Source: Patescibacteria group bacterium (lineage in GTDB: Bacteria; Patescibacteriota; Saccharimonadia; Saccharimonadales; UBA10212). Taken from it: a stretch of 29,268 bases of DNA. The notes beneath the pieces were generated by a model. It ran no database searches and was not told where the DNA came from. It saw nothing but the letters and a program-made list of their open reading frames with translations. Within the stretch, counting starts at the first letter, position 1, and the number at the start of each line of letters is the position of its first letter. The stretch is from assembly GCA_038062805.1 (NCBI GenBank), contig JBBTWK010000030.1, positions 1-29,268 on the forward strand, given 5' to 3'. Shown here piece by piece: positions 1-29,268 of the stretch. The position numbers and the translations under genes are program-made.

Positions 1-477
1 GAACAAAGCATCACTATCAGTGATAGTGGTAATCTGAGCAAAGACGACGTAGAAAAAGCCGCTAAAGATGCCGAGGTCCACGCCGAAGAAGATAAAAAAA
101 AGCGCGAGGCCATTGAGGTCAAAAATCAGCTGGATAACGCTGTTTACCAAGCCGAAAAAATGAAGACCGACTACAAAGACAAACTGAGCGAGGAAGATTT
201 AAAGACTCTTCAAGAAGCGATTGATGAGGCTAAAACCCATCTGGAAGCAACCGATAAGGACGAGTTAGAAAAAGCCGCCAAAGATCTTAGCGAAAAGATC
301 ATGCCCATAGGCGCCAAAATGTATGAAGCGTCGCAAAGCGACGCGCCATCCGCCGCAGCTTCAGCGGAGGCGGACGAAACAAAGGAAGAAACCGACAAAC
401 CAAAGGGCAAAAAGGACAAGAATGAGCCCGTAGAGGGCGAAGTCGTCGACGATAAAGACACCAAGAAAGAAGAGTAA
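1..477 (+). CDS. dnaK: Chaperone DnaK (Hsp70), C-terminal part; 5' end lies outside the window
   Basis: Frame 1 is open from base 1: EQSITISDSGNLSKDDVEKAAKDAEVHAEEDKKKREAIEVKNQLDNAVYQAEK...KIMPIGAKMYE...EGEVVD, the typical DnaK lid and tail. dnaJ lies downstream. Confidence 0.95.
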   Translation, partial: EQSITISDSGNLSKDDVEKAAKDAEVHAEEDKKKREAIEVKNQLDNAVYQAEKMKTDYKDKLSEEDLKTLQEAIDEAKTHLEATDKDELEKAAKDLSEKIMPIGAKMYEASQSDAPSAAASAEADETKEETDKPKGKKDKNEPVEGEVVDDKDTKKEE

Positions 478-635
478 TGAAGCCGGCTAACTTCCTGCGC
501 TATGTACTGCTGCCGGTGGTGGCCGTGGCTGCGGGAGTTAAGTTAGGCGTAGAGTATGCCAAAAATCATTATGTTGCCAAAGACCGCAAATTCATCGAGG
601 GAAAAATAGTCAGTAAGAAAAATCAAGATGGTTAA
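477..635 (+). CDS. Small hypothetical protein, 52 aa, with an N-terminal hydrophobic segment (not in the ORF track)
   Basis: Hand translation [55 protein letters not shown] overlaps the dnaK stop (TAATG) and the stop overlaps the next ATG at 628. Confidence 0.6.
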   Translation: MKPANFLRYVLLPVVAVAAGVKLGVEYAKNHYVAKDRKFIEGKIVSKKNQDG

Positions 636-891
636 ACGAGATTTTGAGGGGGAGTTTGGCAAAATAGTGGCAACGTATGCTGCCGCTCGTGACCGTACAC
701 TCAGATATTTTTACTGGGATGTTATTCATGGAAGAACACAACCCTTGTCGGAAGCCCACGGTCTTATAGAAGACGAGGTCTGTCATACATATAATCTAAC
801 CGCAGACCAATATCGTCAAGCTCTGGGGAGGTGCATCGCTAATATAGTGGATGTGAAAACGGGTAAAGAGATGTTTGGCCATGGCAGCTAA
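628..891 (+). CDS. Hypothetical protein, 87 aa
   Basis: ORF overlaps both the upstream small ORF and the dnaJ start. No recognised motif. Confidence 0.6.
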
Positions 892-1987
892 AAGAGACTA
901 CTACGAAATACTGGGTGTAAATAAATCGGCCTCGGCGGATGAACTCAAAAAAGCTTACCGACGTTTGGCTGTCCAGCATCACCCGGACCGCGGCGGCAAT
1001 GAAGCCCAGTTTAAGGAAGTAAACGAAGCCTACGAAGTTTTAAAAGATTCTAGCAAACGCCAGCGTTACGACCAGTTTGGCCATGCTGGCGTAGGTAGTA
1101 GCGCCGCCAGCGACGGCGGCCCCTTTGGCGGCTTTGGCGGTCCAGGCCAGGAGTTTCATTTTGATTTTGGCGATCTGGGACTAGGCGATATTTTCAGCAG
1201 TTTTTTTGGTACCTCCCCGGGCGGGGGCCAGCGCCAAAGCCGCGGCCGCGATGTCGAAACCAGTGTAGAAATTAGTTTCGAACAAGCCGTTTTTGGCACC
1301 GAAGTTGATCTGCGCCTGACCCTGGAAGACACCTGCGAGCACTGCAAAGGCACGACCGTCGAACCAGGCCACGAACTGCAAACTTGCGACAACTGCAAAG
1401 GCAGCGGCCAAATCACTAATGTTATGCGGACTGTCTTTGGCAATATCCAGCAAGCTGCGCCGTGCCCAAAATGCAAAGGCAAGGGTAAAATCCCCGAAAA
1501 ACTCTGTAGCGTCTGCGTTGGCAAGGGCACCCAGCGTAAAAACCAGGTAATCAAGCTCAAAATCCCAGCCGGCATCGATGACGGCGCCACCATCCGTCTG
1601 CGCGAGCACGGCGAAGCCATCGCAGCCGGCCCCAAAGGCGATTTATATGTACTTATTCGGGTCAAGCCGCACAAAAAATTCACCCGCGAAGGCGATTTAA
1701 TCCTGTCAGCCGAACATCTTGGTATGGTAGACGCGGCGCTGGGCACCCAAATCAGCGTTGAAACAGTCGACGGTCCAGTCCGTATGAAAATACCCGCCGG
1801 AACCCAAAGCGGCAGCGATTTTAAACTCTCTGGTCACGGCGTGCCCCACATCCAGGGCTCTGGCCGCGGCGCCCACATTGTAACAATCTTAGTAGATACG
1901 CCGACCAAACTCTCCGCCACGCAAAAACAGCTGCTTGAAGATCTAAAAAGTACCGGTAGTAAAGAACACTTTTGGGAGAAACAATGA
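881..1987 (+). CDS. dnaJ: Chaperone DnaJ
   Basis: [10 protein letters not shown]-domain start, HPD motif, G/F-rich region and four CxxCxGxG zinc-finger repeats. ATG 881 is preferred over TTG 875. Confidence 0.98.
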
Positions 1988-3837
1988 CCGAGATACCCAC
2001 AAAGCCGTCGGAGCTTTGGCCCTATGTTGAGCGGCCTGGAGTTAAAGCTAACCAATACGTCGAAGCTCTTTTTTCAGGACCGGAGGTTCATCTAACCGAC
2101 CAAGAAAAAGAAACAATTGGGCAGTTTGCCCAGGGTCTTTTTAATGGTCGTTATTCCAAGGAAATTCGTTGTGATTCAAGCTCAAATCTTGAGCAAATTT
2201 ATCAAACGTCGCCACTCGATGCTCAACAAAGTTTCTACCTTGGTTACTTTAAAACCGAAAAGGGTAAAGAAGCCTTGAGACAACTTGGCATTAGCTCGGC
2301 AGATCAGGCCGCAATAACGCCAGCCCTTGATAATATAGAGGCCATACCTGAGCAGGTAGAAGACCCAACCCGCAAAAAAATCGCCGCCGATAGTCTAAAT
2401 TGGTATAAAGACCAGCTGGCTGAACAGCTAACCCATGACCCGGCCGACGATAATAAATATGAGGACATTCCTCCATTTAAGGTTAACTATGCTCCTGAAA
2501 AACTACTTGATAAGCTAGATGCCCTTCGTGCTTACCGTTTATTTTATAGACAAGTCAGAGGAGCCTTAAAACAGGAAGAAGCTACTAACTTACGCTACGC
2601 TAAAGAAGTTGTACTTGGTATCTATAGAGCACGTATCAATGGTATGGTGGCCGCTATGTACAGAGGGGCATTCGATCTCGCCCAGCAACTCAATAGATCT
2701 CAGAAGGACGAGCAAACTAAAATGCGGCAAAGCCGTCTTGGCAGGACCCTGCCTGTTGTAGCGGCTACATTTTTTCAGGAAAGGGAAAACAGAGTTTTTG
2801 GCATCGAAGAACTAGCCGGCAACTTTGCCCGGCGGCTGGACTTTATACGCAATGGTGCAGCCTGGCAAGACAGCAGTGATTTCTCACCAATTAGCCCGGA
2901 GCTAGCCAAACTGACAGACGAATTATCTCATAAATCCGAGGAACCCAAGACAACGGAAGCCCAAATCCCCCGACAAGTAGTTGAAAAACTGGACAGTATT
3001 AAATGGAGTGCTGGGCAAATGAAGGAACTTGCAGAGGCAGTTTTGACCGAGTGGCAGCTTTTGAGCAATCAGCAAGCCAGCTGGACAGATGTGGAGACGC
3101 GGGACGGCTTTGCAGCTGACGCACGGTGGCAAGTAATAATTACACCTAAAGCAAAAATCATGTCGGTTGACGGCTCAAAACGAACTCTGAAAATACCCGA
3201 AAAATTTGACCGTACTCTTACCCAAGACGCACCTGCCGGCGTATTACCCGTACTGGCGCACGAACTAACCCATTTGCTTCAGTGCGACTACGACTACCAA
3301 GTAGGCCAACTAATACCGTTAGCCAAAATCCAAGGCCGCCGAACTACAACCATGCGAGAGGCCGGAACAATATTCCAAGAGGATAAAATTCAGGCAATGT
3401 TCGACCGCCAGAGGCCGGCTAATGCCCACTACTTACGGGCGCTCCAAGCAAAGCTGTCTGGCGGCAATAGGCTGGAAGTGGCCCGGGCCTTTTACGACTC
3501 CCATATGAGAGATAAAGAGCCTTCACAAGATAAACAAAAAACTGCCAGAGAATTAGCGGCTGATAGAATTCTCCGTTTTTATAATCACGGTGGGCACGAT
3601 TCGTATCCGCTAAATTACCTGGAACAAGAACTTATAGCTCGTAGCTTGTCGCATTTACCGCAGGAAAAGATAGAATCTTTATTGATCGCAGGTGTCAGCT
3701 TTGATCTATCAGATGCAGCACTTTTACACAAAATGGACCTCTTAAATATCCCTGAAAAAATAGACCGGCATCCAGCTGATGAAGTTTGGCGCGTATTCTC
3801 CGAAAAATACTTACCCGACATTTTGGCAAGCAACTAA
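1984..3837 (+). CDS. Putative zinc metallopeptidase, DUF1704/MATCAP-like C-terminal domain
   Basis: VLAHELTH (HExxH), followed by MREAG (cf. the tEEGLA third-ligand motif), then DRILR and NYLE segments in the order seen in DUF1704 proteins. ATGA overlap with the dnaJ stop. Family call made by eye. Confidence 0.55.
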
Positions 3838-3852
3838 AAAACGCGGGATTTT

Positions 3853-4500
3853 CTAAGAATCTCGCTTACGCTTTTCCAGCTCCTCCAGTAGTATTGGTAA
3901 ATTACGTGGATCGATTTCATATTTAAGTATCAAATCACCTATTTGCTCTACAGCTTCCCACTGCTCAGGAGTTTTACTAGCTACTTTTCTTTCACGCTTG
4001 GCTGTATACATAGCAGAGTCTGCTCTTTTAAGAAACTCAGTCGCTTTTTCACCATGGTGTACAACACCGCCAATTGATGCCCCAACCCCATTTTCATCAA
4101 GCGCCAATTGTACGCGCCCTAAAACTATTTGAAGCCCTTCTTCGTTATTAACATCATGAAGTACAACTACAAACTCATCACCAGATAAGCGGATACTATC
4201 ACCATTACGCCCCTCCTGATCATGGCGGGTTTTTTCGTCTAGCACCTGACCGGCTCTTTTAAGGTATATGTCTCCCGCTTCATGGCCCTGAGTGTCGTTT
4301 AATTGTTTAAAATCATCTAAATCTAGCATTAGTAGACCTATTCTTCCAGAACCTTCTTGAATTATCTGGGGCAGATGGTCGGCCAACCAAGCGCGGTTCT
4401 TTAAGCCTGTAAGTTCATCGGTATATATCCGAGGATCTACCTCTATTCTCGGTGGTAGGTTAAACCCTTCAGGCGCAGAAACTGGATTGCCATTCGTCAT
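3853..4500 (-). CDS. Stand-alone GGDEF-domain protein (putative diguanylate cyclase)
   Basis: TDELTGLKNR, LDLDDFKQLNDTQGHEAGD, RLSGDEF, ASIG and ADSAMYTAK. No sensor domain. Confidence 0.92.
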   Translation of the reverse strand: MTNGNPVSAPEGFNLPPRIEVDPRIYTDELTGLKNRAWLADHLPQIIQEGSGRIGLLMLDLDDFKQLNDTQGHEAGDIYLKRAGQVLDEKTRHDQEGRNGDSIRLSGDEFVVVLHDVNNEEGLQIVLGRVQLALDENGVGASIGGVVHHGEKATEFLKRADSAMYTAKRERKVASKTPEQWEAVEQIGDLILKYEIDPRNLPILLEELEKRKRDS

Positions 4501-4552
4501 GGTGTATATTATAGCATAAGAGTTATACTCTTGTCAAAGACGGTTGTGTTTA

Positions 4553-4624
4553 CTTGCCCCGTACCAAAACCTGAGCGAAATAGTCCGCAACCAGATTATG
4601 TAGCTTCAAGTTTTTGGTGTGGGG
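4553..4624. repeat. ~70-nt imperfect palindromic element, copy 1 (family with 20054-20126 and 26464-26539)
   Basis: 59/67 identity by hand alignment to the reverse complement of 20060-20126. The arms CCCCGTACCAAAACCTGA and TCAAGTTTTTGGTGTGGGG pair. Confidence 0.85.
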
Positions 4625-4650
4625 TTAGCTTTAGGATTACAATAACTGTG

Positions 4651-4764
4651 ATGACTTATAAAAATACAAATCAGTCCGGTTTCATCCCCATGATTATCAT
4701 GATTTTGCTTGTCCTGGGGGTAATAATCTGGCTGGCCTACTCCCGTGTCTCCACAGCCCACTAG
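4651..4764 (+). CDS. 37-aa prepilin-like (class III signal peptide-like) micro-protein
   Basis: MTYKNTNQSG|FIPMIIMILLVLGVIIWLAYSRVSTAH: polar leader, GF cleavage-like site and about 18 hydrophobic residues. Lacks Glu at +5. Confidence 0.55.
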   Translation: MTYKNTNQSGFIPMIIMILLVLGVIIWLAYSRVSTAH

Positions 4765-4808
4765 CATAATCCGTAGACAAAAATATAAAAAAGTGATATA
4801 ATAAAGCC

Positions 4809-6140
4809 ATGCCTCAACCCAAAGGCCAGTCTACTATTGGCCGCGTTACCAAAGTCGATTTTCCAAAGCTCGGCATTACCGATGTCCTCGCCAAGGTGGA
4901 CACCGGGGCCGACTCTTCTTCAGTGTGGGCTAGTAACATCAAAGAGCGGGCCGGAAAGCTCTCTTTCACGCTTTTTGCACCGGGTTCCCCGTACCACACG
5001 GGCGGAGTTATAACAACTCGCCATTATCATATCCGTTCGATCAAAAATTCGTTTGGGCAGGCAGAGTTTAGGTATAAAGTCAGCCTCCAAGTAACACTAG
5101 AGAACCGGACGGTAAATGTCAGCTTTACCCTGGCCAACCGTTCCGATAACCGTTTTCCGGTGTTAATTGGACGCCGCACACTGCACGGGCGATTTTTAAT
5201 AGATGTATCCATTGATGATAAAGCCAAATATGAAATTTTGGTAATTCGCTCTGGTGATACTGGTTCGACGAAGGTTTCCGGAAGTTTTTTCAAACATCTG
5301 AAGCAAGAAAATAAAAAACTGAGCTTCAACTTTGTTAATCTCAGTGATTTAGAATTCCTACTTGGTGGCACTGAGCCCCGAGTGCAGATCAGTAGAACAA
5401 AGCAAGATATTGCTGACTTTGACTTGGTATATTTCCGCGTATTTTTAGCCAACTTCGAAATAGGCGCCGCCGCCGCCCAGTACCTGCAGTCTAAAAACGT
5501 GCCGTTTATGGACCGCTCGTTACTTCTGCACCACCAATCTGTCAACAAACTACATCAGTTGCTGTGCCTGCAGAGCATGGGCGTGAAGGTGCCGGAGAGC
5601 ATATTTGTAATGCCAACTAGCCTTCCGGGTTCTTACCAGAGAGCTGTTAAACAACTTGGCTCGCCTTTTGTACTGAAAGATATCCGCGGCAAAAGAGGTC
5701 GCAATCTATTCTTGATCAGCAATAAGGCAGAGTTTGACAAAGTCTGCAAACGAACCAAGGAACAGAACCTGGACATGATTGCCCAGCGATTCATTCCGCA
5801 CGAAGGCCACTATCGCTTGATTGTACTTGGCAAGCGCATAGAGCTGGTTATCTTCATGACGCATAAACTCTCTAGCCCTCGTATGAATAAAAAGGTGACC
5901 AAGGGTCGCTCGGTATTAGGAGATGAACTAGTTTTGCCAGGGGCGATCAGGCAAATGGCCATTACCGCCGCTAGTGTTTCGCAGGTGGAAATCGCCGGTG
6001 TTGATATATTGCAGGACAAAGAAACTGGGCTGTGGTATTGTCTAGAAGTCAACGAAAACCCTCAGCTTGTAACTGGCTCATTCGTCAAGCAAAAAGAAGA
6101 AATTTTGGCAAAGTATTTAATGAAAAAACTAGGTCAATAA
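4809..6140 (+). CDS. Fusion of a RimB-like retropepsin-type aspartic peptidase (ATP-dependent Zn protease family) and a RimK-like ATP-grasp domain
   Basis: N-terminal AKVDTGADSSS and LIGRR motifs. C-terminal FDLVYFR, NKL..L.L...GVKVP, PFVLK, GVDI and LEVNENP. Confidence 0.85.
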   Translation: MPQPKGQSTIGRVTKVDFPKLGITDVLAKVDTGADSSSVWASNIKERAGKLSFTLFAPGSPYHTGGVITTRHYHIRSIKNSFGQAEFRYKVSLQVTLENRTVNVSFTLANRSDNRFPVLIGRRTLHGRFLIDVSIDDKAKYEILVIRSGDTGSTKVSGSFFKHLKQENKKLSFNFVNLSDLEFLLGGTEPRVQISRTKQDIADFDLVYFRVFLANFEIGAAAAQYLQSKNVPFMDRSLLLHHQSVNKLHQLLCLQSMGVKVPESIFVMPTSLPGSYQRAVKQLGSPFVLKDIRGKRGRNLFLISNKAEFDKVCKRTKEQNLDMIAQRFIPHEGHYRLIVLGKRIELVIFMTHKLSSPRMNKKVTKGRSVLGDELVLPGAIRQMAITAASVSQVEIAGVDILQDKETGLWYCLEVNENPQLVTGSFVKQKEEILAKYLMKKLGQ

Positions 6141-6152
6141 CGAGGCATAACA

Positions 6153-7058
6153 ATGAGAATAGTAATTTTATCTAAAGGCCCATCTAATTACACCACTAGG
6201 CGTCTCAAAGAGGTGGCGGTGGCTAAAGGCCATGAACTACGTGTGGTCAACTATGCCAAGTGCTACCTGACTGTAGAAAGAGGCAATCCAGTCGTCTATT
6301 ACAAGGGTGAAAAGCTAACAAATATCGACGCTATTATTCCACGTATTGCCCAAAGCTATACCAAATACGGCTCGGCTGTGGTGCGACAGTTTGAAATGCA
6401 AGGGGTATATACTACCGCTAGCTCGATTGCTATTGTTAGGTCGCGCGATAAACTGCGGGCCTACCAATTGCTGGCCAAGGCTGAGGTAGGAGTACCAAAG
6501 ACAGTCTTTGCCTTGGAGACTGCCGACTTTGACGAAGTTATCGAAGCCGCCGGTGGCGCGCCGGTAATAATTAAAGTGGCCCGTGGTACCCATGGTAATG
6601 GCGTAGTGCTTGCCGAAACCCGCAAAGCCGCCAAAGCTGTAATGCAAGCCTTTTACGTTGAAGGTGTGAGTTTTTTGGTCCAAGAGTTTATTGAAGAATC
6701 AGCCGGCAGCGACATTCGAGCTATTGTAGTTGGTGGCCGAGTGGTGGCCAGTGTTAAGCGTCAAAGCCTGGATGATGATTTCCGTTCAAACACCCACCAA
6801 GGCGGTGTAGGTACAGCCGTAAAACTTACTTCTGAAGAAGAGAAAACAGCCATTCGGGCGGCCAAGGCCATGGGCCTACCTATTTGCGGTGTTGATATGA
6901 TGCGTTCTGACCGAGGTCCGCTGGTGCTCGAAGTTAATTCTTCTGCCAGTCTGAAAACACCCGAAACGGTTACTAAGCGGGATGTCGCGGCACAGATCAT
7001 TGAATACGTTGAGCGTAATGCCAAGGGCAGACACAAAAAAGACCGGGTCGGTGCTTAA
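6153..7058 (+). CDS. rimK: RimK-family alpha-L-glutamate ligase
   Basis: MRIVILS, DAIIPRI, RSRDKL, GTHGNGV, QEFI, DIR, FRSNTHQGG, GVDM and LEVNSS. Confidence 0.95.
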   Translation: MRIVILSKGPSNYTTRRLKEVAVAKGHELRVVNYAKCYLTVERGNPVVYYKGEKLTNIDAIIPRIAQSYTKYGSAVVRQFEMQGVYTTASSIAIVRSRDKLRAYQLLAKAEVGVPKTVFALETADFDEVIEAAGGAPVIIKVARGTHGNGVVLAETRKAAKAVMQAFYVEGVSFLVQEFIEESAGSDIRAIVVGGRVVASVKRQSLDDDFRSNTHQGGVGTAVKLTSEEEKTAIRAAKAMGLPICGVDMMRSDRGPLVLEVNSSASLKTPETVTKRDVAAQIIEYVERNAKGRHKKDRVGA

Positions 7059-7061
7059 AAC

Positions 7062-7098
7062 AATCCCCATTTTCTGACATATGTTTGAAATAGGGGAT
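7062..7098. repeat. Hairpin element with ACATATGT apex, copy 1 (possible terminator after rimK)
   Basis: ATCCCC...GGGGAT arms. The 14-nt core TTCTGACATATGTT is shared with the reverse complement of 12696-12709. Confidence 0.65.
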
Positions 7099-7140
7099 GG
7101 ATTGTTCTCGGTAATAAAACGCTAGTGGTAAAATGACGGT

Positions 7141-7611
7141 ATGGGTGAAATATTGCTAGCCGTCTTAATTTTCGGGCCTCTGGCGCTAACTTTTTTGCTT
7201 AAAAGCAATGCCGCTTTGGGTTTTTTGGTTTTGTGCGCTGGCTTTGTGCTCAGCACCTCTGTTATCGGTGATTTAAAACAGCTGCTCAGCCAGCTTAATT
7301 TATCAACTACCAACAGCACCGTTGGCATTATTCTTTTGACCGTTCCGTTAGTTTTAACCCTGCTGCTAACAAGGGGATCGGCTGGAAAGGGTTTTAAATT
7401 TTGGCTGCAGCTAGGGGCTGCACTTTGCGGGGGCGGCCTACTTGCCCTGTCTGTTGGACCAATCCTAAGTAGTTCATCACAATTTGATGTTACAACTTCT
7501 AGCTTCTGGACCAATTTGCAAAAAATCCAGTCAGAAGTTATCGGCATCGGTGCTTTGATTAGCTTGCTGCTAATCTGGTTCAGCGGTTTCAAGTATCGTA
7601 AACACCACTAA
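7141..7611 (+). CDS. Hypothetical integral membrane protein, 156 aa
   Basis: About five hydrophobic segments. Extended -10 (TGgTAAAAT) lies 6 nt upstream of the ATG. Confidence 0.8.
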   Translation: MGEILLAVLIFGPLALTFLLKSNAALGFLVLCAGFVLSTSVIGDLKQLLSQLNLSTTNSTVGIILLTVPLVLTLLLTRGSAGKGFKFWLQLGAALCGGGLLALSVGPILSSSSQFDVTTSSFWTNLQKIQSEVIGIGALISLLLIWFSGFKYRKHH

Positions 7612-7616
7612 TTACA

Positions 7617-7838
7617 CTAACGCAGAGGTTTCTTGCCCGTTTTGATGTATTCGAGGATGCCGTATATCAAAATTGGCACTCCGATAAAGAAAGAAATAAC
7701 CCCTAAAAAGCCCATCCAGTAAGGAGCTGAGCTGCCAGCACCATACCACATCAAAGCTATGCCCAACAAAACTAAAACTAAACCACGGATTACTATCCAC
7801 TTACTTTGTTGTTCGCTTATCTGATTTGTAAGTTTCAT
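7617..7838 (-). CDS. Small membrane protein, 73 aa, two predicted TM helices
   Basis: Two hydrophobic stretches followed by a basic tail. Convergent with the previous gene. Confidence 0.65.
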   Translation of the reverse strand: MKLTNQISEQQSKWIVIRGLVLVLLGIALMWYGAGSSAPYWMGFLGVISFFIGVPILIYGILEYIKTGKKPLR

Positions 7839-7879
7839 GTCATAAATTTAGATGAGATGTAACAATTTGTAAATGCTTA

Positions 7880-7895
7880 TGGAGGGCCTTAGTGG
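7880..7895 (-). repeat. Degenerate copy of the tRNA-Lys 3' end (att-like)
   Basis: TGGAGGGCCTTAGTGG versus the tRNA's TGGAGGGCCCAGTGG at 8885. Confidence 0.6.
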
Positions 7896-7934
7896 AAAGT
7901 ATTGTGATTAAATTGCAGGATAATCCTAAGCTGT

Positions 7935-8483
7935 TTATTCTTGCTTTTCCAGATACCGCTTGAAGCTATCAACCCCCTGGACATCATTTTTTAGCACAGC
8001 ATCATAAATGACTACAGTTTCTATATCTTCGGGCAGTAAGCCATCGCGCCTTGCCACTTTCAGTTCAAGTATTTGTTCTTTTTGAGCGTCACTATAGCGA
8101 GAATACAGCTCTCTCGGAGGCAACATCTCGGCTAATTCACTTGGGGAAACCATCAATATATCTACTTTCCATCTATGACCCCTGAAATCCTGTTTTATGC
8201 AAAAGTAGGGTCTGGCAGGTACATTTGTCGACCAGTCGCAAAACATAATGCTATTCCACCAGCCATTATTTATAAGCGCAATCGTCATCTCATCGGCAAG
8301 TTTTCTGGTGGGCTTTTCAGTACTTACAAAGAAATCTATGTCAGAATCGAGCATTAAATCGTACACATAACTGCCAGTTGGGGTAACTTTGCCAAACTTT
8401 TCTAGCAGCTCTATTATTTTTGAGGATTCTACAAGAACAGTAGCGTCATCGTGCCAGCGTTTTGACTCTTTAAGTAAGTTCAT
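7935..8483 (-). CDS. Putative Pol-beta-superfamily nucleotidyltransferase
   Basis: TGSYVYDLMLDSDIDF (GS...DxD) and a later WKVDI strand carrying the third carboxylate. Confidence 0.65.
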   Translation of the reverse strand: MNLLKESKRWHDDATVLVESSKIIELLEKFGKVTPTGSYVYDLMLDSDIDFFVSTEKPTRKLADEMTIALINNGWWNSIMFCDWSTNVPARPYFCIKQDFRGHRWKVDILMVSPSELAEMLPPRELYSRYSDAQKEQILELKVARRDGLLPEDIETVVIYDAVLKNDVQGVDSFKRYLEKQE

Positions 8484-8497
8484 CTCATCATCATAAC

Positions 8498-8520
8498 AAA
8501 AACGACCAGCAAGGTCGTTT
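8498..8520 (-). terminator. Intrinsic terminator following tRNA-Lys 3' repeat copy 3
   Basis: AAACGACC-AGCAA-GGTCGTTT stem with a U-run on the minus strand. Confidence 0.6.
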
Positions 8521-8534
8521 AAGTATAAGTATCT

Positions 8535-8550
8535 TGGAGGGCCCAGTGGG
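8535..8550 (-). repeat. Exact 16-nt copy of the tRNA-Lys 3' end
   Basis: TGGAGGGCCCAGTGGG, identical to 8885-8900. Confidence 0.9.
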
Positions 8551-8681
8551 GTGAGCGCACATCTGCGCTCGTCCTCGGAGTAAACTTTTGTGGGCGAGCT
8601 TGATGACCGAACCCACGACTGGCATCTTCGCCTATGGCGAATCTACGTCGTGGAACCGGAAGCCCACAAGAACAACCACGC

Positions 8682-8705
8682 AAAAAGCCGACCACAAGGG
8701 TCGAC
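8682..8705 (-). terminator. Intrinsic terminator following tRNA-Lys 3' repeat copy 2
   Basis: GCCGACC-ACAAG-GGTCGAC stem next to an A5 run (U-run on the minus strand). Confidence 0.6.
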
Positions 8706-8713
8706 TCTTTGCG

Positions 8714-8735
8714 TGGAGGGCCCAGTGGGATTCGA
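8714..8735 (-). repeat. Exact 22-nt copy of the tRNA-Lys 3' end
   Basis: TGGAGGGCCCAGTGGGATTCGA, identical to 8885-8906. Confidence 0.92.
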
Positions 8736-8851
8736 GTTATTCTGCGGCTGCGCAAAATGCAAGCATTGCACGAGCCGGCCAAGCAAGGAAAACTCAAAAG
8801 TCCACCGGACTTTCTCGCCCTACGGGTTTGAATCCCCGAAACCATACCAAC

Positions 8852-8876
8852 AAAATACCCCATCACAAGGATGGGG
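8852..8876 (-). terminator. Intrinsic terminator of tRNA-Lys
   Basis: CCCCATC-ACAAG-GATGGGG stem with a minus-strand U-run, just 3' of the CCA. Confidence 0.7.
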
Positions 8877-8884
8877 CACTTTGT

Positions 8885-8961
8885 TGGAGGGCCCAGTGGG
8901 ATTCGAACCCACGACACGCGGCTTAAAAGGCCGCTGCTCTAACCAACTGAGCTATGGGCCC
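8885..8961 (-). tRNA. tRNA-Lys(UUU), CCA encoded
   Basis: Reverse complement GGGCCCA-TA-GCTC...GAGC-A-GCGGC-CTTTTAA-GCCGC...GTGGG-TTCGAAT-CCCAC-TGGGCCC-T-CCA, a full cloverleaf. Confidence 0.97.
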
Positions 8962-9211
8962 TCGTCGGAGTAAGCTACCAGCTTGCGACGACGAGCAATT
9001 AACTAGCGTTCTTTGCTCGTGTCTTCAGCTTCTCGCTACTCCTCCTCTTCAATTTTGCAAAATCTGCTACGCACGATTTCACAAAATTGGGTTAAGACCA
9101 ATGCTGCGTGAATGCAGCACGAAATAACACCTTACATTATCTGTTTTTTAGCCAAAAAGTCAAACACAAGCAGTTAATTTTTGGCGAGGGCTGTGACATT
9201 ATTGTCCCAAG

Positions 9212-10654
9212 ATGAAGCGGTTCCGACGTACGACCCTAATTACCATTTTCTGTCTTTCGGTCCTTGCTGGGTTGGGGTTATCCAGGGAAATTAGTCTAAC
9301 CCCAAGCGGCTGGTATTTATTGGCCATTGCTCCTTGTTTGTTGTTGATCAAGCGCAAAAACGTCACAGCTTTAATTCTGGTTGTGGTTCTGGGCGCTGGA
9401 TTGGGTCTGTGGCGGGGCGATATTTATATGCAAAAGTTGGGCGAGCTGAAAAGCCTAACAGGCCAAAACGTGACCATTGAAGCCACGGCTACCAGGGACG
9501 CCGTTTATGCAGGAGCCACCCAACTAGAATTTACTGCCAACCATGCCCGCCTTTTCCAAGGCCAGGCCTTGGAAACAGGAGGCGGGGAGCTAGCGGGAAG
9601 CTTTAAGATCAGCGGTTTTGGCGAACCAATGGTTTACCGCGGCGACCGCGTACGAATCAGCGGTAAGCTCTACCCAATGCGTGGCGCCAACCAGGCTCGC
9701 ATTGCTTACGCTCAGCTAAAACGCACCGGACTGGACAGCAGCTGGATTAATAATCTTACTCGCCACTTAAGTGCCGGTATGCAAACGGCGCTGCCGGAAC
9801 CCAATTCTAGCTTTGGGCTTGGCCTGTTAATCGGCCAGAGAAATACTTTACCCAGTGAGCTAACAAACCAGCTAATCATGGTCGGGCTAGTACACATAGT
9901 AGCGGTATCGGGCTACAATCTGACAATTTTAGTCCGGGCTATGGCTAGACTTAGATTTGGTTCTAAATACCATCGACTTTTGGCCAGTTTGGCGCTCATT
10001 AGTATTTTTATTTTGATGACCGGCTTTAGCGCTTCCATCGTTAGGGCGGCAATCGTGTCAGTTCTGGGTCTCTGGGCTTGGTATTACGGCCGTAAAATCC
10101 GAGCGGTTTTAATACTGGCTTTCACGGCCGCCGTTACAGCGCTGTTCAACCCGTTTTATATCTGGGGCGACCCAGGCTGGTACTTATCATTCCTGGCCTT
10201 TTTCGGCGTACTGATAATTTCACCGATGGTGGTCAGCAAGCTATTTAAGCGCCAGCCAAAGCTCCTAATCTCAGTAGCCTTCGATACTCTGGCAGCTGAA
10301 GTTATGACCCTACCGTTGATTATGGCCATGTTCGGCCAATTGTCTTTGGTGGGGCTGCTAACCAACGTGCTAGTGGTGCCACTTATTCCGTTCGCCATGC
10401 TGCTCTCGACTGTTGCCGCAGGCGCGGGCATGCTGGTACCCGCCATGGCGGGTTGGTTTGCCTGGCCGGCAAATCTGCTGTTGACTTACATCTTGGATAT
10501 AGTCCGCTTATTTTCGGCCATCCCATCAATCTTTTTGCGTAGATCCATCAGCATGGCCAGCATGCTTTATTTCTATGCCTTAGTCTTGCTGGTATTAGCA
10601 GCCGTCCATAAACAGCGTGCTAAGCTGAAAACTGCTAAAATAACCCATATATGA
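9212..10654 (+). CDS. comEC: ComEC/Rec2 competence membrane protein (OB domain plus competence domain, no C-terminal metallo-beta-lactamase domain)
   Basis: GLVHIVAVSGYNL, SASIVRAAI and GWYLSFLAFFG motifs, with multiple TM helices. Confidence 0.92.
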   Translation: MKRFRRTTLITIFCLSVLAGLGLSREISLTPSGWYLLAIAPCLLLIKRKNVTALILVVVLGAGLGLWRGDIYMQKLGELKSLTGQNVTIEATATRDAVYAGATQLEFTANHARLFQGQALETGGGELAGSFKISGFGEPMVYRGDRVRISGKLYPMRGANQARIAYAQLKRTGLDSSWINNLTRHLSAGMQTALPEPNSSFGLGLLIGQRNTLPSELTNQLIMVGLVHIVAVSGYNLTILVRAMARLRFGSKYHRLLASLALISIFILMTGFSASIVRAAIVSVLGLWAWYYGRKIRAVLILAFTAAVTALFNPFYIWGDPGWYLSFLAFFGVLIISPMVVSKLFKRQPKLLISVAFDTLAAEVMTLPLIMAMFGQLSLVGLLTNVLVVPLIPFAMLLSTVAAGAGMLVPAMAGWFAWPANLLLTYILDIVRLFSAIPSIFLRRSISMASMLYFYALVLLVLAAVHKQRAKLKTAKITHI

Positions 10655-11382
10655 GCGGTCATAGCAAATGGGCAACAATAAAACGCCAAAAGGGCGCCAA
10701 TGACGCTAAGCGTGGAGCCTTATTCACAAAATTGGGCAACCAAATTGCTATAGCCGCTCGCGGCGGAACAGATCCGGCGACCAATTCTACCCTGTCTATG
10801 GCGATAGAAAAGGCCAAAGCTGCCAATATGCCCACCGCTAATATTGAACGCTCCATCGCCCGGGCGGCCGATAAATCGGCCGCCCAGCTAGAAGAAATTA
10901 TGTACGAAGGCTACGGTCCCGGCGGCGTAGCCGTGCTAGTAGAAGTGGCTACCGACAATAAAAATCGGACCTATCCGGAAGTCCGTGTGGCATTTACTAA
11001 AAATGGCGGCAATATGGCCGAACCCAACAGCGTAGCCTTTCAGTTTAGCCGCAAGGGGGTTATCCACGTCAAAGGTACGGATGAGCAAATCCAGCTAGAA
11101 GCTATCGAAGCCGGTGCCGAAGATGTAATTGATGAACCGGAAACGGGCGAAACAGTTGTCTATACCGTACCTAACGAGCTGGCTAAAGTCCGCGAAACAC
11201 TCAAATCAGCTGGCCTGGAAGTCGTCGAAGCCGAGCTAACTTACGTACCAAATAGCGCACTAGAAATCAGCGACCGCGAAACCGCCCGTAAAATTGTCAA
11301 CCTCATGGACGCGCTAGAAGACTTAGACGACGTAGTTTCTACTCACACTAACTTCGACATAGCGGAGGGTATAAATGTCTGA
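10651..11382 (+). CDS. yebC: YebC/PmpR family protein
   Basis: MSGHSKWATIKRQKGANDAKRG, YEGYGPGGVA, TDNKNRT and LEDLDDV..THTN. Confidence 0.97.
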   Translation: MSGHSKWATIKRQKGANDAKRGALFTKLGNQIAIAARGGTDPATNSTLSMAIEKAKAANMPTANIERSIARAADKSAAQLEEIMYEGYGPGGVAVLVEVATDNKNRTYPEVRVAFTKNGGNMAEPNSVAFQFSRKGVIHVKGTDEQIQLEAIEAGAEDVIDEPETGETVVYTVPNELAKVRETLKSAGLEVVEAELTYVPNSALEISDRETARKIVNLMDALEDLDDVVSTHTNFDIAEGINV

Positions 11383-12193
11383 GTCAGAAAACTATCTTGA
11401 ATTCGCTAAAGAGCTGGCCGAAGAAGCCGGCAAAATAATGCAACGCTATTTTCGTGCGGAGGACACCGGAACCACGATTAAGGGGGATTCAACACCCGTC
11501 ACAGTTGCCGACACTAAAATTAATGATTTAGTGATAGAGCAGATAAAAAATCATTTTCCCAATCATGCTGTTTTGGGCGAGGAGGCTTCACATAAACAGC
11601 AGAGCGACTATTTATGGGTCTGCGACCCAATTGACGGCACCATGCCTTATTCGATAGGCATTCCAATATCTACCTTTAACTTAGCTTTAATCCACGATGG
11701 CCAGCCAATCATCGCCGTCCAGAAAGACCCTTTTACGGATAGACTTTATTGGGCAAAAAAAGCCGGTGGCGCGTATTTGAATGGTGAAAAACTGAAAATG
11801 ACTGGCAAATTTTTGGGTCGCTCGCCTGTTAACTGCGAAATCTATGCTAACGAATATAACAGCATATTTAGCAATCCAAATGCTGAGAGTGAAATACAAA
11901 CAGCCCTAAAAACTCATGACTTTGTTTTAATGAAAATGATATCTATAGGCAATAGTATCGGTTTGGTAGCCAGCGGCAATTTAGCCGCAGCAGTTTTTTC
12001 CAATAGCCATGTTTATGAAGCAGCAACTGGTTCCCTCTTAATCTCAGAAGCCGGCGGAAAGTTTACTAATTTGCTTGGAGAAGTTGACAGCTACAATCAG
12101 AAAATCAAAGGTTTTATAGCGGCTCCCGAACCTATCCACAATATTATTTTAAAAGCCGTTAAACCAATAGCGGAAAAATATTTATCGAAATGA
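11375..12193 (+). CDS. Inositol monophosphatase family protein
   Basis: TPVTVAD, GEE, WVCDPIDGT and EAGG motifs. The WD motif appears as YE. Confidence 0.9.
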   Translation: MSESENYLEFAKELAEEAGKIMQRYFRAEDTGTTIKGDSTPVTVADTKINDLVIEQIKNHFPNHAVLGEEASHKQQSDYLWVCDPIDGTMPYSIGIPISTFNLALIHDGQPIIAVQKDPFTDRLYWAKKAGGAYLNGEKLKMTGKFLGRSPVNCEIYANEYNSIFSNPNAESEIQTALKTHDFVLMKMISIGNSIGLVASGNLAAAVFSNSHVYEAATGSLLISEAGGKFTNLLGEVDSYNQKIKGFIAAPEPIHNIILKAVKPIAEKYLSK

Positions 12194-12672
12194 GAATTAT
12201 CGGGATTGATCCGGGGACGGGGATTTTGGGTTTTGGCGTTATCGATGTTGATAAAAACGGTAAGTGCACGCTAGTTGATGCCGGCGTTATTCGCACACCA
12301 GTCAAGGAAGACGAAACGGTCCGCCTGCAGACCATTTTTGAGGAGCTAAAAAGTGTTATCGCCGATTGTAAACCGGTCGAAATGGCCGTTGAAAAACTGT
12401 TTTTTGCCCAAAATGTTACGACGGCCATGAGCGTGGCGCAGGCCAGGGGAGTGGCGATTGTAGCTGGTACCCAGGCCGGTCTAAAAGTCTCTGAATACAC
12501 ACCCCTGCAAATCAAACAGGCTCTAACGGGTTACGGCCGGGCCGAGAAAAGCCAGATGCAGGAAATGGTTCGAGTCCTGCTGGGACTCAAAGATGTGCCC
12601 CGTCCCGACGACTGCGCCGATGCCCTCGCCACCGCCATCTGCCACTCAATGACCCATCAACACAAATCCTAA
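12190..12672 (+). CDS. ruvC: Holliday junction resolvase RuvC
   Basis: IIGIDPG, AVEKLFF, EYTPLQIK...GYGRAEK and DD.ADALA. Confidence 0.97.
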   Translation: MRIIGIDPGTGILGFGVIDVDKNGKCTLVDAGVIRTPVKEDETVRLQTIFEELKSVIADCKPVEMAVEKLFFAQNVTTAMSVAQARGVAIVAGTQAGLKVSEYTPLQIKQALTGYGRAEKSQMQEMVRVLLGLKDVPRPDDCADALATAICHSMTHQHKS

Positions 12673-12682
12673 GGAGTTAAGA

Positions 12683-12719
12683 ATCCCCCAATCCCAACAT
12701 ATGTCAGAATTGGGGGGGT
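12683..12719. repeat. Hairpin element with ACATATGT apex, copy 2 (inverted relative to 7062-7098)
   Basis: 28/37 identity to copy 1 by hand alignment. CCCCAAT...ATTGGGG arms. Confidence 0.65.
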
Positions 12720-12772
12720 ATTCGGGGAGGAGAGAGCTTTTAGGCGTAGGGTAAAGATGCCATAATTGGGGC

Positions 12773-13345
12773 ATGATTGCGAAGCTTGAAGGGAAGGTGG
12801 CCGAGAAAATTGGCGGAGTGGTGGTTATCGACTGCGGCGGCGTTGGTTACGGAGTGCTGGTACCATTTGAGGATTTTGGGGCGCTCAAAGTTGGCCAGCC
12901 AGCCAAACTTTACGTGCACGAGAGTATCCGAGAGAACGCACATGATCTTTTTGGCTTTCGAAACCTGGAATCCAAGGCTTTGTTTGAGCAATTGCTAAGC
13001 GTCAAAGGGGTCGGGCCAAAGATGGCCCTGGCAATTCTGAGCGTAGCTTCACTTTCACGCGTCCGTCAAGCCATAGCCGCCGGCGACACAAAATTCTTAT
13101 CTCAATCTAAAGGCGTAGGCAAACGGGCCGCCGAACGCGTTGTAGTAGACCTGAAAGACAAAGTTGGCCTGGCCGCCAGCGAAGACGCCACACAGTTCCT
13201 AACCACTACCGCCGATCCCGGCGACGAAGCCTTGCAAGGCCTCGTCGCACTAGGTTACAGCGTTGCTGACGCGGCCGAAGCCCTCAAAAAAGTCGACACC
13301 AAGCTACCGCCATCCGAGCGTATCAAACAAGCCCTCAAAACCTAG
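12773..13345 (+). CDS. ruvA: Holliday junction branch migration protein RuvA
   Basis: MIAKLEG, GGVGY, LFGF, LLSVKGVGPKMAL, GVGKRAAERV and ALVALGY. Confidence 0.97.
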   Translation: MIAKLEGKVAEKIGGVVVIDCGGVGYGVLVPFEDFGALKVGQPAKLYVHESIRENAHDLFGFRNLESKALFEQLLSVKGVGPKMALAILSVASLSRVRQAIAAGDTKFLSQSKGVGKRAAERVVVDLKDKVGLAASEDATQFLTTTADPGDEALQGLVALGYSVADAAEALKKVDTKLPPSERIKQALKT

Positions 13346-13348
13346 ATT

Positions 13349-13357
13349 TTATCCACA
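13349..13357 (+). promoter_or_regulatory. Single perfect DnaA box
   Basis: TTATCCACA, directly upstream of the extended -10 (TGaTATAAT) of the 13379 gene. Confidence 0.4.
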
Positions 13358-13378
13358 GTTTATGATATAATATACCAA

Positions 13379-14005
13379 ATGGTAGTTCAAACTTCTCAAG
13401 AGATTCATAATTCAAGTGATGTTATCCGAGGCTATATTAGCTTTGTCGAAGCCGGCGGTGGCGTGGAAACATTTGAAAAAGAGATGGTTACTGACCCGTT
13501 ACGCCCACAATTAGAAGCGGCGCCTATCATTTGCTTCACTCACGATGAAGAAGTAATTGCTCGGCGCGGGCTTTGGAACCACCTAGGTATTATCTATAGA
13601 GGTATTAAAAATAAAACAAGAACAGCTAGCTCTCGAGCTATTGCCGAGGCAATCAATAAACCGTTAGTACTTGCGGATGATTTTAGAATGGATGCCCAAC
13701 AGTCAATAATCACGCTGAACAGGGCGTATGATTACGATGAGGGTATTTGGTTGTCCGAAACAGCACGGCAAGACAACCAAATAGCGTATGAAGTCGCGTT
13801 AGTAATGAGGGCGCTTAGAACAAAGTGTCCGGTTGATGCGGTCGATCAATTGGATTTAGCTCGGCGTATAGAGGCCCGTAGAAAGTGGGTTTGGAAACGG
13901 GAAATCGCGTCTTTAGCACTCGACATAGAAAAAAGAAGGGCTCATCCTGCACTCATTAAACTGGCTGAGGCTATAATCGACTTTCATGAGCCAGATGAAG
14001 CATAA
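13379..14005 (+). CDS. Hypothetical protein, 208 aa
   Basis: Long ORF with TATAAT 7 nt upstream of the ATG. No recognised family. Confidence 0.8.
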   Translation: MVVQTSQEIHNSSDVIRGYISFVEAGGGVETFEKEMVTDPLRPQLEAAPIICFTHDEEVIARRGLWNHLGIIYRGIKNKTRTASSRAIAEAINKPLVLADDFRMDAQQSIITLNRAYDYDEGIWLSETARQDNQIAYEVALVMRALRTKCPVDAVDQLDLARRIEARRKWVWKREIASLALDIEKRRAHPALIKLAEAIIDFHEPDEA

Positions 14006-14019
14006 GATATAATATAGAT

Positions 14020-14178
14020 ATGGCAAAACGCGGGCACGAACATCCGGAATTGGATTACAGGGCTGATAGCGAAGAAAGCCTGTTTTCACAATTGTCCTTA
14101 GAACAGACGACCCCAGCCCAGAATAATTTATCAGTAGCGCGCGCGACGCCGCCTATTGAGGGGAAAGAAAACCTGTAG
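14020..14178 (+). CDS. Small hypothetical protein, 52 aa (not in the ORF track)
   Basis: MAKRGHEHPELDYRADSEESLFSQLSLEQTTPAQNNLSVARATPPIEGKENL*. TATAAT (14008-14013) lies 6 nt upstream of the ATG. Confidence 0.45.
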   Translation: MAKRGHEHPELDYRADSEESLFSQLSLEQTTPAQNNLSVARATPPIEGKENL

Positions 14179-14186
14179 CCGAGATT

Positions 14187-14468
14187 ATGACCGAACATGA
14201 TGTGCGCATAAAGGAGCGTGCAGCAAAGTGGGAAGAGCTTAACAAAGCAAATTGGCCTGAAAGTAGAATCCAACAGGCACTCGATGCACTCTTTCCTGAT
14301 TTGCGTGACTCTGACAGAATTGGAGAGCTGGAAAACAGACAACTAGCCGATCGACGTCGCCAGGCGAGAAAAAGTGTTCAAACAAAAAAGCACAGAAGCC
14401 CCGCTCAAAATCCTGGTATAAGACGTTTGCCAGGATACGATAGGGTTATTCCACCCGAAGCTCTTTAG
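14187..14468 (+). CDS. Hypothetical protein, 93 aa, charged
   Basis: ORF follows the previous small ORF by 8 nt. No recognised motif. Confidence 0.55.
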   Translation: MTEHDVRIKERAAKWEELNKANWPESRIQQALDALFPDLRDSDRIGELENRQLADRRRQARKSVQTKKHRSPAQNPGIRRLPGYDRVIPPEAL

Positions 14469-14486
14469 TTGTACGCTAGAATAAAA

Positions 14487-14505
14487 CAGATGAGTTTTTG
14501 GACAA
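14487..14505 (+). repeat. Orphan duplicate of the dus start region (att/target-site-like)
   Basis: CAGATGAGTTTTTGGACAA versus CAGATGAGTTTTTTGGATAA at 15411-15430. Both have a -10 box 7 nt before the ATG. Confidence 0.65.
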
Positions 14506-14510
14506 GCCGC

Positions 14511-15392
14511 TTAAGCTAGTACAGCCAGCGCTGCTCCTAAAACTATAATGCAGGCGGCTATAAATCTCTGTAGCAACCTTTTCTCGTTAAAGAACTTGCC
14601 GGCCATAATGACTGTCATCAGAACAGAAGTCGCCTGAATAGCCGTCACCGGACCTGCAGGACCGGAACTTAACGCTCGCCACACTACATACAAAAACAGT
14701 CCATTAGAAGCTCCCATGACCATTATTGCTAACAGGGATTTTTTAATATCACTTATTCGGTTCTTGGTTTTGCGGAGAAATACGGGTGTAAATAGCAGGA
14801 CGAAAAGGGAGTAATAAACTGCAACATAAAATTGTGGCGAGGAATAACCAGAAAGCAGTTTCCCAATAGGGACGGTAATGCCGAACAGGATACTTGTGGT
14901 TAGCATCATAAGCACCCCGCGCTCTTTTTTTATCTGAAGAAATGGTCTAAAAAAACCACCCCGCATCGACTGAAGATTTAACACATAGACTCCAATAGCC
15001 AGTGATATAAAAGCCAATATATGCAACAGGGAAAGCGGCTCGCTCAAGATAAAAAAAGCGCCTATTGCTACAAAAAATGCCCCGAGGGAATTAATTGGTG
15101 CCACCAAAGATAAGGGCGCGATTTTGACCGATTTGAAAAAGAGCAAGACGATAACTATTTCGATTGGTAGACTTATCACTATTAATTTCCAAAAAATCGG
15201 ATCAACAGAGGGAAAACCTACAGATAGAAGTAAGAGCCACAGTATAGGCAAGGATAGGGAATTTCGTAACCAGCCAGTGGCGTACTCATCGAGAGTTGAG
15301 TTAAGATGCTTGGTTGCCACATTTGTAATCGATAGCAAGACAGCGCTAACTATGGCTAGTAAAATCCAGTTGTGCATATAAGAATGATACAT
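14511..15392 (-). CDS. EamA/DMT family transporter (start may be 15377)
   Basis: Two repeated 5-TM halves with signatures such as SVKIAPLSLVAP...LSEPL and GPVTAI..SV. Confidence 0.9.
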   Translation of the reverse strand: MYHSYMHNWILLAIVSAVLLSITNVATKHLNSTLDEYATGWLRNSLSLPILWLLLLSVGFPSVDPIFWKLIVISLPIEIVIVLLFFKSVKIAPLSLVAPINSLGAFFVAIGAFFILSEPLSLLHILAFISLAIGVYVLNLQSMRGGFFRPFLQIKKERGVLMMLTTSILFGITVPIGKLLSGYSSPQFYVAVYYSLFVLLFTPVFLRKTKNRISDIKKSLLAIMVMGASNGLFLYVVWRALSSGPAGPVTAIQATSVLMTVIMAGKFFNEKRLLQRFIAACIIVLGAALAVLA

Positions 15393-15413
15393 AAATAAAG
15401 TACAATGTGTCAG

Positions 15414-16352
15414 ATGAGTTTTTTGGATAAATTGCCCAAACCGTTTTTAGTTTTGGCGCCGATGGATGATGTGACAGACACGGTCTTCCGTCAGATCGTG
15501 GCCGACTGTGCGCCACCTGATTTATATTTCACCGAATTTGTGAATGTTGATGGGCTGCAAAGCCCGGGCAGGGAGAAGCTGATTAAAAAATTGCAGTTTT
15601 CGCCCAAGGAAAAACCGATTATCGCTCAGCTGTGGGGCTTAAAACCAGAAAATTTTTATAAAACGACAAAAGAGGTAATGGCGATGGGGTTTGACGGGGT
15701 GGATATCAATATGGGCTGTCCAGTCAAAACCGTTATCAAAAACGGAGCCTGTGCGGCGCTGATAAATAACAGGGAACTGGCCGGCGAAATAATTGATGCT
15801 GCCAGGGAAGCAGCAGGCAAATTCCCTGTTTGCATAAAAACCCGCGTTGGTTTTTCTACAACAGATATGAGCTGGCTAGAATTTTTACTTTCAAAAAAGC
15901 TTGACTTGTTAAGTATTCACGGCCGAACGGCCAAGCAGCTATCCAGAGTCCCAGCCGATTGGGATTTGATTGGCCAGGTCCGGCAAATGCGCGATTCCCT
16001 CTGCCCTGCTACCTTAATTGTTGGCAATGGCGATGTAATGAATCGTACGCAAGCTCTGAGCCTGGCTAAAAAATATAAGCTGGACGGGGTTATGATTGGC
16101 CGCGGTGTTTTTCAAGATCCGTTTGTGTTCGGAAAAAAAAGTGCGTGGGATGACTGGAGTAAAGATCAAAAAATCGAACTATTTCGCAAGCACATCAAGC
16201 TATTCGCCAAAACTTGGACTCGTGGTGAATATAAATTCGAGAGCCTTAAAAAATTCGCCAAAGTTTATATCAACGGCTTCGATGGCGCGTCAGAGCTGCG
16301 CTCGGCGCTTATGTCGACGACTTCAACAGATGAAGCGTTGCGGTTGTTATAA
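15414..16352 (+). CDS. dus: tRNA-dihydrouridine synthase (subfamily not assigned)
   Basis: LAPMDDVTD, FTEFV, GVDINMGCP, IKTRVG, IHGRT, GNGDV and GVMIGRG. Start at the second ATG (MSFLDKLPKP). Confidence 0.95.
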   Translation: MSFLDKLPKPFLVLAPMDDVTDTVFRQIVADCAPPDLYFTEFVNVDGLQSPGREKLIKKLQFSPKEKPIIAQLWGLKPENFYKTTKEVMAMGFDGVDINMGCPVKTVIKNGACAALINNRELAGEIIDAAREAAGKFPVCIKTRVGFSTTDMSWLEFLLSKKLDLLSIHGRTAKQLSRVPADWDLIGQVRQMRDSLCPATLIVGNGDVMNRTQALSLAKKYKLDGVMIGRGVFQDPFVFGKKSAWDDWSKDQKIELFRKHIKLFAKTWTRGEYKFESLKKFAKVYINGFDGASELRSALMSTTSTDEALRLL

Positions 16353-16379
16353 CATCGTTATAACGTCGTTATAACGATG
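16346..16379. repeat. Three GTTATAAC palindromes at an 11-bp period, overlapping the dus stop
   Basis: GTTATAACATC-GTTATAACGTC-GTTATAACGAT. 16353-16379 is itself a 13+1+13 palindrome. Confidence 0.8.
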
Positions 16380-16444
16380 CTTTGTAAGGATGTTAACAAA
16401 AGATTTTTTGTGCGAGTGGTATTCTGGGATTTAGGAGACAGACA

Positions 16445-17029
16445 ATGGATGACAGAATCGACGAAGCCTTTGGGGCGGTAAATCGGGCCAATTTTGTGCC
16501 CAGAGAGCTTCGTGGGTCGGTTGATATTGACGCACCGCTGCCGATCGGCTTTGGGCAGACCATTAGCCAGCCTTATACTGTTAGGTTAATGCTGCAATGG
16601 CTGGATCCGCAGCCCGGTGAGAAGATTTTAGACGTTGGTTCGGGCTCTGGCTGGACGACGGCGCTATTATCGCACTTGGTCGGCTCTAAGGGTCGAGTTT
16701 ATGCCGTAGAGCGAATCCCGGAGTTGGTGGAGTTTGGGCAGGAAAATTGTGAGCGGGCTGGAGTTAAAAATGCCCGGTTTTTTACGGCCGGCGATGAATT
16801 CGGTTTGCCCGATGAAGCGCCGTTTGACCGCATTTTAGTCAGTGCTTCGGCAGACAAGCTGCCGCAGGAACTGATTGATCAGCTAAAAGTAGGCGGCCCT
16901 TCGACAGGCTCAGGGCAGGCAAAAATGGTCATCCCGGTACATAACGATATTTTAGAAATCACCAAAAAATCGGATAAAGATTCGAATATCAAAAAACACC
17001 CTGGTTTCGTCTTCGTGCCATTGCTGTAA
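16445..17029 (+). CDS. pcm: Protein-L-isoaspartate O-methyltransferase
   Basis: PLPIGFGQTISQP, ILDVGSGSGW, VYAVER, APFDRILVSA and VFVPL. AGGAG SD upstream. Confidence 0.95.
   Translation: MDDRIDEAFGAVNRANFVPRELRGSVDIDAPLPIGFGQTISQPYTVRLMLQWLDPQPGEKILDVGSGSGWTTALLSHLVGSKGRVYAVERIPELVEFGQENCERAGVKNARFFTAGDEFGLPDEAPFDRILVSASADKLPQELIDQLKVGGPSTGSGQAKMVIPVHNDILEITKKSDKDSNIKKHPGFVFVPLL
16898..16921 (+). repeat. In-frame REP-like insertion in pcm encoding PSTGSGQA
   Basis: CCTTCGACAGGCTCAGGGCAGGCA interrupts the conserved QLxxGG-xxVIPV segment. Confidence 0.7.
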
Positions 17030-17063
17030 AACTAAACTTCTCATCTGTTATACTGGGCGTTGC

Positions 17064-17139
17064 GGGGGAGTAGCTCAGTGGTTAGAGCAGTCGGCTCATA
17101 ACCGATTGGTCGAAGGTTCAATTCCTTCCTCCCCCACCA
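17064..17139 (+). tRNA. tRNA with CAU anticodon, probably tRNA-Ile2 (lysidine)
   Basis: GGGGGAG-TA-GCTC-AGTGGTTA-GAGC-A-GTCGG-CTCATAA-CCGAT-TGGTC-GAAGG-TTCAATT-CCTTC-CTCCCCC-A-CCA. C29:G41 and the stem resemble Ile2 tRNAs; the identity is inferred. Confidence 0.9.
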
Positions 17140-17252
17140 CGTCACAACCAATATCAACCCCGCTCAAAATTTTGGCGATCAAGTAGCCAAAATTTAGCGG
17201 GGTCTTGTATTGTTGCTCCTTTTCCAATTTACGCAACTCCGCGCAAAACGGG
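17137..17252 (+). repeat. tRNA-linked ~116-nt double-hairpin element, copy A
   Basis: Starts at the tRNA CCA (CCACGTCACA) and contains a TTTTGGC...GCCAAAA hairpin. Its last 43 nt are 35/43 identical to the reverse complement of 18552-18594. Confidence 0.8.
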
Positions 17253-17308
17253 CTAGCTTCAAAAGGACGCCCGAAAAACAGAAGAGCCAACCGCGGTATA
17301 ATGTTTAT

Positions 17309-17764
17309 GTGCTTCAACAGATAAGAAATTTTTGGAAGTCAAAAAACCGGCAGCAATTTACCGATGTGCGCAACATCGGGCTGTATGTTTTTGCGGTTAT
17401 CGTACTGGCAATTACATGGAGTGGTGTAAAAACCCTCCAGATTAACTATGAACTGCAAAAACAAATCTCGACCTTAAAACAGCAAAATGAGGTATTAAAA
17501 CTGCAAAACGATAATACCGCCCTGCAGAACCAGTATTACCAAACTAACCAATATTTAGAGCTAGCAGCCCGACAGGATTTTGGTTTAGCCGCTCCCGGCG
17601 AAAAAATTTTGCTGATTTCTAAAGACGTAGCAATGAAATATGTTGATCCAAGCTTGAGCCCGCAAGCCAACTTCCAGAATTCGGTTGATAAACGCTCAAA
17701 ATACGCCAAAAACTTCCAGGCTTGGCGTGACTTTCTCCTCGGCCGCAAAGCCTCCCAGAATTAA
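17309..17764 (+). CDS. Septum formation initiator (FtsB/DivIC-like) protein
   Basis: One TM helix followed by a coiled coil and ELAARQDFGLAAPGEKI. The GTG start lies 6 nt after TATAAT; the upstream part of the listed ORF is repeat sequence. Confidence 0.8.
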   Translation: MLQQIRNFWKSKNRQQFTDVRNIGLYVFAVIVLAITWSGVKTLQINYELQKQISTLKQQNEVLKLQNDNTALQNQYYQTNQYLELAARQDFGLAAPGEKILLISKDVAMKYVDPSLSPQANFQNSVDKRSKYAKNFQAWRDFLLGRKASQN

Positions 17765-17780
17765 TAAAATCTCTTTGCGG

Positions 17781-18473
17781 CTAACCCCGTTTTGCACGGA
17801 GTTGCGTAAAAGGGAAAGTCGGTTTCGGGCCGCCATAACGCTGCTCGAAGGTAGGTTGAGCAACGACAGTCTCTAAAAGAGCTACTTTGCCTATCTCTTG
17901 ACCTTCGGGTGTAGTGTCGTATCTATAGAAATCTTCAAATGTCCGGATGGGAGGTCGGCTATAGTGTCCTTTAACATACACAATATCGATAGGAGAAACA
18001 GTATAGCCTTCTTGGGGTTTTAGACGCATTAGTATTTTCGGGTCGGCACCATCTGTGTAGTCGTCTGGCACTTCTTCGGGGATTTCTACGTCAAAGCCAT
18101 TGTTCCCAAAATGGTCTGCTAATGAACCCAAAATATGGTCACCACTGGTTTCGCGCCAATATCTCTTCGGTAACTTCTTTCGCCCTTGAGGATAAGCATT
18201 TTCGTGATTGTAATACCCACGTTCCCATCTGCCGCTGCCAACGATAAGAACGTCAACATCTGGGCGCTCACCCTCCTTTGTAACATAGCCGCCAATACCA
18301 TATACTCCGAAAATACCTCTATTGGTTGTACTATCATCTTCAAAACTTTTTGCTAACTCGCCAACTGTAGCGACAATGTGCTCTACGTTAGTTCGGTCTG
18401 TTGGTGAAAGCCTGTCTAAGAAAGATAAGGCTTCTGCTAGTTGTGCATCGCCCAGTCTATTTTCTATTGTCAT
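17781..18473 (-). CDS. Hypothetical protein with a nucleotidyltransferase-like motif, 230 aa
   Basis: VYGIGGYVTKEGERPDVDVLIV (G-G...DxD) and a later PIDIV. Strong AGGAG SD. Confidence 0.55.
   Translation of the reverse strand: MTIENRLGDAQLAEALSFLDRLSPTDRTNVEHIVATVGELAKSFEDDSTTNRGIFGVYGIGGYVTKEGERPDVDVLIVGSGRWERGYYNHENAYPQGRKKLPKRYWRETSGDHILGSLADHFGNNGFDVEIPEEVPDDYTDGADPKILMRLKPQEGYTVSPIDIVYVKGHYSRPPIRTFEDFYRYDTTPEGQEIGKVALLETVVAQPTFEQRYGGPKPTFPFTQLRAKRG
17786..17810 (-). repeat. Partial copy C of the tRNA-linked element
   Basis: CCCGTTTTGCACGGAGTTGCGTAAA, 24/25 identical to the reverse complement of 17228-17252. Confidence 0.85.
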
Positions 18474-18551
18474 AAATAACTCCTATAAATCCCTATTTTG
18501 GACTTTAGTGGCAAAAAAGCAAGCAGTAGCAAAATGCAGGTTTAGCTTTAC

Positions 18552-18689
18552 CCCGTTTCACGCGGAGCTGCGTGAAACGGAAGAGGAACAACAACGGTGA
18601 GCTCATTTGCCAATCAAAAAGAGCTTTGGCTATTTTGGGTTGGCCAGAGCTCTAGTTTGCTGTGACGTGGTAGCCGTAGTACATTCGAA
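18552..18689 (-). repeat. tRNA-linked element copy B, preceded by a degenerate tRNA 3' end
   Basis: Minus strand reads TTCGAATGTACTACGGCTA-CCA-CGTCACA...; includes the perfect 11-bp hairpin CCGTTTCACGC-GGAGCT-GCGTGAAACGG (18553-18580). Confidence 0.75.
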
Positions 18690-18815
18690 TTGGAACATTA
18701 TCCGTAAGGAGCTTGCTAGATGGAAGGCTCTATCTAGAGAAGGTAATCTGTTAACTTACTCTCCCAAGAGGAACTAGAACGATAATTTAGTCTTACAAAA
18801 TAAGAAACGAGCGGT

Positions 18816-19121
18816 TTACTGTTGTCCATGAGGCTGAGTTAGGTTTTGTATATGTACTTCCCCAAAAGCAGGGTACACAAATCTTACTAATGCACCAAAT
18901 TCACCCAAATTTGCTACGGCCTCAAGTCCTTCAATTATTTCAGGCTTTAACTCTGGTTTTAGAGCCATTTCTCCCAACTTGCCATTCCTAGTATCTTTCT
19001 TTACGGCTTGTACTTCTTCAACTAGAGTCGTGTTACCTACAAGCCTTGCGCCAACTTTTATGTACCACCCATCAAGCCTATTCTCCATAATAACTTCACC
19101 GTTTTCACCTGGCCTTAGCAT
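18816..19121 (-). CDS. Hypothetical protein, 101 aa
   Basis: AGGAG SD 5 nt upstream of the ATG. No recognised family. Confidence 0.7.
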   Translation of the reverse strand: MLRPGENGEVIMENRLDGWYIKVGARLVGNTTLVEEVQAVKKDTRNGKLGEMALKPELKPEIIEGLEAVANLGEFGALVRFVYPAFGEVHIQNLTQPHGQQ

Positions 19122-19240
19122 GATTGCTCCTAAACTATAATGCGCTATTTATATATGCCGTTTAATGAATACGCAAGCTTTAGCGAATAGGCCGAGCAGG
19201 ACTGGAACCAATTAACGGAGGTAATTGTAATCGTAAATCA

Positions 19241-19269
19241 AAAAGAGACTGGTTTTGGAACCAATCTCT
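19241..19269 (-). terminator. Intrinsic terminator of the initiator tRNA
   Basis: AGAGACTGGTT-TTGG-AACCAATCTCT stem with an adjacent A-run. Confidence 0.6.
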
Positions 19270-19284
19270 ATCTGTTATTCAATC

Positions 19285-19359
19285 TGGTAGCGGGGGCAGG
19301 ATTTGCACCTGCGACCTCGTGGTTATGAGCCACGCGAGCTACTACTGCTCCACCCCGCG
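19285..19359 (-). tRNA. Initiator tRNA-fMet(CAU)
   Basis: Reverse complement CGCGGGG-TG-GAGC-AGTAGTA-GCTC-G-CGTGG-CTCATAA-CCACG-AGGTC-GCAGG-TGCAAAT-CCTGC-CCCCGCT-A-CCA. The C1.U72 mismatch and A11:U24 are initiator hallmarks. Confidence 0.93.
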
Positions 19360-19522
19360 TCAAACTATGAGACAAACCTGCGGTTTTTCTCATCGAACCT
19401 GGCGAAATAAATTCGCCTCCGCCTACAGCGGACCGGTTCTGCTCTTTTCCCTAGAACAAAACAGGCAAGTCAACCAGTTATTCTAATCTGTTAGGGGTCA
19501 TTTGTCAATCTCTAAGGTAATG

Positions 19523-19550
19523 AAAAAATCCCTAATAAAAGGGATTTTTT
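19523..19550. terminator. Bidirectional intrinsic terminator downstream of the RRM gene
   Basis: Perfect inverted repeat AAAAAATCCC-TAATAAAA-GGGATTTTTT. Confidence 0.75.
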
Positions 19551-19569
19551 CTAAAACACTTGGTAAAAA

Positions 19570-19842
19570 TTACCAGCTGTTTGTTCGAGGCTTGTCCTCT
19601 TTAGGACGAGCTTCGGCGACGGAAATGTTACGTCCGCCAACGTCTGAGCCGTTAAGCGCCTTTTCAGCAGCTTTACCTTCTTCGTCGTTTTCGAATTCGA
19701 CGAAACCAAAGCCCTTGCTGCGGCCGCTATCGCGGTCTTTGACGACGGTAGCTGATGCTACGGTGCCATGAGCGGCAAAAAGCTCTTTGAGCTCGTCATC
19801 GGTGGTGGTGAACGGTAGTCCACCTACAAATAGTTTGTACAT
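19570..19842 (-). CDS. RRM (RNP-1) RNA-binding protein
   Basis: RNP-2 KLFVGGL, RNP-1 KGFGFVEF and ISVAEARPK. Confidence 0.95.
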   Translation of the reverse strand: MYKLFVGGLPFTTTDDELKELFAAHGTVASATVVKDRDSGRSKGFGFVEFENDEEGKAAEKALNGSDVGGRNISVAEARPKEDKPRTNSW

Positions 19843-20000
19843 TTAAATTTTCTTTCTTACTTAGTTACTTAGGAACGACCCCTTACAGTCTGGTTTTTGA
19901 ACTCAGGCTACAAGCCGAACATTCCAAAGTCACCAAGAACAGATAAGATCCTAACGGCGGTAGTTAAGCACGTTAGTAGTAAAAATACAACATTAAATAC

Positions 20001-20028
20001 TTGACTGTATTCATAAAGCACTTATGAT
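20001..20028 (+). promoter_or_regulatory. Sigma70-type promoter
   Basis: TTGACT-16 nt-TATGAT upstream of repeat copy 2 and the small ORF at 20147. Confidence 0.5.
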
Positions 20029-20053
20029 TAAGGTAGAATAACTAAATAAAAAA

Positions 20054-20126
20054 CCCACGCACCAAAAACTTGACGCTCTGTAATCTGATTGCAGACTACT
20101 CCGCTCAGGTTTTGGTACGGGGCAAG
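20054..20126. repeat. ~70-nt imperfect palindromic element, copy 2
   Basis: Reverse complement is 59/67 identical to 4553-4619. Internal TCTGTAATC/GATTGCAGA stem. Confidence 0.85.
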
Positions 20127-20146
20127 CAAAAAAGGTAAAAACAAAA

Positions 20147-20275
20147 ATGCCAACCGAACTAGCGTTCGAACTACTTCCAGCCCAAGATATGGACGAGATA
20201 GATAAGCTACTTGCCGAAGCCTTGCCTACCGGCAGGCAGGCCGAGGTCTCCGAACAAGAACTAGTCCAAATCTAG
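20147..20275 (+). CDS. Small acidic hypothetical protein, 42 aa, containing a repeat-derived LPTGRQA
   Basis: MPTELAFELLPAQDMDEIDKLLAEALPTGRQAEVSEQELVQI*. Promoter upstream. Not in the ORF track. Confidence 0.5.
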   Translation: MPTELAFELLPAQDMDEIDKLLAEALPTGRQAEVSEQELVQI

Positions 20276-20327
20276 TGGCTAAGAGCTGGGCAACAGATTA
20301 AATCTGATATAATACCCCTGTCAATGC

Positions 20328-20404
20328 GCCAGGGTAGCTCAGTTGGTTAGAGCGCAGGACTCATAAGCCTGAGGTCGCGAGTTCAAATCTCGCCCCTGGT
20401 ACCA
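20328..20404 (+). tRNA. tRNA with CAU anticodon, probably elongator tRNA-Met
   Basis: GCCAGGG-TA-GCTC-AGTTGGTTA-GAGC-G-CAGGA-CTCATAA-GCCTG-AGGTC-GCGAG-TTCAAAT-CTCGC-CCCTGGT-A-CCA. The Met versus Ile2 assignment is inferred. Confidence 0.9.
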
Positions 20405-20405
20405 A

Positions 20406-21611
20406 TTATTCAATCAGGTTTTTAATGGCGTTGATGAAGGCAGCTTCTTTGAGAGATACATTTCGCTCCTGCGCTGTTTTACATAGAGCGTCTACGGCTT
20501 TGATCATATACTGCTCGAGCTGGTTATTAACCTTTTCTTCGGTCCAGTGCTCGCTGGTCCTGTTTTGGATCCACTCCAGGTAACTAACGATCACACCGCC
20601 GGCATTAGCTACGATGTCCGGTAGAATGACAACCCCCTTACTAGTGAGATAGTCAAAGGCCGCTTCGGCAGTAGGGCCGTTAGCCAGTTCTACAACAATC
20701 CTAGCTTTTATATTGCCCATATTACCAGAGTTGACAGCGTCGCCAAGGGCGGCCAGTACCAAAACGTCGACGTCTAGTGCCAGTAATTCATCATTAGTAG
20801 TAACCTGCACACCTTCCTTCTTAAGATCAGAAAAACGGCCGCCGTCTTGCTTGTAGTTACCTAGCTCGGTAGCACTTAAGCCCTCCGGCGAATATACGGC
20901 AGCCTGGGAATCGCTGGCGGCGACTAGCTTCCAGTTTGGACAACTCTCCCCGGCAAGCACAGCAAAGAATGATCCAACATTCCCAAAGCCCTGTACGGCG
21001 TATGTTAATTGTTTGTCGGCCCCGTCCATATGCTCTAGCAACTGCGCAAAGGCAAACATGCCGCCGCGGCCAGTTGCCGCATCACGGCCCAAGCTACCAC
21101 CCTTGTTAACGCTCTTACCTGTAAAACTAGCTTTAGTCGTGTCACCAGTTAGCTTTTCGTATTCGTCTACCATCCAGTCAATAATCTCTGGGTTGGTGTT
21201 AACGTCTGGCGCCGGCACGTCTTTATCCGGCCCAATATGTGGCCGGAGCTGGCGGACGTATTTGCGGCTCAATTCTTCCAGTTCGCCTTCGTCTAGGTCT
21301 TTGGGATTAACGCTAATGCCGCCTTTGGCACCGCCAAGCGGTAGGCCAACAGCCGCGCTCTTAAAACTCATCAAAGTCGCTAACGCCCTTACCTCATCAA
21401 GATCAACTTCTGGGTGGAATCGAATACCCCCCTTGTATGGGCCCAGTTTATTGCTGTGTTGTACGCGGTAAGCACTGAAGGTTTTACCGCTACCAAGTCT
21501 GATTTCAAACAAATGCTCTTTATCAATTTTTATAAGCTCGTTTATGGCCTCGTCGTCTAAACCAAGTTTTTTGCCGGCTCGCGAGATTAGGCCACGGGCG
21601 GTAGTAAGCAT
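20406..21611 (-). CDS. gdhA: Glu/Leu/Phe/Val dehydrogenase (glutamate dehydrogenase)
   Basis: GPYKGGIRFHP, GGAKGG, DVPAPD, GRDAATGRG, QGFGNVG, ELANGP and PD..ANAGGVIVSYLEW. Confidence 0.95.
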   Translation of the reverse strand: MLTTARGLISRAGKKLGLDDEAINELIKIDKEHLFEIRLGSGKTFSAYRVQHSNKLGPYKGGIRFHPEVDLDEVRALATLMSFKSAAVGLPLGGAKGGISVNPKDLDEGELEELSRKYVRQLRPHIGPDKDVPAPDVNTNPEIIDWMVDEYEKLTGDTTKASFTGKSVNKGGSLGRDAATGRGGMFAFAQLLEHMDGADKQLTYAVQGFGNVGSFFAVLAGESCPNWKLVAASDSQAAVYSPEGLSATELGNYKQDGGRFSDLKKEGVQVTTNDELLALDVDVLVLAALGDAVNSGNMGNIKARIVVELANGPTAEAAFDYLTSKGVVILPDIVANAGGVIVSYLEWIQNRTSEHWTEEKVNNQLEQYMIKAVDALCKTAQERNVSLKEAAFINAIKNLIE

Positions 21612-21653
21612 TTGTCTCTCCTGGCTTTTTTCATACTGTTAAGATTATAGGAC

Positions 21654-22553
21654 ATGAAAGTAAATATCCCGAGCGGTCGGTACGTAATTGCGGTATCTGG
21701 TGGTGTTGACTCGATGGTTCTGCTTGACCTACTAATTAAGCAATCCAAAGACTCTACCCTCTACCCTCTACCCTCTACCCTCAAACTCGTCGTGGCACAT
21801 TTTAACCACGGCATTCGGCCGGATTCAGCCGAAGATGAAAAACTGGTCGCCAAAGCAGTACAAGAACATAACTTACCCCTCGAAGTTGGCTATGGAAAGT
21901 TGGGCGCAGCGGCTAGCGAGGATCAAGCTAGAATCGCCCGCTACCAGTTTTTAGAATCCGTAGCCAAAAAGCACAGGGCCAAAGGAGTTATTACAGCCCA
22001 CCACCTCGATGACTTGATCGAAACAGCATTTATAAATATCCTACGGGGTACTGGACGCGCCGGACTTAGCCCTATGGCCAGTAGTAAAATCTACCGCCCC
22101 TTGCTAGATGTACCAAAAAAGGAAATTCTAGCTTATGCCAAAAGCCATAAGATTCGGTGGCACGAAGACCCGACCAATGTCGATACTAGGTACTTACGAA
22201 ACTACATTCGAGCTCACATCACATCACGTCTAACCAGTCAGCAAAAAACCAAAATAGTAAATAATCTCGACAAAGTCGCAAAAACAAACAAAAGAATCAA
22301 TGCAGAAATTGCGACTTTGTCTCACATACATCGAGATAACCGAATAGATAGGCGGGCTTACATAATGCTTCCAACCCAGGTCGGTGAGGAACTGCTAATG
22401 AACTTCCTCAGACAAAACGGCCTTGGACATTTTGACAAGAGGTCGATTAAGCGCTTGGCTACAATCATCAAAACAGGACTGCCGGGATCCCAACACAACG
22501 TTACTGGTGGCCGAAAGCTAAAACTAACTGCTCGATCGGCTAATCTAATTTAG
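21654..22553 (+). CDS. tilS: tRNA(Ile)-lysidine synthase
   Basis: PP-loop AVSGGVDS, AHFNHGIR, TAHHLDD, RPLL, WHEDPTN and RNYIR. Confidence 0.96.
   Translation: MKVNIPSGRYVIAVSGGVDSMVLLDLLIKQSKDSTLYPLPSTLKLVVAHFNHGIRPDSAEDEKLVAKAVQEHNLPLEVGYGKLGAAASEDQARIARYQFLESVAKKHRAKGVITAHHLDDLIETAFINILRGTGRAGLSPMASSKIYRPLLDVPKKEILAYAKSHKIRWHEDPTNVDTRYLRNYIRAHITSRLTSQQKTKIVNNLDKVAKTNKRINAEIATLSHIHRDNRIDRRAYIMLPTQVGEELLMNFLRQNGLGHFDKRSIKRLATIIKTGLPGSQHNVTGGRKLKLTARSANLI
21752..21782 (+). repeat. Heptamer tandem repeat (CTCTACC)x4.4 inside tilS
   Basis: Four exact CTCTACC units plus CTC, translated as STLYPLPSTL. Confidence 0.95.
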
Positions 22554-22591
22554 GCACTCAGGGGTCGTTTAGACTGGTATAATGTTTGGAT

Positions 22592-22699
22592 ATGGATCCC
22601 GTTAGACCTCAGCCTGAAACTTTCAAATTTATTTTGCGTTGGCGCTGCTTTGAGCTGTCAACATCGTATGATTGTCATAAGCCAAGGGTGAGGTTCTAA
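22592..22699 (+). CDS. Possible 35-aa upstream ORF of ftsH
   Basis: [35 protein letters not shown]. TGgTATAAT lies 8 nt upstream; the stop is 4 nt before the ftsH ATG. Confidence 0.35.
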
Positions 22700-22703
22700 C
22701 AGG

Positions 22704-24581
22704 ATGGATAATAACAAAAAGCAGTTTCGCCTCGGTGGTGGTGGAAGTGGCAGCGAAAAAAGTAGCCGCTTTAAAAACTTTGGCTTTGCAACATTACTGA
22801 TATTATTTGGCCTGGTAATTTATGCGGCCTTTAACCAGCCCAGCCAATTAAAAGAAGTACCCTTTTCTCAGGTAGTCAACGATGCCAATTCCGGTAAATT
22901 AGCTAAAATCACCATTAAGGGTAACCAGTTGGATGTTACGCCTTTAGGTGCAGCCAAGCCAACCGAAAAATCCTTCAAGGAAGAAGGCTCTACAATTTAC
23001 CAGCAGGGGTTGCAGCAAGGGAAGGTAGAGATTGTTAATAAGCCTAGTTCTAGCGGCGGAAACATTTGGATGCAGCTGGCTGTTAATATCTTGCCGATAG
23101 TAGTTATAGCGGCAATTTTGATTTTTATGTTTCGTAGCGCTCAAGGCCAAGGCAACCAGGCTCTATCTTTTGGTAAAAGCCGGGCCAGGCTTTATGGTAA
23201 CGAGAAAGATAAAATTACCTTTGCCGATGTCGCCGGCAACGACGAATCCAAACAAGACCTCCAAGAGGTTGTCGAGTTTTTGAAGTTCCCGAAGAAATTC
23301 GAAGGCGTAGGAGCCAAAATTCCCAAAGGCGTACTGCTGGTCGGGCCGCCGGGCACCGGTAAAACTTTATTAGCCCGGGCTGTGGCTGGTGAGGCTAATG
23401 CCCCGTTCTTTAGTATTAGCGGCTCAGAATTTGTGGAGATGTTTGTGGGTGTCGGTGCCAGCCGTGTACGTGACTTGTTCGCCAAAGCTAAGAAAAATGC
23501 TCCATGCATCATCTTTATAGATGAAATAGACGCCGTAGGCCGCCGCCGGGGATCCGGTATGGGTGGTGGGCACGACGAGCGCGAGCAGACACTTAACCAA
23601 ATCCTGGTCGAGATGGACGGTTTTGAGCAGGGCGTGAATGTTATTGTCTTGGCGGCCACCAACCGCAGCGACGTGCTCGATCCAGCGCTACTGCGGCCCG
23701 GCCGTTTTGACCGCCGTGTCAACATCGACCTGCCTGACCGTCCCGACCGAAAATTAATTTTGGAAACCCACTTTAAAGAAAAACCGGTCAGCAAAGATGT
23801 CGACCTGGATGCCCTGGCGGCTAAAACGGCCGGCTCATCTGGGGCGGACCTGGCCAACATCGCTAACGAAGCAGCCATTTTGGCAGCCCGGCACAACCGC
23901 AAGGTGATTGAAAACGAAGACGTGGTCCAGGCCTTTGAAAAAGTCGCCCTCGGCCCGGAACGCAAGAGTAAGATTTTGAGTGACAAAGAAAAAGAATTGA
24001 CGGCTTATCATGAGGCCGGACATGCGGTAGTTGGTCATGTATTGCCGGATAGCGACATGGTGCATAAGGTGACCATTATTCCACGTGGTGCGACCGGCGG
24101 TGTGACTTGGTTTATTCCACCCGAAGACAAAAGCTACCACAGCATTATTGAGTTTTAAGATGTGTTAGCGCGAATGCTGGGCGGCCGGGTAGCCGAAGAG
24201 TTTGTTTATGGGCCGGACCGTGTAACCACCGGTGCTGGCTCGGACTTGCAAAAAGCTGCCGAGCTGGCTCGCGACATGATTGTTAACCAAGGTATGGGCA
24301 AAGGCCTGCGCGATCAAGTCTTTCACACCGATGATGGCATGATGTTCGAAAAAATGATGCACGAGCGCCAGTATTCCGACGAAACAGCCAAGCTTATTGA
24401 TGACGAAGTCGAGCACCTGATAACTGAGGCCGGCCAACGTGCTCGTGAAGTACTGAAAGTTAATATGCCAAAACTCGAGCAACTCAAAGTGGCGCTACTA
24501 GAAAAAGAGACTGTCGAAGCCGAAGAAGTCCTGAAGATCCTTGAAGGTTCGGTCATGCCCCGCGAAGCTGCTCTATACTGA
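22704..24581 (+). pseudogene. ftsH: ATP-dependent zinc metalloprotease FtsH interrupted by one in-frame TAA (24156-24158); true nonsense allele or sequence error
   Basis: Two TMs, Walker A GPPGTGKT, Walker B IFIDEID, SRH RPGRFDR and HEAGH. ORFs 22704-24158 and 24162-24581 share a frame and read ...SIIEF*DVLARMLGGRVAEE...GAGSDL. Confidence 0.9.
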
Positions 24582-24611
24582 TAGAGTCTCGCACAATGTT
24601 AGAATAAGGGT

Positions 24612-25649
24612 ATGGCTATTGAGAGAATTGTCAACACTACGCCGCCGGATGACGAGGATGTTGACGAGCAAGAATTAGAACAAACCCTGCGGCCGCAGGA
24701 CTTTAAAAATTATGTTGGCCAGGAGCGCCTCAAAAAAAACCTCCAGTTGGCGATTAGCGCCGCTAAAAAACGCGGGGAACCGATTGATCACGTACTGCTT
24801 TATGGCCCGCCGGGGCTGGGTAAAACTACCATGGCGACGGTTATCGCCAATGAAATGGGCGCCCAAATTCGCATAACTAGCGGCCCGGCGATCGAGAGAG
24901 CCGGTGATTTAGCAAGCTTGCTGACCAATCTGCAAGACGGCGACATTTTATTCATTGATGAAATCCACCATCTTAACCGGACGGTCGAAGAAGTGTTGTA
25001 TCCGGCGATGGAAGATTTCAAGCTCGATATTATGCTAGGCAAAGGCCCAAGTGCCAAAAGCCTACGGCTGGAGCTACCGAAATTCACTATTATTGGCGCT
25101 ACCACACGGGCTGGCGCTTTGGGTGCACCATTGCGTGACCGTTTTGGTATGACCCACCGGCTGGAATTTTATACCCCCGAAGAAATTGCCAAAATTCTGC
25201 ACCGCTCGGCCAAGATTTTGGACGTACCAATTGATTCACCAGCAACTAAGCTGCTAGCCGAACGGGCCCGTCTGACACCGCGTATTGCCAACCGCCTTTT
25301 GAAGCGGGTGCGTGATTACGCCGACATCAACGGTGATGGCATCATTAACGAGCCGTTAACCCATAAAGCCCTGGATCTGCTAGAGATCGATAAACTGGGC
25401 CTTGATCCGGCCGATCGACATTTGCTGGGCGTTATCATCGAGCATCACGGTGGCGGGCCGGTCGGCGTCGAAACTCTAGCGGCATTAATGGCCGAAGAAC
25501 GTGGCACGATTGAAGATTTTTACGAACCCTACCTGATGCAAATTGGTCTGCTGGAACGCACACCCCGCGGCCGCAAAGTTACCCAGCGTGCTTGGCAGCA
25601 TCTAGGAAAATCGCCCAAAGCTAGCAAAGCCCAGCCTAAGTTACTATAG
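24612..25649 (+). CDS. ruvB: Holliday junction branch migration helicase RuvB
   Basis: [38 protein letters not shown] and EPYLMQ.G...RTPRGR. Confidence 0.98.
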
Positions 25650-25657
25650 GCCAAATT

Positions 25658-26338
25658 ATGCCACTAGAAAACCAAGCTTCACAGCCGCCAAAGCACCAAC
25701 CACCCGACCATTTGCCCCCGTCGATAATGCCGCCAATTAACATGACCCGTTCGTCAGGACTTAGAGGCAGCGAAGACTTGCTGGAACCAGGTGAACAGCT
25801 GGTGGTGATTGTCAGGAAACATCCCATCGGCATCGTTGGCATATATGCTGAAGCGTTGGTCGGGTTGCTGGTTGTCTTTGGCTTATTCTTAACAATTGCG
25901 CCGGATTTTTTCGATGGGCTGTCTAATCAAGCTTATAAAATATTAGTTGGCGTAATCATTTTTGGCTTGGCGATATTGGTTTTATTTCTTTTCGTGGCAA
26001 CTTATGTCTATCGTCAGAGCCGGCTGTTGGTAACTGACCGCAGCTTAGTCCAGATTTTACAAAAAAGTCTGTTTATCCGTAAGATATCACGGCTGAGCAT
26101 GTCAAACGTCGAGGACGTGACTGCCGAGGAACGCGGTATGTTATCAACTATATTTAATTACGGCACAATCGTCGTCCAGACTGCCGGTACGCTAGATAAC
26201 TTCATTTTTCCTTACTGCCCAACCCCGGCTAAACATGCCGATCAAATTATTGAAGCTCGCCAACGCTATGCCCGGGCCCTAGAAGAAGAACACGAGACAG
26301 AGCTAGCCCATCATCTGCACGATATGGGGTTAAGTTAA
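25658..26338 (+). CDS. Membrane protein with a bacterial PH-like domain
   Basis: LEPGE...RKH, two TM helices, then LLVTDRSLV...LSMSNVEDVT...FNYGTIVVQTAG. Confidence 0.75.
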   Translation: MPLENQASQPPKHQPPDHLPPSIMPPINMTRSSGLRGSEDLLEPGEQLVVIVRKHPIGIVGIYAEALVGLLVVFGLFLTIAPDFFDGLSNQAYKILVGVIIFGLAILVLFLFVATYVYRQSRLLVTDRSLVQILQKSLFIRKISRLSMSNVEDVTAEERGMLSTIFNYGTIVVQTAGTLDNFIFPYCPTPAKHADQIIEARQRYARALEEEHETELAHHLHDMGLS

Positions 26339-26463
26339 CACTTCTTTTTCCAAAAGAACCAAAACTACCTACTTTCACAAAGTAGCAAACTATTTATACT
26401 TTTGGCCGTTTCGCCTAGGCGGGCAAAACCTCCCGGGCGCAGCAAAAAGCAAATTCATCTGCC

Positions 26464-26539
26464 TGCCCCGCACTAAATCCTGAAGCAAGAAGAGAGGGAA
26501 TACCTCTATTTCGAGTCTTCAAGACTATAGTGCCGGGGC
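26464..26539. repeat. ~70-nt palindromic element, diverged copy 3
   Basis: Left arm TGCCCCGCACTAAATCCTGA is 17/20 identical to copy 1. Right arm TTCAAG...GTGCCGGGG. Confidence 0.6.
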
Positions 26540-26600
26540 GGGGGAATTAAGTCCGCCCGCCGAAGCTTTCTTGACCATCGAAGCTTTAGTGAAGCTTATT

Positions 26601-26670
26601 CACCTACGGGTACGACCCGCATAAGAGGTAGAACCCAATTGAGGGGACCTACGGGTCGTACCCGTAGGTG
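26601..26670. repeat. 19-bp perfect inverted repeat (REP-like)
   Basis: CACCTACGGGTACGACCCG (26601-26619) and CGGGTCGTACCCGTAGGTG (26652-26670). Confidence 0.85.
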
Positions 26671-26726
26671 CGCCAACAGCTACTCACGGTGAGGCAGCGT
26701 CTGAAAAAATTATGGGCAAGCGTTGT

Positions 26727-27032
26727 TTATTCGCTGAAGGGGTTTTTCCGGGCGGAATCGAATAAACTTTTGACTTCGGTACTGCTTTGCTCCAATGCCT
26801 GTATTTGTTCAATGGCGTTTTTGTCGACTTTGGGGATGGCCGACGTAGCAGCATCATCTGCCCCGGCTGGCAGTTCGGCCCTAGCCAGCTGGCTAATGCG
26901 CCAAACGACAAAAAGATAAGTTACTAGAACGATCATTAGAGCAATAAAGACGGCGTGCTTAGCCAGAATCGGCAGAAGTTCGTTAAATTTCGCTTGCAGT
27001 GTTTTCAAATTAAAATTTAAATTTTTACTCAT
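26727..27032 (-). CDS. Hypothetical single-TM protein, last gene of the pil operon
   Basis: One TM helix and a C-terminal ARKNPFSE. Overlaps the pilO-like stop. Confidence 0.75.
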   Translation of the reverse strand: MSKNLNFNLKTLQAKFNELLPILAKHAVFIALMIVLVTYLFVVWRISQLARAELPAGADDAATSAIPKVDKNAIEQIQALEQSSTEVKSLFDSARKNPFSE

Positions 27033-27679
27033 GGCTTCATAAAGATATTAATCGTCATCGTAAAGTTAATAAACTGGGTAGGGCCGCTGTCGCTGCCTTG
27101 CGGCTGGATGTTAACCTGGGTGATTTGGGCAGTACGACGGTTGTGCTCGATACGGCCCAGAAAATCAAGCAGTTTAGAATATGTTACCTGTTTGGCATCT
27201 GGTACGCCTGGCCCGGTCTGCGGCGAAATGGTTAGCTCAAGTGAGTATAAGCCGGCTATGCCTTCAACCAGCTTAGCCTGGGAAATAACACTGGCAGTGG
27301 GCGCCGTGGCAGCGTTATTGGAGGCGGGTGCAGTGGCTTTGGTGCCCAAACTGCTGGCCGGAAAGGTGACAGAAGCAATCGCAATGCCTGATTGATCGGC
27401 CAAACTGAAGATATCTAGTACGGCCTGGGCTTGGTCTTTATCGCTAGGCAGAACAGTTTTAGCTATATCGTTAAAATAAGCGTATTGTTCAACTTGCTTT
27501 TTAGAAGCTGCCAGGTTGGAGCTTTGAGCGTCAACGGTTCTGCTACGTTGTTCTAATTCAATCAGTTCCTGGGTCTTAGCCGATAAAAAACTAAGGCCGC
27601 CGATAACAATAATAAAGAAGACCAAGCCGGCACCAGCCAGCATACAGAGTAGAACTAATCGCATGCGGCTCTGGCTCAT
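27029..27679 (-). CDS. PilO-like type IV pilus assembly protein
   Basis: N-terminal TM, coiled coil, LP.DKD, and YSKLLDFLGRIEHNRR..ITQVNI. Lies downstream of pilM-pilN. GGAGG SD. Confidence 0.7.
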   Translation of the reverse strand: MSQSRMRLVLLCMLAGAGLVFFIIVIGGLSFLSAKTQELIELEQRSRTVDAQSSNLAASKKQVEQYAYFNDIAKTVLPSDKDQAQAVLDIFSLADQSGIAIASVTFPASSLGTKATAPASNNAATAPTASVISQAKLVEGIAGLYSLELTISPQTGPGVPDAKQVTYSKLLDFLGRIEHNRRTAQITQVNIQPQGSDSGPTQFINFTMTINIFMKP

Positions 27680-27822
27680 AATACTCCTCCGGAGCCATTA
27701 ACCATTGGCCATTTACTATTTACCATACATTGACCATTAACCATTAACCATTGTTCACGGATAATGGTTAACCGATAACGCACTGTGAACGGTGAATTGT
27801 GAACTGTAAACTGCAATTTCAT
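27676..27822 (-). other. Heptamer-repeat spacer that keeps an open 48-codon frame between pilN and the pilO-like gene
   Basis: MKLQFTVHNSPFTVRYRLTIIREQWLMVNGQCMVNSKWPMVNGSGGVL*. ATGA overlaps at both ends. Built from CCATTAA-like and TGTGAAC-like heptamers. Confidence 0.6.
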
Positions 27823-28412
27823 TGCTTGGCTCCTGGGACATTTAAGAATTGGCCCTTGGTGGACTTACTAAACAGGGCTCTAAAGGTGGCACTGCAGGGG
27901 TATGCACTGCCGGAAGTCGAGGAGCAATTGATGTTGATTATGTCGACTTTGTCGAAAATTTTGTTGTTAGGGTCGCTTAAGTTGACGGCGATTTGGGCAG
28001 ACGATGTATAGTCACGGGCGCTGGCGCTTAGATCTAGCCCGCCATCAACCTTGGACAAAGTAAGGCCTGAAAGAACCGTACCAGACGGCATGACCGAGCC
28101 AATTTGGATAATTAACCCAGAAAAACGAATCTCGCGCGACAGCACTTGGTTAATAATCTTAATATTGCTGGTTATATCGCTAGCTTTTTTCTGGGTGCCG
28201 GCTAAATCTTCCGCCCGTAACTGCTGATTTACAGAATCAATATTTTTGGTCAGATTTTTATTCTGCTGAGTGATATACATCCAGCTAACGGCCAAGATCA
28301 GTACTAAACCGCCGCACGCCAGCAGGGCCGCGACCAGCCAGCGGCGTAGGATCACATTTAGATGTGAGTAACGCAGGCTGGCGCCATAATCTGATGGCAA
28401 GAGATTTATCAC
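27819..28412 (-). CDS. pilN: Type IV pilus assembly protein PilN
   Basis: MINLLP start, one TM, coiled coil and a VMPSGTVLSGLT ferredoxin-like part. Overlaps the pilM stop. Confidence 0.88.
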   Translation of the reverse strand: MINLLPSDYGASLRYSHLNVILRRWLVAALLACGGLVLILAVSWMYITQQNKNLTKNIDSVNQQLRAEDLAGTQKKASDITSNIKIINQVLSREIRFSGLIIQIGSVMPSGTVLSGLTLSKVDGGLDLSASARDYTSSAQIAVNLSDPNNKIFDKVDIININCSSTSGSAYPCSATFRALFSKSTKGQFLNVPGAKQ

Positions 28413-29268
28413 GAGAATATCTCCTGCGAACTTAAAATTGCCTCGCCGGCTACGGTGACATACATCGAGCTGGCCAGATCAGTGGGCGGCGCAAGGTCAC
28501 CAAAATCGATGTTCGGCCAAGGGTCTAGCCGTCTGGTTGGTACCTCCAGTTCGCGACTTAAATATTCATTCAGACCGCGCATGGTGGCTCCGCCGCCGGT
28601 AGTAATAATTTGGCTGATTTTACGGTGTCGCTCGGCAGCCCGCTCGTCGTAGTAACGCATAATTTTACGGACTTCGCGAACCATCGGTTCTAAAATTGGG
28701 CGGGCGGCTTCCAAAACGGCCATGGTTTTAGCGCCGGGCCCGATGCCATATTGGCTCTTGATGACGTAGGCCTCGGAAGGTGTGACGTTGAGTTTTTTAG
28801 CAATCAAATTGGTCAGCGTGTCACTGCCGCCGCTGATCGTAGAGTTGACAAACATACTTTGGTCAAAGACCGCAATGTCGATAGCCATCGAGCCAAAATC
28901 AATTAATAGCGAGGCCTCGGAACTGGAAAGGTCGGCCATAGAAAAAAGCCGAGCCGCAGCATTCATAGTGGGTTCTAACGCTACCGGTATAAAGCCCACC
29001 GACTCTAAAAATTTAATGGTGCTGTCGACAATATTCTTGGGCGTAGCCACGACCAACAGATCGAGACCGGCCTGGTCCTGGCGCGAAATGTCATAATCGA
29101 GGTATAAATTTTCCAGAGAGATGGGGATGTATTGTTCGGCTTCCAACTTTACGGCGTCCTGGATCTCCTGCTTATCCATTGGCGGCAAGGTCATTGGCCG
29201 GCTAAAGGTGAACGATGTTGGGACGGTACAAGCTACGTGCTTGGTGCTAATATTGCCGACTAGTCGGT
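28409..29268 (-). CDS. pilM: Type IV pilus assembly protein PilM (actin-like); 5' end lies outside the window
   Basis: Frame is open to the window edge (...ACTVPTSFTFSRPMTLPPM). EAEQYIP, LLVVATPK, LLIDFG, ITTGGGA and VAGEA motifs. Confidence 0.92.
   Translation of the reverse strand, partial: RLVGNISTKHVACTVPTSFTFSRPMTLPPMDKQEIQDAVKLEAEQYIPISLENLYLDYDISRQDQAGLDLLVVATPKNIVDSTIKFLESVGFIPVALEPTMNAAARLFSMADLSSSEASLLIDFGSMAIDIAVFDQSMFVNSTISGGSDTLTNLIAKKLNVTPSEAYVIKSQYGIGPGAKTMAVLEAARPILEPMVREVRKIMRYYDERAAERHRKISQIITTGGGATMRGLNEYLSRELEVPTRRLDPWPNIDFGDLAPPTDLASSMYVTVAGEAILSSQEIFS

Follow-up and report, generated by a model that had tools for sequence, protein, structure and literature searches.

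The system described in Pseudomonas as RimABK consists of the S6 glutamate ligase RimK, the poly-glutamate protease RimB, and the EAL phosphodiesterase RimA (Little 2016, Grenga 2020). RimK polyglutamylates RpsF, and RimB removes the poly-glutamate; RimK also binds c-di-GMP, which stimulates it, with a Kd of ~1 uM (PMC7343187). This glutamylation of a ribosomal tail by RimK and RimB has been studied so far almost solely in Pseudomonas and E. coli. In the eukaryotic tubulin-tail cycle, ATP-grasp amino-acid ligases (TTL/TTLL) are paired with MATCAP-fold gluzincins (MATCAP/TMCP, KIAA0895L/KIAA0895), which cleave off C-terminal Tyr and Glu and also shorten chains of polyglutamate (PMC10499314). 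A peptidase plus a RimK-related ATP-grasp module is also found with the bacterial DUF1704/"QEGLA motif" proteins and in Pseudomonas rloABC, which comprises the retropepsin RloA, the 7TM-transglutaminase RloB, and the ATP-grasp protein RloC.

We analyzed a stretch of DNA of 29,268 nucleotides (the window) from a groundwater Saccharimonadales-type genome (Patescibacteria; ~0.7 Mb, 91% complete). An initial annotation had listed a HExxH peptidase, a GGDEF protein, a 37-aa peptide, a RimB::ATP-grasp fusion, and RimK, and all of these genes are present at or near the positions that it gave, as judged by Pfam/NCBIfam domains and tblastn (Table 1). It had also described the GGDEF gene as divergent from the fusion gene and rimK, and this orientation was confirmed. 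Two near-consensus promoters are placed back to back at 4537-4508 (-) and 4774-4802 (+). All gene junctions are bridged by contigs from other samples and from a second study, and the arrangement is the same in independent metagenome assemblies. No RNA runs containing the stretch were found.

Table 1. Features of the rimBK locus and its surroundings, numbered from the first nucleotide of the window.
Feature	Position	Strand	Evidence or remark
dnaJ	875..1987	+	end gene of dnaK-dnaJ chaperone block; Pfam DnaJ, DnaJ_C, DnaJ_CXXCXGXG
617-aa HExxH metallopeptidase, predicted MATCAP/DUF1704 fold	1984..3837	+	AF2 model, fold and hhalign
Sensorless GGDEF-domain protein (SGDEF)	3853..4500	-	PF00990 3e-28
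GGDEF-gene promoter, sigma-70, 12/12 consensus	4508..4537	-	-10 box 7 nt before ATG
Palindromic repeat element, long hairpin	4553..4619	+	alignment; fold z-score -3.3
37-aa single-pass membrane peptide	4651..4764	+	tblastn conservation
Fusion-gene promoter, 11/12 consensus	4774..4802	+	6 nt before fusion ATG
RimB-like retropepsin::RimK-family ATP-grasp fusion	4809..6140	+	PF05618, PF08443, TIGR00768
Canonical RimK alpha-L-glutamate ligase	6153..7058	+	PF08443, PF18030, TIGR00768
156-aa multi-pass membrane protein	7141..7611	+	synteny downstream of rimK; no Pfam match

Like Pseudomonas RimABK, the locus has adjacent rimB-like and rimK genes, with a canonical RimK and a DTG retropepsin, and a gene for a probable c-di-GMP-metabolizing enzyme adjoins them. 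Unlike RimABK, it has a divergently encoded, probable GGDEF cyclase instead of RimA, with no EAL protein found in the genome, its RimB forms one polypeptide with a second ATP-grasp ligase, and it carries an extra metallopeptidase of predicted MATCAP fold. Judged by its gene content, the locus is a variant of the RimBK writer/eraser module with a MATCAP-like peptidase.

The RimK protein matches both domains of the family strongly (PF08443, 6e-57, 192.8 bits; Rimk_N PF18030, 2e-36, 124.8 bits) and scores 243.6 bits against TIGR00768, above the cut-off of 143.4, and 310 bits against the equivalog NF007764, just under the cut-off of 331. In the fusion protein, residues 7-135 form a RimB-like retropepsin (PF05618, 1.9e-13, 50.9 bits; cut-off 27) with the DTG active-site motif present as D-T-G-A at residues 31-34. 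The score against NF052261 (2.7e-15, 56.5 bits) is far below the equivalog cut-off of 200, and the domain is therefore RimB-like and not a certified equivalog. Residues ~170-421 form a divergent RimK-family ATP-grasp domain (PF08443, 1.2e-13; TIGR00768, 3e-24) that retains the Mg-binding D...E-x-N. The two domains are candidates for a poly-Glu endopeptidase and a second "writer", respectively. The same fusion is found in three related loci (G016, G040, L028); elsewhere, the two parts are adjacent separate genes. RimB and RimK are nearly universal in the order, being present together in 38 of 41 genomes, and a second ATP-grasp is often adjacent to them or present as a fusion.

The start codon of the 617-aa protein (ATG at 1984) overlaps the dnaJ stop codon (TGA, 1985-1987) in the sequence ATGA (1984-1987) and is preceded by the Shine-Dalgarno sequence GGGAGA. 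The protein consists of a ~330-aa helical extension at the N-terminus followed by the zinc motif HExxH (HELTH) and a downstream Glu within R-E-x-G; H430, E431, H434, E463, and E470 are invariant in an alignment of 22 homologues. The DUF1704/MATCAP-like label given to it by the initial annotation found no backing from Pfam or NCBIfam, neither of which matched the protein; PF08014 failed to match it even at E 10, and a PF08014 search of the whole genome returned no match. The label was confirmed by fold and by family-to-family alignment. The best PDB fold match of its AF2 model (pLDDT 89) was human MATCAP (7z5g; Z 9.4, rmsd 4.6, 272 residues), a Z that is middling for helical proteins by the fold tool's own rating, and several DUF1704 models were retrieved from AFDB with E values of 4e-5 to 1e-3. 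Furthermore, hhalign aligned the family with bona fide PF08014 proteins found in neighboring positions with a probability of 90.9% (E 1.2e-6, 205 columns), compared with 0.1% for an unrelated control family. With Foldseek against PDB, the only rows were weak ones to ACE, M3, M32, and DUF885; these fit a helical gluzincin and are not decisive. No useful match came from a profile search of PDB sequences.

As in MATCAP, the catalytic Glu and the third-ligand Glu are in place, E463 of R-E-x-G aligning to the Glu of the MATCAP/DUF1704 EEG motif. Unlike MATCAP, the zinc motif is HExxH, versus HExxxH in 8/8 of the neighboring PF08014 proteins, and the N-terminal helical region is extra. On the basis of the model and these alignments, we regard the 617-aa protein as a divergent MATCAP/DUF1704 relative and a candidate carboxypeptidase "eraser". 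Its family comprises ~419 representatives, reached via metagenome protein collections, and is rare among species representatives; a single-protein search of 40 relatives for homologues gave 0 matches. A ~620-aa family encoded on the opposite strand in the dnaJ-rimB slots of four relatives was also considered as a MATCAP relative and rejected as unrelated (hhalign probability 0.1%).

Does the association between such peptidases and RimK-like ligases extend beyond this genome? Members of the 617-aa family have RimK-like and RimB-like neighbors in 7 of 8 informative contexts. In an unselected 300-genome sample of the phylum, the family lies within 3.5 kb of a RimK-like gene in four of the five genomes having both, and these four include a different family-level lineage (G060/G088). 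In the same sample, 40 genomes have both canonical MATCAP (PF08014) and RimK-like genes, where chance would give 18, and 22 of these 40 genomes have the two within 3.5 kb of each other. ATPgrasp_ST::MATCAP fusion proteins were found in two genomes (G098, G299). In three relatives (G021, G026, G009), a MATCAP gene is located upstream of AG2-RimK in a cluster with no RimB match, which suggests that the RimB and MATCAP-type erasers are interchangeable. The in-order relatives are non-independent observations because much of the co-location stems from one inherited gene order. The peptidase-ligase link is well supported by comparative genomics and holds across the phylum, in line with the writer/eraser reading that had been proposed for these genes.

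The GGDEF protein (99 bits against PF00990) has the motif SGDEF, in which the first Gly is replaced by Ser; its orthologues carry GGDEF, HGDEF, SGDEF, GGDEI, or GGDEL. The metal- and guanine-binding residues (the Asp of D-x-D, N-D, G-D, and Lys/Arg) align with those of solved cyclases. SGDEF variants can be active cyclases, and this protein is probably an active diguanylate cyclase. No dimerizing or sensory N-terminal domain was found in it, only ~25 residues preceding the GGDEF domain and a ~45-aa tail following it. An RxxD sequence (R-N-G-D) precedes SGDEF; its reading as an inhibitory I-site was rejected, as the sequence is not conserved among the orthologues.

Two small membrane proteins belong to the surroundings. 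The hydrophobic 37-aa peptide (core G-F-I-P-M-I-I-M ... L-A-Y-x-R-V-S) has homologues upstream of rimB in ~20 of 41 related loci by tblastn, and the 156-aa protein is syntenic downstream of rimK in most relatives. The palindromic repeat belongs to the leader of the gene for the 37-aa peptide, and further copies were located by alignment at 20060-20126 (reverse complement) and ~26464-26539; in contigs from other samples, breaks occur at 4549 and 4614. The GGDEF mRNA is nearly leaderless because the -10 box ends 7 nt before the start codon. An Rfam scan of the window returned tRNAs only.

We consider it fairly probable that the locus is a RimK-centered module that adds and trims alpha-glutamate tails. 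By homology, RimK and the RimB-fused second ATP-grasp domain would attach glutamates in alpha linkage to the C-terminus of a protein; in this order, ribosomal protein S6 is most likely the usual acceptor. The retropepsin domain of RimB would make internal cuts in the poly-Glu tails, and the 617-aa enzyme would trim them from the C-terminus as a metallocarboxypeptidase. The initial annotation had pointed to the rpsF C-terminus as a place to look for Glu-Glu. Most relatives conform: among 28 relatives with RimK, 22 have an S6 with a C-terminal Glu, mostly as -EE or -EEE, compared with 0 of 2 relatives without a RimK match. The S6 of this genome does not, ending in ...RRSRIRE with a single terminal Glu preceded by a basic residue. 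The penultimate Glu of S6 is required for the RimK acceptor in E. coli, and the S6 encoded here may be a poor one; therefore, a different protein, or glutamate in free form, could be the true substrate. The idea that gdhA (20406-21611, -) supplies the glutamate was not supported, as the gene is 13 kb from the cluster with unrelated genes between, and no link to the cluster was found.

Could the ligases instead polymerize free oligo- or poly-alpha-glutamate, or other amino acids, as a storage compound, osmolyte, or envelope component, with RimB and the MATCAP-like enzyme degrading the polymer? The lack of a Glu-Glu end on S6 would fit this, and the two membrane proteins that flank the genes may hint at the envelope. 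In relatives, the dnaJ-rimB slot is rich in further ATP-grasp ligases (ATP-grasp_4/L-amino-acid-ligase type, TTL-like) and methyltransferases, with a GATase/peptidase-C26-like gene in 14 loci. Elsewhere in Patescibacteria, ATPgrasp_ST::MATCAP fusions adjoin 7TM_transglut genes, and one distant relative of the 617-aa family has a 7TM_transglut gene and an ATP-grasp::RimB-like fusion as neighbors. The Pseudomonas rlo operon has a similar pairing, with a secreted peptidase and a role distinct from that of RimBK. Unlike rloABC, the window contains no 7TM-transglutaminase gene, and a canonical RimK stands beside its peptidases. Free polymer is an unlikely product in our view: the RimK is close to the S6-modifying type, -EE/-EEE tails are the rule among RimK-bearing relatives, and no obvious signal peptide is seen by eye in the RimB domain or the 617-aa protein. 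We think it very improbable that the genes are mere neighbors, with the peptidase a quality-control protease of the hrcA-grpE-dnaK-dnaJ heat-shock operon, the GGDEF protein signaling elsewhere (e.g., to type IV pilus ATPases), and neither tied to RimBK. The translational coupling to dnaJ is at odds with the tail-trimming module, since the 617-aa protein could serve chaperone-linked proteolysis, as are its HExxH motif and the failure of the Pfam model; dnaJ is also directly upstream of family members in four other contexts. On the other hand, three of the seven RimK/RimB contexts (L067, L118, L120) are not preceded by dnaJ, and in L067 the peptidase gene shares its last 4 nt with the start of the ATP-grasp gene that follows; the phylum-wide association and the fusion proteins likewise argue against mere proximity. 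Two PilB-like proteins of this genome, weighed as alternative receptors, do have MshEN domains, a known c-di-GMP receptor fold, but these keep the 24-residue c-di-GMP motif only partly.

The remaining rival makes the lone GGDEF cyclase an integral regulator: c-di-GMP would bind RimK and/or the second ligase and set the balance of glutamylation and trimming, in a minimal counterpart of RimABK with a cyclase replacing RimA. By analogy with the binding and stimulation reported in Pseudomonas, c-di-GMP may stimulate RimK here. The gene is divergently adjacent to fusion-rimK with strong back-to-back promoters, and no other GGDEF gene was found in the 91%-complete genome, nor was any EAL, PilZ, or HD-GYP domain or any c-di-GMP (GEMM) riboswitch (models RF01051 and RF01786; the RF01051 result is weak, as this model was silent in control genomes too); therefore, RimK is among the few known c-di-GMP-binding families present. 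Of 21 GGDEF-bearing relatives, ~13 have the GGDEF gene no more than 4 kb from rimBK; in one genome (G103) it is on the opposite side of rimBK, a second arrangement that is still close, and in one genome outside the order (G313) a GGDEF gene is 2.5 kb from a RimK-like gene. However, the adjacency to rimBK is confined to the order, where the GGDEF gene occupies one fixed position in a block, dnaK-dnaJ...comEC-yebC, that is syntenic throughout the order. Outside the order, 31 genomes have both GGDEF and RimK-like genes, and only 2 of these have them within 10 kb, and in a genome of the sister class (G288) GGDEF and rimK are 509 kb apart while the dnaJ-slot-rimB-rimK order is retained. In the 300-genome sample, the two occur together no more often than by chance (34 genomes observed, 36 expected). 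A GGDEF match is missing from about half of the relatives with RimK, and three in-order genomes (G226, G258, G330) have GGDEF and no RimK match. The GGDEF proteins of the slot also evolve fast (24-42% identity, versus 51-90% for RimK), their RxxD site is unconserved, and no mapped c-di-GMP site on RimK was found in the RimABK literature. Co-folding of RimK with the GGDEF protein scored 0.00, which counts neither for nor against binding. The c-di-GMP coupling put forward by the initial annotation is thus plausible at most: control of the locus by c-di-GMP is unproven, the link is weak and without statistical support outside the order, and the comparative data do not require it. The GGDEF gene is probably a neighbor by inheritance, and a regulatory role for it seems to us somewhat unlikely.

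A bolder form of the same idea is that the single SGDEF cyclase, RimK, and the RimB-fused ligase make up a complete one-input, one-output c-di-GMP circuit, in which glutamylation of ribosomal or other protein tails would be the sole process controlled by c-di-GMP and the two erasers, an aspartic endopeptidase and a MATCAP-type carboxypeptidase with different mechanisms, would reset the mark. We hold this to be doubtful; if true, such a circuit would amount to a forerunner, in bacteria, of the tubulin-tail code under second-messenger control. The attractive story of a lone cyclase beside a known c-di-GMP effector here rests on inherited gene order only.

Nearly all genomes of one order of ultra-small, host-dependent bacteria thus have RimB and RimK, set within a hotspot where additional ATP-grasp ligases and peptidases gather. 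The recurrent pairing or occasional fusion of a predicted MATCAP-fold carboxypeptidase with a RimK-type ligase in Patescibacteria parallels the eukaryotic TTL/TTLL-MATCAP cycle, with a substrate other than tubulin; our literature search found no paper linking the two. The tail-trimming module would provide a testable function, trimming of C-terminal Glu, for an unannotated family of ~400 sequence clusters and for the bacterial DUF1704 proteins.

Every junction of the locus was bridged by contigs assembled independently from other samples: a single 4,013-nt contig spans window positions 3253-7254, and the dnaJ/peptidase, peptidase/GGDEF and intergenic/fusion joints are each covered by shorter contigs. 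The arrangement of the locus is therefore not an assembly artefact. The window is the entirety of one contig (C30) from a 699-kb genome (101 contigs, 91% complete), the stretch also occurs in the groundwater metagenomes of two or more studies, and the source given for homologues is 'Candidatus Saccharimonadales bacterium' or 'Patescibacteria group bacterium'.

Genes and sequence elements of the locus, with related elements elsewhere in the window
Feature	Position	Strand	Description
dnaJ	875-1987		
617-aa protein gene	ATG at 1984		HELTH motif; overlaps the dnaJ stop codon; GGGAGA ribosome-binding site upstream
GGDEF-domain protein gene	3853-4500	minus	215 aa, without sensor domain; motif SGDEF
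Palindromic element	4553-4619		about 67 nt; leader of the 37-aa peptide gene
37-aa hydrophobic peptide gene	4651-4764		in the divergent intergenic region
Fusion gene	4809-6140		RimB-like retropepsin (DTG motif) joined to a divergent RimK-family ATP-grasp
rimK	6153-7058		canonical
Membrane protein gene	7141-7611		156 aa, multi-pass
37-aa hydrophobic micro-ORF	19908-20021	minus	preceded by a palindrome copy
Palindrome copy	20060-20126		reverse complement
ftsH	22704-24581		split by a single in-frame TAA (24159-24161)
Palindrome copy	about 26464-26539		

In the SGDEF protein, the metal-binding Asp, the Asn-Asp, the guanine-contacting Gly-Asp and the Lys/Arg all aligned with those of solved cyclases, and the ATP-grasp part of the fusion keeps the Mg-binding D...E-x-N residues. 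Two promoters lie in the 308-bp divergent intergenic region: that of the GGDEF gene matches the consensus at 12/12 positions, and that immediately 5' of the fusion gene at 11/12. Both -10 boxes are near-consensus and end 6-7 nt before the ATG (4500-4508 and 4802-4809), so the GGDEF and RimB-fusion mRNAs are probably leaderless or nearly so. The 37-aa peptide is conserved 5' of rimB in about 20 related loci. The palindromic element in its leader folds as a long hairpin (z-score -3.3), and contigs from other samples end exactly at the element's boundaries, as expected of a multi-copy repeat. The 156-aa membrane protein has no Pfam match; in most of the order's genomes its gene is syntenic, directly 3' of rimK, and a DUF192 gene intervenes in some relatives. 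Elsewhere in the window, the AAA domain and the N-terminal M41 peptidase part of ftsH stop at 24158, and the remainder of M41 follows in the same frame from 24162; ftsH may be a pseudogene here, or the stop codon may be read through or due to a sequencing error.

What kind of enzyme is the 617-aa protein? It has no match in Pfam, NCBIfam or the PDB sequences, and at 50% identity its family forms about 419 clusters, almost all of about 600 aa. H430, E431, H434, E463, E470 and Y487 were invariant among 22 aligned homologues, which, as read from the alignment, is the gluzincin pattern. The AlphaFold model is confident (pLDDT 89). Its matches in AFDB include several DUF1704 models, with E-values from 4e-5 to 1e-3; one is annotated as a fusion with an 'alpha-L-glutamate ligase-related' ATP-grasp. 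Among 48,161 PDB representatives, the best fold match was human MATCAP (Z 9.4 over 272 residues, middling for a helical protein according to the search tool's own warning), followed by DUF885 and M32 carboxypeptidases. Because the fold score was only middling, the relation was also tested with sequence profiles. The 600-aa family aligned with 8 bona fide PF08014 proteins, taken from relatives' loci, at 90.9% probability (E 1.2e-6, 205 columns), with its HExxH falling on the PF08014 HExxxH and E463 on the glutamate of EEG. The control, an unrelated family of about 620 aa from the same loci, scored 0.1% and is thereby ruled out as a MATCAP relative. These fold and profile matches indicate that the initial annotation, which had called the protein DUF1704/MATCAP-like, was right at the superfamily level. 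However, it lacks two features that define PF08014, the HMM match and the HExxxH spacing, and it lies outside PF08014 by that family's own criteria. It also has about 330 additional helical residues at its N-terminus.

The proximity of peptidase and ligase genes seen at this locus recurs in relatives. In 7 of the 8 informative contexts that we read (members of the 600-aa family with identities of 35-51% or lower), RimK-like and RimB-like genes lie within a few kb, and in 3 of the 7 (L067, L118 and L120) dnaJ is not directly upstream of the peptidase. In L067 the end of the peptidase gene and the start of the ATP-grasp gene that follows share 4 nt, and in the eighth context (L068) a canonical MATCAP (PF08014) gene lies directly 3' of the 600-aa family gene. 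In a phylum sample of about 300 genomes, not selected by us, the family profile matched 8 genomes, 5 of which also have a RimK-like gene; the two genes are no more than 3.5 kb apart in 4 of these 5, and 2 of the 4 belong to another family-level lineage.

Canonical MATCAP, present in 58 of the 301 sampled genomes, occurs together with RimK-like genes in 40 genomes compared with 18 expected under independence, and in 22 of the 40, from many families, it lies within 3.5 kb of the RimK-like gene. Furthermore, ATPgrasp_ST::MATCAP fusions of about 795 aa are encoded in 2 sampled genomes (L121:1311-3695 in G098 and L122:3000-5399 in G299), next to genes for PKD+7TM_transglut membrane proteins, a layout like that of the rloABC operon of Pseudomonas, where a retropepsin stands in place of MATCAP. 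Within the order, five genomes (G021, G026, G022, G009 and G036) have canonical MATCAP in the corresponding slot 5' of the ligases. Three of the five have no RimB match in the cluster, which suggests that RimB-like and MATCAP peptidases are interchangeable. RimB strips poly-Glu from RpsF (PMC7343187), and MATCAP/TMCP enzymes remove Tyr and Glu from C-termini and trim polyglutamate chains (PMC10499314), biochemistry that fits the ligase-peptidase reading. We conclude from this genomic pattern that the association of the ligases with a MATCAP-type peptidase is probably functional. In two other contexts from Patescibacteria (L118:3398-6583 and L123:1147-3344), a MATCAP-type gene lies directly 3' of mreB and faces RimK-like ligase genes; the adjacency may reflect lineage synteny, or it may hint at the actin-like MreB as a target.

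Among 30 genomes of the order, S6 ends in Glu in 22 of the 28 that bear RimK, mostly as -EE or -EEE, whereas it ends in Ser and Ala in the 2 without a RimK match (G002 and G038), a pattern that fits S6 as the usual acceptor. In this order the C-terminal tails of S6 (L005, L074-L102) have a conserved helix rich in Lys and Ala, after which comes an acidic tail. In the window's genus and a few others, a basic P-R-R-S-R-I extension is added after the acidic run and leaves S6 with a single terminal Glu. The Glu-Glu terminus that the initial annotation had looked to is thus usual in relatives, but S6 of this genome ends in ...EDDDEDDEPELERPRRSRIRE, which makes it uncertain as the acceptor here; a target other than S6, or free poly-Glu synthesis, is possible.

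Could the GGDEF gene couple the locus to c-di-GMP, as had been proposed by analogy with Pseudomonas RimABK? In Pseudomonas, c-di-GMP binds to RimK at about 1 uM and stimulates the enzyme (PMC7343187). The SGDEF gene is the sole GGDEF found in this 91%-complete genome, in which we found no EAL, PilZ, HD-GYP or GEMM riboswitch. About 13 of 21 GGDEF-bearing relatives have the gene within 4 kb of rimBK, and in G103 it is at another position yet still adjoins the cluster. On the other hand, tblastn of 41 loci defined an order-wide layout of dnaK-dnaJ, a variable slot, the 37-aa peptide, an optional second ATP-grasp, rimB, rimK, the 156-aa membrane protein and, farther on, comEC-yebC, in which GGDEF is just one optional slot occupant, in every case directly after dnaJ on the opposite strand. 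The slot (L025-L066 in relatives) is a hotspot of variable genes, encoding GATase/peptidase-C26-like proteins of about 190 aa (14 loci, rimBK strand), methyltransferases of about 200 aa (10 loci, opposite strand), ATP-grasp_4/L-amino-acid-ligase-type proteins of about 410 aa (5 loci), the family of about 620 aa without a Pfam match (4 loci), other TTL-like or RimK-like ATP-grasps, and MATCAP.

In G288, from a sister class, the dnaJ-slot-rimB-rimK order is kept, but GGDEF lies 509 kb away. Across the phylum sample, GGDEF (114 of 301 genomes, including the unpublished G194, on which no single claim here depends) and RimK-like genes (95 of 301) co-occur in 34 genomes compared with 36 expected by chance. 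The proximity of GGDEF to rimK holds within the order but extends outside it to only 2 of the 31 genomes that have both genes (G313, 2.5 kb; G247, 8 kb). Roughly half of the relatives with RimK lack a GGDEF match, and G226, G258 and G330 have GGDEF but no RimK match. The slot GGDEFs are poorly conserved (motifs GGDEF, HGDEF, SGDEF, GGDEI and GGDEL, with RxxD not conserved), and two MshEN-domain pilus ATPases, their motif kept only in part, are possible alternative receptors. Coupling to c-di-GMP is a reasonable hypothesis that the comparative data do not support, and we consider a RimABK-type c-di-GMP system unlikely here.

Judging from its genes, the locus would work like RimBK, with a second ligase fused to RimB and a second, candidate eraser of the MATCAP fold. 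Compared with RimABK, it has no RimA and has the gene of a probable diguanylate cyclase as its neighbour. Our literature search, in which subscription journals were thinly covered, found no work that connects MATCAP/DUF1704 to RimK or to ATP-grasp ligases, and no study of RimK in Saccharibacteria. The most valuable part of these results is the phylum-wide pairing of ligases with a MATCAP-type peptidase, rather than a link to c-di-GMP.

What the first reader, a model, noticed from the sequence alone, without database searches (positions are those of the whole stretch)
7880..8961. tRNA-Lys 3'-end repeat array, each unit with its own terminator, ending in a captured gene
Seen: the tRNA-Lys 3' end (8885) recurs at 8714 (22 nt exact), 8535 (16 nt exact) and 7880 (degenerate), at spacings of 171, 179 and 655 nt. 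The tRNA and the first two copies are each followed by a different-stem terminator with a near-identical loop (ACAAG, ACAAG, AGCAA on +). The last interval holds one nucleotidyltransferase-like gene. No integrase is present. Known: tRNA 3' ends are attB sites, and E. coli tyrT has ~178-bp units that begin with the tRNA 3' end. Inference: serial capture of small cassettes at one att site (an integron-like array driven by an integrase in trans), or a source of processed small RNAs, since each copy ends in CCA.
Basis: partly seen in the sequence, partly recalled or inferred. Interest (0 to 1): 0.65.

Follow-up and report, generated by a model that had tools for sequence, protein, structure and literature searches.

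The report
tRNA-Lys cassette site with tRNA-mimic modules
Behind a lysine tRNA gene of this tiny Saccharibacteria genome sit two conserved folded non-coding modules and one swappable gene cassette, each ending in a copy of the tRNA's last bases; the cassette belongs to a phylum-wide, integron-like gene-swapping system that I found in no paper searched.

Summary
The tRNA-Lys(UUU) 3' end recurs at 8714 (22 nt exact), 8535 (16 nt exact) and 7880 (9 nt exact). Each of the first three ends is followed by a hairpin plus a T-run.

The array has two layers.

1. Units 8714-8884 and 8535-8713 belong to two conserved non-coding families. Both families lie next to tRNA genes of many identities across the order. 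Each unit is a hairpin plus a partial copy of that tRNA's 3' third, with a covarying structured insert in the T-loop.

2. The interval 7880-8534 is a one-gene nucleotidyltransferase cassette. Its "degenerate" end is a conserved 29-nt site. That site occurs in 106 of 301 genomes of the order, in arrays behind tRNA-Lys with a median spacing of 684 nt.
- Congeneric genomes carry different cassettes at this locus.
- Homologous cassettes in other species are bounded exactly by the sites.
- Large serine recombinases of one clade end 41 nt inside tRNA-Lys genes, and one heads such an array. None of that clade was found in this 91%-complete genome.

Earlier agents of this scan found both layers on other DNA. 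I found no published description.

The parts
8885..8961 (-). tRNA-Lys(UUU), the anchor. Its last 9-22 nt are the repeated sequence.
   Evidence: ARAGORN; Rfam tRNA 75.4 bits.
9136..9163 (-). Promoter-like site upstream of the tRNA (TTGACT-16-GATAAT).
   Evidence: Consensus scan, 10 of 12 positions. The stretch is conserved in G002. Function is inferred only.
8714..8884 (-). Module A (171 nt). Sub-parts: hairpin 8847-8884, whose base pairs the tRNA's CCA with TGG; inverted T-arm copy 8824-8837; conserved core with two covarying hairpins 8736-8823; 22-nt tRNA tail copy 8714-8735.
   Evidence: Homologs in 36 of 61 relatives. A second copy in this genome at C88:5211-5320 is 89% identical and ends in the tRNA-Glu tail. 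Among the copies examined, those with a tRNA in view follow Pro, Trp, Leu, Lys or Arg genes and mostly end in the cognate tail. No Rfam match.
8535..8713 (-). Module B (179 nt). Sub-parts: hairpin 8676-8713; spacer with an antisense copy of the variable-loop/T-stem segment and a small hairpin 8620-8675; copy of the variable loop, T-stem 5' strand and TTCGG 8607-8619; 55-nt T-loop insert 8552-8606; tRNA tail copy 8535-8551.
   Evidence: Homologs in 26 of 61 relatives. 25 of 30 loci lie directly after a tRNA, of 10 different identities, and in most the module ends in that tRNA's own tail. 19 predicted pairs, 11 with compensatory changes; 92.5% of cells paired against 79.3% in shuffles. Present at the orthologous site in another family, G057.
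8484..8534 (-). Cassette 5' module: start motif AGATACTTATACTTAAA, then hairpin and T-run (8500-8520), then a TATGAT -10-like box just before the ATG.
   Evidence: Same layout and motif (ATACGCTTATGCTTAAA plus hairpin) at cassette starts in G001, G066, G137, G303 and G318. Hairpin found.
7935..8483 (-). Cassette cargo: a 182-aa nucleotidyltransferase-fold protein.
   Evidence: Pfam NTP_transf_2, E 1e-5. Atlas structure lead to AbiEii-type nucleotidyltransferases, TM 0.85. Homologs in only 5 of 301 genomes of the order.
7880..7908 (-). Cassette 3' end site, 29 nt: ATCACAATACTTTCCACTAAGGCCCTCCA.
   Evidence: 25 nt are identical to sites GTTRCAATACTTTCCACTAAGGCCCTCCA in G186 (four copies), G137 and G204. 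The nucleotidyltransferase homolog cassette in G066 ends AGTTTCCACTATAGCCCTCCA.
7860..7879 (-). Flank after the last site (TAAGCATTTACAAATTGTTA). It resembles the AAGCATAAGC motif that follows many tRNA-Lys genes and last cassettes elsewhere.
   Evidence: Comparison with G003, G066 and G048. Its role as the right half of the attachment site is inferred.

Best explanation
The locus is a stack of two different kinds of insertion at the 3' end of tRNA-Lys(UUU).

(1) The gene cassette. The distal unit (7880-8534) is one member of a Saccharibacteria-wide family of one-gene cassettes.
- Each cassette brings its own insulating hairpin and promoter-like box at its 5' end.
- Each ends in a conserved ~29-nt site whose last 9-10 nt are the tRNA-Lys tail.
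- Insertion by site-specific recombination within GGCCCTCCA therefore rebuilds the tRNA, or a tail copy, and leaves one more tail copy behind.
- Repeated rounds build integron-like arrays.
- The most likely enzyme is a clade of large serine recombinases. Their genes sit on larger elements inserted at the same place, with the stop codon 41 nt inside tRNA-Lys.
- Most array-bearing genomes examined, this one included, show no such recombinase, so the cassettes are non-autonomous and are moved in trans.

(2) The two tRNA-proximal units. They are not such cassettes.
- Each is a member of a conserved non-coding family built as follows: a hairpin; a segment antisense to part of the tRNA's T-arm; and a partial copy of the cognate tRNA's 3' third whose T-loop carries a structured insert.
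- Their helices covary and their sequence is at least as conserved as that of neighbouring genes. They are therefore under selection as a folded strand, RNA or single-stranded DNA, and are not decaying scars.
- How they arise and what they do is not shown.
- My best guess is a copy-and-paste DNA module that rides tRNA genes while sparing them. It would be kin to the GIY-YIG-bearing insertions at tRNA-Asn and tRNA-Asp in this genome.
- A role as an RNA is nearly as likely.
- Because they end in tRNA-type tails, they add further docking points for cassettes.

Shown: the anatomy, the conservation, the covariation, cassette discreteness and turnover, and the recombinase-tRNA-Lys linkage in relatives.
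Inferred: the recombination itself, the crossover position, action in trans, and the origin and function of the modules.
For: Cassette layer:
- Different cassettes occupy the orthologous locus in the same genus: nucleotidyltransferase in G000, an APH-family kinase in G001, two unknown ORFs in G003. All end in ..GGCCCTCCA.
- The pattern GTTGC-N10-AC-N3-RGCCCTCCA is in 106 of 301 genomes of the order, against 1 hit for the reversed control. It occurs in same-strand arrays of up to 19 sites.
- At least 120 stretches carry it in public genomes, nearly all labelled Saccharibacteria.
- In 119 loci there are 303 sites. The anchor is tRNA-Lys(CUU) 55 times, tRNA-Lys(UUU) 17 times and tRNA-Asn once. 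Median spacing is 684 nt.
- Five cassette pairs are shared between species at 83-97% identity. The similarity stops at the sites and the neighbouring cassettes differ.
- The nucleotidyltransferase homolog in a distant family again follows tRNA-Lys(UUU) and keeps the same end-site variant.

Recombinase:
- In G055 the order is tRNA-Lys(CUU), then a 555-aa large serine recombinase whose stop codon is 41 nt inside the tRNA, then 5 ORFs, then a site, then the cassette array.
- 7 of 8 homologs at 53% identity or more end exactly 41 nt inside a tRNA-Lys. More distant clades end inside tRNA-Asn, Trp, Tyr, Gly and Arg, and two further recombinases overlap tRNA-Glu and tRNA-Met.
- The reading frame stays open in the reconstructed attP form.
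- Arrays occur without any Resolvase-domain match in G137 and G001 (both 99% complete) and in G318.

Modules:
- Searches give the distribution, the cognate tails and the varied tRNA identities.
- Searches give the covariation.
- Module B is 81% identical between G000 and G001, against 72% for comEC. It lies at the same site in G057 at 77% identity (74%), against 67-69% for yebC and rimK.
Against: - No recombination was observed. There are no reads, no circular forms and no empty sites.
- The Lys-clade recombinase was found in about 9 of 301 genomes, while sites are in 106. It is not in this 91%-complete genome, whose only large serine recombinase is a short 419-aa form, 34% identical and not at tRNA-Lys.
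- The site pattern was found in no viral contig, so the vehicle that would bring the enzyme is unseen.
- The cassette here sits behind module B, whose tail matches the tRNA for only 16-17 nt. Whether that is enough of an attachment site is unknown.
- For the modules, neither a copying enzyme nor a transcript is shown. Module B has no room for a promoter between the upstream hairpin/T-run and its conserved body, which argues against independent transcription.
Confidence: 0.72

Rival explanations
1. All four tail copies are scars of serial integrase-mediated integrations. On this view units A and B are the decayed remains of once larger elements, which is the first reader's reading applied to every unit.
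For: - tRNA 3' ends are classic attachment sites.
- Tandem partial tRNAs are left by successive integrations in tycheposon islands (bioRxiv 10.1101/2020.12.28.424599).
- The T-loop is a known crossover place (my own knowledge of Williams 2002, not checked here).
Against: - Units A and B are conserved families with compensatory base changes.
- They are at least as conserved as neighbouring coding DNA.
- They are found beside more than 10 tRNA identities, mostly with cognate tails.
- They carry tRNA-type tails, not the 29-nt cassette-type end site.
- Decaying scars would show none of these features.
Confidence: 0.08
2. Cassettes are exchanged by homologous recombination after natural transformation, not by a dedicated recombinase. 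The conserved ~45-nt junctions (end site plus start motif), or the conserved flanks, would serve as homology. The serine recombinase elements would merely share the target.
For: - Saccharibacteria are naturally competent and integrate linear DNA by homology (PMC10633639).
- comEC lies next to this very locus.
- Most array genomes examined show no Lys-clade recombinase, and some show no serine recombinase at all.
Against: - The junction homology is short and only partly conserved. After the core, 56 of 105 starts fit neither start motif.
- The end site is conserved at specific positions like a protein-binding site.
- A recombinase-bearing element occupies exactly a cassette's position, between a tRNA-Lys tail and a site.
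- Recombinase clades track tRNA identity.
Confidence: 0.15
3. Modules A and B are genes or cis-elements for functional structured RNAs. They could be 3' trailers that control tRNA-Lys maturation or termination, or stable small RNAs that display a tRNA-like CCA end. Their link to tRNA genes would reflect function, not mobility.
For: - The helices covary, including helices made of tRNA-specific sequence.
- Module B is kept at the orthologous position across families.
- A near-invariant U-G pair in 16 of 17 sequences favours folding of the tRNA-sense strand.
- The C88 copy of module A stands apart from any co-oriented tRNA and has a perfect TATAAT upstream.
- Each module is followed by a hairpin plus T-run.
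Against: - A good hairpin plus T-run precedes each module, and module B has no promoter room.
- No 5' acceptor strand is present, so a true tRNA-like minihelix cannot form.
- No Rfam family matches.
- There are only 2-3 copies per genome at varying tRNAs, so no tRNA consistently needs it.
- No transcript data are available.
Confidence: 0.35
4. The host's single Xer-type tyrosine recombinase moves the cassettes, as with Xer-exploiting elements and pdif modules.
For: - Every genome checked has one Xer-like recombinase.
- The left arm of the site (GTTGCGATA) loosely recalls a dif arm. This is my own recollection of the E. coli dif sequence and was not tested.
Against: - The site has no 11-6-11 dyad.
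- The only dyad I could see, by eye and not by computation, has arms about 14 nt apart and spans the start motif.
- The serine recombinase linkage explains the site and the target directly.
Confidence: 0.05

Closest known systems
SCC / SCCmec composite arrays at rlmH (orfX) in staphylococci, moved by the large serine recombinases CcrAB and CcrC
   Same: - Large serine recombinase.
- Insertion at the 3' end of a conserved housekeeping gene, which stays intact.
- Direct repeats of the target end at every junction.
- Tandem build-up of units, many of them lacking the recombinase and dependent on one supplied in trans.
- The best NCBIfam similarity of this genome's own serine recombinase is to CcrB, although far below the family cut-off.
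   Different: - The target is a tRNA gene.
- Units are mostly single genes of about 0.5-0.9 kb with their own hairpin and promoter-like box.
- Arrays reach 17 or more units.
- The recombinase gene reads into the target gene.
- The host is Saccharibacteria.
Integrons, especially sedentary chromosomal integrons and CALINs (attC clusters without an integrase)
   Same: - Co-oriented arrays of one-gene cassettes of similar size (median 684 nt here).
- Each cassette is closed by a recombination site.
- Cargo is accessory enzymes, transporters and unknowns.
- Arrays often have no recombinase nearby.
   Different: - No IntI tyrosine recombinase and no attI.
- The site does not fold into an attC-like hairpin.
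- Cassettes carry their own promoter-like box and hairpin instead of relying on a common Pc promoter.
- The anchor is a tRNA gene.
- The candidate enzyme is a serine recombinase.
Tycheposons and other tRNA-targeting islands (Hackl et al., bioRxiv 10.1101/2020.12.28.424599)
   Same: - Cargo elements integrate at a few tRNA genes of a streamlined genome.
- Successive integrations push older ones inward and leave partial tRNAs through the island.
   Different: - Those elements are several kb long and mostly carry their own tyrosine recombinase and replication genes.
- Here the units are single genes with a dedicated conserved end site, and the enzyme is a serine recombinase.
E. coli tyrT 178-bp repeats and rtT RNA
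   Same: Units of about 175 nt downstream of a tRNA gene, each carrying the tRNA's 3' end.
   Different: - The tyrT units are near-identical tandem duplicates of one another (my own knowledge).
- Here units A and B are unrelated to each other, and each belongs to a family spread over many tRNAs and genomes.
- No match to Rfam rtT or any other family.
Mobile GIY-YIG ORFs that invade a gene while bringing a replacement end (phage T4 SegB in the tRNA cluster; Allomyces atp6 hybrid gene). These were named by earlier scan notes and are known to me only from memory.
   Same: - In this genome, tRNA-Asn and tRNA-Asp are each followed by TTCGA, a structured stretch, a small GIY-YIG ORF and an 18-nt copy of the tRNA's own tail (exact at tRNA-Asn, one mismatch at tRNA-Asp).
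- That is a displaced T-loop-to-CCA copy interrupted in the T-loop, the same plan as modules A and B.
   Different: - Modules A and B have no ORF.
- No nuclease target or cleavage is shown.
- The link between the ORF-bearing and ORF-less forms rests on layout alone.

Membership tests
Integron | IntI-type tyrosine recombinase gene with attI next to the array | tested here: not met
   The contig has no recombinase. The genes upstream of eight large arrays include Mur ligase, FolD, a histidine kinase and glycosyl hydrolases.
Integron | attC sites: imperfect palindromes that fold as single-stranded hairpins | tested here: not met
   Stretches of 71 nt around three cassette-end sites fold no better than shuffles, with z from -0.2 to +0.7 (a fifth stretch folded there lies outside the sites listed). 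Conservation is in sequence, not in structure.
Integron | Array of discrete, independently exchangeable one-gene cassettes | tested here: met
   Different cassettes at one locus within a genus. Cassettes shared between species with similarity ending at the sites. Median spacing 684 nt.
Large-serine-recombinase integrative elements (SCC-like) | Large serine recombinase (Resolvase, Recombinase and zinc-ribbon domains) encoded at the attachment site of the same target | tested here: met
   Met in relatives, not in this genome. In G055 a 555-aa ORF has all three domains, ends inside tRNA-Lys and heads an array. 7 of 8 close homologs end 41 nt inside a tRNA-Lys. Not found at tRNA-Lys in G000.
Large-serine-recombinase integrative elements (SCC-like) | Recombination between attP and attB at a central dinucleotide, catalysed by the enzyme | not testable with these tools
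   Needs an enzyme assay, or reads that show circular and empty forms.
Large-serine-recombinase integrative elements (SCC-like) | Direct repeats of the target's end at each junction, with the target gene left intact | tested here: met
   The tRNA is intact. GGCCCTCCA lies at each junction.
tRNA-linked T-loop-insert modules (families A and B; unnamed, absent from Rfam) | Lies beside a tRNA gene and ends in that tRNA's own T-stem 3' strand, acceptor 3' strand and CCA | tested here: met
   B: 25 of 30 loci. In 17 of them the best downstream tail copy matches 13-16 of the tRNA's last 16 nt. A. In the window: 22-nt and 16-nt exact copies.
tRNA-linked T-loop-insert modules (families A and B; unnamed, absent from Rfam) | Conserved structured insert placed in the T-loop of the partial copy, with covarying helices | tested here: met
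   B: 11 of 19 pairs have compensatory changes, and 0 of 500 shuffles reach the observed score. A: hairpin variants read directly from the sequences; not counted formally.
tRNA-linked T-loop-insert modules (families A and B; unnamed, absent from Rfam) | Transcribed and processed RNA product | not testable with these tools
   No transcript data are available.
E. coli tyrT-type tandem repeats / rtT RNA | Units are tandem duplicates of one another and match the rtT family | tested here: not met
   Units A and B share only the hairpin plan and the tail. No Rfam match.
IS200/IS605 TnpB omega-RNA (scaffold plus 3' guide) | TnpB/Cas12f-like nuclease present in the genome | tested here: not met
   No PF07282 match in G000.

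The most novel reading that the evidence does not exclude
Saccharibacteria run a gene-capture platform unlike integrons. tRNA-Lys genes would serve as landing pads where a dedicated clade of large serine recombinases, usually supplied in trans by rare autonomous elements, files self-expressed one-gene cassettes into long arrays. Conserved tRNA-mimic modules, such as the two here, would be selected parts of the system, for example as extra docking tails or as regulators of the tRNA end, rather than junk.
Probability: 0.45. Interest if true: 0.8.

Novelty: new variant of a known kind. Interest (0 to 1): 0.66.

Why it matters
Saccharibacteria and other ultra-small episymbionts have tiny genomes, and little is known about how they trade accessory genes.

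A widespread array of swappable cassettes anchored on tRNA-Lys would be a main route of gene flux in the group. It was found in about a third of the sampled genomes of the order.
- The cargo seen here includes a nucleotidyltransferase, an APH-family kinase, NUDIX and HAD enzymes, an EamA transporter, a toxin-antitoxin-like pair (read by eye in G066, no family search) and many unknowns.
- It would also be an independent, serine-recombinase-based counterpart of integrons.
- The clade-specific pairing of recombinases with tRNA targets offers a natural set of site-specific tools for organisms in which genetics has only just become possible.

The two non-coding modules point to a second unexplained phenomenon: structured elements that copy the 3' third of whichever tRNA they sit beside.

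Tried and rejected
- Rfam, permissive thresholds, on the window and on four other loci: only tRNAs matched.
- Omega-RNA or guide-RNA reading of the modules (scaffold plus a 17-nt 3' guide): dropped, because the genome has no TnpB.
- Whether cassette ends carry a whole decayed tRNA-Lys: local alignment against shuffles gave p 0.05-0.83, so no.
- attC-like folding of the end site: none.
- Recombinase next to the arrays: none upstream of eight large arrays. By tblastn, 2 of 119 site-bearing loci had a serine recombinase nearby.
- Site pattern in viral contigs: 0 matches.
- phmmer of the nucleotidyltransferase against the PDB: nothing. NCBIfam: nothing.
- Hammerhead-like reading of the TTCGAC...CGAAGGAC motif at tRNA-Asn and tRNA-Asp: the core does not fit by eye, and Rfam found nothing.
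- Papers on Saccharibacteria with gene cassettes, integrons, serine recombinases or T-loop insertions: none describes this.
- Not done: a formal covariation count for module A; a genome-wide association of recombinase presence with arrays; a search for the host dif site.
Full report
**Setting.** The window is a whole 29-kb contig (C30) of a 699-kb, 101-contig assembly that is 91% complete. Related records are labelled Candidatus Saccharibacteria or Saccharimonadales.

**Observation.**
- tRNA-Lys(UUU) lies at 8885-8961 on the minus strand.
- Its last 16 nt recur exactly at 8714 and 8535, and 0 of 100 shuffles gave three matches. The 8714 copy extends to 22 nt.
- The copy at 7880 keeps the last 9 nt.
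- All six GGCCCTCCA sites in the genome are the two tRNA-Lys genes or lie just downstream of them.
- Three hairpin plus T-run sites follow the tRNA and the first two copies, with loops CTTGT, CTTGT and TTGCT.
- One 182-aa nucleotidyltransferase-fold ORF fills the last interval.
- No recombinase is on the contig.

**Unit B (8535-8713).**
- A search of 61 related genomes found homologs in 26, spread over many families of the order.
- In 25 of 30 fetched loci the element lies directly after a tRNA gene. The identities are Lys, Arg, Val, Pro, Asp, Asn, Met, Phe, Ile and Gln.
- The layout is constant:
  - a long hairpin whose base pairs the tRNA's CCA with a TGG;
  - a spacer that holds the complement of the tRNA's variable-loop/T-stem segment and a small hairpin;
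  - a copy of that variable-loop/T-stem segment followed by TTCGG;
  - a conserved ~55-nt insert;
  - the tRNA's own T-stem 3' strand, acceptor 3' strand, discriminator and CCA.
- It is therefore a partial copy of the cognate tRNA's 3' third with an insert after T-loop position 57.
- RNAalifold gives a rod of stacked helices closed by the T-stem. Of 19 pairs, 11 have compensatory changes.
- 92.5% of cells pair, against 79.3% in shuffles and 30-63% when the partners are slid.
- A second copy follows tRNA-Lys(CUU) on C100 but carries a UUU-type tail.
- At the orthologous locus, module B is 81% identical between G000 and G001 while comEC DNA is 72%.
- In G057, a different family, module B sits at the same place between yebC and rimK. 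It is 77% identical there (74% over the full module), against 67-69% for those genes.
- That is not how a scar behaves.

**Unit A (8714-8884).**
- This is a second, unrelated family, found in 36 of 61 relatives.
- It has the same plan: hairpin, inverted copy of the T-arm, a core with two covarying hairpins, then the T-loop remainder and the tail.
- Among the copies examined, those with a tRNA in view follow Pro, Trp, Leu, Lys and Arg genes and mostly end in the cognate tail.
- The genome's other copy (C88, 89% identical) ends in the tRNA-Glu(UUC) tail. It lies divergent from that tRNA gene and has a perfect TATAAT upstream.
- Neither family matches Rfam.
- The genome has no TnpB, which removes a guide-RNA reading.
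- Its four small GIY-YIG ORFs are all tRNA-linked or lie beside a tRNA-like tail. At tRNA-Asn and tRNA-Asp they sit inside a displaced T-loop-to-CCA copy. This is the same plan with an ORF as the insert.

**The gene interval: variation within the genus.** The same locus differs between genomes of one genus.

| Genome | Order downstream of tRNA-Lys(UUU) |
|---|---|
| G000 | module A, module B, nucleotidyltransferase cassette |
| G001 | module B, 983-nt cassette with an APH-family kinase |
| G003 | module A fused to the tail of module B's insert, 252-nt cassette, 727-nt cassette |
| G002 | 701-nt cassette, then a variant of module B; no tRNA detected in the fetched stretch |

Every cassette ends in ..GGCCCTCCA, preceded by a conserved arm.

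**The gene interval: the site family across the order.**
- Searching GTTGC-N10-AC-N3-RGCCCTCCA with at most one mismatch found 106 of 301 genomes of the order. The reversed control gave one hit.
- Sites are clustered on one strand. One genome has 19.
- The variant GTTRCAATACTTTCCACTAAGGCCCTCCA shares 25 nt with window 7880-7908.
- In 119 loci I counted 303 sites. The anchor is tRNA-Lys(CUU) 55 times, tRNA-Lys(UUU) 17 times and tRNA-Asn once. Median spacing is 684 nt, with quartiles 500 and 919.
- Cassettes start with ATACGCTTATGCTTAAA, a hairpin and a -10-like box. The window has AGATACTTATACTTAAA plus the 8500-8520 hairpin. The third "terminator" is thus part of the cassette.
- Cargo sampled elsewhere: APH, HAD, NUDIX, EamA and unknowns.
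- The nucleotidyltransferase has homologs in only 5 of 301 genomes. In one, from a distant family, it again follows tRNA-Lys(UUU) and ends AGTTTCCACTATAGCCCTCCA.
- Five cassette pairs shared between species (83-97% identity) have similarity that stops at the sites, with unrelated neighbours.
- Cassettes are therefore discrete and exchangeable.

**Enzyme.**
- The arrays have housekeeping genes upstream, not recombinases.
- The end site does not fold, so it is not attC-like.
- In G055, tRNA-Lys(CUU) is followed by a 555-aa large serine recombinase on the opposite strand whose stop codon lies 41 nt inside the tRNA. Five ORFs follow, then a site, then the cassette array.
- Of eight homologs at 53% identity or more, seven end exactly 41 nt inside a tRNA-Lys.
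- More distant clades end inside tRNA-Asn, Trp, Tyr, Gly and Arg, and two further recombinases overlap tRNA-Glu and tRNA-Met. One of the Tyr examples is from an unpublished genome (G068), and the claim does not need it.
- The reading frame stays open when the excised junction is rebuilt in silico.
- About 9 of 301 genomes have the Lys clade, against 106 with sites.
- G137 and G001 (both 99% complete) and G318 have cassettes but no Resolvase-domain match.
- G000's only large serine recombinase is a short 419-aa form elsewhere in the genome.
- Action in trans is therefore the reading that fits. Homologous exchange after natural transformation (PMC10633639) remains a rival.
- The counts include the unpublished genomes G068, G289 and G306. 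No specific claim rests on them.

**Comparison with known systems.**
- The cassette layer works most like SCC composite arrays, and it looks like an integron.
- It fails two defining integron features, IntI with attI and folded attC sites. It meets the serine-recombinase linkage only in relatives.
- Tycheposon islands share the tRNA anchoring and the pile-up of partial tRNAs.
- The tyrT repeats do not fit.
- I found no paper that describes either layer.
- Earlier agents of this scan reported both layers on other DNA. My tests were made independently and agree with them. I add that several near-complete array-bearing genomes show no serine recombinase.

**Verdict.**
- The finding is a new variant of a known kind of system.
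- The function and origin of the two modules remain open.

Noticed in passing
G000 contigs C56:3101-3557 and C74:1863-2315 (loci L006, L007): tRNA-Asn and tRNA-Asp are each followed by TTCGAC, a conserved ~85-nt stretch, a small GIY-YIG ORF (open frames of 97 and 91 aa) and an 18-nt copy of the tRNA's own tail (exact at tRNA-Asn, one mismatch at tRNA-Asp). All four small GIY-YIG ORFs of the genome lie beside a tRNA gene or a tRNA-like tail.
   Followed up: partly
Loci L244-L273, L242 and L243 (relatives): Large serine recombinases of this order fall into clades. In each clade the gene ends a fixed distance inside a particular convergent tRNA gene: Lys 41 nt; Arg 65 nt in most cases; Asn, Trp, Tyr, Gly, Glu and Met in others.
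   Followed up: partly
G000 C88:5211-5320 (minus strand): A module A copy ends in the tRNA-Glu(UUC) tail. It lies divergent from that tRNA gene, about 70 nt upstream of it, and has a perfect TATAAT before it. It may be a separately transcribed unit.
   Followed up: no
G000 C100:13049-14804: tRNA-Arg(UCU) is present twice in full. A ~1.6-kb stretch with one long ORF lies between the copies.
   Followed up: no
L012 (G002), L029 (G003), L038 (G002): A further ~25-35-nt insert (..CCTGAGC..GTCGAAGGC..) sits between the T-stem 3' strand and the acceptor 3' strand of some module tails. It resembles the motif seen with the GIY-YIG ORFs.
   Followed up: no
window 8885-8961 and G000 C100:5645-5721: Both tRNA-Lys genes have U, not A, at the discriminator position (..GGCCC-T-CCA).
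   Followed up: no
G000 C15:1047, C46:14987, C91:915: A repeat GTGTGCGTTNCACGCCGG.. occurs on three contigs. I did not examine it further.
   Followed up: no
window 7935-8483: The nearest structural neighbours of the cassette's nucleotidyltransferase include AbiEii-type toxin nucleotidyltransferases (TM 0.85). From my own knowledge, relatives of that family modify tRNA 3' ends, so its position among tRNA-end mimics is curious. This is a lead only.
   Followed up: partly
L080 (G066): The array in G066 holds two identical full tRNA-Lys(UUU) genes. Between them lies an antisense pair that looks like a PIN-toxin/antitoxin pair (read by eye, no family search). Some insertions therefore bring a whole tRNA copy.
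   Followed up: no

Follow-up and report, generated by a model that had tools for sequence, protein, structure and literature searches.

Structured non-coding units are known at tRNA genes of Escherichia coli (tRNA-linked repeats and RtT RNA), without a known mover, and end in a copy of the tRNA tail. Integron arrays combine short cassettes with attC sites, which are long imperfect palindromes with a strand bias, and staphylococcal SCC is a comparable serine-recombinase tandem or cis-mobilizable element. At LTR primer-binding sites, reverse transcription is primed by tRNA. Saccharibacteria are tiny bacteria that live on other bacteria, and Patescibacteria are thought to carry few mobile elements. 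The two main repeat copies described here, A and B, resemble integron attC sites as long imperfect palindromes with a strand bias and arrays of short cassettes nearby, but have no conserved R boxes, no IntI and not one site per cassette; unlike the E. coli units, they do not end in a tRNA-tail copy.

The CGTC-tagged palindromic repeats (Di Nocera et al. 2013, PMC3733652) share three properties with our module: an unpaired CGTC at one end of a stem-loop, a non-coding nature and the lack of a dedicated transposase. Those repeats have 8-9-bp stems, a 4-5-nt loop and CCA-type tails, and most of them are found downstream of coding regions, whereas the module is ~115 nt long, has two hairpins and a TCCT linker, and lies only at the ends of stable-RNA genes. 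The ssrA islands of Dehalococcoides, which carry DsiB (PMC3146451), resemble a second feature of our locus, a cassette at tRNA-fMet: they are stacked at a stable-RNA 3' end, some lack an integrase, and the 3' end of the recombinase gene crosses the att site. The cassette differs in its target, tRNA-fMet with a 7-bp core, and the A/B element is no part of it. Neither the module nor the fMet cassette array was found described in the literature searched, which covers the field in part. On balance, we favour a two-layer explanation in which a mobile non-coding module and a separate serine-recombinase cassette meet at this locus.

The locus and its repeat copies

The window (the whole stretch of DNA analysed, 29,268 nt) contains the following features.

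8885-8961, minus strand: tRNA-Lys(TTT), outside the interval first considered
8963..9100, minus strand: 5'-leader-class module copy, joined to base +1 of tRNA-Lys(TTT)
17064..17139, plus strand: tRNA with CAT anticodon (ARAGORN, Rfam), presumably Ile2-type from its identity elements; copy A is joined to its CCA
17140..17262, folding strand minus: copy A, two-hairpin module (model score 127.9 bits), made up of a long interrupted hairpin (~17141-17219), linker, second hairpin (17224-17251) and short tail
17309..17764, plus strand: divIC/ftsL-like core gene (Pfam PF04977), not cargo
17775..17817, plus strand: copy C, a remnant with second hairpin and tail only (17785-17817 by sequence comparison)
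17781..18473, minus strand: ORF230, Pol-beta-type nucleotidyltransferase-like accessory gene
18545..18667, folding strand plus: copy B, second module subtype (60.7 bits)
18668..18674: 7-bp core TGGTAGC, distal duplicate of the last bases of tRNA-fMet (sequence)
18675..18765, plus strand: conserved putative att arm of the cassette, reading VAVVHSNW..ELARW
18816..19121, minus strand: ORF101, cassette cargo, function not assigned
19197..19284, minus strand: tRNA-proximal cassette arm, containing an intrinsic terminator (19244-19269)
19285..19359, minus strand: tRNA-fMet with CAT anticodon (ARAGORN, Rfam), the cassette target
20328-20404: third tRNA with CAT anticodon (ARAGORN)

We found that the shared repeat described in the original prediction is real. 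Copy A starts at the tRNA CCA at 17137 and copy B, on the minus strand, at the CCA of a tRNA-like end (18668-18689). Both open with CCACGTCACA, and their terminal blocks agree at 35 of 43 positions; a perfect 11-bp hairpin is present in B (18553-18580), and an AGGAG precedes both ORF101 and ORF230, as proposed. Partial copy C consists of the second hairpin and tail. Copies A and B fold far beyond shuffled sequences (z about -5; 0 of 200 shuffles). They belong to different subtypes (global alignment score 0.52), indicating that the long hairpin is common in shape and not in sequence. The closest relative of copy A, at 90% identity, is a copy on tRNA-eMet of a sister genome. Copy B is 88% like a copy at an fMet 3' end in another family, and its subtype also follows fMet ends in L018, L020 and L117. 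Another second-hairpin copy lies on contig C6, after tRNA-Leu(TAA). The ORF230 frame runs through copy C to reach its stop, and copy C is probably an older, truncated copy that ORF230 interrupted.

Two tRNA loci share the element, with A at the Ile2-type CCA and B at the fMet tRNA-like end. The core gene divIC, found in 54 of 61 genomes searched and absent from the original prediction, intervenes between A and C and thus places copy A outside the fMet island.

A two-hairpin module at tRNA and tmRNA gene ends

Comparison across genomes placed A, B and C in a single kind of non-coding module, ~115 nt long and with two hairpins, which is present in 30 of 49 genomes of the family and 46 of 150 of the order, patchily even within one genus. 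Within the family, 60 of 78 copies have their start precisely at a tRNA or tmRNA CCA, and the module-bearing tRNAs span 27 anticodon types; in a second set, 28 of 54 copies begin exactly at a called CCA. Most of the remainder, on inspection, follow 18-nt tRNA-end copies, truncated tRNAs or tRNA 5' ends. The element is tied to RNA-gene ends and not scattered genome-wide, and its copies mostly adjoin core genes. In this 0.7-Mb genome, about 10 of 35 called tRNA genes bear it at a mature end. Junctions track the ends of the mature RNAs: 66 read CCA+CG and 4 read CCA+TCG, and leaders join at base +1; the right end of the module is ragged. None of the 78 copies is followed within 400 nt by a 14- or 10-nt repeat of the tRNA tail, and a single 9/10 repeat of the tail was seen, at eMet of genome G001. 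The module matched nothing in phage, plasmid and IMG/VR collections, and a model trained on one subfamily detected no copy beyond the order in a phylum sample of 150 genomes. At the gathering score, Rfam returned tRNAs only, so that the module matches no catalogued family; for two leader copies, on C32 and C88, neither Rfam nor ARAGORN identified the gene behind the copy. A loose architecture detector was dropped as unspecific (128 of 1327 matches), and a strict one still gave five unrelated-looking matches and missed copy A.

The module occurs in two geometries. As a precursor leader it stands before tRNAs, its last base adjoining tRNA base +1; behind tRNAs it appears as its reverse complement, starting at the CCA. 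Copies A and B belong to the latter class and are thus the reverse complement of a tRNA 5'-leader module, of which this genome carries at least seven leader copies. Leaders sit between promoter and +1: a promoter reads into the folding strand in 17 of 37 leaders versus 0 of 70 inverted 3' copies, and no promoter-bearing donor was identified for the A subtype. The two classes have the same tag and the same linker, and 28 of 71 3' copies share the second hairpin, at up to 97% identity. Although subfamilies are mostly class-specific, one 3' end carries a leader-type copy (81% over 67 nt), and some 5' ends carry 3'-type copies; six of 108 tRNAs carry both classes. The final base of most leaders is A, whereas the common 3' junction requires a donor ending in U.

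On its folding strand the module consists of a hairpin, a purine linker (AAAAGGAG or AGAGGAG), a long hairpin opening with a tandem G.A pair, and then GACG(A/U). The first hairpin unit spans 64-88 nt in nearly all copies, with TCCT or TGCT after the stem. With a terminal-tag detector that demanded CGTC or CGCA, an unpaired terminal CGTC was found in 54 of 71 3' copies and in all 39 leaders counted. Likeness to hairpin and theta ribozymes was dropped, as the loops are not common to the subfamilies. Compensatory changes occur in 22 of 34 pairs of an unfitted alignment, and pairing is kept in 92% of the cells of a fitted one. On the tRNA-sense strand, A.C outnumbers G.U by 102:46 and 44:26, and the strand opposite the tRNA gives the better fold in 62 of 74 and 45 of 54 copies; the corresponding count for leaders is 35 of 39.

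These features bear on the antisense PFxAELR frames, which had been read as relics of a recombinase C-terminus. Copy lengths are spread evenly modulo 3 (24/24/21) and the frame is open in only 19 of 69 copies. Because the base pairs covary and the frames break, we conclude that the antisense 'recombinase tail' is not real; a protein search, weak on its own, found no longer protein carrying the peptide.

Movement of the module between tRNA genes

Our data strongly support the conclusion that module copies move between tRNA genes, since the closest relative of copy A (90%) sits on a different tRNA. The nearest neighbour lies on the same tRNA in only 3 of 61 copies, and tRNA-eMet bears the module in G001 and lacks it in this genome; among the genomes compared, no single species offered a clean pair of filled and empty sites. 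Similarity between copies on the same tRNA is a little above the random level (0.592 vs 0.558; permutation p ~0.01, with kin not independent), indicating that some vertical inheritance exists. A reverse complement fused at CCA cannot be the same functional leader, which makes the 3' class a testable mobile-element problem.

How the copies move is less certain, and we tentatively propose end-joining by a reverse transcriptase. RNase P trimming would release the leader as an RNA of ~120 nt, which a reverse transcriptase acting in trans would copy from its 3' end. Priming by the CCA-3'OH of a mature tRNA, with the last U of the leader RNA paired to the last A of the tRNA, would yield inverted 3' copies; new leaders would arise if the enzyme, while copying a tRNA, switched templates at the 5' end of that tRNA. 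The tRNA part would then direct homologous recombination with the gene. Group II-type reverse transcriptases are known to switch end to end between templates on a single base pair (bioRxiv 10.1101/792986). [quoted passage not shown] We found no mobilising enzyme for the module. Reverse transcriptases occur in only 13 of 49 family genomes, with two matches in this genome; none of the reverse transcriptase loci of family genomes is flanked by the module, and none was shown for the copy-rich genomes G001, G016 and G033. Neither about 110 module flanks (for an autonomous partner) nor the surroundings of the reverse transcriptase, serine-recombinase and Y1 genes searched (for the module) revealed a link. 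More speculatively still, the module may be a gene-less RNA hitch-hiker, a bacterial SINE-like element in which a tRNA leader freed by RNase P is copied by a borrowed reverse transcriptase onto either mature end, 5' or 3', of any tRNA or tmRNA gene. If so, the target would be set by RNA ends and not by DNA sequence, and RNA-end-guided retro-insertion would be a new bacterial route to base-precise, sequence-independent targeting of tRNA genes.

Two other accounts treat the module differently. We consider it unlikely that the module is a REP- or MITE-like DNA element cut beside tRNA-like stems, on either DNA strand, by a HUH transposase of the Y1/RAYT type. Y1 genes are present in 13 of 49 genomes, with three genes in this one, but none of 30 Y1 loci is flanked by the module. 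Like miniature elements derived from IS200/IS605, the module has subterminal hairpins and makes no target duplication, and its CGTC tag resembles that of CGTC-REPs (PMC3733652); however, the strand with the target 5' of the element is the poorer fold, and the distance from the acceptor stem to the junction is 4 nt on one strand and 0-1 nt on the other, offsets that point to mature RNA ends and not to a single DNA geometry. A recombinase of the IS110 type (PF02371) was not found in the 49 genomes searched. Less probable again is an account in which selection maintains the module as a structure for tRNA processing or stabilisation, whose leader and inverted trailer copies spread among tRNA genes through gene conversion and local inversion alone. 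Such a structure would fit the strong covariation, the leader position between promoter and +1 and the frequent orientation flips of tRNA genes around divIC. Against it, the module is patchy within a genus, tRNA ends have only CCA or CC/GC in common, too little for conversion, and both classes are rarely found on one tRNA; a copy flipped in place should retain the promoter, which all 70 3' copies lack, and the single flip examined took its promoter along with the tRNA.

The reading that makes the 116-nt element an attC-like or att-scar site in its own right, a recombinase 3' relic common to the Ile2 and fMet loci that stacks cassettes, is largely refuted and now very improbable. Copy B does sit at a cassette junction, and relatives have serine recombinases pointing into tRNA ends, that of Ile2 included, yet the element precedes an att core in only 2 of 84 junctions, both of them this strain's B, and stands alone at dozens of tRNAs, mostly beside core genes. 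No recombinase match was found adjoining any copy, no copy lies within 1.5 kb of a recombinase match at 21 recombinase loci, and the reading frame of the element is not conserved. Nor are there conserved attC boxes or an IntI: for the integron boxes RYYYAAC and GTTRRRY, copy A has TCACAAC and GTTGCTC, in columns that covary freely in the family, and the best match to TIGR02249 scored 65 bits against a cut-off of 265 in this 91% complete genome, whose one tyrosine recombinase is Xer-like. In favouring a module that moves separately from the cassette, one avoids misreading such repeats as att sites or recombinase fragments, and the order of insertions at tRNA-fMet becomes readable.

The cassette at tRNA-fMet and its cargo

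By sequence comparison, ORF101 and two putative att arms form a one-gene cassette at the 7-bp end of tRNA-fMet. The core TGGTAGC stands at both cassette ends (18668 and 19285), a direct repeat of the target 3' end, and the tRNA-proximal arm shares 80-87% identity with the arm that precedes att cores in the arrays of other genomes, several of which belong to other families. The stacking of cassettes at tRNA-fMet, as originally envisaged, was borne out without the 116-nt element as its att or attC site: a tRNA-like end followed by the arm is found in 52 of 251 order genomes versus 0 in the control, often in arrays. In relatives these begin at the tRNA-fMet 3' end and have units of 0.5-2.8 kb with one to a few genes; in this genome the arm is single-copy. 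As also proposed, cargo content is not fixed among relatives.

The ORF101 cassette was inserted here, presumably by a large serine recombinase, duplicating the TGGTAGC core and moving copy B ~610 bp from the tRNA; before that insertion, copy B was probably fused to the CCA of tRNA-fMet. In relatives, many tRNA ends are overlapped by serine recombinases, but no full-length recombinase linked to fMet turned up at the loci searched in 54 genomes. In P0047, a fragment of 95 aa on a contig of 541 bp, a stretch matching a recombinase tail (39% over 46 aa, E 1e-7) continues into the att arm. Judging from these sequences, the true continuation of a recombinase tail, in the joined form, is the VHSNW arm, which lies across the core from copy B. 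No excision joint or clear circle was seen in contigs; in one contig of depth 2 from another sample, 19274 is joined to 18668, a joint that may reflect a circle or else an array junction in a relative.

ORF101 has only three other homologs (75-80% identical); of these, two have DNA to examine, and neither is att-bounded at a tRNA. ORF230 gave no Pfam match and its predicted model is poor (pLDDT 49), with only non-significant matches to the NTase fold, while Atlas features matched PF01909 clusters at 0.90-0.92. Its GxGG...DVD motif is invariant in three homologs, which end earlier and differently.

Two layers at the tRNA-Ile2 and tRNA-fMet loci

In this genome (0.70 Mb, 91% complete) the genes run in the order pcm, tRNA-Ile2, divIC, ORF230, ORF101, tRNA-fMet, an RRM gene, tRNA-eMet (elongator-type), gdh and tilS, so that divIC stands between module copy A and the fMet island. 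The features that matter here are as follows.

17137, CCA of tRNA-Ile2, on which copy A of the ~115-nt two-hairpin module sits
17309..17764, + strand, divIC
17775..17817, copy C, a remnant of the module
17781..18473, - strand, ORF230
18545..18667, copy B of the module
18816..19121, - strand, ORF101
19285-19359, - strand, tRNA-fMet

All of the features listed in the original prediction were confirmed: A and B start at a CCA and have their first 10 nt in common, their terminal blocks match at 35 of 43 positions, B holds an 11-bp hairpin, a partial copy C is present, and SD sites precede both ORFs. Its interpretation was supported in part. A and B each fold with z about -5 and belong to separate subtypes (alignment score 0.52). 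We are confident that two layers must be kept apart, namely a cassette at tRNA-fMet and the shared element, a structured module that is uncatalogued and appears to be mobile, inverted and fused to tRNA CCA ends. In addition, pcm carries an in-frame short palindromic repeat (16898-16921).

The module at tRNA ends

We used the terminal block as a query against genomes and metagenomes, and found that nearly all retrieved copies start 82-89 nt ahead of that block, at the CCA of a tRNA (Met, Leu, Val, Pro, Arg, Ser, Gly); core genes come directly after most of them, and four of the five named records are Candidatus Saccharibacteria. A covariance model detected the module in 30/49 genomes of the family and 46/150 of the order, patchily inside genera; in a 150-genome sample of the phylum, a model trained on one subfamily matched nothing beyond the order. 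The start coincides exactly with a called CCA in 60/78 family copies (27 anticodon types and tmRNA) and in 28/54 copies from the rest of the order; by inspection, most copies without a called CCA follow an 18-nt tRNA-end copy of another repeat family, truncated tRNAs or tRNA 5' ends.

Compensatory changes preserve the pairing in 22/34 pairs of an unfitted alignment and in 34/34 pairs of a fitted one. Mismatches favour the strand opposite the tRNA (A.C to G.U, 102:46 and 44:26 in two copy sets), and this strand has the lower folding energy in 62/74 and 45/54 copies. Module length modulo 3 is random and the antisense frame is open in only 19/69 copies; the antisense peptide, previously proposed as a recombinase relic, is therefore a by-product of DNA similarity.

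Some matches lie on the opposite strand at the 5' end of a tRNA, and the same tag begins 51 of 354 surveyed tRNA 5' flanks. A strict detector gave 17 matches in this genome and none in its reversed sequence: seven at the 5' ends of tRNAs (among them the copy at 8963 of the window), one at the Thr(GGT) 3' end, B, three of the same build and five apparently unrelated. The folding strand of these 5' copies forms the precursor leader, and a promoter reads into the folding strand in 17/37 leaders versus 0/70 3' copies. Leaders and 3' copies have tag, linker and second hairpin in common (the last in 28/71 3' copies, at identities of up to 97%), with crossovers between the classes in both directions. 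We found no description in papers of the inverted, CCA-fused class or of its tie to the leaders; CGTC-tagged repeats (PMC3733652) are closest in look, yet the module departs from them in size and placement.

Several loci show unusual arrangements. In locus L333 (contig C100 of this genome, 7536-7790), two opposite-facing, back-to-back copies separate a promoter from tRNA-Arg(TCG), and the outer copy begins directly after the promoter. In L189 (50-251, contig C8 of genome G033), two copies stand head-to-head at the start of the contig, flanked by the 3' ends of two tRNA-Leu(CAA) genes, either a real inverted duplication or an assembly artefact. Near 3456 of contig C32 and 5678 of C88 in this genome, and in L112, L119, L159, L186, L187, L246, L248 and L262, the module abuts apparent stable-RNA ends (tmRNA-like, RNase P-like, unknown), for which Rfam or ARAGORN gave no confirmation. 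Locus L093 (DATKKU010000035.1) comes from a genome labelled Candidatus Binatia, but its contig is probably mis-binned, because element and downstream genes are the same as in the Saccharibacteria-type loci L111, L121 and L136.

Other repeats also meet tRNA ends. At 8520-8890 of the window, two units of a tRNA-linked repeat family other than A/B end in tRNA-Lys 3'-end copies, followed by a 182-aa ORF (7935-8483); elsewhere, module copies often come after such tRNA-end copies. A REP-like TTCGAC hairpin family likewise begins exactly at CCA, after tRNA-Asn on contig C56 of this genome, where the next ORF resembles a GIY-YIG nuclease by eye, and after tRNA-Leu(TAA) on C6, where it replaces the module's first hairpin.

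The cassette at tRNA-fMet

We built a pattern for the tRNA-like end next to B; it hit 52/251 genomes of the order, and its reversed form, used as a control, hit none. The matches form same-strand arrays beginning at tRNA-fMet, spaced 457-2799 nt, each unit with one to few unrelated genes. Here copies of the core TGGTAGC stand at 18668 and 19285, and divIC lies 1,520 nt from tRNA-fMet versus about 45 nt in G001, a sister genome in the same genus. The tRNA-proximal terminator arm is 80-87% identical to array arms of other genomes, and in relatives, serine recombinases with a tRNA-overlapping 3' end are frequent. A profile search with the arm peptide recovered the protein fragment P0047: its N-terminal half matches the C-terminus of a recombinase (39% over 46 aa, E 1e-7), and the remaining half is the arm. 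Together, these results indicate that ORF101 lies in a cassette without its own recombinase, as in the cis-mobilizable Dehalococcoides ssrA islands (PMC3146451). Neither a full-length cassette enzyme at fMet (recombinase loci from 54 genomes) nor a cassette circle (contigs) was found. Large serine recombinases cross the 3' ends of Ile2, Arg, Asn, Ser, Gly, Asp, Glu, Lys, Pro and Tyr tRNAs in other Saccharimonadales loci (L085, L090, L214-L234, L316-L325); contig C79 of this genome holds a serine recombinase with no tRNA nearby.

The arrays thus bear out a cassette-stacking att system at fMet. The companion proposal, that the A/B element is an att or attC site or a recombinase scar, did not hold: it is largely excluded by the fitted covariation, the unconserved frame, the lack of an IntI match in this 91% complete genome and the placement of the element directly before an att core in this strain only. 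The B subtype follows fMet 3' ends elsewhere (88% identity in genome G098). In the simplest history, B was once joined to the CCA of tRNA-fMet, and insertion of the ORF101 cassette then parted the two. ORF230 now reads into C, the remnant of an older copy.

ORF230 is probably a Pol-beta-type nucleotidyltransferase, its structure model giving no clear fold assignment; ORF101 matched no known family. Homologs of both occur in other contexts without these sites, and we therefore regard the two as incidental passengers.

How the module may have spread

The junctions match mature RNA ends (CCA+CG in 66, CCA+TCG in 4, or base +1), and the DNA joined at either junction is the complement of folded RNA from its 3' end. 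Such joins are what a reverse transcriptase (RT) would make on starting to copy an acceptor RNA from its extreme 3' end with a single base pair, a known activity of group II-type RTs (bioRxiv 10.1101/792986). A tRNA CCA priming RT on module RNA would yield inverted 3' copies of the A/B type, and RT switching from a tRNA 5' end would yield leaders. We tentatively suggest that such end-joining produced both classes, but several findings count against it: none of the RT genes located is linked to the module, RTs were detected in only 13/49 genomes, most module subfamilies keep to one class, and no donor turned up for A. Contigs C47 and C7 of this genome hold two RT matches, one with an internal stop. 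Movement by a single-strand DNA transposase seems less likely: Y1 genes do occur, yet none has the module at its flanks. IS110 was not found in the 49 genomes searched. Less probable still is a selected processing structure spread via conversion. Of 61 copies, 3 have their nearest neighbour on the same tRNA and 10 in the same genome, while for the other 48 neither is shared; same-genome and same-tRNA pairs are each just slightly more alike than other pairs. The closest relative of A is a copy on tRNA-eMet of G001 (90%), a site without the module here.

Relatives, members of the genus included, differ in the orientation of tRNA-Ile2 and tRNA-fMet around divIC (16950-19400 compared with L002-L030). 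In the flip between this genome and G001, promoter and leader turn together with the tRNA, and a Leu-Val-Phe cluster also seems inverted between the two genomes.
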